A DNA stretch of 64,000 nt from Octopus sinensis (GCF_006345805.1 NC_043016.1:26164001-26228000); one strand, 5' to 3'. Shown: positions 1 through 64,000, numbered from the stretch's first letter. Notes: generated by a model not told the origin, from the sequence alone. Numbers and translations: made by a program.

Positions 1-1172
1 TATACCTCTCGTATCAACTTCCTCATCAATTGAGACTAAAGTCAATTACCTGGTATTTTCTGTTCTCAAAGTCTATGCCTATTAATCAGGCTTCCTAGTT
101 TCTATTGTCAATCTGACTGTTAAAATCCCACTTCTTACTTTCTAGCACTTTATTAGGTTCATATTCACATCACTTATCAGTATGATCAAATTTTAGCTTT
201 CTTTCCTAACTCCCAAAAGATTATTCTCCCTAGGTTGTCATCTCTTGTATACCTTCTGTGCCAGCATACTACATTCACTAACTACGAGTAACATTTTCCT
301 TCCATTTACATAATCTAAATTGGGAGTCAACCTGATTTTTGTCTAGGCTTTTACCCAGTTAATCTTCAATGCCTGGTACTGTGCTGCTACAACTTTCCAT
401 CTCTCTTTTCAACCTTCCTGTCCTCAAACATAACCATGTCTCACTATTACTATTTTCTGAAACTATCTTTGTAAATCTACCATGCAAAGCCTCCTCTTGC
501 GAATCAGATAATTTTACTTCTTTTTTCTAGTTTTTAATTACATTTGACTTTTTGATTTCCCTATATCCTACTATTACACTAGCAACACTTGATAAAATTT
601 CTTCATTATTACCTACATAAGAGTCTATATCTGCTCTAGCTAACTCCACATACTCTTCTACTAGTATTACATCACCACCTTCCTTTCTATGTAAATCTAC
701 TCTTGCTACTCCTGCTTTAGGATGAAGTCCTCCATTCATATTGAATCCTTTCCTAGTTCTGTCTAGATTTGATAATATAGATTTTATCCAGTCTACAAAA
801 GCTGCTGAATATCATAGTAACACTACAGCTCAAATATTTACAACCTTCACTAGATTCTAAATTCTTTTAGCCAATACTTTTGAACTAAATCTGGTCTTAG
901 GCCCTTCAAAATTGGCATTCTTATTAACTCTTTAGACATTAATGTACTAGTTAGATTTAGATCTGGTTGCTTCTCACTAACTACTTCTTCCCTCGCTTTC
1001 TTTAACCAGGCTACATCCTCATTATGATTAACTGCCTTATCTTAAATATCACTCCAAAACTTTCTAGCTTCTTATGTCTTAGGCTTCTCATCTATAGTAG
1101 CTTCTTCTACACTATTTATTTGGCAATAAAATCTCCTCTGGTCTGTCTCAAACAATCTGTTCTATAGAAGCT
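1..1172 (-). mobile_element. Decayed R4/Dong-like (RLE-type) non-LTR retrotransposon with RT core deleted
   Basis: Minus-strand fragments in the expected order: RKFWSDI..HNEDVAWLKK, RT start MP..KGP, then a jump to LDRTRK..MNGGLHPKAGVARVDLHRKEGG (ORF 527-739), EEALHGRF, AAQYQALKINWVK, MLAQKVYKR..NLGRIIFWEL and an RLE-like DFN..IDF. Many stops. Confidence 0.8.
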
Positions 1173-1178
1173 GATCTA

Positions 1179-1741
1179 TTGGGTTGTCCAGAAAGTTCGT
1201 GCCAATTTTTAAAGGAAAGAAAAAGGTCAATAAGTACTTGCCATTACATTTTTAAGCAACCAAATATGAACCATTTTGTTGCACAGTACGTCTCCATCTT
1301 TCCTTTAACTTGAAAATACCCTCTTCCCAGAATTGAGGTGGTTTCATGGCAAAGAATTCATTCAAGGTATCTTTTTACATCATCCAAGGAATTGAAATTT
1401 TTACCATTAAGACTATTCTGCAGAGACCTGAATAAGCGGAAATCTGAAGAAGCAATATCTGGTGAATATGGAGGGTGGGGTAACACATCCCAGCCGAGCT
1501 GCAGCAATTTTTGTCTGGTTCCCAAAGCATCAAGTGCCGAAAATGAACTTTTTTATCTTCCACTTTAAAGGGTTACAAAATTAACACAGATTATAGGAAC
1601 ATAAACCTTCCACGAAAAGATAGCTTAAATTGTGCTCTAAATGGAGGTGTAGTCAAATCCTATTTTATGGACTCAACCATGTTCTAAAATAAGTCGAAAT
1701 GTAAGTTATTATAAATCGGCACGAACTTTCCGGAAGCCCAA
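1179..1741 (-). mobile_element. Internally deleted mariner element
   Basis: About 29-bp TIRs (ttgggttgtccagaaagttcgtgccaattt / aaatcggcacgaactttccggaagcccaa), TA on both sides. N-terminus MEDKKVHFRHLML is fused to the C-terminal RQKLLQLGWDVLPHPPYSPDIASSDF region. Confidence 0.9.
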
Positions 1742-1775
1742 TATTTTTTTTCTGATATTATTATTGTTGTTGTTT

Positions 1776-1914
1776 AAGACAATGAGCTGGCAGAATTGTT
1801 GGCATGCTGGGCAAAATGCTTAGTGGCATTTCATCTATTTTTACATTCTGAGCTGAAATTTGCCAAGGTTGGCTTTTCTTTCATCATTTTGGGGTTGATA
1901 AAATAAGTACTAGT
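1776..1914 (+). mobile_element. Partial tRNA-derived SINE (Deu/Nin-like central domain)
   Basis: gagctggcagaattgttggcatgc head, then ttttctttcatcattttggggttgataaaataagtac; homologous to the copies at 41.8 and 46.5 kb. Confidence 0.7.
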
Positions 1915-1917
1915 CTG

Positions 1918-2133
1918 CATTTAAAATTATCATATCTGGCCCAAGTATATTCTATATGTTTTATGTTCAAACTGACTGAATCTGGCCTCTCACACCTACC
2001 CTACATTGTCATGCTAAAACTAAAGTCACATCATTGAAATCTCAATGCTATGAGATGATGAATGATTAATTGAAAACAATATGAATAAATAAGCATTACA
2101 TTTTACAAAATAATCTGAATTGTAAAGGGTTAA
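1918..2133 (-). mobile_element. TTAA/CCCTTT-ended MITE (piggyBac-like termini), degraded
   Basis: Ends in aaagggttaa; internal sequence matches the copies at 31.3, 32.4, 51.9, 54.3 and 55.8 kb. Confidence 0.65.
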
Positions 2134-2256
2134 ACTTTACTTGATAAAGAATACACTTGTTAGATAATATCATATTAGTTTATACTTCAGAGTTTTTCTT
2201 GTTTTTATTTATTTATTTATTTTTTTGTAACATTTAATATCTTCAATATTTTGCAG

Positions 2257-2347
2257 AATTTGGAACTTCCTCCATTCACATTTACAAAAGAGACGTGTTG
2301 TGTTGATCACACTTCCAAGTATTGAAGATTCATTAAAGAATTTAAAG
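2257..2347 (+). CDS. Putative internal coding exon of an unidentified gene (IWNFLHSHLQKRRVVLITLPSIEDSLKNLK)
   Basis: Acceptor aatattttgcag, donor aag|gtaatt, 91 nt, open in the frame that ends in phase 0 and fits the 5460 exon. Non-repetitive sequence. Confidence 0.6.
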
Positions 2348-2699
2348 GTAATTCCGAATTCCACTCTACCTCATTGGTTTTTTTTTGGGGGGGGGGGGGG
2401 CATTGCTACAGGCTAGATTAGAATTGCAATTTTCACAAGTAGACATTTCTCTAAAAGTATGGTTGATACTGAAAAATTACTGGTAATGTACTTAATATAA
2501 GATACTGAATTTATTGAATAAAGTAGGTTTAAGAAATTGAAATAGATGCCAAAGGTGCAATCATGGCTGTGTGGTTAAGAAGTTTGCTACCCAACCACAT
2601 GGCTTCAGGTTCAGTCCCATTGTGCATCAGCAGCTGGCTAAGTTTCTTCTTCTGTAGTCTTTATAGAAAGTGAAACATTACAAAGCCTATATATGTATA

Positions 2700-2733
<34 letters not shown>

Positions 2734-2738
<5 letters not shown>

Positions 2739-3097
2739 AAATAAGAAAATGGAGAAATACATCGAAATCAAATATCAATTACCAGATAATACTCAATCAC
2801 ATACTTTATTAAACCACTACATAAGGAACTATTAGGTTAAACATAATAATGCAGGGTAAATTGAGTATTATCTGGTAATTGATATTTGATTTCGATGTAT
2901 TTCTCCATTTTCTTATTTTGTATTATGAATTTGTAGTAAAATATTTTACCTTTGCCCATATAATACAATAAATGAATTAATTGTATCGCAATTCTTAACA
3001 TTTATGTATTAACTTTGTGGGGTACCTCACTAGCAGTATATTGGATATATGGTATCCCATGGTGGGTTGCATTTACAACCCCTATCTCAATTTATAT
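2734..3097. mobile_element. PLE pseudo-LTR-like fragment with 64-bp perfect inverted duplication, between (TA)n tracts
   Basis: 2734-2797 is the exact reverse complement of 2860-2923. The segment is homologous to 60421-60710. Confidence 0.65.
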
Positions 3098-3487
3098 ATA
3101 TATATATATCGTCATTTAACATTTGTGCACCATTGTGGCATGGGAAGGATAGTTTGACAGGATTCAGTAGGTCCAAGGACTGCATTATGCTGTAATGTCT
3201 GCTTTGATATGGCTTCTACAGTTGGATGCCCTTCCTAACACCAACCACTTTACACAGTGTACTGGGTATCTTTTCTGTGCCACTGGCATTAGCAAGGTTG
3301 CCATGCAGTTTGCAAGACTACAAAACCAGTGGTGGGGTGCAGCTTCTTGTACAAGAGTTACAAGGTTACTCATGTTAAGGAGGAAGATAGAGAGAGTGAG
3401 AATGATCTGTAAGATCTGCAAGTCCAGGAGGCTCCTCAAGTTTTGAGGTGGTCAGAAATGTGTTGGGAAAGAGGAACTAGTAGTGTA

Positions 3488-3800
3488 CATCATCATCATT
3501 TAACGTCCGTTTTCTGCGCTAGCACGGGTTGGACGGTTCGACTGGGGTCTGGGAAGCCTGGGGCTGCACCAGGCTCCAGTCTGATCTGGCAGTGTTTCTG
3601 CAGCTGGACGCCCTTCCTAACGCCAACCACTCCGTGAGTGTAGTGGGTCCTTTTTACGTGCCACCGGCACAGGTGCCAGGGGGGTCTGGCATCGGCCACG
3701 ATAGGTTGGTGCTTTTAACGTGCCACCGACGCGGAAGCCAGTCAAGGCAGCGCTGGCATCGGCCACGTTCGGATGGTGCTTTTTATGTGCCACCAGCGGG
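3488..3800 (-). mobile_element. 5'-truncated RTE LINE 3'UTR copy with (GAT)n tail
   Basis: ctggacgcccttcctaacgccaaccac motif and repeated gtgccaccggcac units. The same sequence is contiguous with an RTE ORF end at 28.5-29.1 kb. Confidence 0.8.
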
Positions 3801-3838
3801 GAGCAAAAGCTGAAGTGGATAGGAGGATATATATATAT

Positions 3839-4226
3839 AGGCGCAGGAGTGGCTGTGTGGTAAGTAGCTTGTTTACCAACCATATGGTTCTGGGTTCAGT
3901 CCCACTGTGTGGCACCTTGGGCAAGTGTCTTCTACTATAGCCTCAGGCTGACCAAAGCCTTGTGAGTGGATCTGGTAGACAAACTGAAAGAAGCCCGTCG
4001 AATATATGTATATATATATGTGTATGTGTGTCTGTGTTTGTCCCCCCAACATCGCTTGACAACTGATGTTGGTGTGTTTACGTCCCCATAACTTAGTGGT
4101 TCGGTAAAAGAGACCAATAGAATAAGTACTGGGCTTACAAAGAATAAGTGCCGGTGTCGCTTTGCCCTACTAAAGGCAGTGCTCCAGCATGACCACAGTC
4201 AAGTGACTGAAACAAGTAAAAGAGTA
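3839..4226 (+). mobile_element. Full-length tRNA-derived SINE family A (internal microsatellite, LINE-like tail)
   Basis: A-box-like tggctgtgtggt, B-box-like gggttcagtccc, ggcaccttgggcaagtgtctt body, tail gtgctccagcatgacc..gactgaaacaagtaaaagag. Confidence 0.85.
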
Positions 4227-4888
4227 TATGTATGTATGTATGATTATCATTATTTTAACATCTGTTATTTTCAAACTTGTATGAATCAGATGGAATTTGT
4301 TGAGGTAGATTTTCTATGGTCAGATGCCTCTTGTCACAAACCTTCACCTATTTCCAAGCAAGGTAATAAATTCCCCATGGCTAGACATGTTTTCATAGAA
4401 TATTGGAAACAAAGGACATCATTTACAACTATCATGTGTTCAAGTATGGAGACAGTAGCACACATATACATATATATGATAGCTTCTTTCAATTTCCATC
4501 TACCAGATCCACTCACAAGTCCTTGGTCAGACCAGGGCTGTAGTAGAAAACACTTGCCAAAGGTGCTACGCAGTGGGACTGAATGTGGAACCATGTGGTT
4601 GGGAAGTAAACTCCTGACCACACATCTCCCTGTCTCACTCCTTCTGTGTACATGTATAGAGAGAGGAAGAGAAGGAGTTTTATAAGAAGGAGCAGCCAAA
4701 ACTTCAAAGTGCACTGTTAGCTTTCTTCTTATAAAAGTATAACAAATTTAGCACTCTACTGAAAAGTAATCTTTCAATTTAATAGTAAATTGTTTTTACA
4801 TATAACTTGACATAAAACAAACACACACACACATATATATAAATAAATAAATGTGCTTGTGAAAAGGTTTCAGGCCACTCTGCCTAGT

Positions 4889-5135
4889 GGTTAGTGTTAA
4901 CGAAAGGCATCCAGCTGTAAAAACCATGCCAAATCTGACCCCCTTTGTGTTTGTGCAATGTAAAAAGCATTCAGGCCACTCTGCAGAGTGGTTGATGTTA
5001 GGAAGGGCATCCAGCCATAAAAACCATGCCAAAACAGACACAGAAGTCTGATGCAGTCTTCTGCATGGCCAGCTTCTTTCAAAAACTGTCCAACCCATGT
5101 CAGTATAGAAGGAGGACATTAAACGATGATGATGA
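4889..5135 (+). mobile_element. RTE LINE 3'UTR copy
   Basis: aggaagggcatccagcc..aacccatg..aaacgatgatgatg. Confidence 0.75.
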
Positions 5136-5459
5136 GGAGGTATGTCCATCTGAGAGAGTGTTTGCCTCCTGTGATTACATGAGCTATGGTCAGTATTCCC
5201 TATTACCATTTCTTTGTTAGTACATCATCTAGTAGCTCTGCACTATTCAAGGTGTGTGGAAATTAAAATGGGTAAGAATTAACAGTAGGAAAATACATTT
5301 AGTTGTAAAGCAATGTTTCACTAATATGTATTCATCTAACCCATGTTAGGATGGAAAAAAATGGACATAAAATGAATGAATTAAATTTTGATAAAATTAA
5401 TAATTTGCATTACATATTAGTTATTAAGTATAACCAAATTTTCTTGTATTCTGTTCTAG

Positions 5460-5578
5460 ACAAACATCAACATCTCTGAATGGGTGAAAGAAATTGACAC
5501 AACTGAAATCCTTAACACAGCAAGCTATATTCTATTGAACAAAACACCAGCAGAAACTGACCTAGGAAACTTTCATAT
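5460..5578 (+). CDS. Putative coding exon of an unidentified gene (TNINISEWVKEIDTTEILNTASYILLNKTPAETDLGNFH)
   Basis: Acceptor ttttcttgtattctgttctag, donor at|gtatga, 119 nt, open in phase 0 and in frame with exon 2257-2347. Confidence 0.6.
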
Positions 5579-6116
5579 GTATGAAACTTTATAAAGAGTT
5601 TAAAATTTAGTTATAACTTGTTTTGTTGTTGTTTTTTACTAGTTTAATATCTTCATTTTATGGGTCTTACATTTGAAGATTTTTTTTGGAAACATGAACT
5701 TAGGGAATTTCCAAAGTTGGCTTCTTACCACATAGCTATGCCTGCACTTAAGAAATATTTATTTAATATGTCAAACCAGAACTGTTATGTAGGAGAATAG
5801 GGTGAACATTGATTGTAATACAAGGTTATCATTCAATATTGTACCCATTGCAAACATAACCAAATTGTTATAGGTAACTGATATAGAGAATAGTTATTCT
5901 TGGATGTTGATTTTTAAGGAACTATTTTGATTACCGCAATATATTAAGAAGGAGTTGGAATTAACAAACAAGGAAACTGATAAAATGTTTTAAAAAAACC
6001 TATTTTAATGTATACAAGAAGGCAGTACTAGAGTGTGGATTAAGGGAACTGTCACATGATTATGATTTCTCGTCTTCTTTTCCATACTTGCTTGTGCTAA
6101 CTTTCATGTTTCCAAG

Positions 6117-6144
6117 CAATATAATATTTCTTCTAGTATTTTGA
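6117..6144 (+). CDS. Possible terminal coding exon (INIIFLLVF*) followed by AATAAA at 6215
   Basis: Branch-point-like gctaac, pyrimidine tract and ccaag acceptor; phase-compatible with the previous exon. An alternative acceptor at 6135-6136 gives IILNTKQHKGQPCFS*. Confidence 0.35.
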
Positions 6145-7400
6145 ATACAAAACAACACAAAGGCCAGCCATGTTTTTCATGAAAGCCAGCGAAAATGGAT
6201 ATTATTTGTGTAACAATAAAGTTTGTTTACAATCAGTGTATGATGTCAAGATAAACACTCATACATACTCATGATAGATGGAAACAGAAAGATGACTGTT
6301 TTATATATACATATATGTATATACATACACACACACATGTTGATGTGGCTGTTGGTCACAGGCATAGTATGTGGTAAATAAACTTGCTTCCCTGTCACAT
6401 GGTTTTTGGTTCAATCCCTAGCACTTGTGCATAAAAATAGACTCAATATGATTGGCTTCTTTCAGTTTTTACTATTTTATTTTTTAGGTCCATCATGAAA
6501 CTGGACAGTGCTTTGTAATATTTATGACTAATTCTTTAGGAAGGGGTCATTCCTAATGACTTGTGCAGCTTTATCATCAGTCGCTACAAAGGCCTAGGGT
6601 ATCTCTAGACAGAATTAACTACATAGGTATCAAACTGATTAGCCAAGTCATAAAAGTAACAAAGTGTTAAGGTATAGCTGATTAGGAAGTGAATCAGTTT
6701 AGATGAGATTCAGTTTAGATTTGTGCCAGGTTAGGATACTATTGATGCTTACTTCATAATGAGACTACAAAGGTTTTTTGCTAAGAGCTAACTACTATGC
6801 CCAGCATTTGTTGAGGTTTTGAGTAGAGTGACATAACCTGAAATTTGATGATTGCAAAGAAAGCTAGATGTAGAGATGTTGATGAACAAGATGTCCAGTT
6901 ACCCCCCCCCCCCGCTTTTTTAATAGCTCTCTAAACCAAGAAGCAAAGCTTAGAATCGAGAGATCTTAGAATAAAACTATTAAAGTCAAAAATTTAATTA
7001 GCAAGGAAGAGAAAAGCAATACTATGCAGAAAAGGATTTGGTAGAAATTCCCTACCGTGAACCCAAGAAGTTTAATGAAATCATAGGCAGGCTGATAGAA
7101 AAGAAAGACTTTGTACGTAACTCATGCATAGCAATAGTTAACTGTCAGAACACCCATGAAACAGATTCTTTCAAATACTTGAAGGGTTACCCAGAAGTAG
7201 TTAATAATTTCTGTTACCTGGATAGCCAGATAACAATGGAAGAAGTTATTCTGAATTCCTGAAAAACTGCATTGTTGCCTGGTAGCAAAATATATATGTA
7301 CTGAATGCAATGAAATGAAGTGAGCATTCTTCACAGGATATGTAATATTAGTATGTATGAAAGATGGAACACAAATGAGATGAGAGAAAAACTGAATATA

Positions 7401-7780
7401 GGCGCAGGAGTGGCTGTGTGGTAAGTAGCTTGCTTACGAACCACTTGGTTCCGGGTTCAGACACTCTGCGTGGCACCTTGGGCAAGTGTCTTCTACTATA
7501 GCCTCGGGCCAACCAAAGCCTTGTGAGTGGATTTGGTAGATGGAAACTGAAAGAAACCCGTCATATATATGTATGTGTGTGTCTGTGTATGTCCCCTCCA
7601 CAACATCGCTTGACAACAGATGCTGGTGTGTTTACATCCCTGTCACTTAGCGGTTCGGCAAAAGAGACTGATAGAATAAGTACTAGGCTTACATAGAATA
7701 AGTCCTGGGGTTGATTTGCTAGACTAAAGGCGGTGCTTCAGCATAGCCACAGTCAAATGACTGAAACAAGTAAAAGAGTA
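7401..7780 (+). mobile_element. Full-length SINE family A
   Basis: Co-linear with 3839-4226. Confidence 0.85.
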
Positions 7781-8529
7781 TAAGAGGTATGAGATGTAGT
7801 GTGCAAGAAAGAAAGGGAGCTAGTACAGATATGTGGTGTGAATGGAGGATGACAGTTGGATAGATGTACTGAGCAATCCAAGTGAAAATAAACTATAAAA
7901 AGGAAGACAGTTGTGTGAAGATGTAGTTAAAGATGATCTGAGGAGGTTGAACTTGACTGAAAAGATGGAAAAGGACTGCAAAAAATAGCATGATGCTGTG
8001 TTCCAGAAGATTCATGCAATTGTAAGATGAACAAGAAATGGTGTAAGTTATAGCTGAATCTGTGGCAAAATTAGACGAGAAATTTCAGATGTGGAATCAA
8101 AGGGCCTTAAAGTTGATTTAGCAAATACCAGAGTTGTAGTAAATGGGAAAACAGACAGATGTCAGCTTCCATCAGAGAAATAGCCTTACTTGAATGGTAG
8201 AAATTCCCCATAGTGTACCCAATGCAAACTGTTGCAGTGGTGTCATAGACAGGTAAATGAAGAAGTAGCTATTGTATATGGAAGATGCTCAAGAGCTTTA
8301 AACACATAACACGTGGGAAATAGATTTTCACAAATGCCCAGGATGATCCCTAGAGATACTAGTTAACCTAGGTGACCTAATTAGTAATAGAGAAAAGTAT
8401 ATTGTTAGACTAAGAACAGGCTAGGGAAAGTTCAGACAGATTTTTACTTCTTGGCAGTGTAAAGTAGGTTGTATGATGCTTGTGTAAGAACAATACTGGA
8501 TGGTAAGGAGATTGGGCTTGAATGCAGAG

Positions 8530-8962
8530 TGTAGTGATGCTGCTGTGTAAGGTTCAGCGCACATGCGCAGAATGGGATTACTTCCGGTTGGCCACCGGAA
8601 GTCTTCCCCATGCACATGTGCGGGAAACTAACCCCTAAAACGCGGATCGCTCATTCAGCCTTTCTGGCCATAGCAGCACTCGTGAACGGACGTGTATTGG
8701 CAGTCTCTGAGGACTTCATACCAACCAAGCAGCGAACCACGACGAATCATTTCGACCAACAAACAAGAATCAGTACTACAGATTCGGCTGTCGGTTTCCC
8801 TCCAGAGAACACGTACACCAGTTCTACATTACGACGAGAAATAAACAACATTTTTGCTGTGTTCGTAGATCGCCTGACTTGTCTATTATTTTAACTAAAA
8901 TTGAATGTGACGGGATCAGATCGGACACCCCTCCAGTGATACCGAATCTAGATCCTGTTACA
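8530..8962. mobile_element. Solo LTR (Gypsy-like), 433 bp
   Basis: Starts TGTAG, ends TTACA, flanked by a 4-bp AGAG duplication (8526-8529, 8963-8966). It splits the RTE sequence gcagag|gatatg, is GC/CpG-richer than its flanks and has an internal AATAAA. Confidence 0.75.
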
Positions 8963-10262
8963 AGAGGATATGTGAAGACTAGAAAAAAATGAAACTACAA
9001 TTTTCCATTAAATGAATAGTGTATGCATGAATGGCAAAAGTACAAATGTGTTTGAGAAAAAAATTAGGTACATAAGAGGAATTAGGTGTGATGTGCAAAA
9101 CTGTTTGTAAGGATTAAGAAGTGCCAGTTATTTAGAGTAGATGGACCTTGACATAGAGGGGAAACTCAGAAAGACAGGATGAAGTGGTGAAGGCTGATCT
9201 TAGGATTGCAAAACACAGAGGTGACAAAGGACCAGGATGACTGGTGATACGTGGGGTGCTCAAGAACACCTGTTCATCATCTTTCTGAAAGTGAGATTTT
9301 GGAAGCTAAATGTAATATATTGGAGGGGATGTAAAAAACAAGCAGGTGATGACTATACAGATTGAGTAGAAATGATTGATGGTTGTGTGATGACTAACCG
9401 TACAGAAAGGGATGAAGAGCAGCAGAATCACGATCACTATTTTGATGCCCACTTTTTCATGCTACTTGATTGGATGGAATTTCTTAATGCAGGTTTTCCA
9501 TTGCCAGCCTTCACCTGTTTCAGGTAAGATTTCTCCATGACTAGATATTTCCATGAGACCCTTGCTCAATTTCCTCCTCAAAATATTTCTGCCATCTCTC
9601 TATCACTTGCCCAATTGTAGTAGTCATTCAATGAGAGCAGAATTGTATATTTTCTGTGATATTGTTATTGTTTCTCCCTACCTTGAATCACTTCACTTGA
9701 CATCCAACCTTCACTCTTAATATTGTCCCTCTCTACTCACATTTTACTTTGATCATCCTTCTCTGTTACTGAATTAAATCTCTTCCACCACCATACTTTT
9801 CTCATTCTCCCTATGTATTACATCAGCTTTTCTCCTCACACTCTTGCAATCTATTTGCCTATTCACCTGTGTCATCTCTCACTTCTTCCTCTGCCTACTG
9901 TATTATTATTACCAATAAGTACAGGCAAGACTGTGTAGTAAGAAGTGTACTTCCCAACCATATGGCTCCAGTTTCAGTCCTACTATATGGCACCTAGAGA
10001 AAGTATCTTCTACTACATCCCCCAGGCTTGGCAGAGCCTTGTGAGTGGATTTTGTAGACAGAAACTGAAAGAAGCTCATTATATAATATATATATATAAT
10101 ATTTATTATCTTGTTATATTTAATATCTTGTACTTTACTTAATCATTGGTATATGTTTTTAATCTTATATTTAATTTTTTTCTATAGGATGTAATTTTTT
10201 TTTATATGGTATAATTTATTTTTCATTTTTGAATTGATAAAAGGTGTTTTTTTTCTAATTTA

Positions 10263-10290
<28 letters not shown>

Positions 10291-10294
<4 letters not shown>

Positions 10295-10640
10295 ACTTGT
10301 TTCAGTCATTTAACTGCGGCCATGCTGGAGCACCGCCTTTAGTCGAGCAAATCGACCCCGGGACTTATTCTTTGTAAGCCCAGTACTTATCTATCGGTCT
10401 CTTTTGCCGAACCGCTAAGTGACGGGGACGTAAACACACCAGCATCGGTTGTCAAGCAATGCTAGGGGGACAAACACAGACACACAAACATATACACACA
10501 CACTTATATATATATATATATGACAGGCTTCTTTCAGTTTCCATCTACCAAATCCACTCACAAGGCATTGGTCGGCTTGGGGCTATAGCAGAAGACACTT
10601 GCCCAAGATGCCACGCAGTGGGACTGAACCCGGAACCATG
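10291..10640 (-). mobile_element. SINE family A, head truncated
   Basis: Reverse complement of the family A body and tail. Confidence 0.85.
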
Positions 10641-11454
10641 TATCTATATATATATATATACTATATGTTTTATGTCTACTACCTAGCAAATCTACAGTTG
10701 TTTGGGATTTGAGGTGTCCGGAATATTTGCAATTTTATTAATTTAGATTCGATATCCTCCTTATCTCACAGCAAATTTGGTAACAACACAGAGGGGCCAC
10801 AAAGAAAAGTACACACTGAAATCCTTGAATGTTTCCACAAATCCTTTAAGCATGATGTTTTGTTCGTAAAATATACAATACAGTAGTGAAGTTTGTTTAA
10901 TTAATTTTAGTAATCATAGACTCCTTCATTGGCTCAGAAATTATTATTTACATTATATATGTGAAATTCCTGAGTGTCCACAAAAATTCTAAAGTTGCCA
11001 TTTTAAGTCTACAAAACATACCATCAAACAGTAATTAAACTCAGGTTAATTAACCTAGGTAGTCACTTTATTTTTTTACCTGTTTCATTAAATTACAACA
11101 TTGCCTTGAAGAATTTTGTCATATCAGGGATAAACACACACACATATACATATATATGAGAAAAACAGCATTAAAAACCAAGGCAGATATCAATAAAGTA
11201 TCAATAAAGTGCTCAGTATTAAAAGAATTTGCTTAACAATATTCAACAAACAGATACCAGTAAATCTAAGTAGAGTACAAATCCCAGGTAAATCCTCATG
11301 CATGACAGGTAAATCCAAATATCCGGCGGTAGAATTTCGAGAAATTCAGAGTATTTGACAACAAAAAATGTGTAAAGAGAAAATTACATTTTTATTAAAG
11401 ATCCCACCTTATAAAGCCAACAATTGTTTCTATTGCATTAACACACACACACAC

Positions 11455-11830
11455 AACGGGTTTCTTTCAGTTTCTGTCTACCAAATCCACTCACAAGGCT
11501 TTGGTCAGCCTGGGGGTATTGTAGTAGACACTTGCCCAAGGGGCCACACAGTGAGACTGAACCCGGATGCGAGTGCATAAATAAATGTGTGTGTGTGTGT
11601 GTCTCCCTTTGTGTCTGCGTTTGTCCCCTGCCTCACCTTGTCGACCAGTGTTGGTGTGCTTACGTCACCATGACTTAGTAGTCTGGCAAAGCAGATCGAT
11701 AGAATAAGTACCAGGCTTTAACACACACAAAAAAAATAAATAAAAACGTAGTGGGGTCGATTCATTCGACTAAAAGTTCTTTGGGATGGTGCTCCAGCAT
11801 GGCCGCAGTCTAATGCCTAAAACAAGTTAA
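11455..11830. mobile_element. Composite of SINE family A fragments in opposite orientations
   Basis: Minus-strand body (11455-11575) joined by (GT)n to a diverged plus-strand tail (11595-11830). Confidence 0.6.
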
Positions 11831-12551
11831 AAGATACCGACATCCCTCAACTTACGCCATTTCAAGTTATGCTTCAGTAATTTAGTCGTATTTTTAGAAA
11901 AAATTAATGGAAAAAAATAATAAAGCTCAACTGCAATCGATTCGTCCCACATCACATCTTTCACAGCATAAAAATTATTCAAAGAAGACATCTAAAAACC
12001 AATATTAACTGGAAAATCAAATAAAATACAAGTGGAAACCTGAATAGACCAATTATTAAAACATATGAACAAATATATTTTCTAAAAATCTTTCTTTGTG
12101 TTACTTTATGTAACATAAAGATGTCGCACGCCCTGAAACCGTTACTGACGTAAAAAGAAGTATGCTGGGATATGTTTTTAATGGACTATATGAATTGCCA
12201 CATTGATTTATAGCATGGGCATCGATGCATATTGCATTCGTTCTGTGCTGCAGAAGTCACTAGTGATACGCATGTTAGGGCAAAGTGTTCACATACACAC
12301 CATACATGGTGCTGGACACTTAATATTAGTCAGGAATGATATCTTGTAGCTGAAAGTGTCTGGCTCTTTAAACATTAAGAAAGAATCAACTACCCTCAAT
12401 ATCCGTGGTTCCCAACAATACTTTCACCTATGGACCCTTTTTGGTACCTACGTTCCAAAATCCCCCACAATAGGTGAAAATCCGCGGAGTAGAAACAGTA
12501 CTGCACTGTATATTTTACTATTTTTATAATTTGTATACATTTATTTTATAA

Positions 12552-12943
12552 CAAGCAGTATCGCCCGGCGTTGCTAAGGTTTGTTTCGACCCTTTAGAAT
12601 AGGAATTTTTGAAAAGTAAAACTTTTGCATTATGTAGCTTGTTATTCTCTTTAAGTGAACATTTTTCTGGTTGAAATACACCGAAAAATGGCGTCACAGC
12701 AGTAAAAAAAACCATAAAAAAATTGGGATTTTCATAGAAAAAAAGCACCTTTTTGATGTAAATAATTTTTGGTGTTAACATGGTCTGATTTGAATTTTTT
12801 TCTTCTACGGAAGGAAGAGCAAGCCTTCTATCATGCTCTCAATTTTGGTCAACTTGCGCCGCAGGGTCTCGGAGGAGATAGTGTTAGTTGAAGGCTACCA
12901 AACCTGCCATATACAGACAACTTCAGCTTTATATAGAAAGAGA
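12552..12943 (-). mobile_element. Non-autonomous Helitron
   Basis: On the minus strand: A|TC..tatataaag 5' end, 3' gcaacgccgggcgatactg CTTG|T (CTAG variant), no TSD. Confidence 0.75.
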
Positions 12944-13463
12944 TAAATGCCAGACAACACCGTGGAGGAATCGATGTAAGCTTAAATAAGAAACCACGAT
13001 GGGGTGAACTTATATTGCACCTCATACTCATTGAACGTTTAAAAAATCCGATTATACTTTTATAATTAAATATTATTAGGAACGTATTTAAAAAACTGTT
13101 AAAATGTTTTGTGAATTGTAGCAATATAACTAATTTATTGCAGATAAATTTTAACAGCGAAATCTTATATAAACTCACCCCGAAGGGTTCTTTGGACCCT
13201 GATCGAGAAACACTTCTATATATCAATGGAGACTACATAACGGTTCACGGGCGAATGCAGACCCCAAAGCTACCCGAGATAACATTGGGTGCACGCCCAG
13301 GGTTTAAAGATTTTTATTCCTACATTAAATTCCAATATAATTAGAAGACCACTGAAAGGTATTTGTAGAAAATTTCATTATATATATATATATTATATTT
13401 TATGAAATTTGATTTAATATTTCTAAATTGAATTTTTCCCTGTAGGTTTGGAATAATATTCCC

Positions 13464-13465
<2 letters not shown>

Positions 13466-13513
<48 letters not shown>
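13466..13513. repeat. (ATT)n microsatellite at the PLE end
   Basis: About 16 perfect ATT units abutting the PLE terminal repeat. Confidence 0.95.
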
Positions 13514-13514
<1 letters not shown>

Positions 13515-13597
13515 GTAATTGTTAAAGAGGACAACAAACATTAAGGCAAGACAAACATCTCAAGTCATTTATATTAATGTTATTGGAAAAATTCAAA

Positions 13598-13653
13598 GTC
13601 TTACAGTTGTTTCTGAGATATCCCAAAGTATGGGATATTCTGTCATCGGAGAC
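13598..13653 (-). ncRNA. Degenerate minimal type-I hammerhead ribozyme motif in the 3' pLTR
   Basis: Minus strand: gtct-CCGATGA-(atatccca/tgggatat stem)-GAAAC-aact-GTA-agac. Core has U4>C and lacks a clean G10.1-C11.1 pair. Confidence 0.5.
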
Positions 13654-14033
13654 AAATAGGGAAAATGTGAGGAATATAGATTAATGAAACAGTGACATAG
13701 AGGACAGGAGAACGAGAATAAAGAAATGAAGAAAAATAGGAAAAAAGAAGCATAAAAGTTCACAGTTCAACTTTCTGATAGTGTAGATGTCAGTCCATAC
13801 ATCCTTAGGTGCAATCCTGTGTAAATCCATGTATGGTTATAGCCTTAATAGTGTAAATATCCATAGAATAAATGTGAATGTATCAAAGTTTTGAAAGAGA
13901 ATGGCAGCAGAGGTGGCTATTAAGGAATAAAGAGGAAAAAAATAAATAGAAAGAGAGTAAGGTATTGGTAGGGAAGAAGGAGGTACAGAAAGTGGAGGAA
14001 GAAAGCAAGGATAAAATAGGGTATGTAGAAATA

Positions 14034-14431
14034 TCTTTATATATAAAAGAGAAGTTGTGTGTCTGTCTCCTACGATTTAGATTCCTAACTACTCCCACAT
14101 TTTGCGGTGCAGTTTAACCAAAACCGGGTATCTTATAGTCGTGATTCATATCGAGCCCTTCTGGGTATTAGTGCGCGTCTACGATGAGTCTACGATTTAA
14201 AAAAAAATTTACCATCATTTTTTTCCATTTTAATGCATTTTTCGCTATTATATAAGGGAAGTAACTCTCTAAAAATGTCTACGATGAGTTAACGATTTAA
14301 AAAAAAATTTACCATAATTTTTTTCCCATTTTAATGCACTTTTTTGCTTTTTGTTTTGGCTATAACTCTCTAAAAATGCTTATATAGTTATTTCCCTTAC
14401 AAACCCGAGCAACGCCGGGCGATACTGCTAG
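14034..14431 (+). mobile_element. Non-autonomous Helitron inserted in the PLE 3'UTR
   Basis: A|TC tttatatataaaa 5' end, cccg..cggg hairpin (14404-14419), CTAG|T 3' end, no TSD, internal roughly 100-bp direct repeat. Confidence 0.85.
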
Positions 14432-14775
14432 TAATGTACAAAAATAAGCAAGAAGATAAATAAATAAATATATGACAGTAAATAAGGGGAGAGGAGGAGG
14501 TAAAGGAAGATAACGTAAAAAAAATATAAAAAGTAAAATGAAAAGGATTCAAAGAGAATAGTAGGTGCCAGTTCTAGTCTACTAGTTTGTAGGGGCTGGG
14601 GAGAAAATCTAGTAAGTGTTTGTGTCCGTTTTATGGCTAAGGTCAGTGGCTGTAGAAATATTTGTAGCTATGGGGGTATGAGTGTGTAGGTAGTCGTGAA
14701 TGGAGAAACCAGTTGAATGTTAAATTATTTAGAAATAAAAGTTACAACTAAATATTAGGGGATTTAATAGGTTAA

Positions 14776-14950
14776 TGTTTACGTTCTGAGTTCAAATTCC
14801 GCCGAGGTTGACTTTGCCTTTCATCCTTTCGGGGTTGATAGATTAAGTACCAGTTACTCACTGGGGTCGATGTAATCGATTTAATCCCTTTGTCTGTCCT
14901 TGTTTGTCCCCTCTGTGTTTATCCCCTTGTGAGCTATAAAGAAATAAGAA
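14776..14950 (+). mobile_element. 5'-truncated Deu/Nin-like SINE inside the PLE GIY-YIG region
   Basis: gagttcaaattccgccgaggttgactttgcctttcatcctttcggggttgata..aaagaaataag. Confidence 0.85.
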
Positions 14951-15364
14951 TCTATTATAGCCCAAGAAAGTTTATATTGCGTTTTTCTATTAATTAGATG
15001 GTGTACATGACTGGCTAGTGATATGGAATTGCTATGCTCTTTGCTCTTTATATTTAAATGAGTTTATATGTACAGAATATTTTTGTTTAAAATTAGTGGT
15101 TGATCCAATATAGTAGCTATTGGAGTTATTTAATATGTTGTGGACTGTGTATTAGTATGCCACGTTGAATCTTCTGCACGGAGCTTGCAGTGGGCAGTCA
15201 GTCCCAGATCTGCAGTTGCAGCTATCTGTTCTAGGATGGTTAGTTGGAGAGAGGGATGAAGGAATGCTACTAGCAGATGAGCTAAAGGCTAGGGTTGTAT
15301 CAGGTGATGATATTGTTGTTATCATTGCCATTATTTCTATTATCAATATCATTGCCATCATTAC

Positions 15365-15418
<54 letters not shown>

Positions 15419-17502
15419 CATTATTATTGCCATTATTGTTATCACCATCGCTATTATAATTATTATTATTATTACTATTCGTAGTAATAGTAGCAGTGGT
15501 AGTCGTGGTGGTGTTAGTGTTATTATTATTGTAACTATTAGTAGTAGCACTTGTGGTGAGTGTTAGTAATAGTATTATTTTCGGTAATGGTAATATTGCC
15601 ATTGGTGGTAGTATCAGTATTGTTGCTAGTATTATTAGTAGTTGTAGTGGTTATAGTATAATTAGTACTGTTAGTATCAGTATTCCTATTAGTATTGGCA
15701 TTAGTATCAACTATGTGTCGATTTTCTTCCAAGGTGGCGTCTATATTATGTATGTTTAAGTTATTTAAAGTGTTAGTGCCGGGGTTGTTGGATATATTAT
15801 TGTGATTGATGTTAATGTTTTTGTTATGTAGGTCTATGGTAGGGTTGTATGCATTTGGATAGTAAGAGCTAAGTTTATGTTTGTTAAATGAAGTGATAAT
15901 AGATTCTATATTTGGAGTAGAGGAATAGAATAATTTTAAAGTGGGTCTGTTAAAGATTGAATGATAATTGTGGTTACATGGGGAATTAGACCCTACTATT
16001 TTAAAGAATGCTTTAGCAAGGCCATTAACATTTAAAGATGTGTACCAGAGAATATATCTCCCACCGTTTTTATTTGGCTAATTTGAGGATGTGTAATTCC
16101 TAGTGCATGTTAGATTAGAGCTGGAGGGTTTGGTGTTAGTATTCTTAAATTGTTATGTATATGGGTGGCAGGTGGGCGAGATTGTATAATTATAGTGGGG
16201 GGTTTTGGGTATCCAATATGTGGGCGCGCTCCTCTAGGGTTAAGCTCAGAGAGCTGTTCTTTAAATCTCGTGTTGGTTATAAATCTAATCTTCTGCGAGA
16301 AACCACTTGTAGCTACAACTTGGTCGTAGTAAGTGGCGTAGTTATTGAAGATTTTCTCGGTGGCAGATAGATCGGATATTCTGATGGACATGCCTTTGAC
16401 TAAACTCTTGAAAGTAAATTTATGGTGGCTAAATTTATTGATGTACTTAAGGTATTGATTGGGTTCATGATATGGGAAGTAAAGTAAAGAGTTTAAATCT
16501 AACGCAACATCTAGAAAGTTTTCTGTCTTGTAAAAGTTTTCAAAAGAGACTGATAAGTTAAAGCCAGCAAAGAATTTACATAAGAGATTTCTACTTCCTT
16601 TTAATGCAAATTTTGTTAGGCCTGTTGCAATTAACAATGCATCACCTCTATATAAACCTCTTTTGATGTGGGGGAATTGCATGTAGAGCTGTTGAAGGTG
16701 GTACAACCTGACTAGATCTGTGACCTGAGTAGAATCGGATGAGCCCATGATTATATCAAAGAAATTGTTTCTATTAATATTGAGGTTAGCATGGGACCAA
16801 AGCTTATTATCGAAGGTGATGAGAATCTTCTTGGCAGATAGAATTACATCAATTTTTAAGGAGGTTATGTTGGTTAAGTTTTTAGCTAGAGTCAGAGCGT
16901 CTTTAAGGAGAATTGGTGATATGAAAGCGTAGTAGTTGTTGATGTCAAATTGTAGGAGCGAGGAAGTGTTTTGTTTTGAAGCAGGTGGAACCAGGTGATG
17001 ACCTTGCCTGTGCAGGACCATAAGTTTATGTTTAGCTTCTTTCTAATAGTAGGTATAATTCTATCTAGTATATTTTGCTAAATCAGATTTGGTGGGTCAG
17101 ATGAGTCTTATAGAGCGTTTAGTTGAGAGGTCTGGTTTATGGTCCTTCAGACTGAAGTGTAGGGCTCTGGGTTGCAGGATTCCTTTCGGTCATCAACTTT
17201 AATTGTATTTACAAGCTTGCATTGATTGGTGTTGACCATGGGGCTATCCTATAGGATTTGTGTAGCTGCTTCTTAATAAATACAATATGTTCCATTGAGG
17301 AATATATTGAATTTATTAAGGCTATAACCATACATGGATTTACACAGGATTGCACCTAAGGACTGACATCTACACTATCAGAAAGTTGAACTGTGAACTT
17401 TTATGATTCTTTTTGCCTATTTTTCTTCATTTCTTTATTCCCTTTCTCCTGGCCTCTATGTGATCATTTCATTAATCTGTTCCCCTCACATGTTCCCTAT
17501 TT

Positions 17503-17558
17503 GTCCCCAATGATAGAATATCCCATACTTTGGAATATCCCAGAAACAGCTGTAAGAC
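17503..17558 (+). ncRNA. Degenerate hammerhead motif in the inverted 5' pLTR
   Basis: gtcc-ccaatga..GAAAC-AGCT-GTA-agac; palindromic stem-III loop retained, CUGAUGA mutated. Confidence 0.4.
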
Positions 17559-17777
17559 TTTGAATTTTTCCAATAATAACAATGTAAATGACTTGAGATG
17601 TTTGTCTTGCCTTAATGTTTGTTGTCCTCTTTAACAATTATATATCTGCCAAACTGGAAATCAACAAAAGTTCCACAACTCCTGTGTTGACTATAATCTT
17701 GGAGCCCTGGTAATCTGTAACAGCACTTACCCAGCATAGCTAGACGTTTAGATCACCTGTGAACTAAAATCCCATAT

Positions 17778-17805
17778 TTTGTATGTGTGTATATATATAT
17801 ATATA

Positions 17806-17872
<67 letters not shown>

Positions 17873-18128
17873 ACATATATATATGTGCATATGTATGTAT
17901 ACATATATATATGTGCATATGTATGTATACATTTATATATGTGCATATATATGTATACATATATATATATGTGCATATATATGTATACATATATATATGT
18001 GCATATATATGTGAATATATATGTATACATACATATATATATATGTGCATATACATGTATACATATATATGTGTGTGTGTGTGTATGCATATATATATAT
18101 GTATACATATATGTGTGTGTGTGTGTGC

Positions 18129-18160
<32 letters not shown>
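17778..18160. repeat. Compound (TA)n/(TATG)n/(TG)n microsatellite
   Basis: Directly visible; it accounts for the Y/I/M/H-rich ORFs in the track. Confidence 0.95.
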
Positions 18161-18161
<1 letters not shown>

Positions 18162-18167
18162 AGTATT

Positions 18168-18584
18168 TACTCTTTACTCTCTCTTTTACTTGTTTCAGTC
18201 ATTTGACTGCAGCCATGCTGGAGCGCCGCCTTTAGTCGAGCAACTCGACCCCGGGACTTATTCTTTGTAAGTCCAGTACTTATTCTATCGGTCTCTTTTG
18301 CCGAACCGCTAAGTCACGGGGACGTAAACACACCAGCATCGGTTGTCAAGCAATGCTAGGGGGACAAACACAGACACACAAGCATACACGCACACACATA
18401 TATATACATATATATATACATAAATACGACAGGCTTCTTTTCAGTTTCTGTCTACCAAATCCACTCACAAGGCATTGGTCGGCCCGGGGCTATAGCAGAA
18501 GACACTTGCCCAAGATGCTACGCAGTGGGACTGAACCCGGAACCATGTGGTTGGTTAGCAAGCTACTTACCACACAGCCACTCC
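18168..18584 (-). mobile_element. Full-length SINE family A
   Basis: Reverse complement of 3839-4226 with low divergence. Confidence 0.88.
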
Positions 18585-19089
18585 AAGTATATTTGTATAT
18601 ATATCTATATATATATATATATAGCAAATAAGAAAATGGAAAGGATGCAAAAATGACATACATCAGCTGGTAGACATTCTAGTATGTCTATTTATTCAAA
18701 AGTATTAGAAAGTATTAGGAGAACCCATGCCAGCATGGAAAATGGACATTAAAGGATGATGATGATACACATGTAATAACTATGTGTTACATACACATGT
18801 AGTAATATTACAGAAAAGAGAAAAAGAGCAAAAGATCAGATTGTCTTTAGGTTCTAGTTCCTTATGGCTGTTTCTGCCAAGAGGCAACAAAATCCTCCAT
18901 GCCATCTCCATCTCCATCTCCTCAGTGTTCTGCAGGGATGGGTAGATAAAGTTTGGATGGTGGATGTGCCTCTAAGCTTCTTCAGAGGGTCTAAGTGGTT
19001 GGGAGGGTTAATACATATAAGAAACAGTTAACAATAGGTAGTGTGTTTGTCTTTTTGAAAGGGCAGAAAAAGAATAGGAGCAAACACTA

Positions 19090-20070
19090 ACACCACACTT
19101 TGGTCTCATCTGGTTCCTTACTCTCATTGATATATTCATATACCAAATTTTCCCATGATGGGTTCTCCATCATATGCTGCTTATGCCATACTATCTGCAA
19201 CGTTGCACCTACTAGCTGGCACTTTATAAACTTTCACCTCCGTAACACAGACCATACCTCCGAATCTACCACTATTTTTATGTAAACATAATGTGAACTA
19301 CTGCCTAAATTCACTCTTCCTGAAAAACCTCCTCTTAAGAACGACTATATTCTCCTATCCCCAATTGGATCTTGGAATACATCACGGGGAGTCTGTAGCT
19401 TATTCCCCTTCATATACCCAAATAATTTCAATAAGTTGTGCTTCACTAACATCCTCATGTTTGCTCAACAAATTCTATCCAACCAAGTGGTATGGAAAAG
19501 TGGACATAAAAATAATGATGACAATGATTCTGCTGCTCTTCGTCCGTTTCTGTATTGTCAGTCATTACCTATCCTCCCCCACTTTCTCCCAACTTCTATT
19601 GTGCCATCAGTCATCTGTCCACCCTTGTTACCTAGTGATTGATGGATCACTATCTCCACCTATTGATCTTCTCAATCTATAATCTTTTTTTCTTTTTTTA
19701 CATTCCCTCCAAGGTATATTATTTCATCAATGACCTCTCAACCCTTGTTCATCATTCATTATATTCACCCTTTCACCCACTACCCTCCTGCACTTCTGTC
19801 CCACTCATTCCTACCTGTTCATACCTTGAGGATTGTACTGGAACCTTATCACCACTATTTTATCTCTCTTTCAACTCTACTCCAATTATTCCCACTAACT
19901 TTTCTATTATATGAATAGTTTTGTCGCTCTTTAACAGCAAGAAACCTGGCCTGTTCTGGCCTCATTTTTTATATTTTACCTCTTATCTCTTTGCATAAAG
20001 TCACCCCTCACTCTCTTTACTGTAGCCCCCACTTAATTGAAGGTTTCATAGTTTTAGAGGCAGCATGGTA
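19090..20070 (-). mobile_element. Highly decayed LINE fragment (probably RTE endonuclease region)
   Basis: Purine-rich minus strand with weak RTE-like peptide traces; no long ORF. Confidence 0.4.
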
Positions 20071-20203
20071 TCCTCACTAGTTCTGGTGTTACTAGGAAAG
20101 GTTCTCAGTACACTCTGTAAAGTGGTTGATATTAGGTAGGGCTTCCAGTTGTAGAAACCATGCCAAAGTAGACACTGATGCATAATGATTATATATGTAT
20201 GTA

Positions 20204-20242
<39 letters not shown>

Positions 20243-21349
20243 ATATATATATATATACATACTATTATCCTCTCATCTCCTAATATATAGCTGAACCATG
20301 ACCAACCCCAGGGCTTTTAGTCCTCCAAACTACATGGCAACCTCAATAGTGTGTGTGGGAAGCTTGAAAAAAAGGTACCCAGTCCACACTGTAAAATGGT
20401 TGAAATTAGGATGGGAATCCAGCTGTAGAAACCATGCCAAAGCAGACATTGGAGCTCCATGCAGTCATTGGACACATCTGTTTCTGTCATGCCATGCAAC
20501 CCATTCCAACATGGATATTAAATGATGATGATGATGATGATGATGATGATATAACGAGGCCTCTTGAATACCATTAAATAATGCTCTGTAATGTATTTAT
20601 TCTGCTGTAAAAAAACAAAACAAAAAAACATGGCAATGAATTTATCTGCAATAAATTACAGGTATTTAGCTTGGTGCTGAATTTACTAACAATCTACTTG
20701 GCATGTTGATAAATTAACTGACAATGAATTGGTTTGTGATATAATTACTATGTTGTGATGAAAGTGCCATGCAGTAAAATTTACAGGTAATGTATTTAAT
20801 GTGATGTAATTAGCCTAATGAATTAACCTCAGTGAATTAACCAGGTATCAGTTGTGGCAGACTTAGATATCTCTAGAAGTCTCAATGAATAGATTAGATT
20901 GGCACTTGAATAAATCACAGGGATAATTCACATGTCCATAAAATAGTACTAATTTCTAGAGTGTTAAGTAGAGATAAAAATGTCATTCCTGATAGGAAAG
21001 CAGCAATCTGTCTCATGTTAATTTCTTTCTTCTCATTTGTTTTCTTTGCTTCTTTTCTAATTCACTTTTCACACTTTCCAAGATCAGCAATGATCAATAC
21101 AATTGATGTTTAATTTGGACTTCTGTTAAAAGACATCTTTAAAGTAAACATGGACGGAAAATGAATTCCAGGAAGAAAGAAATAGGGGAAGAATGTTCTT
21201 TATGAGGTCCTGTGATGTGAACTGTAATTACTGTAATTAGTGAGGACAGGTGTGTTGTGCAAACAAGTGTTTCCTAATCTAATCTAGCTCTGGGTTGATC
21301 AAAGCCTTTTGATTAGATCTGGTTAACAGAAACTGAAAATAGCCCATTA

Positions 21350-21384
<35 letters not shown>

Positions 21385-21391
<7 letters not shown>

Positions 21392-22700
21392 TTATCGTCA
21401 TCCTTGCACATGTTGGACAGATACCTCAGTCTGTTCTCTCCATCAACCATGGCCTTCATTCCAGCTTCTACATGGTCCTTCCCTCCTTTTTTTTTTCTGG
21501 ATGTGATATCAGTTTGGTATTCCATTTGTTATCTTTTCTAAATACATATCCTGCAAAAAACCATTTCAAACTTTTTATTTTCTAGATATATCCATTAAAC
21601 CTGTTGCTACTCTTATCCTGTTATTTCTCCACTTATCCATTTTGGTAATCTTTAGCTTTTTCCTTTCCATGATCTTTATGTTGCTCTTAATTTATTTTCA
21701 ATGCTTTTGTTTGTAGCCCATGTTTCTGATGCATGCATAAAGGCACATACTGGTCGAAGACCTTTCTTTTTAGACACATAGACAAATTACTGCCTTTTGG
21801 TAAATTATAGCCAAATTATTGGCAAATTATAGCTTTTGGTAAATTGAATCACAATGATGTGATTCAATTTATCAACAGCTGTCCATCTTAATTCTATTTG
21901 TTGTTCCTTTTCTTTGGTCTGTTTTTTCCCTTTAAGCATATTATTTATCCAAGATAGGTGGTGGTGATGATGACGGTGGTGGTGGAGGTGGCAGCGGCAG
22001 TGGTAGCGGCGGCCGTGGAAGTGGTGACGGCAGCAGTGGTGGTGATGATGATGATGGGTGCATTAGTTTACATGTTCAACTATTTCATCACCTATTACTA
22101 CATTTCCAACTGTGATTAGATGGTTTGAGAGTATCTTTGTTTTATTAAATTTAATTCCGAGTTCACATTTTTTTCCTTTCTTCTTTTAGTTCTCTGAGCA
22201 TTTCTGTTGATTATTTTTATTGCTCCTGGAAATTAAGTACAATATGGGATGATTTAGCATGCTTCTATTTATATGTATTCCTTTATTTGACCAATATGTG
22301 GTTTTGAAAACCTTTTCTAATATAGACATGAATAATTTGGGTGACATGGTATCTCCTTGTCTGACTCTTTTACCAATTTTGATATCAACCCTAAACAGTC
22401 AATTCTACAATTGTGGATTTTGAAAAAGCCTTTGATTGCATAGAAATTGATGATATACAAAAAGCACAGGAATAAAAAGGGAGTCAAAGGAGACTACATG
22501 AAATTGTTAGAGAATGTGTACACCAACTGAAGAACTACAGTTGTGTATAATGGATATATATATATATATCCATTAAACCTGTTGCTACTCTTATTCTGTT
22601 ATTTCTCCACTTATCCATTTTGGTAATCTTTAGCTTTCTCTTTTCCATGATTTCTGTGTTGCTCTTAATAAATTTTCAATGCTCTTGTTTGTAGTCCGTT
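21385..22700 (-). mobile_element. Decayed RTE-like LINE with an inverted 5' segment and a local duplication
   Basis: Minus strand VDIKIGKRVRQGDTMSPKLF through to the C-terminus. Plus-strand segment 22385-22555 has DFEKAFD and ends VVYNG. 22560-22697 repeats 21586-21720. Confidence 0.75.
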
Positions 22701-23061
22701 ATACACAATTAAGACAGTGTTTAATTTTTAAAATCCCTCTATTTATACATGATAACGTATAGTACATAGATGGTTATTCTAAATTAATAATACCTCAGTT
22801 GCATTTACTGGGTTTTTAATCAGCTGTGCCACTTTATGCAACATCAGTGAATGTTTAATTCACTTTCTCCTATGTTAAAGACAATGAATTCTCAGCATGT
22901 GGCTGACTGTGGGGAGGTGCCATTAAAAAGATCCCCAAAATGCCAAAATGCATCAGGCTCTCTTACTGGCTGCTGCTGGGATGAATTTTCATATCTTTCT
23001 GATATTATTTATTGTGTTTTTAACACAGCATATTTCTGGACAAATATGGCAGTAACAATAT

Positions 23062-23192
<131 letters not shown>

Positions 23193-23268
23193 TATATATA
23201 CACATTAAGTTTGATGCATAGATGGCTATGTATGTATGTATGTATGTATGTATGTAGGTATGTATGTA

Positions 23269-24525
23269 CAGGGGTTGGACAAAATAATGGAAACACCTTA
23301 AATTTTCAAACAAGTTTATTTTAATATGGGGTAGGACTGCCTTTGGCAGTAATTACACCTTGAATTCTACAAGATATGGATTTGTACAAAGTTTGAATTG
23401 TTTCCAAAGGAATTTTTGTCCATTCTTCAGCTAAAACAGTCTCCGGTTCTTGTAGTGATGATGGTGGAAGATATTGACTCCTTACTTGTTTTTCTAAAAT
23501 GCACCATAAATGTTCAATAATATTGAGATCTGGGGACTGTGGTGGCCAGATAAGATGTTCAACTTCACTATAATGTTCCTTATGCCATTCAGTAACAACT
23601 TTAGCTATGTGAATTGGTGCATTATCGTCCTGAAAGATTGCATTTCCCCCCGGAAACAGTTCCACAACCATAGGATGAATTTGATCAGTTTAAATGCTTA
23701 GATAGTCTTGACTATTAATTCTGCCATGAAGGGAAATCATTGGGTCAGTGGATTTCCAAGATATAGCCCCCCAGATTATCACAGATCCTCCTCCATGTTT
23801 AACAGTTGGAAGAAGGCAGTCTGGGTCAAATGCTTCTTTTGGCTGTCTCCACACATATACTTGGCCAGTGGTCGGAAATAAGGTAAAAGATGACTCGTCC
23901 AAGAAAATAACATTCTTCCACTGCTCTAGGGACCAATTCTGTAGGTTTTTACTCTGCTCTAAATGCTTTGCAACATTTGTTTTTGAAAGTAGTGGTTTTC
24001 TGATTGCAGCCCTCCTGGAACTCCCAGCAAACAGTTTTTTTGTGGAAACTGGGTTCTCGAGGTGATCATTAAGCCCTGCAGTAATTTGGGAGCTGTACTT
24101 TTGTGTTCCTTTCTAACAATTTGTGTAAGAGTTCGATGGTCCCTATCTGAAAGTTTTCGCTTTCTTCCAGGGTTTTGTTTCGATGAGGAGGTTTTTCCCT
24201 CTTTGTCAAAGGCTGTCATTACTTTCAAGACAGTACTTCTTGATGCACCAAGCATTTCACCTGTTTTCGTTATACTAGCACCTGCCATACAAGCACCAAC
24301 AATTTAGCTTCTTTGAAAGTCCAATAGATCTGTCATTTTAATGAATTTTAATTACCTTTTTCAGACATTATCTGAAAAGAAACAGCAATTTTAGCAAAAG
24401 ATATTAAGCAACACTAACAATCAATCAAAAGACATAAAAATAAACAAGCTTTTGATGGTTTAATAGATATTTCACAATTATGATGCTATGATACTAGCTC
24501 TTTCCATTATCTTGTCCAACCCCTT
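23269..24525 (-). mobile_element. Full-length (1257 bp) Tc1-family transposon, DD36E transposase pseudogene
   Basis: TIR caggggttggacaaaataatggaaa / tttccattatcttgtccaacccctt with TA flanks inside (TATG)n. HTH region, DESSF, KHGGGSV, QDDNAPIH..SPDLNIIE. Frameshifts and stops. Confidence 0.93.
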
Positions 24526-24745
24526 TATGTATGTATGTATGTATGTATGTATGTACGCATGTATGTATGTATGTATGTATGTATGTATGTATGTATGTAG
24601 CTATGTATGTATGTATGTATGTATGTATGTATATATGTATGTATGCATGCATGTACGTACATATGTCATGCATGTACGTACATATGTTATGAATGTATGT
24701 ATGTATGTATGTATGTATGTATGTAGGTATGTATGTATGTGTGTA
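24526..24745. repeat. (TATG)n microsatellite
   Basis: Directly visible; continues on the other side of the Tc1 element (23228-23268). Confidence 0.95.
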
Positions 24746-25789
24746 ATGTCACTCTTGCAAGCTATTGGTAACATGTAATTCACTACAACTTGTTGTGTGC
24801 TTGGGTCGTCAGTGACTAAACTGGCAACCTCATCAAGCTTGCTTGATGAGGAGGGTGATTGTTGGACACCCTGCAGGATGAAAAAATAAGACCTGTAAAT
24901 GAGTGGAAGATCTGATGAGCAGTCAACAGTCATCCAACAATATGTGTACATGTGTGTGTGTGCATGTATGTTTATACAGGGACATGGAAATACCTGGCTG
25001 TGTCCAGGCTGCGGTTGGCCCACTGTGAATGAGAGGTCTCTCTTTTGTCACAACATCTCTCTTGGAGAGGAAAACTCTGAGAGAAAACCTGCAACACTGA
25101 CATTATTCGATGATGTAGACTAGATCTTTTCAAGTTTATGATGTCCATGTTCAGAGAGTGGGATTGGATTTGTTCAAATCCTTTCCCCACTATAAAAAAA
25201 TCATCATGCACAGGTATCGCTTGAAAAAAATGTAAGACTTGTCACAAAAATGGCTGGTTGTAGCCATTGCATATGTGGGACTTTCGATCAGGCAATGGCA
25301 ATACTTGAACACAAGCTTGCAACATCATACATGCATATGTATGTATGCATGCAACTGTAGACACACTATATCTGAATAAAAAGACAGGATAGTCACAGCG
25401 GGGACGCCTTCACGTATATCCCTGCTGCATGAGGTAGACCTGGGGTTAAACAACAACAACAACAACAACATATAAACTACTAAATAAATAACCAAAGACC
25501 AAATCATTTCATTTATTTATTTAAGTTTCCTTACATAAGATATTTAAAATATAATTATTTTTACACAGGATAAAAGGGGACCAGCTAATTATATTAATTT
25601 AGAATTCCACTGGTATTGTGTTTTACCAACCCAGGAAGGCTGAAAAGCAAAGTTGACCTTGGCAGGATTTGAAATCAAAATGTAAAAGCAGAAAGTAGTT
25701 GAGAAGAGGTGGCAGGATATCAGCTAGCTCTGAGAAGCAGAGGTCATTATGATAGCGGTAGAAAAGACACAGGGTGGCAGGTATTATTA

Positions 25790-26425
25790 GTAACTTGATT
25801 TAGAAACATAATAATTAATAGTATTAATTACCTTTTGTGCTTAGTTAATTAACATTTTACAACTTATTAGTAAATTATCTGAACTACATAATAATTGCTG
25901 ACATTAATTACTATGTTTGCTTAATTGAACAACTATTACTGGTAGACTGATTGAGCCACACAATTGTTACTTTTATTAATTACCATGAATGATTAATTGA
26001 TTAATTAACATTGTACAGCTATTATTAATGTATTAATTAAGGTGGCAAATGAGCAAAGTCATTACCACACAGTGCAGAATGCTCAGTGACATTTCTTCCA
26101 GCACTTTATGTTCTGAGTTCAAATGGCAGTGTAATCAACTTTGCTTTTCATTCTTTCAGAGGTTATTAAAATAAGTACCAGTTGAGCACTAGTGTTGCTG
26201 TAATCGACTAGACCCCTCCTTCAAAGTTGCCGGCCTTGTGCCAAAATTAGATAAAGATTATTTAGTATATTGACTGAGTTACATGATAATTACTGATATC
26301 AGTTACAATGTATAATCAATTAACATTGAACTGCTAATATAGGTAGATTGACTGACGTATTAATAACAGATATTAACCATCTTGGTTTATTAATTAATTA
26401 ACATTGAACAGCTATTATTGGTAGA
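25790..26425. repeat. Degenerate tandem array of about five 70-80 bp units, interrupted by a SINE
   Basis: Recurring ttaattaacattgaacagctattattggtag core at about 25846, 25921, 26001, 26318 and 26395. Confidence 0.65.
26039..26250 (+). mobile_element. Deu/Nin-like SINE, diverged
   Basis: ctgagttcaaat..actttgcttttcattcttt..aataagtaccagttgagcact. Confidence 0.7.
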
Positions 26426-26573
26426 ACACACTGTGGTCCAGGACATTGATTGTTGGTCATTGCTTGGATCATCTGGGTGAAAAATTGATTCATCTGATTT
26501 TGAATCAAGGTACACTGCTGGACATTGAGTTGTGGAATGTTCGGTGGTAAATTAATCACCACACCTCGACCAC
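26398..26573 (-). CDS. Exon 3 of the secreted chitin-binding protein (GGRGVVINLPPNIPQLNVQQC..QCPGPQCVLPIIAVQC*)
   Basis: Long pyrimidine tract ctgtttcatttctgtctctctttctctctatccatacag, phase 1, 58 codons to TAA, Gln/Asn/Pro-rich like exon 2. Confidence 0.8.
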
Positions 26574-26717
26574 CTGTATGGATAGAGAGAAAGAGAGACA
26601 GAAATGAAACAGTATTAACCCTTTAACATTTAAACCAACCATATCCAACCAAAATATTCTTCCTGTTTTATGCTCAAACTAACCAGGTCCTGCTTTTCAT
26701 ACCTACCCTACAATCAT

Positions 26718-26950
26718 TTCATTTAACGTCCGCTTTCCATGCTAGCATGGGTTGGACGATTTGACTGAGGACTGGTTAACCAGGCTCCAATCTGATCTGG
26801 CAGAGTTTCTACTGCTGGATGCCCTTCCTAAGGCCAACCACTCCAAGAGTGTAGGGCCAGTCTGGCGGTACGGGGAATGGACACGCTCAAAAAGGTGTTT
26901 TTTACGTGCCACCTGCGCAAGAGTCAGTCCAGAAGCACTGGCAACGACCT
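26718..26950 (-). mobile_element. RTE 3'UTR copy inserted into a TTAA MITE fragment (26616-26717)
   Basis: tttaacgtccgctttccatgctagcatggg..ggatgcccttcc follows ttaaccctttaacattt. Confidence 0.75.
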
Positions 26951-27289
26951 CACTTGAAGTGTAAAATAAGCAAACACTTGATTCGTTAGTACAAGGGATT
27001 CTGGGATATCTGGTGTTTCAACATTGGATGTGTCTCATCAGCCAGAAGACCCCTCCCCTTTCCAAGTCTAATGAATCTAACCAGAACCAATGGCCTTGGT
27101 TACAATTCTAGCAAACAAAACTGATTACTGATCCATGCTGATATCTGTCAGCCAATAATGAATTGTTATATGCATGGTAAAAATCAAGAACCAAAATGAT
27201 GACTTGCATATCCTCTTGTGACGAAACACAACAGTGATTAGTATAGTCACGTTCAAACCAGCCGGAATGTATTAAGAATGATTATGCTA

Positions 27290-27717
27290 AGGTAGATGCT
27301 GCTGCTGCTTGTTTGTTTGTTTATTGAGCGAAGCGGTCTTCGTCCCAGAGCTCGCAAGATCGCGCCTCAGAATTGCCTGTAGTGGGAGAAGTCCAAAACG
27401 TGGTCCTTTGCTATTCGTAAGACCCAATAAAGAGAAAGCAGGTCGACCCTCGACACCGAGAGCATCGATGGATGGATGAATGTGCATCCAGCCTCAGCAG
27501 TCGCGTAGGAAGTCGGGGACAAGAAACAGGAAGAAGAGTGAGAGAAAGTTGGAGCGAAAGAGTACAACAGGGGTCGCCACCACCCCCTGCCGGAGCCTCA
27601 TGGAGCTTTAGGTGCTTTCACTCAATAAACACACACAACGCCCGGTCTGGGAATCGAAACCGCGATCCTCCGACCGCGAGTTCGCTGCCCTAACCACTAG
27701 GCCATTGCACCTCCACA
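27290..27717 (-). mobile_element. Young CpG-rich tRNA-derived SINE in intron 2
   Basis: Minus strand: A box tggcctagtgg, B box ggtttcgattcc, body gtttattgagtgaaagcacctaaagctcc, short-repeat tail. Confidence 0.8.
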
Positions 27718-28031
27718 CTACTGCTGCTATTGATGTTGTTATTGTTGCTATTACTACTGCTGCTGCTGCTGTTTTTGCTATCCCATGACTGATCAGGCTT
27801 ATTATCAAAGATATTCCAGAACTATTACACTTTTACTCTTTTACTTGTTTCAGTCATTTGACTACAGCCATGTTGGCTAGCTATATTTTGAGGTAGATTT
27901 GATTTCTGTTTCTCGTTGATAAAACAACCAACAAGAGGCTCTGTCATTGGCTAGTTGACATTGTTGATAATGATGATGTTTATTAAGTAAACAGTGGTTG
28001 GGAAAAATAAAAAAAGAAAGGAAGAATTTAC

Positions 28032-28340
28032 CTTGTCCTGGTACTACTGGATTGAAATTGTTTCGTATTCCTGCACCGCCACCATTATTAGGTTGACATT
28101 GCCAAGCGCCTGGCTGAGGCTGAAAGTTCCGTCTTTGGTCATTGCAGAATACATTAGCATCTGCATCACATAGTGTGCGGGCATAGTCAAACTGCTGCCC
28201 TTCTGCACATCTGTCTCTTACAGGGAGGCAGTTGTTACAACGCCAGAACATAGTGCAGCCTGTACTGGCAAAATCTGGGAAAATTCCATTGGGTGCAGGA
28301 CAAACAAAATTAGCCTGAGCTTTCACTTGGGCAAAATATC
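28032..28340 (-). CDS. Exon 2 of the secreted chitin-binding protein: ChtBD2 / peritrophin-A (CBM14) domain
   Basis: Acceptor ttctttttttgcag, donor aag|gtaaat, 309 nt, phase 1-1. Cys spacing CX14CX5CX9CX12CX7C with conserved F/W/F aromatics. Confidence 0.92.
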
Positions 28341-28524
28341 CTGCAAAAAAAGAATATGGATTATGTATGTGTACTTAGGAATTTTTTTTTTTACATTTTT
28401 CAACTTCTATTTAGATATTAAAAGTTTTTTTCACAAATTTTCTTAGGAAATTATTTTAAGAATATAATCATCCATGCATATCATAAAGAATTAAGTTATG
28501 TCATGCGATATCAACATCGTTATT

Positions 28525-29290
28525 GTCATGGCTGGATGCCCTTCCAAAAATGTAGCGGGTTTTTTTTACGTGCAATTGGCACAGATACTATTGACCTTAC
28601 AGCAGTATCGGCCATGACTACAGTCTCACTTGGCTTTACAGGTCTACACGAGCACAGTATATTGTCAAAGGTCACTTGTGACTGCATCCACGAAGCCCAA
28701 CACTTGAATGGTGTATTTTATGTGCCACCAGTAGGGGTGCCCATTAGACAGCGCTAGCATTGGCCACAACTACGATTTTACTCGGCTTGACAGGTCTTGA
28801 CAAGCACAGCATATCACCCAACATTTGAAGGGCCAGTTACATGACATTGACATCAGGTCTTCTCAAGCATAGCATATTGTTGCTAGTCATAACCTCTGTG
28901 AGGCTCAACATTCGAAGATCATGCTTCACTACCTTGTCCCATGTCTTCTTGGATCTACCTCTTCCACAGGTTTCCTCAACCATTAGAGTGCAACACTTCT
29001 TCACACAGCTGTCCTCATCCATACACAACACATGACCATACCAGTGCAGTTGTCTTTCTAGCACACCACATCTGATGCCTCTTATGCCCAACTTTTTCTC
29101 AGGGCACTTACACTCTGAGTGAGAGGCCCTTTTTTACCAGTAGAGGTAGGAGCTCTCTGAACTTTGCCCAGCCTATTCTTATTCTAGCAGTATGCTCTCA
29201 GAGCATCCACCCTCGCTACTGACTTGGTCATCTAGGTAACAGAAGCTATCAACTACTTCTAGTTTTCCCCATAGCATATGATGGATTCAA
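28525..29290 (-). mobile_element. RTE LINE 3' end (ORF C-terminus plus 3'UTR)
   Basis: ERQLHWYGHVLCMDEDSCVKKC..GRGRSKKTWDKVVKHDL (28837-29091), continuing into the ggaagggcatccagc UTR. Confidence 0.88.
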
Positions 29291-29959
29291 TTTTCTGTAC
29301 ATTTTTAATGTTAATTGTACCTGTGCACTTTTCACACACAAAAACTATCTTCCTCTGATATTGCTGCATGTCTGTGTATATATATATATATATTTATATA
29401 TATGATGGACTTCTTTCAGTTTCCACTCACAAAGTTTGGTTGGCCCAAGGCTATAGCAGAAGACACTTGCCCAAGGTGCCATGCAGTGGGACTGAACCCC
29501 AGAACCATGTGGTTGAGAAGCAAGCTTCCTACCACACAGCTACACCTGCACCTATATAAGTGTTTAAGTTAAAAAAAACCCAGCTCATAGCTGTCAGTCA
29601 CAAGAGAATATGACCTGGTAACATGTATCATACATTTAGATATTCATATTGTCATGAGCAGACATAGACACCTTCTTGGTTCTGACATATCTCTTGACTT
29701 GTTGAAAATGAATACCAGCCACCAGCAGTCAAATAGGTTGGCATTCATTTTCAACCAAGTAACTGAAGCAATATGAAATGAAGCACCTTCTCCAAGGACA
29801 CAACATTGCCCAATCCAAGAACTGAACCTATGACCTTATGTTCATGAGCCCAACACCCTACCCACTGGACCATAAGCAATAGTCTGAAAAAGCTTCTTTC
29901 TTTGTTATTTCTAAAAAAAAAGCCAACTACTGTTTCAATATTTCTGTAGTGGACAACCT

Positions 29960-30240
29960 GCCATGTGAAAAGCATCCAGTCTACACTGTAAAGTGGTTGG
30001 CATTAAGAAGGGTAACTAGCTGTAAAAACCATGCCAAAACAGACCTTGCCAGTGCTGGTGCCACATAAAAAGTACCCCGTAAGGTGATTTGTGCAAGGAA
30101 GGGCATCCAGCCACAAAAACCATGCCAAAACTGACAGTGAAACCTGGCATAGTCCTCTAGCTTGCTAGTTCCTGCCAAGCTGTCCAACCCATGCCAGCAT
30201 GGAAAATGGATGCTAAATGATGATAATGATGATGATGGTG
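29960..30240 (+). mobile_element. RTE 3'UTR copy
   Basis: aagggcatccagcc..ctgtccaacccatgccagcatgg..gatgatgatg. Confidence 0.75.
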
Positions 30241-30692
30241 ATATTAAACTTCTTTGATGTAAACACTGGCTTCATATGTTTATTTTACTAATCCCAATGG
30301 GATGAAAGATAGAGCAAGCTAACTAACAGCTGTAGGGCTTTTAAATCAGGGTTAAGGTTAAGGTTAGAGTTAATGATAACATTATTTAATGAGTGGAGAA
30401 TTAAAAAAATGAACTAAACATAAATATGAAGCATGGTAAAAAAAATATGATATTTAACAATGCTTAATATTTTATCTATTTATTTTCATTTTCATTTTTT
30501 TTTCTTTCCCCATGTTTCAAGCATGAGAAATTTTTTTAAATATATGGAAAACATGTTAGTCATCGACTAATATATTTTCTTTCCCTGCCCACAGAATGAT
30601 TTCTAGTTAACTTTTTAATTCTCATTATAAGTAACATGTTAACATTAGATTAACTACTGCTGTTGTTCTTGTTTAGCCCCCAAACACACATA

Positions 30693-30937
30693 TACTCTTT
30701 TACTTGTTTCAGTTATTTGACAATGGGCATGCTGGAGCACCGCCTTTAGTCAAGCAAATTGACCCCAGGACTTATTCTTTGTAAGCCTAGTACTTATTCT
30801 ATCGTTCTCTTTTGCTGAACCACTAAGTCATGGGGACGTAAACACACCAGCATCGGTTGTCAAGCGATGTTGGGGAGACAAACACAGACACACAAATATA
30901 TACACACACACACATACATATGTATATGTGTATGTAT

Positions 30938-31008
<71 letters not shown>

Positions 31009-31185
31009 CATACATAATATACATATATATATACATATATATGACGAGCTTCTTTCACTTTCCGTCTACCAAATCTACTCACAAGGCTTTGGTCAGCCCA
31101 AGGCTATAGTAGAAGACACTTGCCCGAGGTGCCACGCAGTGGGACTGAACCCAGGACTACTTACCATACAGCCACTCCTACACCT
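30693..31185 (-). mobile_element. SINE family A with a long (CA)n insert
   Basis: Reverse complement of the family A consensus. Confidence 0.85.
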
Positions 31186-31279
31186 ATGGTCAGAAAAATT
31201 TAAATATTGATTATCTCATCTTTTTTTCTCTTTTATCTCCAGTGTTTATTCACCAATGTATACCTCTTTTTGTCTTTTA

Positions 31280-32151
31280 TTAACCTTTTAGCATTCATAT
31301 TACTCTGTTGAATGTAATGTTTATCTATTCACATTGTTCTTGAATTAATCATTAATCATGTAGTTTCCAGATTTCAATGATGTAGTTGTTTATTTTTAGA
31401 ATGACATTGTAAGGTAGGTATGAGAGGTTGGATTAGGCTGGTTTGAATATTAAAACTGGTAGAATATTTTAGCTGGATAGTCATTTATTCTTCATTTATT
31501 GTTTCAGTTATTCGACTGCAACCATGCTAGAGCACCACCTTGAAGAGTTTTTAATTGAAGAAATTTACCCCAAGACTTATTCGTAAGCTTAGTACTTATT
31601 CTATCAGTGTCTTTTGGTGAACTCCTAAGTTACAGGGACATAAACACACCAGCATTAGTTGTCAAGTGATGGTGGAGAGGATGACAAACACAGACACACA
31701 TAAATATATACCTATGTGTATATATACATATTAGCGAGCTTCTTTCAGTTTCTTATTTCTTTACTGACCACAAGGAGCTACACACAGAGGGGACAAACAA
31801 GGACAGACAAATGGATTAAGTCGATTATATCGACCCCAGTGCATAACTGGTACTTATTTAATTGACCCCGAAAGGATGAAAGGCTAAGTCGACCTCGGCA
31901 GAATTTAAACTTAGAACGTAGCAGTAGACAAAATACCGCTAAGCATTTCGCCTGGCGTGTTAACGTTTCTGCCAGCTTGCTGTTTACCAAATTCACACAG
32001 AAGGCTTTGGTTAGCCTGAGGCTATAGGAGAAGACACTTGCCCAAGGTGCCACACAATGGGACTGAAAGAAGAACCATGTGGTCGGGAAGCAAGCTTCTT
32101 ACCAGTCAGCCATACCTGTGCCTACGGTCAATTTAAATGCTAAAGGGTTAA
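31280..32151. mobile_element. TTAA MITE containing SINE A (31497-32122), which contains a Deu/Nin-like SINE (31753-31980)
   Basis: ttaacctttta..aaagggttaa termini. SINE A is split exactly at cttctttcagtttc|tgtttaccaaattcac. Confidence 0.8.
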
Positions 32152-32715
32152 GATTTGGTTGAGACCTGACTGTTATTTCTAGAAGTGTGAACACCCATGT
32201 AGGAACTTTTTTGTTGACTCTTATTATATGCAATGAATGAAATGGCAATATACAATAATGACAACTTAAAAGCACATGTACCTCAGAAAGACTTCATACA
32301 TGTACCAGTATCCACATGCCAAAAAACAAAGTATAAAATGAGACAGAGCCTTCTTTTGTAATATCATCAAAATTCCAAGCTCTTAAGCCTTTAGTATTCA
32401 GATTTAAGTATCAAATATAATACTTATTTATCCACATTAATTTGAATTAATAATAAATTATCTTGCAGCTTCAAGATTTCAATGATGAGATTCTTTATAT
32501 TTTAGACTAACATTGTGAGGTAGGTATGAGAGACTGGATCTGGTCTGGTTGAACATAAAGCAGGTAGAACTCATTCTTCTCTAGTCTGACCACGACTGAT
32601 TTCTTCCAGAGAGAGGGGGATGGGGAGGGATTAGAAGGACAGAGAGTTAGAGGAAGAGAGAGGTGGGAGAAGAGTGAGGTAGAAGAAGAGATAGAGAGAA
32701 TGAGAGAGATGTATG

Positions 32716-32759
<44 letters not shown>

Positions 32760-33941
32760 TAGACACATAGATGGCTAAGCAGACAAAGCAGACAGAGAAT
32801 GAAAATCAGCACCAGTGCTGGTCTATATGTATTGACACTTCGCCCCCACAAAAAAAGTGAATCGGTAAAGTGGGCCTCAGCAAGATTTAAAGCCAGTGCA
32901 AAGTGCCAGGACAAACACTGCTAGATATTCTATCCAACACTATAACAATGGTAACCTGAGAGGGACACAAAGCCATCTTTGGGTGCTCGTTGGCTTGAGT
33001 GATGCATTTCTGTATACATTCCTCCTACTCAAAAAGGATCCATAAGTCTCCAGACTACCTGTGCTATAGCACCCTTGGTACATAGTTTACAATAGTACTA
33101 GTAGAACATTAACTCTCTGTTACCATGTTTCTGTGGGAATACACTGCCTTTGTTTCAATTTATTTTGAAAATAATGAAGAATTTAGTAAAAGAAATCTGT
33201 CATTATTGAGTTGACATTTGGAACTTAAATTAACATGGAATTTTGATGGACAGTTTTAATTTAGATGACTTTAAAACAGGACGTTTGTATCATAAAACCA
33301 GAAGGTAGTCACAGGCAGGTTAGTACAAAAGGGTTAAATGAGACAGCTAGGATTTTGTGATTGGTACTTGGATGTTGAATGTCTCCCACCATAATTAACA
33401 ACCAAGAATCAAAGCTTATAATGTGTGGAAAGACACCCTGTCCATTCTCACAGAATCTACCAGAGCAAACAAGACTGAGCACACTGAGAAATAAAGCAAT
33501 GACAATAATAATGATGTTGATGATGATGAATTTATTGTATAGAGTGCCTGGTGCAGTACAAAGTGAAAGAAGAAAGAGATTCAATTCTGCTATATCACTT
33601 TAATCTAGAAAGCTTTTAGTCTGTTGTTTCATAACCATTGTTGTATGCAACACATTTTAATCAATATGATTTTGAATTTGAAAAATAACAAAAAATAAAA
33701 AAGGAAAAGTAAGGAAAAAAAAATCACCATCTTATTATCATACCAGTTATTATTATCATAAGTTACAGTTTTACAAACAATATATCACCATAGCAATATA
33801 TAACAATGAACACGTTTCAGGATATCTTTTTCTCAACTTCCAAAATGTATCAGAGGACGGAGAAGTAAATCAAGTGAACAGGTATTTTATCAAGAATATG
33901 TTTTTAAAATATAAAAGAGAAAAATATCACTGCAAACTTAC

Positions 33942-33975
33942 CTGCCAGAAACAGAAGCAATATTCTGACCTGCAT
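33942..33975 (-). CDS. First coding exon of the chitin-binding protein (signal peptide MQVRILLLFLAG)
   Basis: ATG at 33975, donor cag|GTAAGT, phase 1, splices in frame to give MQVRILLLFLAGYFAQVKA-Q. A possible upstream acceptor (ttttccttag at 34006-34007) suggests a non-coding exon further 5'. Confidence 0.85.
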
Positions 33976-34249
33976 ACTAATGTAATGTAGGTTACAGTGA
34001 TTATTCTAAGGAAAATCACAAACTCCTCCAATTAAATACCGACTTAACAGGAAATGTGTTGGTTTCCTTGTTCAACTTGCCTTTTTTTCTGATGTTTTTA
34101 CTACAAATAGCAAGAAGACTAAATCTTTCAGCAAACAACTTAACACGTTTCTCTCTTTCTTGAGTGTTTATTTAGGTGTTGAAGGTTACAAAAAGGGTAA
34201 AATACCAGGCTAAATACTTTAGTGTTGTTTAGTGTTTGTCCTTCTAAGA

Positions 34250-34900
34250 TTCTGAGTTCAAAAACTGACAGGATCAACTGTAATACCAATTTCTGAGACC
34301 AACTGATTCAACTTAACTTTTTGTATTACTACAAACTGGGTGTCAGATCCAGAATTATTATTGTCAAGATTATCTCTGACTGAGAGAACAGATGACCTGA
34401 GAGAGCGGAGGTAGTGAGGTGTACACAGGGCCATCTTCTGGTTCTCATGGGCGCTATGCATGGATGCTGTATGCTAAACGAAATGACATATCAGCCCACC
34501 AACAACTTAAGTACATTCTTTTGTGGACCCCGGTGATCTGAAGATGACACATCTAAATATACACACTTAAAGCTGATCCTCAGAAGGATCATGTAATCGA
34601 ACACCATCAGCCAGATATCATTATATTGAATAAGAGAGAGAGAAATGTTGTCAGATCATTGATGTAGCCATAGCAAATGACATGACTGTTGTGAGTAAGG
34701 AGGTTGAAAAAATCACCAAGTACTCCAATTGAATGTGGAAATGGCAAGACTCTATGGAATGTGAGAGGGTAATGTAAAGGGGTACCAGTGGTGATTGGAG
34801 CACTTTGCTCAATCTCATTGAAATATCAAGATCTCTTAACTGGAAATCCCATACAGCTTTACTGGGCAGAGCACACATCTTAAGGAAAATATTATCTGTC
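34250..34900 (+). mobile_element. R4/Dong-like LINE 3' fragment (RLE endonuclease)
   Basis: HHQPDIIILNK, IIDVAIAND..KEVEKITKY, VVIGAL, TALLGRAHILRK motifs. Confidence 0.75.
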
Positions 34901-34944
34901 TGAGGTCCTTGTTGTGACTTGACAGATGATTAAAGGCTCTGGTG

Positions 34945-35480
34945 CATTTTTACCTACACTGCGTTACGAAGGAATAATAAAAATAACAGTAATGATAAAG
35001 ATAATAATGACAATAGTAATAATAACTGCACAGGTAGCAACAATAGGAAGGACAGGGCCAGTTGTAACTGTAGAGGGGATAGGGAACGTATTTTAAATAA
35101 ATCATGCTTAGAAAAGAACATAGTATATGAATGTGCAGTAATAACACAGAACATAGCTTACAAGTACATAGGATGCTGTGCCATGACATTTAAGCTCTGA
35201 TATTACAACCACATCTTGTCATTTAGGCACAAAAGTTATGAAAATGTGATATCACTTAGCAAGCTAATATTGCAACTTAGGAAGGAAAAAGCAGAATATG
35301 AGCTGAAATGGTCAATCCTCAGTAGAGTTAAACCATATGAAATAGGTAGTCATTCCAAATCCTAACATCAGTGGGTAATCTTATTAACCGTAGGCAGGAA
35401 ATAGTGATATTATGTCAGCATTTTAAAAATAACTTTAATGATATAGCGAGAGGTATAGGTTGGGATGGGTATAATGCCTA
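34945..35480 (+). mobile_element. Neptune-type PLE fragment (Asn-rich linker, CxC, GIY-YIG)
   Basis: NNKNNSNDKDNN..SCNCRGD..SCLEKNIVYEC..YKYIG..YNHILSF..LKWSILSRVKPYEIG. Confidence 0.8.
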
Positions 35481-36599
35481 AGGGATGAATGTTAATTACC
35501 TAAAATTTTTCTATATATGGGTTTTCTATTTATTTTATTTAGTTTCATTTCACTATATTTTAAAGTCTTAAAATGTTTAAAAGTTTACATATTATTTTTA
35601 TATTATTTTAAAAAATATTATTTTGTATTTTATGTATGTGTATGTATATATATATATATATTTCCATATTTAACATTTTTAAAACTTTATTTTATTTTAT
35701 TCTTTTAAGATTTTCATTTTTTTAAGGCCTTTAATTTTTAACTTTTAATTTTTATTTTCATTTCATTATTATTGTAATTCTAACCCTCTTATTGTTGTTC
35801 TATTATCATCCTATGATTATAATTTTTTAAAAATAATTTTGTAACATTATTTTATTGTTATTTTATTATTATTATTTTTATTGGTTTTGTTGATGTTGGT
35901 GTTGTGACTTCATCATAATTCTTTTAGAATCACCCATTATTCCTCAAATTTATTTAAATTCTTTTATGTCTTGGTTTGCTTTAATGCTAACTTTAAAAAG
36001 TTTAACTTTAGTTCAAATTTTAATCTATATTCTTTTTATTGGTTTAAACTTTAAAACCCATCTAATCAGGTTAATCTGAATTTACATTTGACTTTAAACA
36101 ACTTTAACTTGACCTCATCCCATTTTGGCCTAACATCTCACAATCTATCAGTATTTATTTGCTAGGTAGGAAGAGCATTCTCAACCTCTATGCTACAATA
36201 TGACTACTACTAATATTCCTATCTTCTAATATAATTCCCCTACAATGCTTGATTGCAACAATCACTAGATATTGATCATGAGTATAAATATTGACCATGT
36301 CTTAGATTGACCATGTGTATAAAATCCCATATCAAATTTCAACACAATGGTTGGAGAATACCTAATCTATATACAATGTTAATATGATAATGGGTGTTGA
36401 GCTGGCTACAAACACTTGTTTTTTTATTCACCATAAAGGTTTTACACAGAGGGGACATTACAATACATTGGGGACACAAAACATCAAAAATTAAAATTAA
36501 AATTAAAAATAAAAACATAAGCGTATGATAGATATGAAAAAAGGGTGAAAATGAGAGATGAAAGTGATGTTAACTGCCCCATCAGTCAACATCACTTAC

Positions 36600-37130
36600 T
36601 TGTCCTCATCCCTATTTCAATGAAAAAAACCACGTAGTCCCCTAGAATTATCCCATATATTTTCTCAAGTTCGTCCCTCTTTTCCTGTTTCAACCTTCCC
36701 CTTATTACCAAATACACTTTTCTAAGTTCTTTTTCAAGCTCCGTCACCTGATTTTCTGTCAACACCACTTCCATTCCTGCATTCCAGCTATCTGGCAATT
36801 CGACTTTTCTCCAGTCCTTTCAAATTTCAAATACATCCTCATCGTTAATAATTCCCACGTAATGTTCTTCTGGTCGGAGGTTTGTTTTATGACTGACCCT
36901 CTTCCAAATCTTGGCAATACAATGCCCCTGCTTCTATTAAGTGACTCCTATACCATCTCCTTACTTCTCTCTACCCCTTTGTAACCTGTCTTCCTTTGTT
37001 CTCTATTCTACTTGCATCTTTCCATCTTCTTTTCCTCCCTTCCCCATGTAATATACATACCTTCAGTGTTCTGCTTGTTATAACCAGAAATGGCTCTGAT
37101 GAAAGTAGCATTAATTTTCTTGGGTCATTC
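36600..37130 (-). mobile_element. Decayed CR1/L2-like LINE 3' fragment
   Basis: RRTLRGNY and WNAGMEVV..ELEKELRK resemble CR1 RRRLRGDL and WNxLPxxVV..FKxxLDK. Confidence 0.45.
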
Positions 37131-37902
37131 AGTTTTTCTCAATTGATCAATAGACCAATTGAGAAAATCTATCAGTAATGTACCTATAATAACTACTGGA
37201 AACAGTTGTAAGTCATATTTGCTCCAGTAAAGGAATGATATGTAATGACCATTATTTTAATCTTGTTTTTGTATATCATTATATGCAAAATTGTGATCAA
37301 CCACAACCTAGGATCCTGGCTTAATGACACCCAGAGTTCTTCACTAATCTAAATAATATTGTTAGCCTGGTGGGCCAACAGAGAGCTTATGAAGTATTTG
37401 TCCAGATTGATAATCCTTCATTATTAGCTTTATATATATATATGTTATAATGTGGATCCTCACCCACTTGTATGTTGGTACTGTAATATTCTTGTCACCA
37501 CTATTATGTTGTGACAGTATTCTGCATCTAATTATCATTGACTTGTCTATTGTGCTATCGCTGATACCTCCTCAAGACAATGACTTGAAACATCTACTTC
37601 GACATTAACTCAAGCTTGTACATATCACGTAAGTAACACTGGCTCCAACTGAGAACTTGTACATGACCCTACTATACTGACTGATTTTCTACAATGACTG
37701 ACTGTTTGACTTTATAGTAGCTGAGTCATACCACTTTTCCACATGGAAAGGGCTGTGCCATTTCACTACAAATATATATATATATATATATATATATTGA
37801 TAGAAATAGCAAGACAACAAAAGAATGAAAGAGACCTCGATATTATGTAAATAGAGGAATTTATCTGTAAATATAATATGTGACAATTATTCGGTAGCCA
37901 TC

Positions 37903-37960
37903 ATAAAACTCTGAATTTCGATGTCAGGGCAGAAACCCACACCAGCATCTCTTCAGTTAT
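37903..37960 (-). ncRNA. Minimal type-I hammerhead ribozyme, complete core
   Basis: AUAA-CUGAAGA-GAUG..CAUC-GAAA-UUCAGAGU-U-UUAU: CUGANGA, G-C closing pair, GAAA, NUH and stem I are all present. Confidence 0.72.
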
Positions 37961-37989
37961 TGGGCCATCATAACACTTTTTTGATGGCC

Positions 37990-38052
37990 TGATAACTGAA
38001 GAGATGCTAGTGTGGGTTTCCACCCCGACATCCGAAACTCAGAGTTTTGTCA
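37990..38052 (+). ncRNA. Minimal hammerhead ribozyme, one extra C before GAAA
   Basis: UGAUAA-CUGAAGA-GAUG..CAUC-C-GAAA-CUCAGAGU-U-UUGUCA. Confidence 0.6.
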
Positions 38053-38168
38053 TGGCTACCGAATAATTGTCACATATTATATATATATAAAATTAATATA
38101 GACAACAGTCTGCAGTGCTTTACCTAAAAGGAAAACAATAATTGTCACTAGGGTGTTAGAAACTCCTA

Positions 38169-38694
38169 CATTGCTAGAAATAAAAGATAAAATGTTCTAA
38201 TGCTGAAGTCAAAGCACATAATTGTATACATCTACACTGACAGGTGCTATAATCCCCCCAAAAAGCACCATTTGTGAATTCCTTATACTGACCAGTCAAT
38301 TTCAGCAATTTCTGTTACCTCATCAGCAGGGATTGGCTCAACTTCAGCAGATTCTGAACTTAATTCTCCAACAGTATACATGTTTTCACCATAAAAATCT
38401 ATGGGTGATTTAGTGAATCGCTAATGTGTATACGCTAATGTGTATACGCTAATGTGTATACGCTAATGTGTATACAGTCTACAATGTTTTATCAAAACAT
38501 ATATAATGAAGGAGAATTAAGTCTGGAATCTGCCAAAGTCAAGCTAGTCCCAACTGATGTGGCAATGGAAATTGCCAAAACTGACCAATCAGTATAAGGA
38601 ATTCGGGCAATTATAGTCCCCATCAGTGCATATGTATACAATTATGTGCTTTGACTACAGTATTAGAACATTTTAGCTCTTATTTCTAGCAATG
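38169..38694. mobile_element. Fold-back MITE with about 200-bp TIRs and TA flanks
   Basis: TA|cattgctagaaataa..ttatttctagcaatg|TA; inner arm ends ttaattctcc / ggagaattaa; spacer contains (cgctaatgtgtata)x4 at 38419-38474. Confidence 0.8.
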
Positions 38695-38736
38695 TAAGTG
38701 ATTCTATTCATATTTAGTGTATATATATATATAATA

Positions 38737-39120
38737 GGCGCAAGAGTGGATGTGTGGTAAGTAGCTTGCTTACCAACCACATGGGCCCAGGCTCAGTCCC
38801 ACTGCGTGATATCTTGGGCAAGTGTCTTCTACTATAGCCTTGGGCTGATCAAAGCCATGTGAGTGGATTTGGCAAAAGGAAACTAAAATATATATATATA
38901 TATATATGTATATGTTTGTGTGTCTGTGTTTGTCCCCCCCACCTTCACTTGACAACCAATGTTGGTGTATTTACGTCCCTGTAGCTTAGTGGTTCAGCAA
39001 AAGAGACGGATGGAATAAGTACTAGGCTTACAAGGAATAGGTCCTGGGGTTGATTTGTTTGACTAAAGGCGGTGCTCCAGCATGGCCGCAGTCACATGAC
39101 TGAAACAAGTAAAAGAATAA
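38737..39120 (+). mobile_element. Full-length SINE family A
   Basis: Co-linear with the other copies. Confidence 0.85.
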
Positions 39121-40502
39121 AAGAATATAAATGGAGAGAGAGGGGAAGGGAGCAAGGGAGCAGGAGAGAGAGAGAGAGAGAAAGAGAAAGTAATAGATAG
39201 ACTGACAGACAAACAGACAAACAGAGATAGATAGATAGATAGATAGATAGATAAGTAGATATGTATGTATATTTGTACTTACATATAAGAGAAAAGTGTA
39301 CATTCTTGTCCCATTTTGTATTTTTTTTATATATATATTTGTATGTATGTAGTGACAGTGGTAGGTGGAAGATAGGTTGATGATGGTTGTGGTGGTGGTG
39401 GTGGTGTCCTAATTTTATTTTGACAATTCACAAACCAGTAGTGATGAGTTGTTCAAATTGGGTCTATTGATCCTATTTAATAAATCCCACACACTAGAGA
39501 ATGACAACAGCTGCCAACAATGTAATGGAAAAAAAGGTTATTTCACAGGTGAAATCAATGGAATTTGAGTGATTATTTGGATGAGCTACACAAGCTTGAT
39601 TTCTATCAAATAGACAGAAGGCTGGCTGATTTTATAATAGGCATTGCAGTGATTTCCAATGTCTCTTTGGCCTTGGCACTCTATCTCTCTATGCTTAAGG
39701 TAACAAGAGATTTTTACTTGACTCAAATTGACAAGCAATGGTAAAAAAAACTCACAAGAGAACTGAACAATAGAAAGTCTTCAGAAAAGAAATCTCACTC
39801 AGATAAGTGTCCCGGCCCTTAACTCCTTACATTCTAAGGTGGCCAAGCAACATCCAGTCCCTGACTTCTGGGTGCCCTCTTGCTGACAGTTTTTAGCCAC
39901 TTAAATATTAGAGACTTGTTTATTTAAACTGCTTGGTGATTTCATCTAGTTGTGACTCTTCTCTGTTGACCTATACTTAAAGAAAAAATAATGTTGGTTG
40001 TCATGATAGCAATGAAACATCCATGCTGTTGCTTTAACTCACTCAGAATTACTTCTCTTGAGAGAAAATGTAAGCTTTAGAGAAAAATCTTCTATACCCT
40101 AAGTGTGATTTCTTGTTCACACTTTACACTTCCATTTTCTGGATTATCGATCTTTTATATTGATTGTCTTAATGCTCACCTGCTAGCATAAAGCGACCCC
40201 CACACACACACACACAATCCATTTCATTGTTTAGTAAGTTGTATGGTATCTTCACTATTGCTGGTGGCATGAGAAAAGAATCCAGTACACACTGTAAAGT
40301 TATTGGCATTATAAAGGGCATTCAGCTACAGAAACCATGTCAAAGTAGACAATGGTGCATGATGCAGTCCTTGGACCCATTGGATCTTGTTAAATTATTC
40401 AATCCATGTTCCATGCCAGTGTAGGACATAAGAATTAAATGATGATGTCTTGTTTACATTTAAAAGCCTCAATACACCACTAACTATTGACCACAATACT
40501 CG

Positions 40503-41214
40503 GACCAACAGATTTAAAAAATAATTTTTTGTAACTAAACACTTTCAAACTTCGGACACTGGTAGAATGTGTCATATAAAACATCTTTTACTCTTAGCAT
40601 TTTTGAGAAAAATTTATATTTATGAAGTTATTTCACGTTAAAGTTCTTGCATTTTGGTAATTTCAACCAATCAATGATGTGTATTCAGCTGAATAAAATT
40701 ACTGCTGTTGTTTGTCAACAAGAACTTCCGGCGGTGTATATTTTGTTTGTCAGTTATTTATGACAACTCTAACCCTAAAATCCTAACCCTAACTCTAAAA
40801 CCCTAACCCTAACCCAAACCCTAACCCTAAAACCTTAACCCTAACCCTAAAATCCTAACCCTAAAACCCTAACTCTAAAACCCTAGCCCTAACCCTAAAA
40901 CCCTAACCCCAACCCTAAAACCTTAAAACCAGTACAAACGCACGAATGATGTCATAAATAACAGTGACAAACGAAAAATACACCGCTGATAGTTGTTGTT
41001 GACAAATAATGGCAGTAATTTTATTCAGCTAAATACACATTAGTGATTAGTTGAAATTACCGAAATAGGACTACTTTAACATGAAATAACTTCATAAATA
41101 TAAGTTTTTCTCAAAAATGCTAAGAGTAAAAGATGTTTTATATGACACATTCTACCAGTGTCTGAAGTTTGAAAGTGTTTAGTTACAAACAATTATTTTT
41201 TAAATCTGTCGGTC
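40503..41214. mobile_element. Fold-back element with about 260-bp TIRs around a telomere-like (CCCTAA/CCCTAAAA)n array
   Basis: Arms gaccaacagatttaaaaaataa.. and ..ttattttttaaatctgtcggtc; array at 40767-40930. Confidence 0.85.
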
Positions 41215-41836
41215 AAAAGGTAAAGATCCCAACACTCTAGGATGTTGTGGCACTTTGAACTGACTACTGAATTGAAACTTGAACTCATTAATAATTTATT
41301 TATCTTCAGAATGATAAATAGATTGGTATTAATTGATCCAGGACAGATAAAAGCCAAAGCTGACTACAATGGTTGAACTCAGAATGTACAAGATTGCTTG
41401 GCCTGGAGCAAAGCAGTAGAGATGGCTATATCCATACACTTTCTTGGCTCTCTGATCCTGTTGAGAATGCTGTAGTCAATGTTTTTTCTTGAACAACTGC
41501 AAGAAAAACATAGGCAGAAAGAAAGTTCCAGATGGTAAACATTCTGGGAAAGGAAGGAAGAAAGTAAAGAAAGACAGAATGTCTGGACAGAGTGGTTAGT
41601 GCAGGATTGCTGAGGAGGATACATAGTGATTACTCAAGAGAGGTCCCACCAGGCATTGTCTCATATGAGACTCTCAAGCATGGACTTATTAAAAGAACGT
41701 CAAAATCAAGGTAACAGTGGCTGCATCAGCTGCTCATTGGGGAAAAACTGGACAGCAAGAAACTTGATTATTCATATTACAATAAACTGGGTATTAGATC
41801 CAAAATTATCATTGTCAAGATTATCTCTGATAATCT

Positions 41837-42069
41837 AAGGCAGTGAACTGGCAGAAATGTTAGCACGCTGGGCGAAATGCTTTGCAGTATTTCATCAACC
41901 ATTACATTCTGAGTTCAAATTCTGCTGAGGTTGACTTTGCCTTTCATCCTTTCAGGGTCGATAAATTAAGTACCAGTTACACACTGGGGTTGATGTAATC
42001 GACTTAATCCCTTTGTCTGTCCTTGTTTGTCTCCTCTATGTTTAACCCCTTGTGGGCAATAAAGAAATA
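41837..42069 (+). mobile_element. Full-length Deu/Nin-like SINE with 12-bp TSD
   Basis: TSD gattatctctga at 41819-41830 and 42071-42082. Confidence 0.9.
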
Positions 42070-42169
42070 TGATTATCTCTGACAGAGAGAACAGATAGCC
42101 TGAGATAGCAGAGGTGGGAGGCTGGACAAAGAGCCATCTTTCGGAGGAGGGCGGAGGCATGCAAGGGTA

Positions 42170-42870
42170 TAATGTTCCCCTACTTTTCAGTTCAGAGACA
42201 TACGGCTTATAGACATAAGCCTCTCACACTTTGTGTACCCCAACTTTCTTATACCATTTTGTAAAACCCATTTTCTATCACTGACAAGAAAGCCATGAAA
42301 CTTCTCTGGCATGTGAAGCAGCTTCCCACAGTTCCTATAACATTGCATCCCACAATTTTCAAATAGTTGGTTACCAAGCGGCTACCACTATTCACTCAAA
42401 AGATATTGGCCACCAACAAATTGTCATCTTAGATCAAAAAATTAGTAGAGTCAGTAGACAATATTGCTGAAGTTATGGTATCATCCATGCATGTGTAACA
42501 TTAAAAACTTTGATAGATTATTGTGGTTCTCCTCTTCTCCACCCTTGCTGACATCTCTTAGGTGACAAAAGCTATCAACTACTTCTAATGAGCCAAGCAT
42601 TTGAGGGAGTTTATTTCTGATGTGTTCATAAAATGTACTGCTCCAGCGCATCTGCTGCATATGAAGCTTATATTCTCAGTTAGTTTGCCTGTGATTCCAC
42701 TACATCTCTTGGGTGTCCAGAATTTTATATTGGATAGAGTTCATGTAGTTTATACCTACTCTTTTTCAGCAAATTGATTAAGGTCATTTTCCTGAAGATA
42801 CCAAAGTCTTATCTTCTTTCCAATTTACTAAAACTTTTACTAAAACCTTTGTCTCAATTCTTGGTTTAAA
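42170..42870 (-). mobile_element. Decayed RTE RT fragment with a Cys-rich (PHD-like) insert
   Basis: SGK*P*SIC..CSGITGKL..FICSRCAG..LEVVDSFCHL traces. Confidence 0.7.
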
Positions 42871-43008
42871 AACTTACCATATAGTTATGGGTTCAGTCCC
42901 TCCATGCAACACTTTGGACAATTACCTTTGCTACAGTACTATAGCCCTGGGGTTCTGTGTGTGTGTGAGTGTGTGTGTGTGTGTGTGCGTGCGCACGCAC
43001 ATGTATGT

Positions 43009-43050
<42 letters not shown>

Positions 43051-43179
43051 GAGTGTGTATCTGTTACAGTGTGTCTGTATATATTAGCACTTGGCTGTAG
43101 AAATATTTGGGTTGATATTTGAAGGAACAGTAAACCCAGTGGGAGTGAGGGACCTCTGGTCTTTGTCAAGGCATCCCTG

Positions 43180-43925
43180 TTGGAGAAGACTAACTAATAA
43201 AGAAAACCATAATAATAATCCTTGGATGGAATTTATTAATTTATAAAACAGTAGCAGAGGAAACAAAATACACTAACAAACCTTATATTGGAAAATGATA
43301 TAAGATGGTTATGTATACGTATTTCGTTGTGTCTCTAGTCCCACCAGTGTACATATATTTCTGCGTATCTGCCTTCACCTCACATTTGTAAAGTACATCC
43401 TTTATCATGCAGTTGTTGTTAAATTTACATTTTCTTTATGTCTGCAATTACAAATGATCTTATTTTTTCTGATCTCCCAGCAGAGTTACAACTTCCTCTT
43501 CCTCCTATAATCGTGTACTCATTTTCCTTATGTATGGATTGGACTGTCAACTCAGTGGTGTTGTTTGGATCTGTTTTTGCTATTGATGAGCTTTTATTAC
43601 TCTTATTTGCAACCATTCCATTGTTGTATACTGTGTAATGATATACGGCTGTTCCATATCACCCCTCCAGTTTTATTCTATTTAGTTTTGCATTATTTAG
43701 TTAATGTATGTGGTATTTTAGATTAGATATGCTAATTTTATGTTATGCCTGTTGATGATTTTGTGATATTTAGATCTTGGGAAGTGCTTATCTAATGTTG
43801 CAAAGAATTCCTGACTTATTTTGGATTTTATCTGTGAATTGAAAGTTGGATTAAACCAAATAATTTCATCACTTGCTTTTCCATTTCTTTTGTTAGTGTA
43901 TTTTGTTTCCTCTGTTTCTACTGGT
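43180..43925 (-). mobile_element. Neptune-type PLE fragment
   Basis: IIWFNPTFN..LDKHFPRSKYHKIINRHNIK, an N/S/T-rich linker, CMIKDVLYKCEV..YMYTGGT. Confidence 0.8.
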
Positions 43926-44033
43926 TTATAAATTAATTAATTCCATCCAAGGATTATAGTTATTACTATATATATATATAATAATAATGAAATTATGTAT
44001 ACAGTGCTCAGGTGCACCACAACTTGTCAGAAA

Positions 44034-44079
<46 letters not shown>

Positions 44080-44112
44080 ATATATATATATATATAATAT
44101 ATATATATATAT

Positions 44113-44360
44113 TGTTATACATGGGGAAGATCCTATTTTGTCAAGTAAAAAGAGACATTATATATTTTGTCTAGACAAAATGAAATGAGCATAACAAGAG
44201 GAGACACATGGTGCAGGAAGTTACTGAAGAGGTCACAGAATGTGTGATGAAAGAACTTTGACAAAGAAACTAAAATAATAGTAATGATGCTAAAGTGAAA
44301 ACCAAATCTATAGTGCAAGTGTTTAATTGGCAAAATATGACCATCACTAAGTATAACAAT
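44113..44360 (+). mobile_element. PLE pLTR-like fragment in (TA)n with a degenerate hammerhead
   Basis: ctgaagaggtcac agaatgt gtgat gaaa at about 44224-44252; flanked by (TA)n. Confidence 0.45.
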
Positions 44361-44365
44361 ATATG

Positions 44366-44404
<39 letters not shown>

Positions 44405-44477
44405 GTGTGCAGTTGCATGATTATATGTGTATGAGACAAAATATAGGCATATATGTATACATGTGTTATCCGAGCGT

Positions 44478-44695
44478 GGCCGTTCGCCAGCCTCGTCTAG
44501 CACCTGTGTTGGTGGCACATAAAATCACCCACTACACTCTCGGAGTGGTTGGCGTTAGGAAGGGCATCCAGCTGTAGAAACACTGCCAGATCTGACTGGC
44601 CTGGTGCAGCCTTTGGGCTCCCCAGACCCCAGTTGAACCGTCCAACCCATGCTAGCATGGAAAGCGGACGTTAAATGATGATGATGATGATGATA
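44478..44695 (+). mobile_element. RTE 3'UTR copy with (GAT)n tail
   Basis: gtggttggcgttaggaagggcatccagctgtag..gcggacgttaaatgatgatgatgatg. Confidence 0.85.
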
Positions 44696-44955
44696 TGAGC
44701 CATAGGTTCCCAGTAGAACAAGAAAAGCATTGATCAAAAGAGTATAAGAATTTCCTAAAGAATCAGTAATTTTAGTTGTAAATGACTGAGCAAGAGAAAT
44801 TCCTTGTTCCTTCTTTCTCTGTCCACCTCTATCTCCTTGTCTCTACCTACCTTTCACCTTCTCTCCCGTTCTATGTATTCACATACATATTTATATCTAT
44901 CTTCCCATCTTTTTCTCCCTTTCTCTCTCCCCTCTTTCTTTCCATGTACATCTAT

Positions 44956-44988
<33 letters not shown>

Positions 44989-45469
44989 CACACAAGCACA
45001 TATATGTTGATAGATGGATAAATACATACATAAGTACATAGATTCATACATACATACATATGTACATACATGCATACATACATATACACACACATACATA
45101 GATGAGTTGATATATCTGCCTCTGTGTGTGTGTGTTTGTGTGTGCTTGTGTGCAAGCATGTATGTATACAGATGCAAACACATATCTGCAGTGCACATAA
45201 ACTCACACATATACATACAGAGATATAATACATAAATACCTCTCTATGTCTCTCTCCCCCATTTTCTTTTCTCATTTTTCCTCCCTTTCTCATGTAGTGT
45301 TTTTAGTTTTAAAGTTATAATCTTTCCGTATTGAGTACAGGCTTACCTGTCATTGCCAGTAAATGCCATTCTTTTGGACAGAGACTAATCTCTCACCTCT
45401 CCTTAATCTATCAACACTTCGTGCGTAATTTTAAAAGAGAATTTTCTAGAACATTTATGTGTCAAACGT

Positions 45470-46005
45470 TATTTTTACTTGTATCAGTCACTGGATGGCA
45501 GCCATGCTGGGGCACCACCTTGAAGGGTTTTAGTTGAACAAAACAACCTAAGTAATTATCTTTTTCTTTCTATCCCTTTTCTATCTTCTTTACCAAACTA
45601 ATACTTGTTCTATCTGTCTCTTTTGCCAAGCTACTAGGTTGCAAGGACGTAAACAAACTAACACTGGTGGGGAACAAACACAAAAACACACACACACATA
45701 AATACACAGACACTCAAACACACACATGCTCAAAAACACACATTCTCAAACACACACACTCAAACATGCACACACACAGGCGCACTCAAACACACACACA
45801 CGCAAACACACTCATGTACACATACACACACAGACACACCACATGCACACGCACACACAATCTTCCACAAAGTTTATGGCAACCAAATTCACTCACAAGA
45901 CATTAGTTGACTTGCAACTATTTTAGAAGACACTTGGTGAAGGTACCATGCAGTAGAACTGAACCTAAAACCACAAGATTGCAAGGTGAGCCTCTTAACT
46001 CTACA
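45470..46005 (-). mobile_element. Diverged SINE family A with (CA)-rich insert
   Basis: cagccatgctggggcaccacc tail and aagacacttggtgaaggtaccatgcagtagaactgaacc head. Confidence 0.7.
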
Positions 46006-46473
46006 GCTATTTGTCTATTATTTTTTCTTTTGTTTTAAATGACTACATTTTCCAAATATGTTTCATCATTAATTTCATATAGACGCAGACATAGATATGT
46101 GATAACAAGTTTGCTTTCTAACAACATGGTTCTAGGTTCAGTCCCACTGCATGGTACCTTGAGCAAGTGTCGTCTACTACAGCCTCAGACTGACCAAAGT
46201 CTTGTGAGTGGATTTGGCAGATGGAAACTGAAAGAAGCCAGTTGTATGTATACATTTATATCTGTGTGTGTGTGTGAATGCCTTTTTATGGATGAATGAA
46301 CCTGTGTGGGTGTGTAACCATAAATCAATCAAGGGAGGAAATAGGACAGGTGTCGACAGATACTAAATCAAAGAGTTGATTAACATACTAAATATAAGAA
46401 TGCTAAATGATGCACATCTAATGCCAGTGGGGGTGGGGTGCAGACACAAACATTGGCCTGTCAATGTTTGTGT

Positions 46474-46706
46474 AAGGCAGCGAACTAGCAGGACTGTTAG
46501 CATGCAGGGTGAAATGCTTAACAGTATTTCATCTGTTGTTACATTCTGAGTTCAAATTCTGCCGAGGTCGACTTTGCCTTTCATCCTTTCGGGGGTTGAT
46601 AAATTAAGTACCAGTTACGCACTGGGTTCAATGTAATCAACTTAATTCTTTGTCTGTCCTTGTTTGTCACCTCTATGTTTATCCCCATGTGGGCAATATA
46701 GAAATA
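46474..46706 (+). mobile_element. Full-length Deu/Nin-like SINE with 19-bp TSD
   Basis: TSD acaaacattggcctgtcaa at 46446-46464 and 46707-46725. Confidence 0.9.
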
Positions 46707-46839
46707 ACAAACATTGGCCTGTCAACAGATGCCCTTGTACATTAGCATAGCTAAAGTGTGTGCTGCTCGGGGTGGCCCTTCTGTTTGCTGCCCCTGAACG
46801 CTACAAAAAAAACATATACTGCCTACAACAGACACAAGA

Positions 46840-46875
<36 letters not shown>

Positions 46876-46984
46876 GTCCTACCCATACATGCATGAAAGG
46901 TGGACATTAAATGATGATGAAGATACATACATATACACACACACATACACACATATAAACATACATACACAAATATATATAGGA

Positions 46985-47331
46985 TTAAAGGAGTAAAGAT
47001 CCCCTTTGGTCATGAATGCCAATGGGATTGTACCTAAAAAGTTCCCCTCTGAGGCACAAGTCCGGGCAAGGCTGTTTATGGAAGACCAGCAGTTGCCCAT
47101 GCATACCAGTCTCCCCTCTCCACACCACCAATGTTATCGAAGAGAAAGGCAAAGGCTGATACAGCTTGGAACTGGGAATGTTACAACTCATTTCTACAGA
47201 TGTGTGAGCTGGAGCAGCATGAGATAAAGTGTCTTGCTCAACAACACAACACAAGGCCTGGTCCAGTAATCGAACTCACAACCTCATGATCATAAGCTCA
47301 ACCCTCTAACCACTGAGCCATGTGCCTTCAC
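46985..47331 (-). mobile_element. tRNA-derived SINE, third family
   Basis: Minus strand: tggctcagtggttagag A box, gagttcgattac B box, ttgagcaagacacttta body; partial plus-strand head at 47820-47935. Confidence 0.75.
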
Positions 47332-47357
47332 TATATATATATATATATAAAGAGAGG

Positions 47358-47395
<38 letters not shown>

Positions 47396-47994
47396 GAAAT
47401 TGAAAACACAAATCATAGGCAGTCAAACAGATTCCCGAACACATAAATGAAAATATTCAGTCAAAGTAGTTGAATAATATATATTTATACACATCAACAC
47501 AAATCATGCATGTACAGGCATAAAGATTCTCCAAGGATATAAATGTCTTGCAAACAACTTGCACATGCAAGTGCTACCAGTTAAAAGCTCCGTATACTGG
47601 AAGCTAGCAAGTGTATGGGGTCATCAGGAGAGAATGCGCGCCGTTTCGGGGCCTACCTCTCGACGGCATCAATGCGCACCGGCCCCCCCCCCCTCACTGA
47701 TATGAGGCCCCGCTTGCTAGATCAGCTGGTTATGAAGAACTCAATATACTTCTAGCCATCGCTCATCGTCTCTTTTAATCAAATCCAGTGGCTAGCCTTC
47801 TCCACTGTAGATTGGATATCAGTCATGGTGGTATTGACTTTACAAGGTTAGAGTGTTGAGCTTATGATTATGAGGTTGTGAGTTCGATTACTGGACCAGG
47901 CCTTGTGTTGTGTTGTTGAGCAAGACACTTTATCTCATATATAGAAGAGATATAAGAATATATAAAAATACATATAAAATTACTTATAAATATA

Positions 47995-49520
47995 ATTAAA
48001 TCTCAGAATGAGATTGAAACAGTAATCGCTCGATAATGTAAAGTATAGAAGCCATCTTATCATGGCTAACCACTTTGGGGAGGGGCTTGTTACTGTAGCT
48101 TTATACTTATAAATAAACTTTCCGCTAATGAGGAAATCTTCAATCACCCCCCCCCCCCCATATAATAATGCCTTGAAATTAAGTGGGTTTAATATAGTAT
48201 CTACTATATACCAGATACTAAATTAAAAAGAAAGATCACAAATATTTATACTAATAATAGCATAGGTATAAGTGAACATAGGTCAATTAAATGATACTAG
48301 CACGAATCAACCGCATATTAAATGCTTTAGGCTGAGAAATCATAGGTATTATAATAATTATAAGTATTAGCCTCCTACTCCTGGGACTTCTAATACAATT
48401 AGAAATTGTAAACCCAGATTACTTGAAGTTATTTGGTTTGCCCCTCTTTCCTCACTTAGGGTTAAGAATCTACCTAGATTGTTTTTTAAAATTCTAGAAT
48501 CTAACTTCCCAAAACATCACAGATATTACACCATTTGTAATAAATCTACTGTAAAATTCTTGTACTCAGCAATGCCTAACTTAGGGACAATAATAGCTTC
48601 TATAAATAGGGGTAAAATTAAACGTATAATGAATAAGGTCAACAATAGGGTAAGTAATAATAATAATTTAGGGGAAAGAACATGCACTAATGAAATTAAG
48701 GATATAGCAAAAAATAAGGACAACAGTGCAACAAATAATAATGCTTTAGAACTAGCACTATGTACTAACAGAAATAAGGGTAAAGCTAAGGTACCAACCC
48801 CAAATACTAATGTAACAATAATTATAATCAAACTTTAATGAATTTAAAATTAGGTATATATCCCAGTCTAATGATATTAATAATGCTGGCAATATAAATA
48901 AGAACATTAAAAGTAGGTTGCCACCGAATAAAATTTGTAACTGCAGAGCTCTCAAAACCTGCCTGTTTGCAGGATCATGTCTTTGATCCAATGTTGTGTA
49001 TAAATGTATAGTTAGCATACCCAAGAGACAAAACAAGATATATATTGGCAGTACAATAGATTTCAAAAGGAGACATAGGGCCCATCTGAATTCCTTTCCA
49101 AACCCTAAATATAAGAATTCCACTACCTTAGCGGCATACATAAATAAACTTAGGGATAATAATTTGCCTTATGACCTGACATGGTCTATAATTGCGAGGG
49201 CTCCCCCATATGGTAATGGTTCTGGTAGGTATATATTGTGTATAAGGGAATCGTATCTAATCCTTAAATTATATACCACTAATATGTTAAATAAGTTCAC
49301 AGATACAATCCCCTTGTGTAGCCATAAATTTCACTCTACATTTCTAAAAACCTATAAAATTAGATCTACAAGGGAATTGAATTAGAATAATGCTTGTAGA
49401 TATAATCGTGATTCCCAAGTATTTGAATTCTTCCACTCATAGCAAACATGTGATCATATGCATTCGAGCTGTAAAACATTTTGTTAGAATATTTTTTGAC
49501 TCTGCTAGTCATTAAACAAT
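47995..49520 (+). mobile_element. 5'-truncated Neptune-type PLE
   Basis: IWFAP..FFKILESNFPKHHRYYTICNK..MPNLGTII, an Asn-rich linker, CNCR..C..GSC, VYKC..IYIGST..HLNSF (ORFs 48479-48838 and 48996-49385). 47995-48112 is homologous to 63670-63782. Confidence 0.88.
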
Positions 49521-50699
49521 GATGATGATGATGATACACACACACATGCACATATAAAACAGGCTTCTTTCAGTTTCCGACAACCAACTTCACTCACAAG
49601 GCATTGGTTGGCCTGGGGCTATAGAAAAAGACACCTACCCAAGGTGTCACATAGTGTGACTCATCTGGTTGCAAAGCAAACTTCTAAATTATTAGTAATT
49701 TACTAAAAAAAGAATGATAGATTAAATAGAAAATCTGACAAATTAATCCAACTCAAAGTAAAACAAAACAAATGAGTTATGCTTTTTCAAAATAATTTAT
49801 TAGCACCACCATAATTATTTTTGTTATGAGATAGTGTTTTCTTTATTCTTTCCTTTTAAATGTTTCTGTATCATAGTGCCCAGATGGCAAAAAGAAAAAT
49901 CATCACGACAACCTTTACCATTATTATTATTGTTATTACCATAATTACAATTTTTGAAAAGAATAATTAGTAGTGTTATTATTATCTGCAGAAGTAGTAG
50001 CAGCAGTAGTGGCAACAGCAGCAGCAGTAGTATTAGTTGAGATAAATTCCTGTGGAAATATGTTAAAAACAATAATTCAATTCATATGAAATTATTATTG
50101 AAGCCAAAAGCACTGGCACCAAACCAAAACCCTGCATTAGTCATGTTAATGTTTAGCATAGTTCAATGCAGTGACAATTAAATAGTTAATCGAAAAACAA
50201 TAGGCAACGTTACCTCAATGGCTAATGGCCATTTTAATTATTATGGCAAGCATATGAGATAACTTCAGACATGCTTCAGATTTATTAGACCTCATCAGAG
50301 AAGCATAGACTTCACTGTATTTGCCAAAGATGTTATGAAAGAATCACTACGTAGACATGCAATATTATATAAAAATGAATAAACAAACAGAGCATAAAAT
50401 AAATTACTAAGATCGTTTACTCAGTATCATCCACATGGAAATATAATAGTTAAGATAATGTTAATGTGATCAATACAGTGAATATTGGAAAGCAAATTAA
50501 AAATAACTATGCAGTGAAGAAAATACAACATTAGCAAATGAATAACATTATTTTAATGGTCTTGGTAAGTAGGGCTAGCAATTGTGGCATGTTTTGATAT
50601 AACACTTCACCATACTTGCTGGGAGAATCATCCAAGTCAGTCATGTAGTTCGACCCACATGTGTTCGTTTGCATATTAGTTGGCAGTTGTACTTTAGTT

Positions 50700-51880
50700 A
50701 TTTCAATCAGTTGCATTTTCTGTATTTTCTCAGATGTCTCTCTCTGTGTAATCTGTAGCCTTTCTCATCTTTTTTCCTTCTGTTGATGTTCATTTCAATG
50801 CTGTTTTTACATACCGCTGATCTGGCTACTGCAGGATATGATCAGTTACATTCTTATGCTATATGTTTCTAAATATTGAAATGTGGTGCTCCGGGATCCT
50901 GTAATCTTTATGATGCTCCACAGAAACTCTCTCTCTCTCTCTTGAGGAATACTGTCAAATTCTTTTTAAAATAAATAAAATTTATCAACAAATGCTAAGT
51001 GCTCGACTTACAAAGTCCAGACAATGGTGCCCTTGTTGATATTCTGTTTTGTGAAACTTTCTTCACAATATTATTGTTATTGTTCTCTGCCAGCTCTCAT
51101 AATTTTGCATCAACAGTAGCACAAAATTGCCATAGCAGAATTCTACAAAAAAGAAAAGCACCCACAATTGTTCTTTTGCTCTACACTTTCTAAATCTTGT
51201 CTTTTACTGGCACATTCCACTGAGTCTTTTCTCCCAACTAATTTTCTACAGAGTCTTCATATCAATTTCAGGTGTTGCTTCATCTTTTTCTTCAAACCAA
51301 GCCTTCTTTCCTGCTCTGAAGCTTCTTTTCAAATTGTGATCCAACAATTGGTTCTTTTCTATGGAGTATGTTCTTGATGCAGCTGTCTACTACATTGTTT
51401 TCTTATTTTCCCCCCACCAATCAACACCAATGTTCTTAACCAAATTCAACTTTTTTTTGTCACACTTCTCTCTGTCTCATAGACTTTCTCCTATCCTGCA
51501 TTGTTTCTGATCACATCTCTTAATACATCCCACTGTTCTTCAACATCACAGGCCAATTAGAAGGCCATTATGCATGTTTTTCAATGTCAGTTGCAACTGT
51601 GCTTTGATGTTGTCATTTTTCAATTTTTCTCTTGTATATATCTCAACCATTCTCTGGATTTTCTTCAGCCATACTTTAACAACCACTTACATAAAAAAGG
51701 AGGTGATTAGAGTAAACATCTGCTCCTTGAAAGGCTTGTAAATTGTGAAGCACTGATTTCAATTTTTAGTTCACAAACAGGTAATTAATTTCATTCTTGA
51801 TATTTCCATCTGATTATTGCCTAATTTTCTCATGTATCTGTTTGTGGATAAACTAGGTATTTCCATTGCCCATGCTATTT
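50700..51880 (-). mobile_element. Decayed LINE RT fragments
   Basis: EQMFTLI and other RT-like traces on the minus strand; many stops. Confidence 0.5.
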
Positions 51881-53329
51881 TTGTTTGAATATGATTACCC
51901 CTTTAGCATACAAATAAGGCAAACCCAGCCCCAATATTCTACCAGTTTCATGTCCAAACTGGACACATCTGGTATCTTACACTTACCTGACAATGTCACC
52001 ACTCTAAAAATGAAAATCATATAATCAAAATCCCAAAACTATGAGATAATATGGGATTAATTCAAAACAATGTGAATAAACAAGCATTTCATTTGACAGA
52101 GTAATCTCAATGCTAAAGGGTTGATAGCCTTTCTCTGTCATCAATTCTTAATTGAAGTAATCCATGTGATCCAATCACATATTCTAGTCCTCCTCTCTTC
52201 CCACTATTCTGTGAATCCATGTCACCTGTCAGCAAGTTAATGTCCTAGTCAGGTATGCCATTAAGAACATCATGGCACTGTTTACAGAACATGACTTTAC
52301 TTCATTTTCAGTTGGTGCACAGACAACAGACATCTTAGTTTTTGTATGCTTTACTTTGAATCTTGGAATTAAAATCCATTTTCAACAAGTTTTTAAAGAA
52401 TGTTCAACATTGTACACCAGTTGTTGTCATTGTCATCATTTTAATGTCTACTTTACCACGGTCCAGTCGAGAATAAGTTGAGCAGAGTTTTCTAGAACTA
52501 GATGTTTTCCCTATTGCCAGTAAATGCAAAAAAATGAAAAATCAAAAATCATATTTTAAAATAATAATAGATCACTGATGAAAATTACTCAGAGGTACTG
52601 TCTGCATGGGAAGAAATAGTTAAGATACATTTAATATATTTAATGTAGTAACCATTCAAAATCTAATTAGAAATAATTATGTTGTAAGGAATACAGCATG
52701 ATAATGATTACAGAGGCAACATATTAACCATGTAAGTATCTGATGGTCTTTATAATTGTTATACATAATTTTTAAATTAGCTCACTTTGGATACAACAAT
52801 AACAACAACAAAAATAATAACAACAATGACCATGCAAATATATGTGTGAGTGACTGTGTGTGTGTGTGTGTGTGTAGCCATACAATATAATATATCTTTA
52901 TATTACATGCACACATATATTTAGAATAGAAAAGCATAAATTTCACATAAAATTATCATGGATTTCAACAACTTATTAACTGATCTCATATATACTGTAT
53001 ATATATTACTTTGGACCTTTTATATATTATCTATTTTTATATGAATGTGTGTGTGTGTGTGTGCATAAATGGGAGAGAGAGATGAAAAACTGGGGGAGCC
53101 ACAATTTGAAGTAAAGTACTGAATAACATTTGTTGGAGTGGAGATATTTGTTTAACCAGATGATGCTACTTACAAGATTTGTGTTTCTTTCAATTTTCAA
53201 AATCATCAGAGAACCCAATGTGCATGAATATTGACAGCTTTCCTTCTTGCTGCCAGTACTGTTATGTTTATATTCCATGATGGCATTATATCTGGTCAAT
53301 TTAATGATTTTGAAACTCAAAAGAAACTA

Positions 53330-54265
53330 TTGTAACTGTAATGATAATTTGAAATTTGGGCCTCAAGTACAAGAATAATAAAATATATAATCCACAAGAT
53401 TCCAGTGAAAAAGAAAAGAACTCATAACTCACTTTTACTTAAGATTAGAGTTGTATTATCACAATCAGCAAAAACAAAACTGTCTGTTAGACAACAAAAC
53501 TGAGCAAGAATTACACATGGAAGAGAGACTGATTTTTCCAGGAATGTACCATGTTGAATGCTACATTCATATACTAAAACGTCCATGTGCTAAAAACTAT
53601 TTATTTTCTTATCCCTAACATCTTCCTGTCAACAAAAAATTAAATTCCACTGCCATAGAAATTCTTGTGCGGATCTAGAATGATCCTGTTTAACTTCTGG
53701 TGCACTCAAGTAGAACTTCATTAAGTTTGACTTGGGAAATAATTCTTTTGCATATATTCTTGTGATGAAGGTAAATTGGATTCTTCCATCAGAATGTCCA
53801 GGTGTGTCTCACTTCTTTGAACTCTATTATTCAGATTTATTTCTTGTTTTGCTGAGATTTGATCATCCACTTGAATTTCATAAATAACTTTTCCATAACA
53901 CTTTTTAAACTATACCAAGCAACCACACTAAACTTTCCTTTCTAAATTGCCACACCCATACTGGCTGTCTGGGATGGAAATATCTTTTGTATCTCTTGTA
54001 ACTGTCATTTAATTCATTTTGCATTTTTTCTACAATAATCTCCATAATTGTTTGATTTTTGCAAAGTAACGACCACAATTAAGCTTGCTGAAAATGTTTT
54101 CAGGACTAGGTAGAGGGTAAGAGTGGTCTTCTAAGGTTTCATTTAATCCAGTCAAAAAATCTGCGCTGAGGCAAATAGAATCATTTGCTTCCCTAAGCAC
54201 CACTACTGGTTGTCTTGTCCTAACAGAAACACAGCTGGGTTTGTAAGTGCCATCATCCGAGTAAA
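53330..54265 (-). mobile_element. Internally deleted Gypsy/Ty3 LTR retrotransposon remnant
   Basis: ICLSADFLTGLNETLEDHSYPLPSPENIFSKLNCGRYFAKI (RT start) joined to FHPRQPVWV..YGKVIYEIQVDD (integrase C-terminus). Confidence 0.75.
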
Positions 54266-54493
54266 CAAATATAGTTGTTCAACTCTTTAACATTCAGATT
54301 ACTCTGTCAAATGTAATGTTTATATAATCACATTATATTGAATTATGCATTATTTTGTAACCTCAAGATTCTGATGATGTGATTATCTTTAGAATGACAT
54401 TATAGGGTAAGTATGAAAAGGTTGATCTGGCCAATATCTTGGCCAACATTACCATGAACTGAACACTCTAACCTCGAGTCCATACACCTTTGC

Positions 54494-54547
<54 letters not shown>

Positions 54548-55039
54548 ATATAAGAGTCATGTGTGTGTGTGTGGATGTGCATGCATATATCATCAGCGTT
54601 ATTATTTTAGATCCAAATATCTCTGTCTGCTTGCATGGGTTAAGCAAAAACTGTTGTGGTAGATGTTTTTACCACTGGACTCGCTTCTTCCTCTTGCCAA
54701 CCCTTCCCTGTTTCCAAGCAAGGGAATATTTCCACTAATCTGCCAAATAACAAACAGTACACTGACAAAGCCTGCTTCACAGAAGACTGTAAGCAAATAA
54801 CACTGTTTACATGCATGCTGACTTTGTCTTCAATCAGCACACAAATTTCCTGACAAAGGGAACACACAAACATACAACACATACATGCTTACACTGGGTT
54901 GCAGTAAAGGTAATACAAAAAAGCGGGAGTTACATTTTTATCTAATGATATAAACTGTTCAAATTGCATGTATTGATAGAATAAATCTCCCTCTATAGAA
55001 ATTCTTTTTTTATTTGTTCTTCACAACTGGTACTCCATC

Positions 55040-55470
55040 GGTTATGCTGACAAATGTTCCAAGATCCTGGAGGGTCTTCTCCCAAACTTTGGCATTCAAA
55101 GTTACCCCAACTGCAGAACGGGGCGCCACTGCATGGTGCCAAAGATTCCAACATCACCATCAAAATACAGGTCCAGATACTGCAACAGCTTGGGTTTCAG
55201 AGGACTACAGCTCTTTAACATCCTCCCTAAATGCCTGAGAGACTTACATGGTGTGGATGTGGGTTTCTTTAAAACTAAACTGGATCTCTTCTTGTCGGGG
55301 GTCCCAGATTAACCTACCTCACGACAGAAGACACAGATGCGGGCAGCGGCATCGAACTCCCTTGTTGATCAAGTGCCACGTATCAGAGGTGGATTCACAT
55401 ACTAGTGTAGCTCATTCAGCGGTGGTGCCCCAGCATGGCCGCAGCCTTCGGGCTAAAACATTTTTAAGGA
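55040..55470 (+). mobile_element. LINE 3' end (CR1/L2/Jockey-like ORF2 C-terminus and tail)
   Basis: KILEGLLPN..RTGRHCMVP..NSLGFRGLQLFNILPKCLRDL..FKTKLDLFLSGVPD; tail ggtggtgccccagcatggccgcag. Confidence 0.8.
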
Positions 55471-55832
55471 TTTTAAGTTGATTTAAGCAATGGAACAGCC
55501 AGCTTGTGAAATTAACATGCGAGTGACTGAGCACTCCATAGACATGTGTACCCTTAATATGGTTCTCAGGGAAATTCAACATGACACAGAATGAGTCAAA
55601 GCTGGCCCTTTGAACTAAAAGTACTACATATTTTCTTATTTTTTTTCAGCTGAGTGGACTGGAGCAATGTGAAATACAATGTCTTGCTCAGGTTCTTCAA
55701 TGTAAGCAAGTAATGGGTTCCAGGCTGAAGCAACATGCTGTCATGATGAAGTTTTTGGTGAAAGAGGGATAAAGGCTGTTCAGCATTCACAGAAGGCTTT
55801 GGGCTGATTGTGCCCAAATGAATGAAGTTTAA

Positions 55833-56052
55833 CCCTTTGGCATTCAGGTTATTCTACCATATTCAATGCTTATTTATTCACATTGTTTTGAATTAATTAT
55901 ACATTATCTCGTAGTTTTGAGATTCCAATGATGTGATTGTTTATTTTTAGAATGACATATTAGAGTGGGTATGAGAGGCCTGGTCTGGTCAGTTTGAACA
56001 TAAAACAGGCCCAATATTTGGCCCTAATAGGGCCAGTTTGAATACTAAAGGG
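55833..56052 (+). mobile_element. Complete TTAA/CCCTTT MITE (piggyBac-like termini)
   Basis: TTAA|ccctttggcattc..aatactaaaggg|TAAA. Confidence 0.75.
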
Positions 56053-56084
56053 TAAAAGGTGGGTGACTAGTATCTAAAACAAAT

Positions 56085-56935
56085 CATGCAGTGGGAGATC
56101 AGCGACTGTGATATTTGATATGGAATGCCAGTAAATGGGAAAAATGATTTGCATGGACAGTTGAGTCACTGTCAGTGACCTTGCTGCACAACAGGACAAC
56201 TGTGGCCATAATACGTAACAGAAGATAGGGATAACTTTGTGTATCAGAAAGGATGTGCAAAGTGGGTTTATTGGCAGTTAACAACTGATATAGAGGTAAA
56301 AAGAGCAAAAGTCTGCACTGTCTGCAGGAAGCATTTGAAACCAATGAAGACACATTTTTTTTTACCACCAATCTGGTGACAGGGGATGAAATGTGGACAA
56401 ATTTTTGTGATCTGGAAATGAAAGCTCAGTCCATGGAATGGTGTCACACCTTTCCTGCAAAGCATAAGAACTTCATAAACCAGTGACAGGTAAGGAAAGT
56501 CATGGTGACTGTTTTGGGGGATGACAAGGACATCCATTCTTCTTGATATTCTGGAGCGTGGCTGTACAGTAGAGAGTGAGTAGAACACTTAGACAGCTTG
56601 GAGAAGCCATTAGGAAGAAAGGTCCAAATAAGAAACCTAAAACAATCCACATTCATCCTGATAATGTAATGACAACATAGATCTTTGGTAACAAATGAAG
56701 CAATCAGCAAATTGGGCTGGTTACTGGTCCCTCATCTGCCATACAGCCTGGAAATAGTGTCCTCTGACTTCCACTTTTCCATTTCAATGAAGGGCAGTCT
56801 TTGTGGACAACAATTTGATGACAAAGAAGAGATGAAAGTGTTTGTGAAAAAAAGAAAATATAAATTTTCTTTTCAAAGAAGATTAAAGAGTTGGGATCAA
56901 TGAGGGCACAAATACATCATTTTTGATGGAGTACC
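56085..56935 (+). mobile_element. Decayed mariner transposase
   Basis: LVTGDEMW..MKAQSMEW..KVMVTV and LVPHLPYSLEIVSSDFH. Confidence 0.75.
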
Positions 56936-57833
56936 TTCACATAGAGGAAGAGACACTTTACCCATGTGTAACATGTGTAATTTGAACAATCTATGTCAGT
57001 TAATATAAAAGGTATGCTCACTTAAAAACATTGCATGTTGTAGAACCTTCATATACGTGTGCACGTGTATATATACAGTTACAATATGCACACATACATA
57101 ATTAAGTATGTGCGTGTGTGTGTGCGTGTGTGTGTATATATGTATACATACATACATACATATATATATATATGCATACATATATATATATATATATATG
57201 TATATGTATATAAATTGCCAATAGTTCTAAAATCCGAAAAAGAAGCACACTCTAAAACATTAGAGTAGTAATATATTTTTTAGGAAAGTGTTTGTTATGG
57301 CTGGTCAGAGAGTGACCATTGGTTTTGCATATATAAAGCTCTTAGTTGTATAGGTGACTTGTCAGACTCAACAAAAAAAAAAAAGAAAAAAAAAGTTGCC
57401 TGTTCAGCTAAGTACTTTATAGGTCTCTGATTGACCATAACAATCAACCTTCTAAAACATATACCGATGTAAAAATACAAATATATATACATAATATATA
57501 TATATATATACACATACACACATGCATACATATCAAACAATATATTACTGATTATAGCATATAACTGATCAGAATTTTATGGTTGATTTGTGTTAATATT
57601 GCCACATGACAATATCAACAACACTTCAGACATGCTGATTGCAAAAGTGCAAGGCTTGTTATGAGTTGGAGGAACAGATGTATGCCATACAAGTAATATA
57701 TTGCTTGGCGGAAGGTATGCACTTCGAGCCAGCATATCTAAAGAGTTGTCAATACTGTCTGGAGACAATTTTCCACGTGGAAAGAAACGGTAACATTTTG
57801 ATCAGTTAGTTGTCTCATTCATGGACAACTAGC

Positions 57834-57868
<35 letters not shown>

Positions 57869-58271
57869 GACAGAAACACACAAACACATGCACGCATAAT
57901 AACACAAACATTACATATGTATAATATCTTTACACATATACAACACCATTACACAAATATTATATATATATACATAACATACTGTAAATTAAGTCAGTGC
58001 AATATTCTCAACCATGTCTTTGTAATTGTCCAGTAAGTTCTGTATCAAAAAAATAAGTATAAACACATATATTATATCATATTACACACACACACACACA
58101 CACACACATGTATTCATTATATATATAATGAATACAAGGGCATATATAAATACATATATAATCATGAAAATCACACATAAGTACATATGTGTGTAATTTG
58201 GAGAATACACTATACACACAATTACATACAATTACAGACATAATACACACACATGCATGCACATGAACACA

Positions 58272-58328
<57 letters not shown>

Positions 58329-58679
58329 CAAGCACAGTGCCTGGAAGATGGAATTAAAATTTGTTTCAAGAAAGAAAAAAAACAGGTTGTTGAGCATATC
58401 AATGCAATCCTTGTAGTGGGTTTCTGTTGAAAGATCTATTTCATCATGACTAGGTCGTTACCAGGCAGCATAGCAATGGCTAACAATTAGCAATTTCCTA
58501 TTAGACTGAATATGCTTTCATTAAGAACAATTTTGATCCATTTTATGGGTAATCGTTTTCACCTTAAGCAGTATTAGTTATTGTACAAGCATATCTATGT
58601 TATTGTCTGTGTGCATGTATTTATATGTATTTATGTACACACATCAATGATGAATTGGCTTTAGTATCTGAGACGACAA

Positions 58680-59500
58680 ACACATGAAACACAAATAAAA
58701 TCCAGCAACACATGCTTCCTTAAAATACCCCATTTTAGTGAGAGGATAACTACAGCCATCTGAAGAGCCCTAAGAAGAGAAAGGATTAGACACACAACTG
58801 GCCCCTCTCTGAGAAGACACTTAGCAAAGAAACAAGCAAGGGACAGCAATCAATGCACACTAGCTAACTTCTCCATCTGTGACACAGATTTATGCCAACG
58901 GGTAAATGTTGTATAGTGAATCCAATGTAGCAAATGCAACAATTTCTATGTGGGTAGCACAAGACCGTTATATATGCGCAACAAAGAACATCTAAACACA
59001 CAAGCCTCCTCCTTTAGAAAACATCTAGACAGTTGCCGGAACACCAACAAAACCATAACAGTTACAATTAGGGCCAATGACAGAAATTTAGGAAATTTAA
59101 GTATTAAGGAGGCTATCCTCATAGAGAGATTAGGGCCCCAAATTAACAACAGTTTGGAAATTAACAATCAATATATTATTTAACAACATCAACATCCTAC
59201 ATACATGGTTGTAATATGCTCATGTAAGAAAACATTATTTATATTTTAAAAAATGCCTTTATAACACATAACTTTGAAGCAGTGCTGCAGATATGCCAAT
59301 ACACACAAGCTCAAGACATGACCGTCCACATGCACTTCTCATGAGGAATTCTAAAAAGATCTTTGTGAGACCACTGCAGGGACGCTTCTGACAAATTTCA
59401 GTAATCGTTGGAAAACCGACTATAACAGTGACTTCATTAATTCCTAGAAATACCTAAAGAAGGAATTTTATATTTCGAAATATTATATCAGACTATGAAT
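58680..59500 (+). mobile_element. PLE 3' fragment with Penelope/Poseidon-type GIY-YIG
   Basis: VNVV**IQCSKCNNFYVGSTRPLYMRNKEH..KEAILI..PQIN; a possible degenerate hammerhead at 59335-59463. Confidence 0.75.
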
Positions 59501-59961
59501 AATTAAATTATTTCTATCAGTTATTATTGTCCACTCTGCCTTGTTGTGCCATTCCAGACACGTTACACTTCACAAACAATACACAATGCTTCCAGCAAAC
59601 TACTACTTTTATTTATTTATGTATGTATGCATGTATGTATGTATGCACGTATGTATTAATACTTCAAATAGACAAAAAAAACTAAGACAGAGACAGGAAA
59701 AATGGAAGAGTCTTTGATATTTCAAGCCTATGCTCTTTGACAGAAAGAAATGAGGAAAGAAAACATAGAATGGAAAACGTGTTTAATGAGAGAGAGAGGG
59801 GGAGAGGGAGGGAGGGAGAGAGGAAGAGAAAGAGAGAGAGAGGAAGAGAAAGAGAGTTGATGCTTTGAACTACCATGGATCCTTCTGAAAATTAGTCTGT
59901 TAATTAATTACTCAACACACTTGTATATATGGGTGTACACATATGTATATTTTATATGCAT

Positions 59962-60410
59962 GGAAGACACTATGTCTGGCAACAGGACTCTGCACCATGC
60001 CACACAAGGAAGAGAACCCAGTCATGGCTGTCAGACAATTTTTATGACCACATCACCCCTAACATCTGACCACCTAACTCCCCAGATTGCAACTCCCTTG
60101 ATTATTATGCATGAGGCACAGTTGAGTGAGAGATCTGCAAAATTCCTTGTAACACCAAAGATGAACTGAAGGCAAGAATTACGCCAGCATTCACCAACTT
60201 CAACAAGGAGACCGTCCAGAAGAGTTGCAGGAGATTCCAAAATCGTCTGGAGGTCGTGGTTGAAACCAATGGCGATTTTATTGAATAAATTTACTCTTTA
60301 GGATTGCAGGATATTTTTATGTAATTTTGGTAAATATATCTGTTAAAACGAGATGTCAGTGTTATTTTCACTTTTGCGTAATTTAGACGACAATATATTC
60401 ACCACACCCT
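59962..60410 (+). mobile_element. 3' fragment of a DD37D (maT-type) transposon
   Basis: YVWQQDSAPCH..I*PPNSPDCNSLD with 37 residues between the Asp residues; ends NGDFIE* then a caccctata terminus. Confidence 0.82.
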
Positions 60411-60420
60411 ATAAATATAT

Positions 60421-61020
60421 ATATAAATTGAGATAGGGGTTGTAAATGCAACCCTCCATGGGATAACATATATCCAATATACTGCTAGTGAAGTACCCAA
60501 CAAAGTTAATACATAAATGTTAAGAATTGCGATGCAATTAATTAATTTACTGTATTATATGGGCAAAGGTAAAATGTTTTACCACAAATTCATAATACAA
60601 AATAAGAAAATGGAGATATATATCGAAATCAAATATCAATTACCAGATAATACTCAATCACATACTTTATTAAACCACCACATAAGAAACTATAAGGTTA
60701 AACATAACAATGTAGAGCAACACAGTATACATAAAGGAGTGTACATAAAAGAGTAATGTTATACAATAAATAGAATATGTATAAGAGAATATAAATATAA
60801 GTACACATAAATATAAATATAGACTACATCTTACAGCTGTTTCGGCCATGTAGATAAGTATGTCTCATTTTACTTATATTAGCCTCTGAAGAGGCCTTAG
60901 GATATTTTTGTAAACGTCTTATTTATAACTACATATTGACCTACCATTTTCTTCTCTTCTGTTTATAGAATAAACAGAAGAGAAGAAAATAGCAGAAGAA
61001 AAAAAATGTTTATAGAATAA
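60421..61020. mobile_element. PLE pLTR-like sequence with a split hammerhead, a 20-bp hairpin and a 47-bp tandem duplication
   Basis: Homologous to 2734-3097; ggccgaaacagctgtaag on the minus strand and ctgaagaggcc on the plus strand; attttcttctcttctgttta / taaacagaagagaagaaaat. Confidence 0.55.
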
Positions 61021-61488
61021 ACAGAAGAGAAGAAAATAGCAGAAGAAAAAAAATGTCAGGAGGCGAGAGAAATGACGTCCAGCGCGATTGACGTCTTGTC
61101 TGGAGAAGATGGGAAAAGAAATGGCCTGCAGAGTGAAGACAAGAGAGAGGGTGAGGGAAAAGAAACGAAGGGAGAAGGAATGAAAGATAGTGGGGAGTGG
61201 AAGAAAGATAGGCAGGGGACAGCAGAGAAGGAGGGGAGAAACGGAAAATATAGACGATTATAAAGGGATAGAGCGAAAAAAAGAAAACAGAGTGTGGAGC
61301 CGCAGAAATTATAAATAAACATAAGAACTTACTGTGGACAAGGCTGTGCAGTATTCGATTACAAATAAATAAAAAATTCACAATAAGTACAGGACACCAC
61401 CAACAAGTGAAAAATATGTAAACACATGAGAAATAAGCACAGGGCATTTGTCAGCCCAAGGCTATAGCAGACACTTTCCCAAGGTGCC

Positions 61489-61554
61489 ATGCCCAGGACC
61501 ATGTAGTTGGGAAGCAAGCTTGTTATCTTGTTATCACACAGCCATGTCTGCACC

Positions 61555-61604
<50 letters not shown>

Positions 61605-61684
61605 TGTATATATATATATAGGTGCAGACATGGCTGTGTGATAACAAGATAACAAGCTTGCTTCCCAACTACATGGTCCTGGGC

Positions 61685-61686
<2 letters not shown>
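61489..61686. repeat. Perfect 70-bp-arm inverted duplication of a SINE A head around (TA)n
   Basis: 61489-61558 is the exact reverse complement of 61617-61686. Confidence 0.95.
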
Positions 61687-61731
<45 letters not shown>

Positions 61732-61735
<4 letters not shown>

Positions 61736-62900
61736 GTCATCCCATAAGTTCTGTCCAAATTTTCAATAAAGAAAACAAGTGATAAAATGTTATATTTAAT
61801 TGAAATTTAACCATCAGTGTACTTTCCCTGATTATCTATGACTTCCTTTCATCTATTTACAAGCTTTTTAATCCATTAATGTAAAACTCTTTTGGTCTCA
61901 AAGCGAAGAACTCTAAAATGTCAGTTTCGACCTCCTCCTAGCTTGCAAAAGTTGTCCCCCAAATGATTCTGTAAACTACAAAACAAATGGTAGTCTGTAG
62001 GAGCAAGGTCAGGAGAATAAGGTGAATGAGGAATTTTTTCCCAACCAAGCTCTTCGATCTTCTGTTATGTGATCTTTGCAGTGTGGGGTTGCGCATTATC
62101 CTGATGAAACATCACTCTTTTTCGATTCACTAAAGTGGGTCTTTTTTTCTTCAAAGCTTGGTTGAAACGCTCTAATTGCTGACAGTAGACTTGAGCATTG
62201 ATTGTTGCATTAGGTGGTAATAATTCAAAGTGAATTACTCCTTTGCAATCCCACCAGATAGAGAGAAGAATTTTTTCCCCATGAAGTTCCCTTCTCGATT
62301 GTGGTTGAGCTTTTTCCCTTTTACCAAGCCATTGTTTACAGTGCTTAACATCTCGATAGAAGATCCATTTTTCGTCACCAGTCACAAATCTATCCAAAAA
62401 GGATGAAACGAGTTCACAAGAATGGAGAGAAGAGCAGATGTCAACTCGGGATTTGCAGTTGCTTTCGGACAATTCATGAGGCACCCATTTTCCAAGTTTA
62501 GGAACCTTTCCAACTTGTTGAAGATAACGATGAACATTTGTACTTTCCAAGTTGTTGAAGATGATGATGAACAGTTGTATGGTTTGAACTACGCTTTATT
62601 GCCAATTCTTCAACTGATAATGCAAGATTTTCTTCAAGTAATGCCTCAAGGAGCTTATCATCAAACTCAACTGGACATCCTGTTTGATCTTCATCTTCAA
62701 GGCTGAAATCTCCACTTCTGAATTTTGCAAGCCATCTTCTGCAAGTTCTTTCATTCAAGCATTCTTTCCCATAAACTGAGTGTATGTTTCGAGTCGCTTT
62801 GGCTGCAGGGTTTCCTTTTTTGTACTCATTAAGCATTATGCGCCTTAAGTGCTCTTTGGATACTTCCATGTTAGAAAGGGTTTTAATCAAAGAAATTTTA
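61732..62900 (-). mobile_element. DD34D mariner transposon pseudogene, one TIR visible
   Basis: MEVSKEHLRRIML, WVPHEL, VTGDEKW, HQDNA..YSPDLAPTD (34 residues); TIR tcaggtcatcccataagttctgtcc after TA. Confidence 0.92.
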
Positions 62901-63709
62901 ATTCTATTATTCTGTAAAATAATATTTAATTAGTTTAAATGTACACAAATGCATAAAAATAATTTTAAATTCCTTTAGACATACTAAAATATTATTAAAT
63001 TTCATTCATGAAAAATAGCTCTGCAATTCTGAGCTATTTTTCATTATTTTTTCTAAAAATACTCTAGTAAACACGGTTATAAAGCGAGCATACAGATGTA
63101 AGCATTGGCAAAAACACACATTTAGTGCATATAAGTAGTCTCTATCATTATATATAATTTAAACTTTAATTTCCTTTATATTTAACATTCACTATTAATA
63201 TCCCTACTCTTTCTGTTAGCTACTTATGACGTTATATCATATAACGTTTTTTTAAACAATATTAATAGCATTCTGTCAAATCCATCATATTAATAGCATT
63301 CTGTCAAATCCATCATTTTTTGCTAAAATATCTTATTGACGAGTTTCGTTTTTTTCACTTTCCTGAAGAGAAGATTGCATTGTTTATACCATTTATTCTT
63401 TTGAATAGTATCAGTGGAATTTTCGAAACATGCGGCGAAAGTAAAAATATTTTGTTTACACCTGCGTTAAACTCCATTTATTTATTCATATATTATTCAA
63501 AATATTCCACGTAAACACGAAGTTTCTACCTTTATAAACAAGGAGTTACAACATCTTTACTTGTGAGATTTTTGCTACCCTGGTAACTATTTATTTATTT
63601 TTTCTGTGTTAATTGCTAACAAGGTAAAAATACACTCATCTATATATATATATATATATATATATAGCATTATTAAATCTCAGAATGAGATGTAAACAGT
63701 AATCGCTCG

Positions 63710-63929
63710 ATAATGTAAAGTATAGAAGCCATCTTAATATGGCTAACCACATAGGGGAGGGGGTGTTACTGTAGCTTTATAGCCCCAGGAGATTGTCGTC
63801 TCCAGCTGGCACTGAAATGGTGTCTAAAGCCAGCTGGAGATGACGATCTCCTGGGGCTATAAAGCTACAGTAACACCCCCTCCCCTATGTGGTTAGCCAT
63901 ATTAAGATGGCTTCTATACTTTACATTAT
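63710..63929. repeat. 101-bp-arm palindrome (99/101 identical) of PLE-associated sequence between (TA)n tracts
   Basis: Arms 63710-63810 and 63829-63929, 18-nt spacer; the left part matches 47995-48112. Confidence 0.92.
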
Positions 63930-64000
63930 ATATATATATATATAAATATATATAGTAAATCCCCCACCCCCCAAAAAATATTATATATATATATATATAT

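Follow-up and report, generated by a model that had tools for sequence, protein, structure and literature searches.

What does a three-exon gene on the minus strand of a 64,000-nucleotide stretch of Octopus sinensis DNA (GCF_006345805.1, NC_043016.1:26164001-26228000; the window) encode, and what might its product do? The window matches O. sinensis CM016878.1 at 100% identity. An earlier note on this DNA had described a hidden gene for a secreted protein with a single chitin-binding domain and a Gln/Asn-rich, repeat-bearing tail, and proposed that it was a lineage-specific protein of a chitinous matrix. The observation of a three-exon gene is confirmed, and the interpretation of the gene and its protein is in part right.

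Structure, conservation and transcription of the gene

The exons, GT-AG splice sites, phase-1 junctions and 172-aa open reading frame described previously are all present in the sequence (Table 1). The spliced coding sequence is 519 nt, encoding 172 amino acids and a stop codon. The splice donors are CAG^GTAAGT and AAG^GTAAAT (^ marks the junction), and the acceptors have a polypyrimidine tract followed by CAG^. The annotated gene start coincides with the start of exon 1 in O. sinensis and at two further annotated loci, and a conserved TATA-like sequence (TATTTAA, 34038-34032) is located 57-63 nt before the ATG. Intron 1 is full of SINE-like repeats and (AC)n/(AT)n microsatellites.

Table 1. 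Coordinates in the window of the gene and of the protein regions that it encodes.
Feature	Position	Strand	Description
Upstream region, promoter-like	33976-34275	minus	putative promoter
Exon 1, coding part	33975-33942	minus	34 nt; ATG at 33975-33973, A at -3; codons 1-11 and first base of codon 12; N-terminal part of signal peptide
Intron 1	33941-28341	minus	5,601 nt; GT...AG, phase 1
Exon 2	28340-28032	minus	309 nt; symmetric, phase 1-1; signal peptide end (to 28318), CBM14 domain, extension, linker
CBM14 / peritrophin-A / ChtBD2 domain	28302-28144	minus	residues 25-77; Pfam PF01607
Conserved extension NDQRRNFQPQPGAWQC	28143-28096	minus	residues 78-93 (16 residues)
Variable linker	28095-28032 and start of exon 3	minus	residues 94-118; disordered, fast-evolving; G/N/P/Q
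Intron 2	28031-26574	minus	1,458 nt; GT...AG, phase 1
Exon 3, coding part	26573-26398	minus	176 nt including stop TAA at 26400-26398; linker end and C-terminal module
Conserved C-terminal module	26562-26401	minus	residues 119-172 (54 residues)

The gene is conserved among Octopus species. The identical 172-aa protein is annotated in O. sinensis as XP_029648497.1 (LOC115222446; "uncharacterized" in RefSeq), the O. vulgaris product is identical (CAI9734565.1, named "chitin deacetylase 1"), and the O. bimaculoides ortholog is 97% identical. The public records XP_029648497.1, CAI9734565.1 and XP_052829431.1 contain one and the same gene model, and the earlier claim that the gene is hidden is therefore wrong. 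The open reading frame is intact and all cysteines and splice sites are kept in the three species. Between O. sinensis and O. bimaculoides, 12 of the 519 coding nucleotides differ, 12 of 12 cysteines are kept, and the splice sites of introns 1 and 2 are conserved; dN/dS is ~0.38, a value based on just 12 substitutions. Nucleotide identity is 96% in exon 3 and ~87-92% in the introns. The upstream 300 nt had a mean column identity of ~97% among O. sinensis, O. vulgaris and O. bimaculoides, in an alignment that included 34 nt of exon 1. Both the coding sequence and the upstream region are conserved above the introns.

A homolog is transcribed in cuttlefish. The Sepia esculenta protein is 52% identical to that of Octopus (E=3.5e-45) and is encoded by 1.2-kb contigs that contain an uninterrupted open reading frame and UTRs. 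The contigs come from two runs, one of which (SRR25097171) is whole-hatchling RNA-seq, and the only evidence for expression is from whole S. esculenta hatchlings. The Sepia mRNA is contiguous over both junction positions (LAG^G(Y/F)F and GQG^G), indicating that the family is transcribed and is present in both main coleoid lineages. In the protein collection there was no complete Octopus transcript with this open reading frame, and the Octopus copies there are genome-derived records; support for splicing in Octopus therefore comes from annotation, from conservation and from the Sepia mRNA. According to the Pfam score above the gathering score (see below), the annotation in three Octopus species and the cuttlefish homolog, the observation is more than chance. 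LOC115222446 is a genuine, conserved gene of coleoid cephalopods that had already been annotated.

A secreted protein with one CBM14 domain and an additional cysteine

The earlier picture of a short protein with a signal sequence and just one ChtBD2/CBM14 domain agrees with the one Pfam match, the signal-like N-terminus and the predicted fold. The N-terminus contains R4, a hydrophobic core and VKA^Q, with a helix at residues 2-17 in the AF2 model. The signal peptide looks cleavable, as judged by eye (MQVRILLLFLAGYFAQVKA^QA, leaving a mature protein of 153 residues), and it sends the protein outside the cell.

The Pfam search that had been suggested gave a score for PF01607 (CBM_14) of 28.4 bits, above the curated gathering score of 22.1 (E=1.8e-6), and the match covered profile positions 1-53 of 53. 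We found the spacing reported previously (C25-X14-C40-X5-C46-X9-C56-X12-C69-X7-C77), the seventh cysteine in the domain, and 12 cysteines in total (residues 25, 40, 46, 49, 56, 69, 77, 93, 135, 158, 163 and 172). The six canonical cysteines were invariant in an alignment of 11 sequences, and there are aromatic pairs between the second and third (F43-W44) and the fourth and fifth (F62-Y64). We compared the domain with 770 CBM14 domains taken from the 150 best matches; 733 of them have the same spacer of nine residues between the third and fourth cysteines.

The domain is confidently predicted to adopt the fold of Der p 23 and the chitotriosidase CBM14. The AF2 pLDDT was 94-97 over the domain, and the top Foldseek matches were all CBM14 structures; the matches include Der p 23 (4zce; TM 0.91, rmsd 1.3 A), CHIT1 CBM14, tachycitin and Avr4. 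Matches to PDB sequences were likewise confined to CBM14 domains. In the model, residues ~25-77 share their fold with the solved chains of Der p 23 (4zce), human chitotriosidase CBM14 (5hbf, 6so0), tachycitin (1dqc), Avr4 (4z4a) and Blo t 12 (2mfk), but sequence identity is 17-24% with weak E-values, and none of these chains has the octopus tail. Chitin as the ligand is not guaranteed by the fold, as the structural neighbor EHEP from Aplysia (8in3) binds polyphenols.

The additional cysteine, C49 (codon TGC, 28230-28228), is at the turn of the central beta-hairpin, between predicted strands 42-47 and 50-55. The earlier note had stated that this position, three residues past the third cysteine, is usually Gly. 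That proved to be so in 562 of the 770 CBM14 domains, and none of the 770 has Cys. C49 is conserved in Sepia, and the extra cysteine is indeed unusual.

A tail of three parts

The tail differs from the uniform Gln/Asn-rich sequence that had been described, and falls into three segments: an extension and a C-terminal module, both conserved, and a variable linker between them. Octopus and Sepia share 72% identity over the domain and 75% over the extension. Identity drops to 36% over the linker, where the alignment has 16 gap columns, and is 52% over the C-terminal module, which aligns without gaps; the two modules match with a BLASTP E-value of 2e-16 over 54 residues. Q and N make up 33% of the tail (31/95). 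All five cysteines outside the domain are preceded by Gln in Octopus, as noted previously, and only 24 of 200,000 shuffles of the tail reached five of five. In Sepia, Gln precedes only three of the four tail cysteines. The tail has no repeated unit, and the term "xQC repeat" makes too much of a preference for one dipeptide that Sepia shares only in part.

The C-terminal module contains C135, C158, C163 (Tyr in Sepia) and C172, the C-terminal residue. AF2 predicts a strand (VVINL, 118-122), a helix (132-153; 26523-26458) and a second strand (167-171), with a pLDDT of ~52-76 in a prediction made from three sequences. The signal for an amphipathic helix is weak: its hydrophobic moment was reached by 376 of 20,000 shuffles for Octopus and 2,085 of 20,000 for Sepia.

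The C-terminal module has no described relatives. HMMER searches of 1.84 billion representative proteins, Pfam, PDB sequences and Foldseek gave no relatives of the module beyond the coleoid cluster, and the tail had no Pfam match even at E<=10, in agreement with the view that the tail is not a described family. The module has so far been found in octopus and cuttlefish only. The general architecture is not specific to cephalopods, as gastropods have single-CBM14 proteins with Q/N/P-rich tails. The single-domain matches from the deep search whose source was looked up were molluscan. Gastropod single-CBM14 proteins with Q/N/P/G-rich tails, all uncharacterized, come from Plakobranchus (GFO42639.1), Elysia (GFR94349.1), Littorina (XP_070207714.1), Biomphalaria (XP_013088837.2) and Haliotis (XP_046579186.1). 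Like the octopus protein, the gastropod proteins have a signal peptide, one CBM14 domain of the same subtype (QQFDY/FDF) and then a low-complexity tail, and they share the extension C-x-[DRQ]-Q-[RL]-x-x-F past the sixth cysteine. Unlike the octopus protein, they lack the cysteine corresponding to C49, the RR pair and a Cys-bearing C-terminal module, and their tails are much longer and cannot be aligned with it.

A proposed matrix function and its alternatives

We favor, with moderate confidence, the interpretation that this conserved coleoid gene encodes a component of an extracellular chitin matrix, with a C-terminal module that joins chains by disulfide bonds. The CBM14 domain would anchor the protein on the chitin fibrils of an extracellular chitinous matrix, and the C-terminal module and the non-canonical cysteines (C49, placed in an exposed hairpin turn, C93, C135, C158, C172 and, in Octopus only, C163) would form intra- and intermolecular disulfides. 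Through these bonds, a protein with one binding domain could become multivalent or be attached to other proteins of the matrix, thereby cross-linking chitin. The mature Sepia protein has 11 cysteines, an odd number, and so at least one must be unpaired or intermolecular. The Octopus number is even, and its disulfides could therefore all be intramolecular.

More tentatively, the C-terminal module (VVINLP...QQC-amphipathic helix-C...LPI..QC) together with the hairpin-turn cysteine might be a coleoid-specific innovation, a small and new disulfide-forming assembly domain dedicated to a cephalopod chitinous structure. If so, a CBM14 protein that is monovalent by itself would become a covalent multimer or anchor. 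Candidate sites would be the sucker lining, beak, radula, gut cuticle or a derivative of the shell sac. Chitin-protein materials of cephalopods include the beak, radula, sucker lining, gut cuticle, pen, cuttlebone and stylet, and to our knowledge few chitin-matrix proteins are known outside the squid beak. Being compact and conserved, with one chitin-binding domain and a putative Cys-bearing assembly module, the octopus protein would be an easy candidate for biochemistry and might serve as a building block for biomaterials made from chitin.

Insects offer a precedent for this architecture. The insect CPAP1 proteins (cuticular proteins analogous to peritrophins; studied in Tribolium) have a signal peptide and one ChtBD2 domain, are conserved between members almost only in the domain, with variable flanks, and are expressed in cuticle-forming tissue (PMC3504105). 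The octopus protein resembles them in having a signal peptide, exactly one six-Cys ChtBD2 domain and no other recognizable domain. It differs in its seventh domain cysteine and its conserved Cys-bearing C-terminal module, and its nearest single-domain relatives are, as far as sources were looked up, molluscan. In the beak of the squid Dosidicus gigas, DgCBP-1 to -4 are secreted and have been proposed to coat chitin and to form the scaffold of a chitinous tool (bioRxiv 10.1101/2020.01.08.899344; PMC11931252). The several chitin-binding domains of DgCBP-3 are described as R&R-like in the N-terminal part and peritrophin-A-like in the C-terminal part (bioRxiv 10.1101/2020.01.08.899344), versus one domain in the octopus protein. 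This comparison uses the published descriptions of the DgCBPs. No homolog of that type surfaced in our searches.

A soluble lectin for chitin recognition or antimicrobial defense, similar to tachycitin or Der p 23 and acting in mucus, hemolymph or the gut lumen, is an unlikely but reasonable alternative. Its target would be the chitin of fungi, parasites or prey and not the animal's own matrix. The protein is small and Cys-rich with a single CBM14 domain, tachycitin (1dqc) and Der p 23, a protein of the mite gut, are among its structural neighbors, it has a weak sequence match to tachycitin (E=0.96), and expression in whole hatchlings is compatible with any secretory tissue. However, the likeness to tachycitin is marginal (Foldseek TM 0.51, rmsd 6.6 A) and the cysteine pattern and length differ; with these values, against a PDB chain of 74 residues, there is no close similarity to a tachycitin-type antimicrobial peptide. 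A conserved C-terminal module and unpaired cysteines would also fit covalent incorporation better than a diffusible peptide.

We consider it improbable that the protein is a two-part precursor, cut at the dibasic RR (81-82) after the domain by a protease of the prohormone-convertase type, freeing the CBM14 domain and a ~90-residue peptide (NFQPQ...VQC) with its own function. The sequence CNDQRR(N/S)F is common to Octopus and Sepia, and gastropod relatives have DQRE, DQRG or RQLE in place of RR, indicating that the dibasic pair, like the C-terminal module, is coleoid-specific. However, a lone RR makes a weak site when Asp is at P4, residues 77-83 form a short helix that follows and packs on the domain in the AF2 model, and conservation of the extension continues past RR.

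Slightly less probable again is a digestive or protective scavenger in which the CBM14 fold binds a ligand other than chitin, as Aplysia EHEP binds dietary polyphenols. One of the best neighbors in sequence (E=0.031) and in fold (rmsd 1.7-1.8 over 49 columns, 28-37% identity) is the molluscan EHEP (8in3/8in6, "25 kDa polyphenol-binding protein"). However, EHEP is a three-domain protein of a sea hare that feeds on algae, whereas coleoids are carnivorous, and the octopus domain keeps the canonical aromatic positions. Chitin is also the ligand of most characterized CBM14 proteins (PMC3504105).

We find it very improbable that the gene model is a chance open reading frame, a pseudogene or an annotation artifact that is not expressed in Octopus. 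The lack of a complete transcript-derived Octopus copy in the protein collection would fit such an artifact, but the reading frame, cysteines and splice sites are intact in three species, the Sepia homolog is transcribed, and the coding and upstream sequences are more conserved than the introns. Finally, chitin deacetylase 1 is suggested by the name of the O. vulgaris record alone, probably given because insect CDA1 starts with a ChtBD2 domain, and is refuted as far as sequence can tell: the protein has only 172 residues, RefSeq leaves it uncharacterized, and there was no Pfam match to the polysaccharide deacetylase (NodB) domain even at E<=10. In practical terms the yield is modest: a gene model that proves correct and was already public, a C-terminal module with no described relatives, and an O. 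vulgaris product name that is wrong.

Gene structure, annotation and transcription

We are nearly certain that the gene is real and that its product is a secreted CBM14 (peritrophin-A or ChtBD2) protein. On re-reading the sequence, the exon coordinates of the earlier note, the CX14CX5CX9CX12CX7C spacing, the extra TGC codon and the count of 12 Cys all matched. The spliced coding sequence is 34 + 309 + 176 = 519 nt, or 172 codons and a stop, with phase 1 at both junctions and exon 2 as a symmetric 1-1 exon. The predicted product, MQVRILLLFLAGYFAQVKAQANFVCPAPNG...IIAVQC, has Cys at positions 25, 40, 46, 49, 56, 69, 77, 93, 135, 158, 163 and 172.

Features of the octopus gene and other elements, in window coordinates
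Feature	Position	Strand	Details
Exon 1	33975-33942	minus	34 nt; ATGCAGGTCAGAATATTGCTTCTGTTTCTGGCAG, then GTAAGT
Exon 2	28340-28032	minus	309 nt; preceded by T-rich tract ending CAG; open frame, then GTAAAT
Exon 3	26573-26398	minus	176 nt; preceded by CT-rich tract ending CAG; TAA stop at 26400-26398
Mariner/Mos1-type transposase remnant	62065-62890	minus	HTH_48 E=3.4e-20; partial DDE domain Transposase_1 E=2.9e-27
129-aa ORF	48996-49385	plus	borderline GIY-YIG nuclease match, 22.9 bits vs cut-off 22.6
Longest window ORF, 303 aa	16110-17021	minus	no Pfam match; RT-like FDI.NYY, MGS, FLDV by eye
SINE-like repeats, intron 1	29405-29554, 31058-31149, 31976-32124		
SINE-like repeats, further	30695-30927, 10258-10641, 13512-13850, 18143-18548		
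Microsatellites or simple repeats, intron 1	30940-31042, 32632-32763		
Microsatellites or simple repeats, elsewhere	15152-15566, 17779-18235		

The gene had been called hidden, which was not borne out: the annotations of three species already include the model. The identical 172-aa protein is in the databases as XP_029648497.1 (uncharacterized protein LOC115222446, Octopus sinensis) and as CAI9734565.1 (O. vulgaris, named 'chitin deacetylase 1'), and XP_052829431.1 from O. bimaculoides is 97% identical to it. Identity as a chitin deacetylase was ruled out because the protein has no deacetylase domain. The window matches O. sinensis CM016878.1 at 100% identity across 27.6 kb, and the gene annotated there spans 7,578 bases, the same interval that the earlier note had proposed. 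Literature queries with accession numbers and sequence fragments found no paper on the octopus protein.

The coding sequence and the region upstream of it are conserved among Octopus species. The exons in O. vulgaris are identical to those in O. sinensis. O. bimaculoides shares the GT-AG sites and, over the 519 nt, differs by 5 synonymous and 7 non-synonymous substitutions (dN/dS ~0.38 from these 12), with every Cys retained and with intron identity of about 87-92% in the alignable part. Between O. sinensis and O. bimaculoides, the 300 nt 5' of the ATG show ~97% identity, clearly more than the roughly 90% in the introns, and because of this difference the interval 33976-34275 on the minus strand suggests a compact conserved promoter; a TATA-like TATTTAA sits within it, 57-63 nt 5' of the ATG. 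An AATAAA 8 bases past the stop was set aside as a poly(A) signal because it is not kept in O. bimaculoides. RNA folding of exon 3 was not out of the ordinary (z = -0.73).

Cuttlefish mRNA supports the octopus splice model indirectly. The Sepia esculenta homologue (P0002; 179 aa, 52% identity to the octopus protein, BLASTP E=3.5e-45) was the only other relative carrying the tail that follows the domain. It is encoded on two 1.2-kb assembled contigs, 99.3% identical to one another, each with ~50 nt of 5' UTR, an unbroken ORF and ~630 nt of 3' UTR. One of its two runs, SRR25097171, is listed in PMC10571815 as RNA-seq from whole hatchlings of Sepia esculenta, and the gene family is therefore transcribed in a cuttlefish. 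The residues flanking both octopus junctions, LAG-G(Y/F)F and GQG-G, are unbroken in the Sepia mRNA. A complete transcript-derived copy of the octopus protein was not found in the searched protein collection.

The CBM14 domain and the tail

The product is of secretory type and combines a genuine CBM14 domain with a C-terminal module that is conserved. Residues 1-19 look signal-like, with R4, a hydrophobic core and VKA-QA, the cleavage site being judged by eye. The Pfam search (PF01607) suggested in the earlier note was positive: CBM_14 covers residues 25-77, the full 53-position profile, and scores 28.4 bits where the gathering score is 22.1. AF2 with three sequences only gave a pLDDT of 37, which was unusable, and a 33-sequence alignment recovered the domain, with pLDDT 94-97 over residues 25-77. 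The top Foldseek matches in the PDB were CBM14 structures only: Der p 23 (TM 0.91, rmsd 1.3 A), chitotriosidase CBM14, Aplysia EHEP, tachycitin, Avr4 and Blo t 12.

The seventh Cys of the domain, C49, appears to be new and unique. AF2 places it in a hairpin turn between predicted strands 42-47 and 50-55, and it is retained in Sepia. We compared 770 CBM14 domains taken from the 150 best database matches; the equivalent position was Gly in 562 and Cys in 0 of the 770, and any additional Cys between C3 and C4 occurred in only 13/770.

Judged by the comparison of Octopus with Sepia, the tail is not uniform. The extension at residues 78-93 (NDQRRNFQPQPGAWQC) is 75% identical between the two. The linker at 94-118 shows 36% identity, has 16 gap columns and has an AF2 pLDDT <50. 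The C-terminal 54 residues (119-172) are 52% identical with zero gaps, and the pair was matched by BLASTP at E=2e-16 with compositional adjustment. AF2 predicts a strand (118-122), a helix (132-153, pLDDT ~75) and a strand (167-171) for this module. The helix is moderately amphipathic; shuffled sequences reached its hydrophobic moment 376 times in 20,000 for Octopus and 2,085 times in 20,000 for Sepia, so the evidence of amphipathic character is weak.

The description of the tail as an xQC repeat held in part. Each of the five octopus tail Cys does follow Gln, as had been claimed, and this was reached in 24/200,000 tail shuffles; in Sepia 3/4 do so (3,011/200,000 shuffles), octopus NQC corresponding to QRC and the Cys of octopus PQC to Tyr. 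This preference for a Gln-Cys dipeptide, spotted after the fact, is real and conserved in part, and there is no repeated unit. The mature Sepia protein has 11 Cys, its Cys12 falling in the signal peptide, and the octopus protein 12; at least one Cys of the mature Sepia protein is therefore free or intermolecular.

Within the reach of these searches, the C-terminal module is confined to coleoids. The tail alone had no match in Pfam at E<=10, the module had none among PDB sequences at E<=10, and Foldseek returned none for the tail. A HMMER profile of the three coleoid sequences, run against 1.84 billion representative proteins, gave 331 matches at E<=0.001. Among the best 150 of these, which go down to about 44 bits, a limit that also applies to tail-only matches, full-length matches were found only in the query's own cluster. 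The others among the best 150 fell on the CBM14 part or on low-complexity sequence next to it (profile positions about 5-129), and the few that reached positions 113-129 were low-complexity linkers. When the protein and the three-sequence profile were used in word-indexed searches of 5.8 billion clusters, nothing beyond the Octopus cluster and the Sepia protein came up. The core of the earlier note, that the single-ChtBD2 protein is secreted and its tail undescribed, stands, the Pfam, PDB and HMMER searches giving the tail no relatives outside coleoids.

Related proteins and possible function

Proteins that pair one CBM14 domain with a variable tail are known from insects and occur widely among molluscs. 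The best-described analogues are the insect CPAP1 proteins, which likewise have one ChtBD2 and a signal peptide, are conserved in the domain only and are expressed where cuticle forms (PMC3504105). The chitin-binding proteins of the squid beak (DgCBPs, Dosidicus gigas) are a functional analogue within the cephalopods, although they have several domains, of other description. Single-domain matches included gastropod proteins from Plakobranchus, Elysia, Littorina, Biomphalaria and Haliotis. Like the octopus protein, these combine a signal peptide, a single CBM14 of matching type (QQFDY/FDF, with a C-x-[DRQ]-Q-[RL]-x-x-F extension) and a Q/N/P/G-rich tail, which is long in gastropods; unlike it, they lack C49, the RR at residues 81-82 and the Cys-bearing module.

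The gastropod relatives are either uncharacterised or bear automatic names that mislead: 'dentin sialophosphoprotein' in Biomphalaria, and 'vegetative cell wall protein gp1-like' and 'TANK-binding kinase 1-binding protein 1-like' in Haliotis. The product name of the O. vulgaris copy is misleading in the same way. Another single-CBM14 relative, P0057 (L006, Logan SRR29346471), has 210 aa and shares 34% identity with the octopus protein across the domain; its extension reads CDDQRGVF, it lacks C49 and the C-terminal module, and it matched only itself in a word-indexed search.

We lean towards the octopus protein being part of the animal's own chitinous matrix. The CBM14 domain would dock on chitin, and the non-canonical Cys C49, C93, C135, C158 and C172 (with C163 in Octopus), together with the strand-helix-strand module, would form both intra- and intermolecular links. 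Such links could lend a one-domain binder the valency to cross-link fibrils, or could fix it in the matrix. That the protein is a disulfide-mediated multimer or cross-linker is a more tentative proposal, which we consider rather doubtful. Rival explanations are a soluble lectin, chitin-recognising or antimicrobial; a precursor cleaved at the RR, a pair specific to coleoids; and a CBM14 protein with a non-chitin ligand, as with EHEP. What seems new is modest: the conserved coleoid C-terminal module and the apparently unique seventh domain Cys.

Other elements in the window

Searches of the window found no tRNA or Rfam family and, by tblastn with the octopus and Sepia proteins as queries, no paralogue. 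The HTH_48 and Transposase_1 ORFs overlap in different frames, and the Mariner/Mos1-type copy is therefore frameshifted. The 129-aa ORF could derive from a Penelope-like retroelement, as its endonuclease end. The longest ORF is probably a decayed retroelement, because of its reverse-transcriptase-like motifs. SINE-like dispersed repeats, with mutual identity of 72-90%, fill intron 1 and occur window-wide. The simple repeats include (AC)29, (AT)23 and AGAG-rich arrays; TA/TG-rich tracts give rise to spurious long ORFs, and an ATT/ATC-type run translates as poly-Ile.
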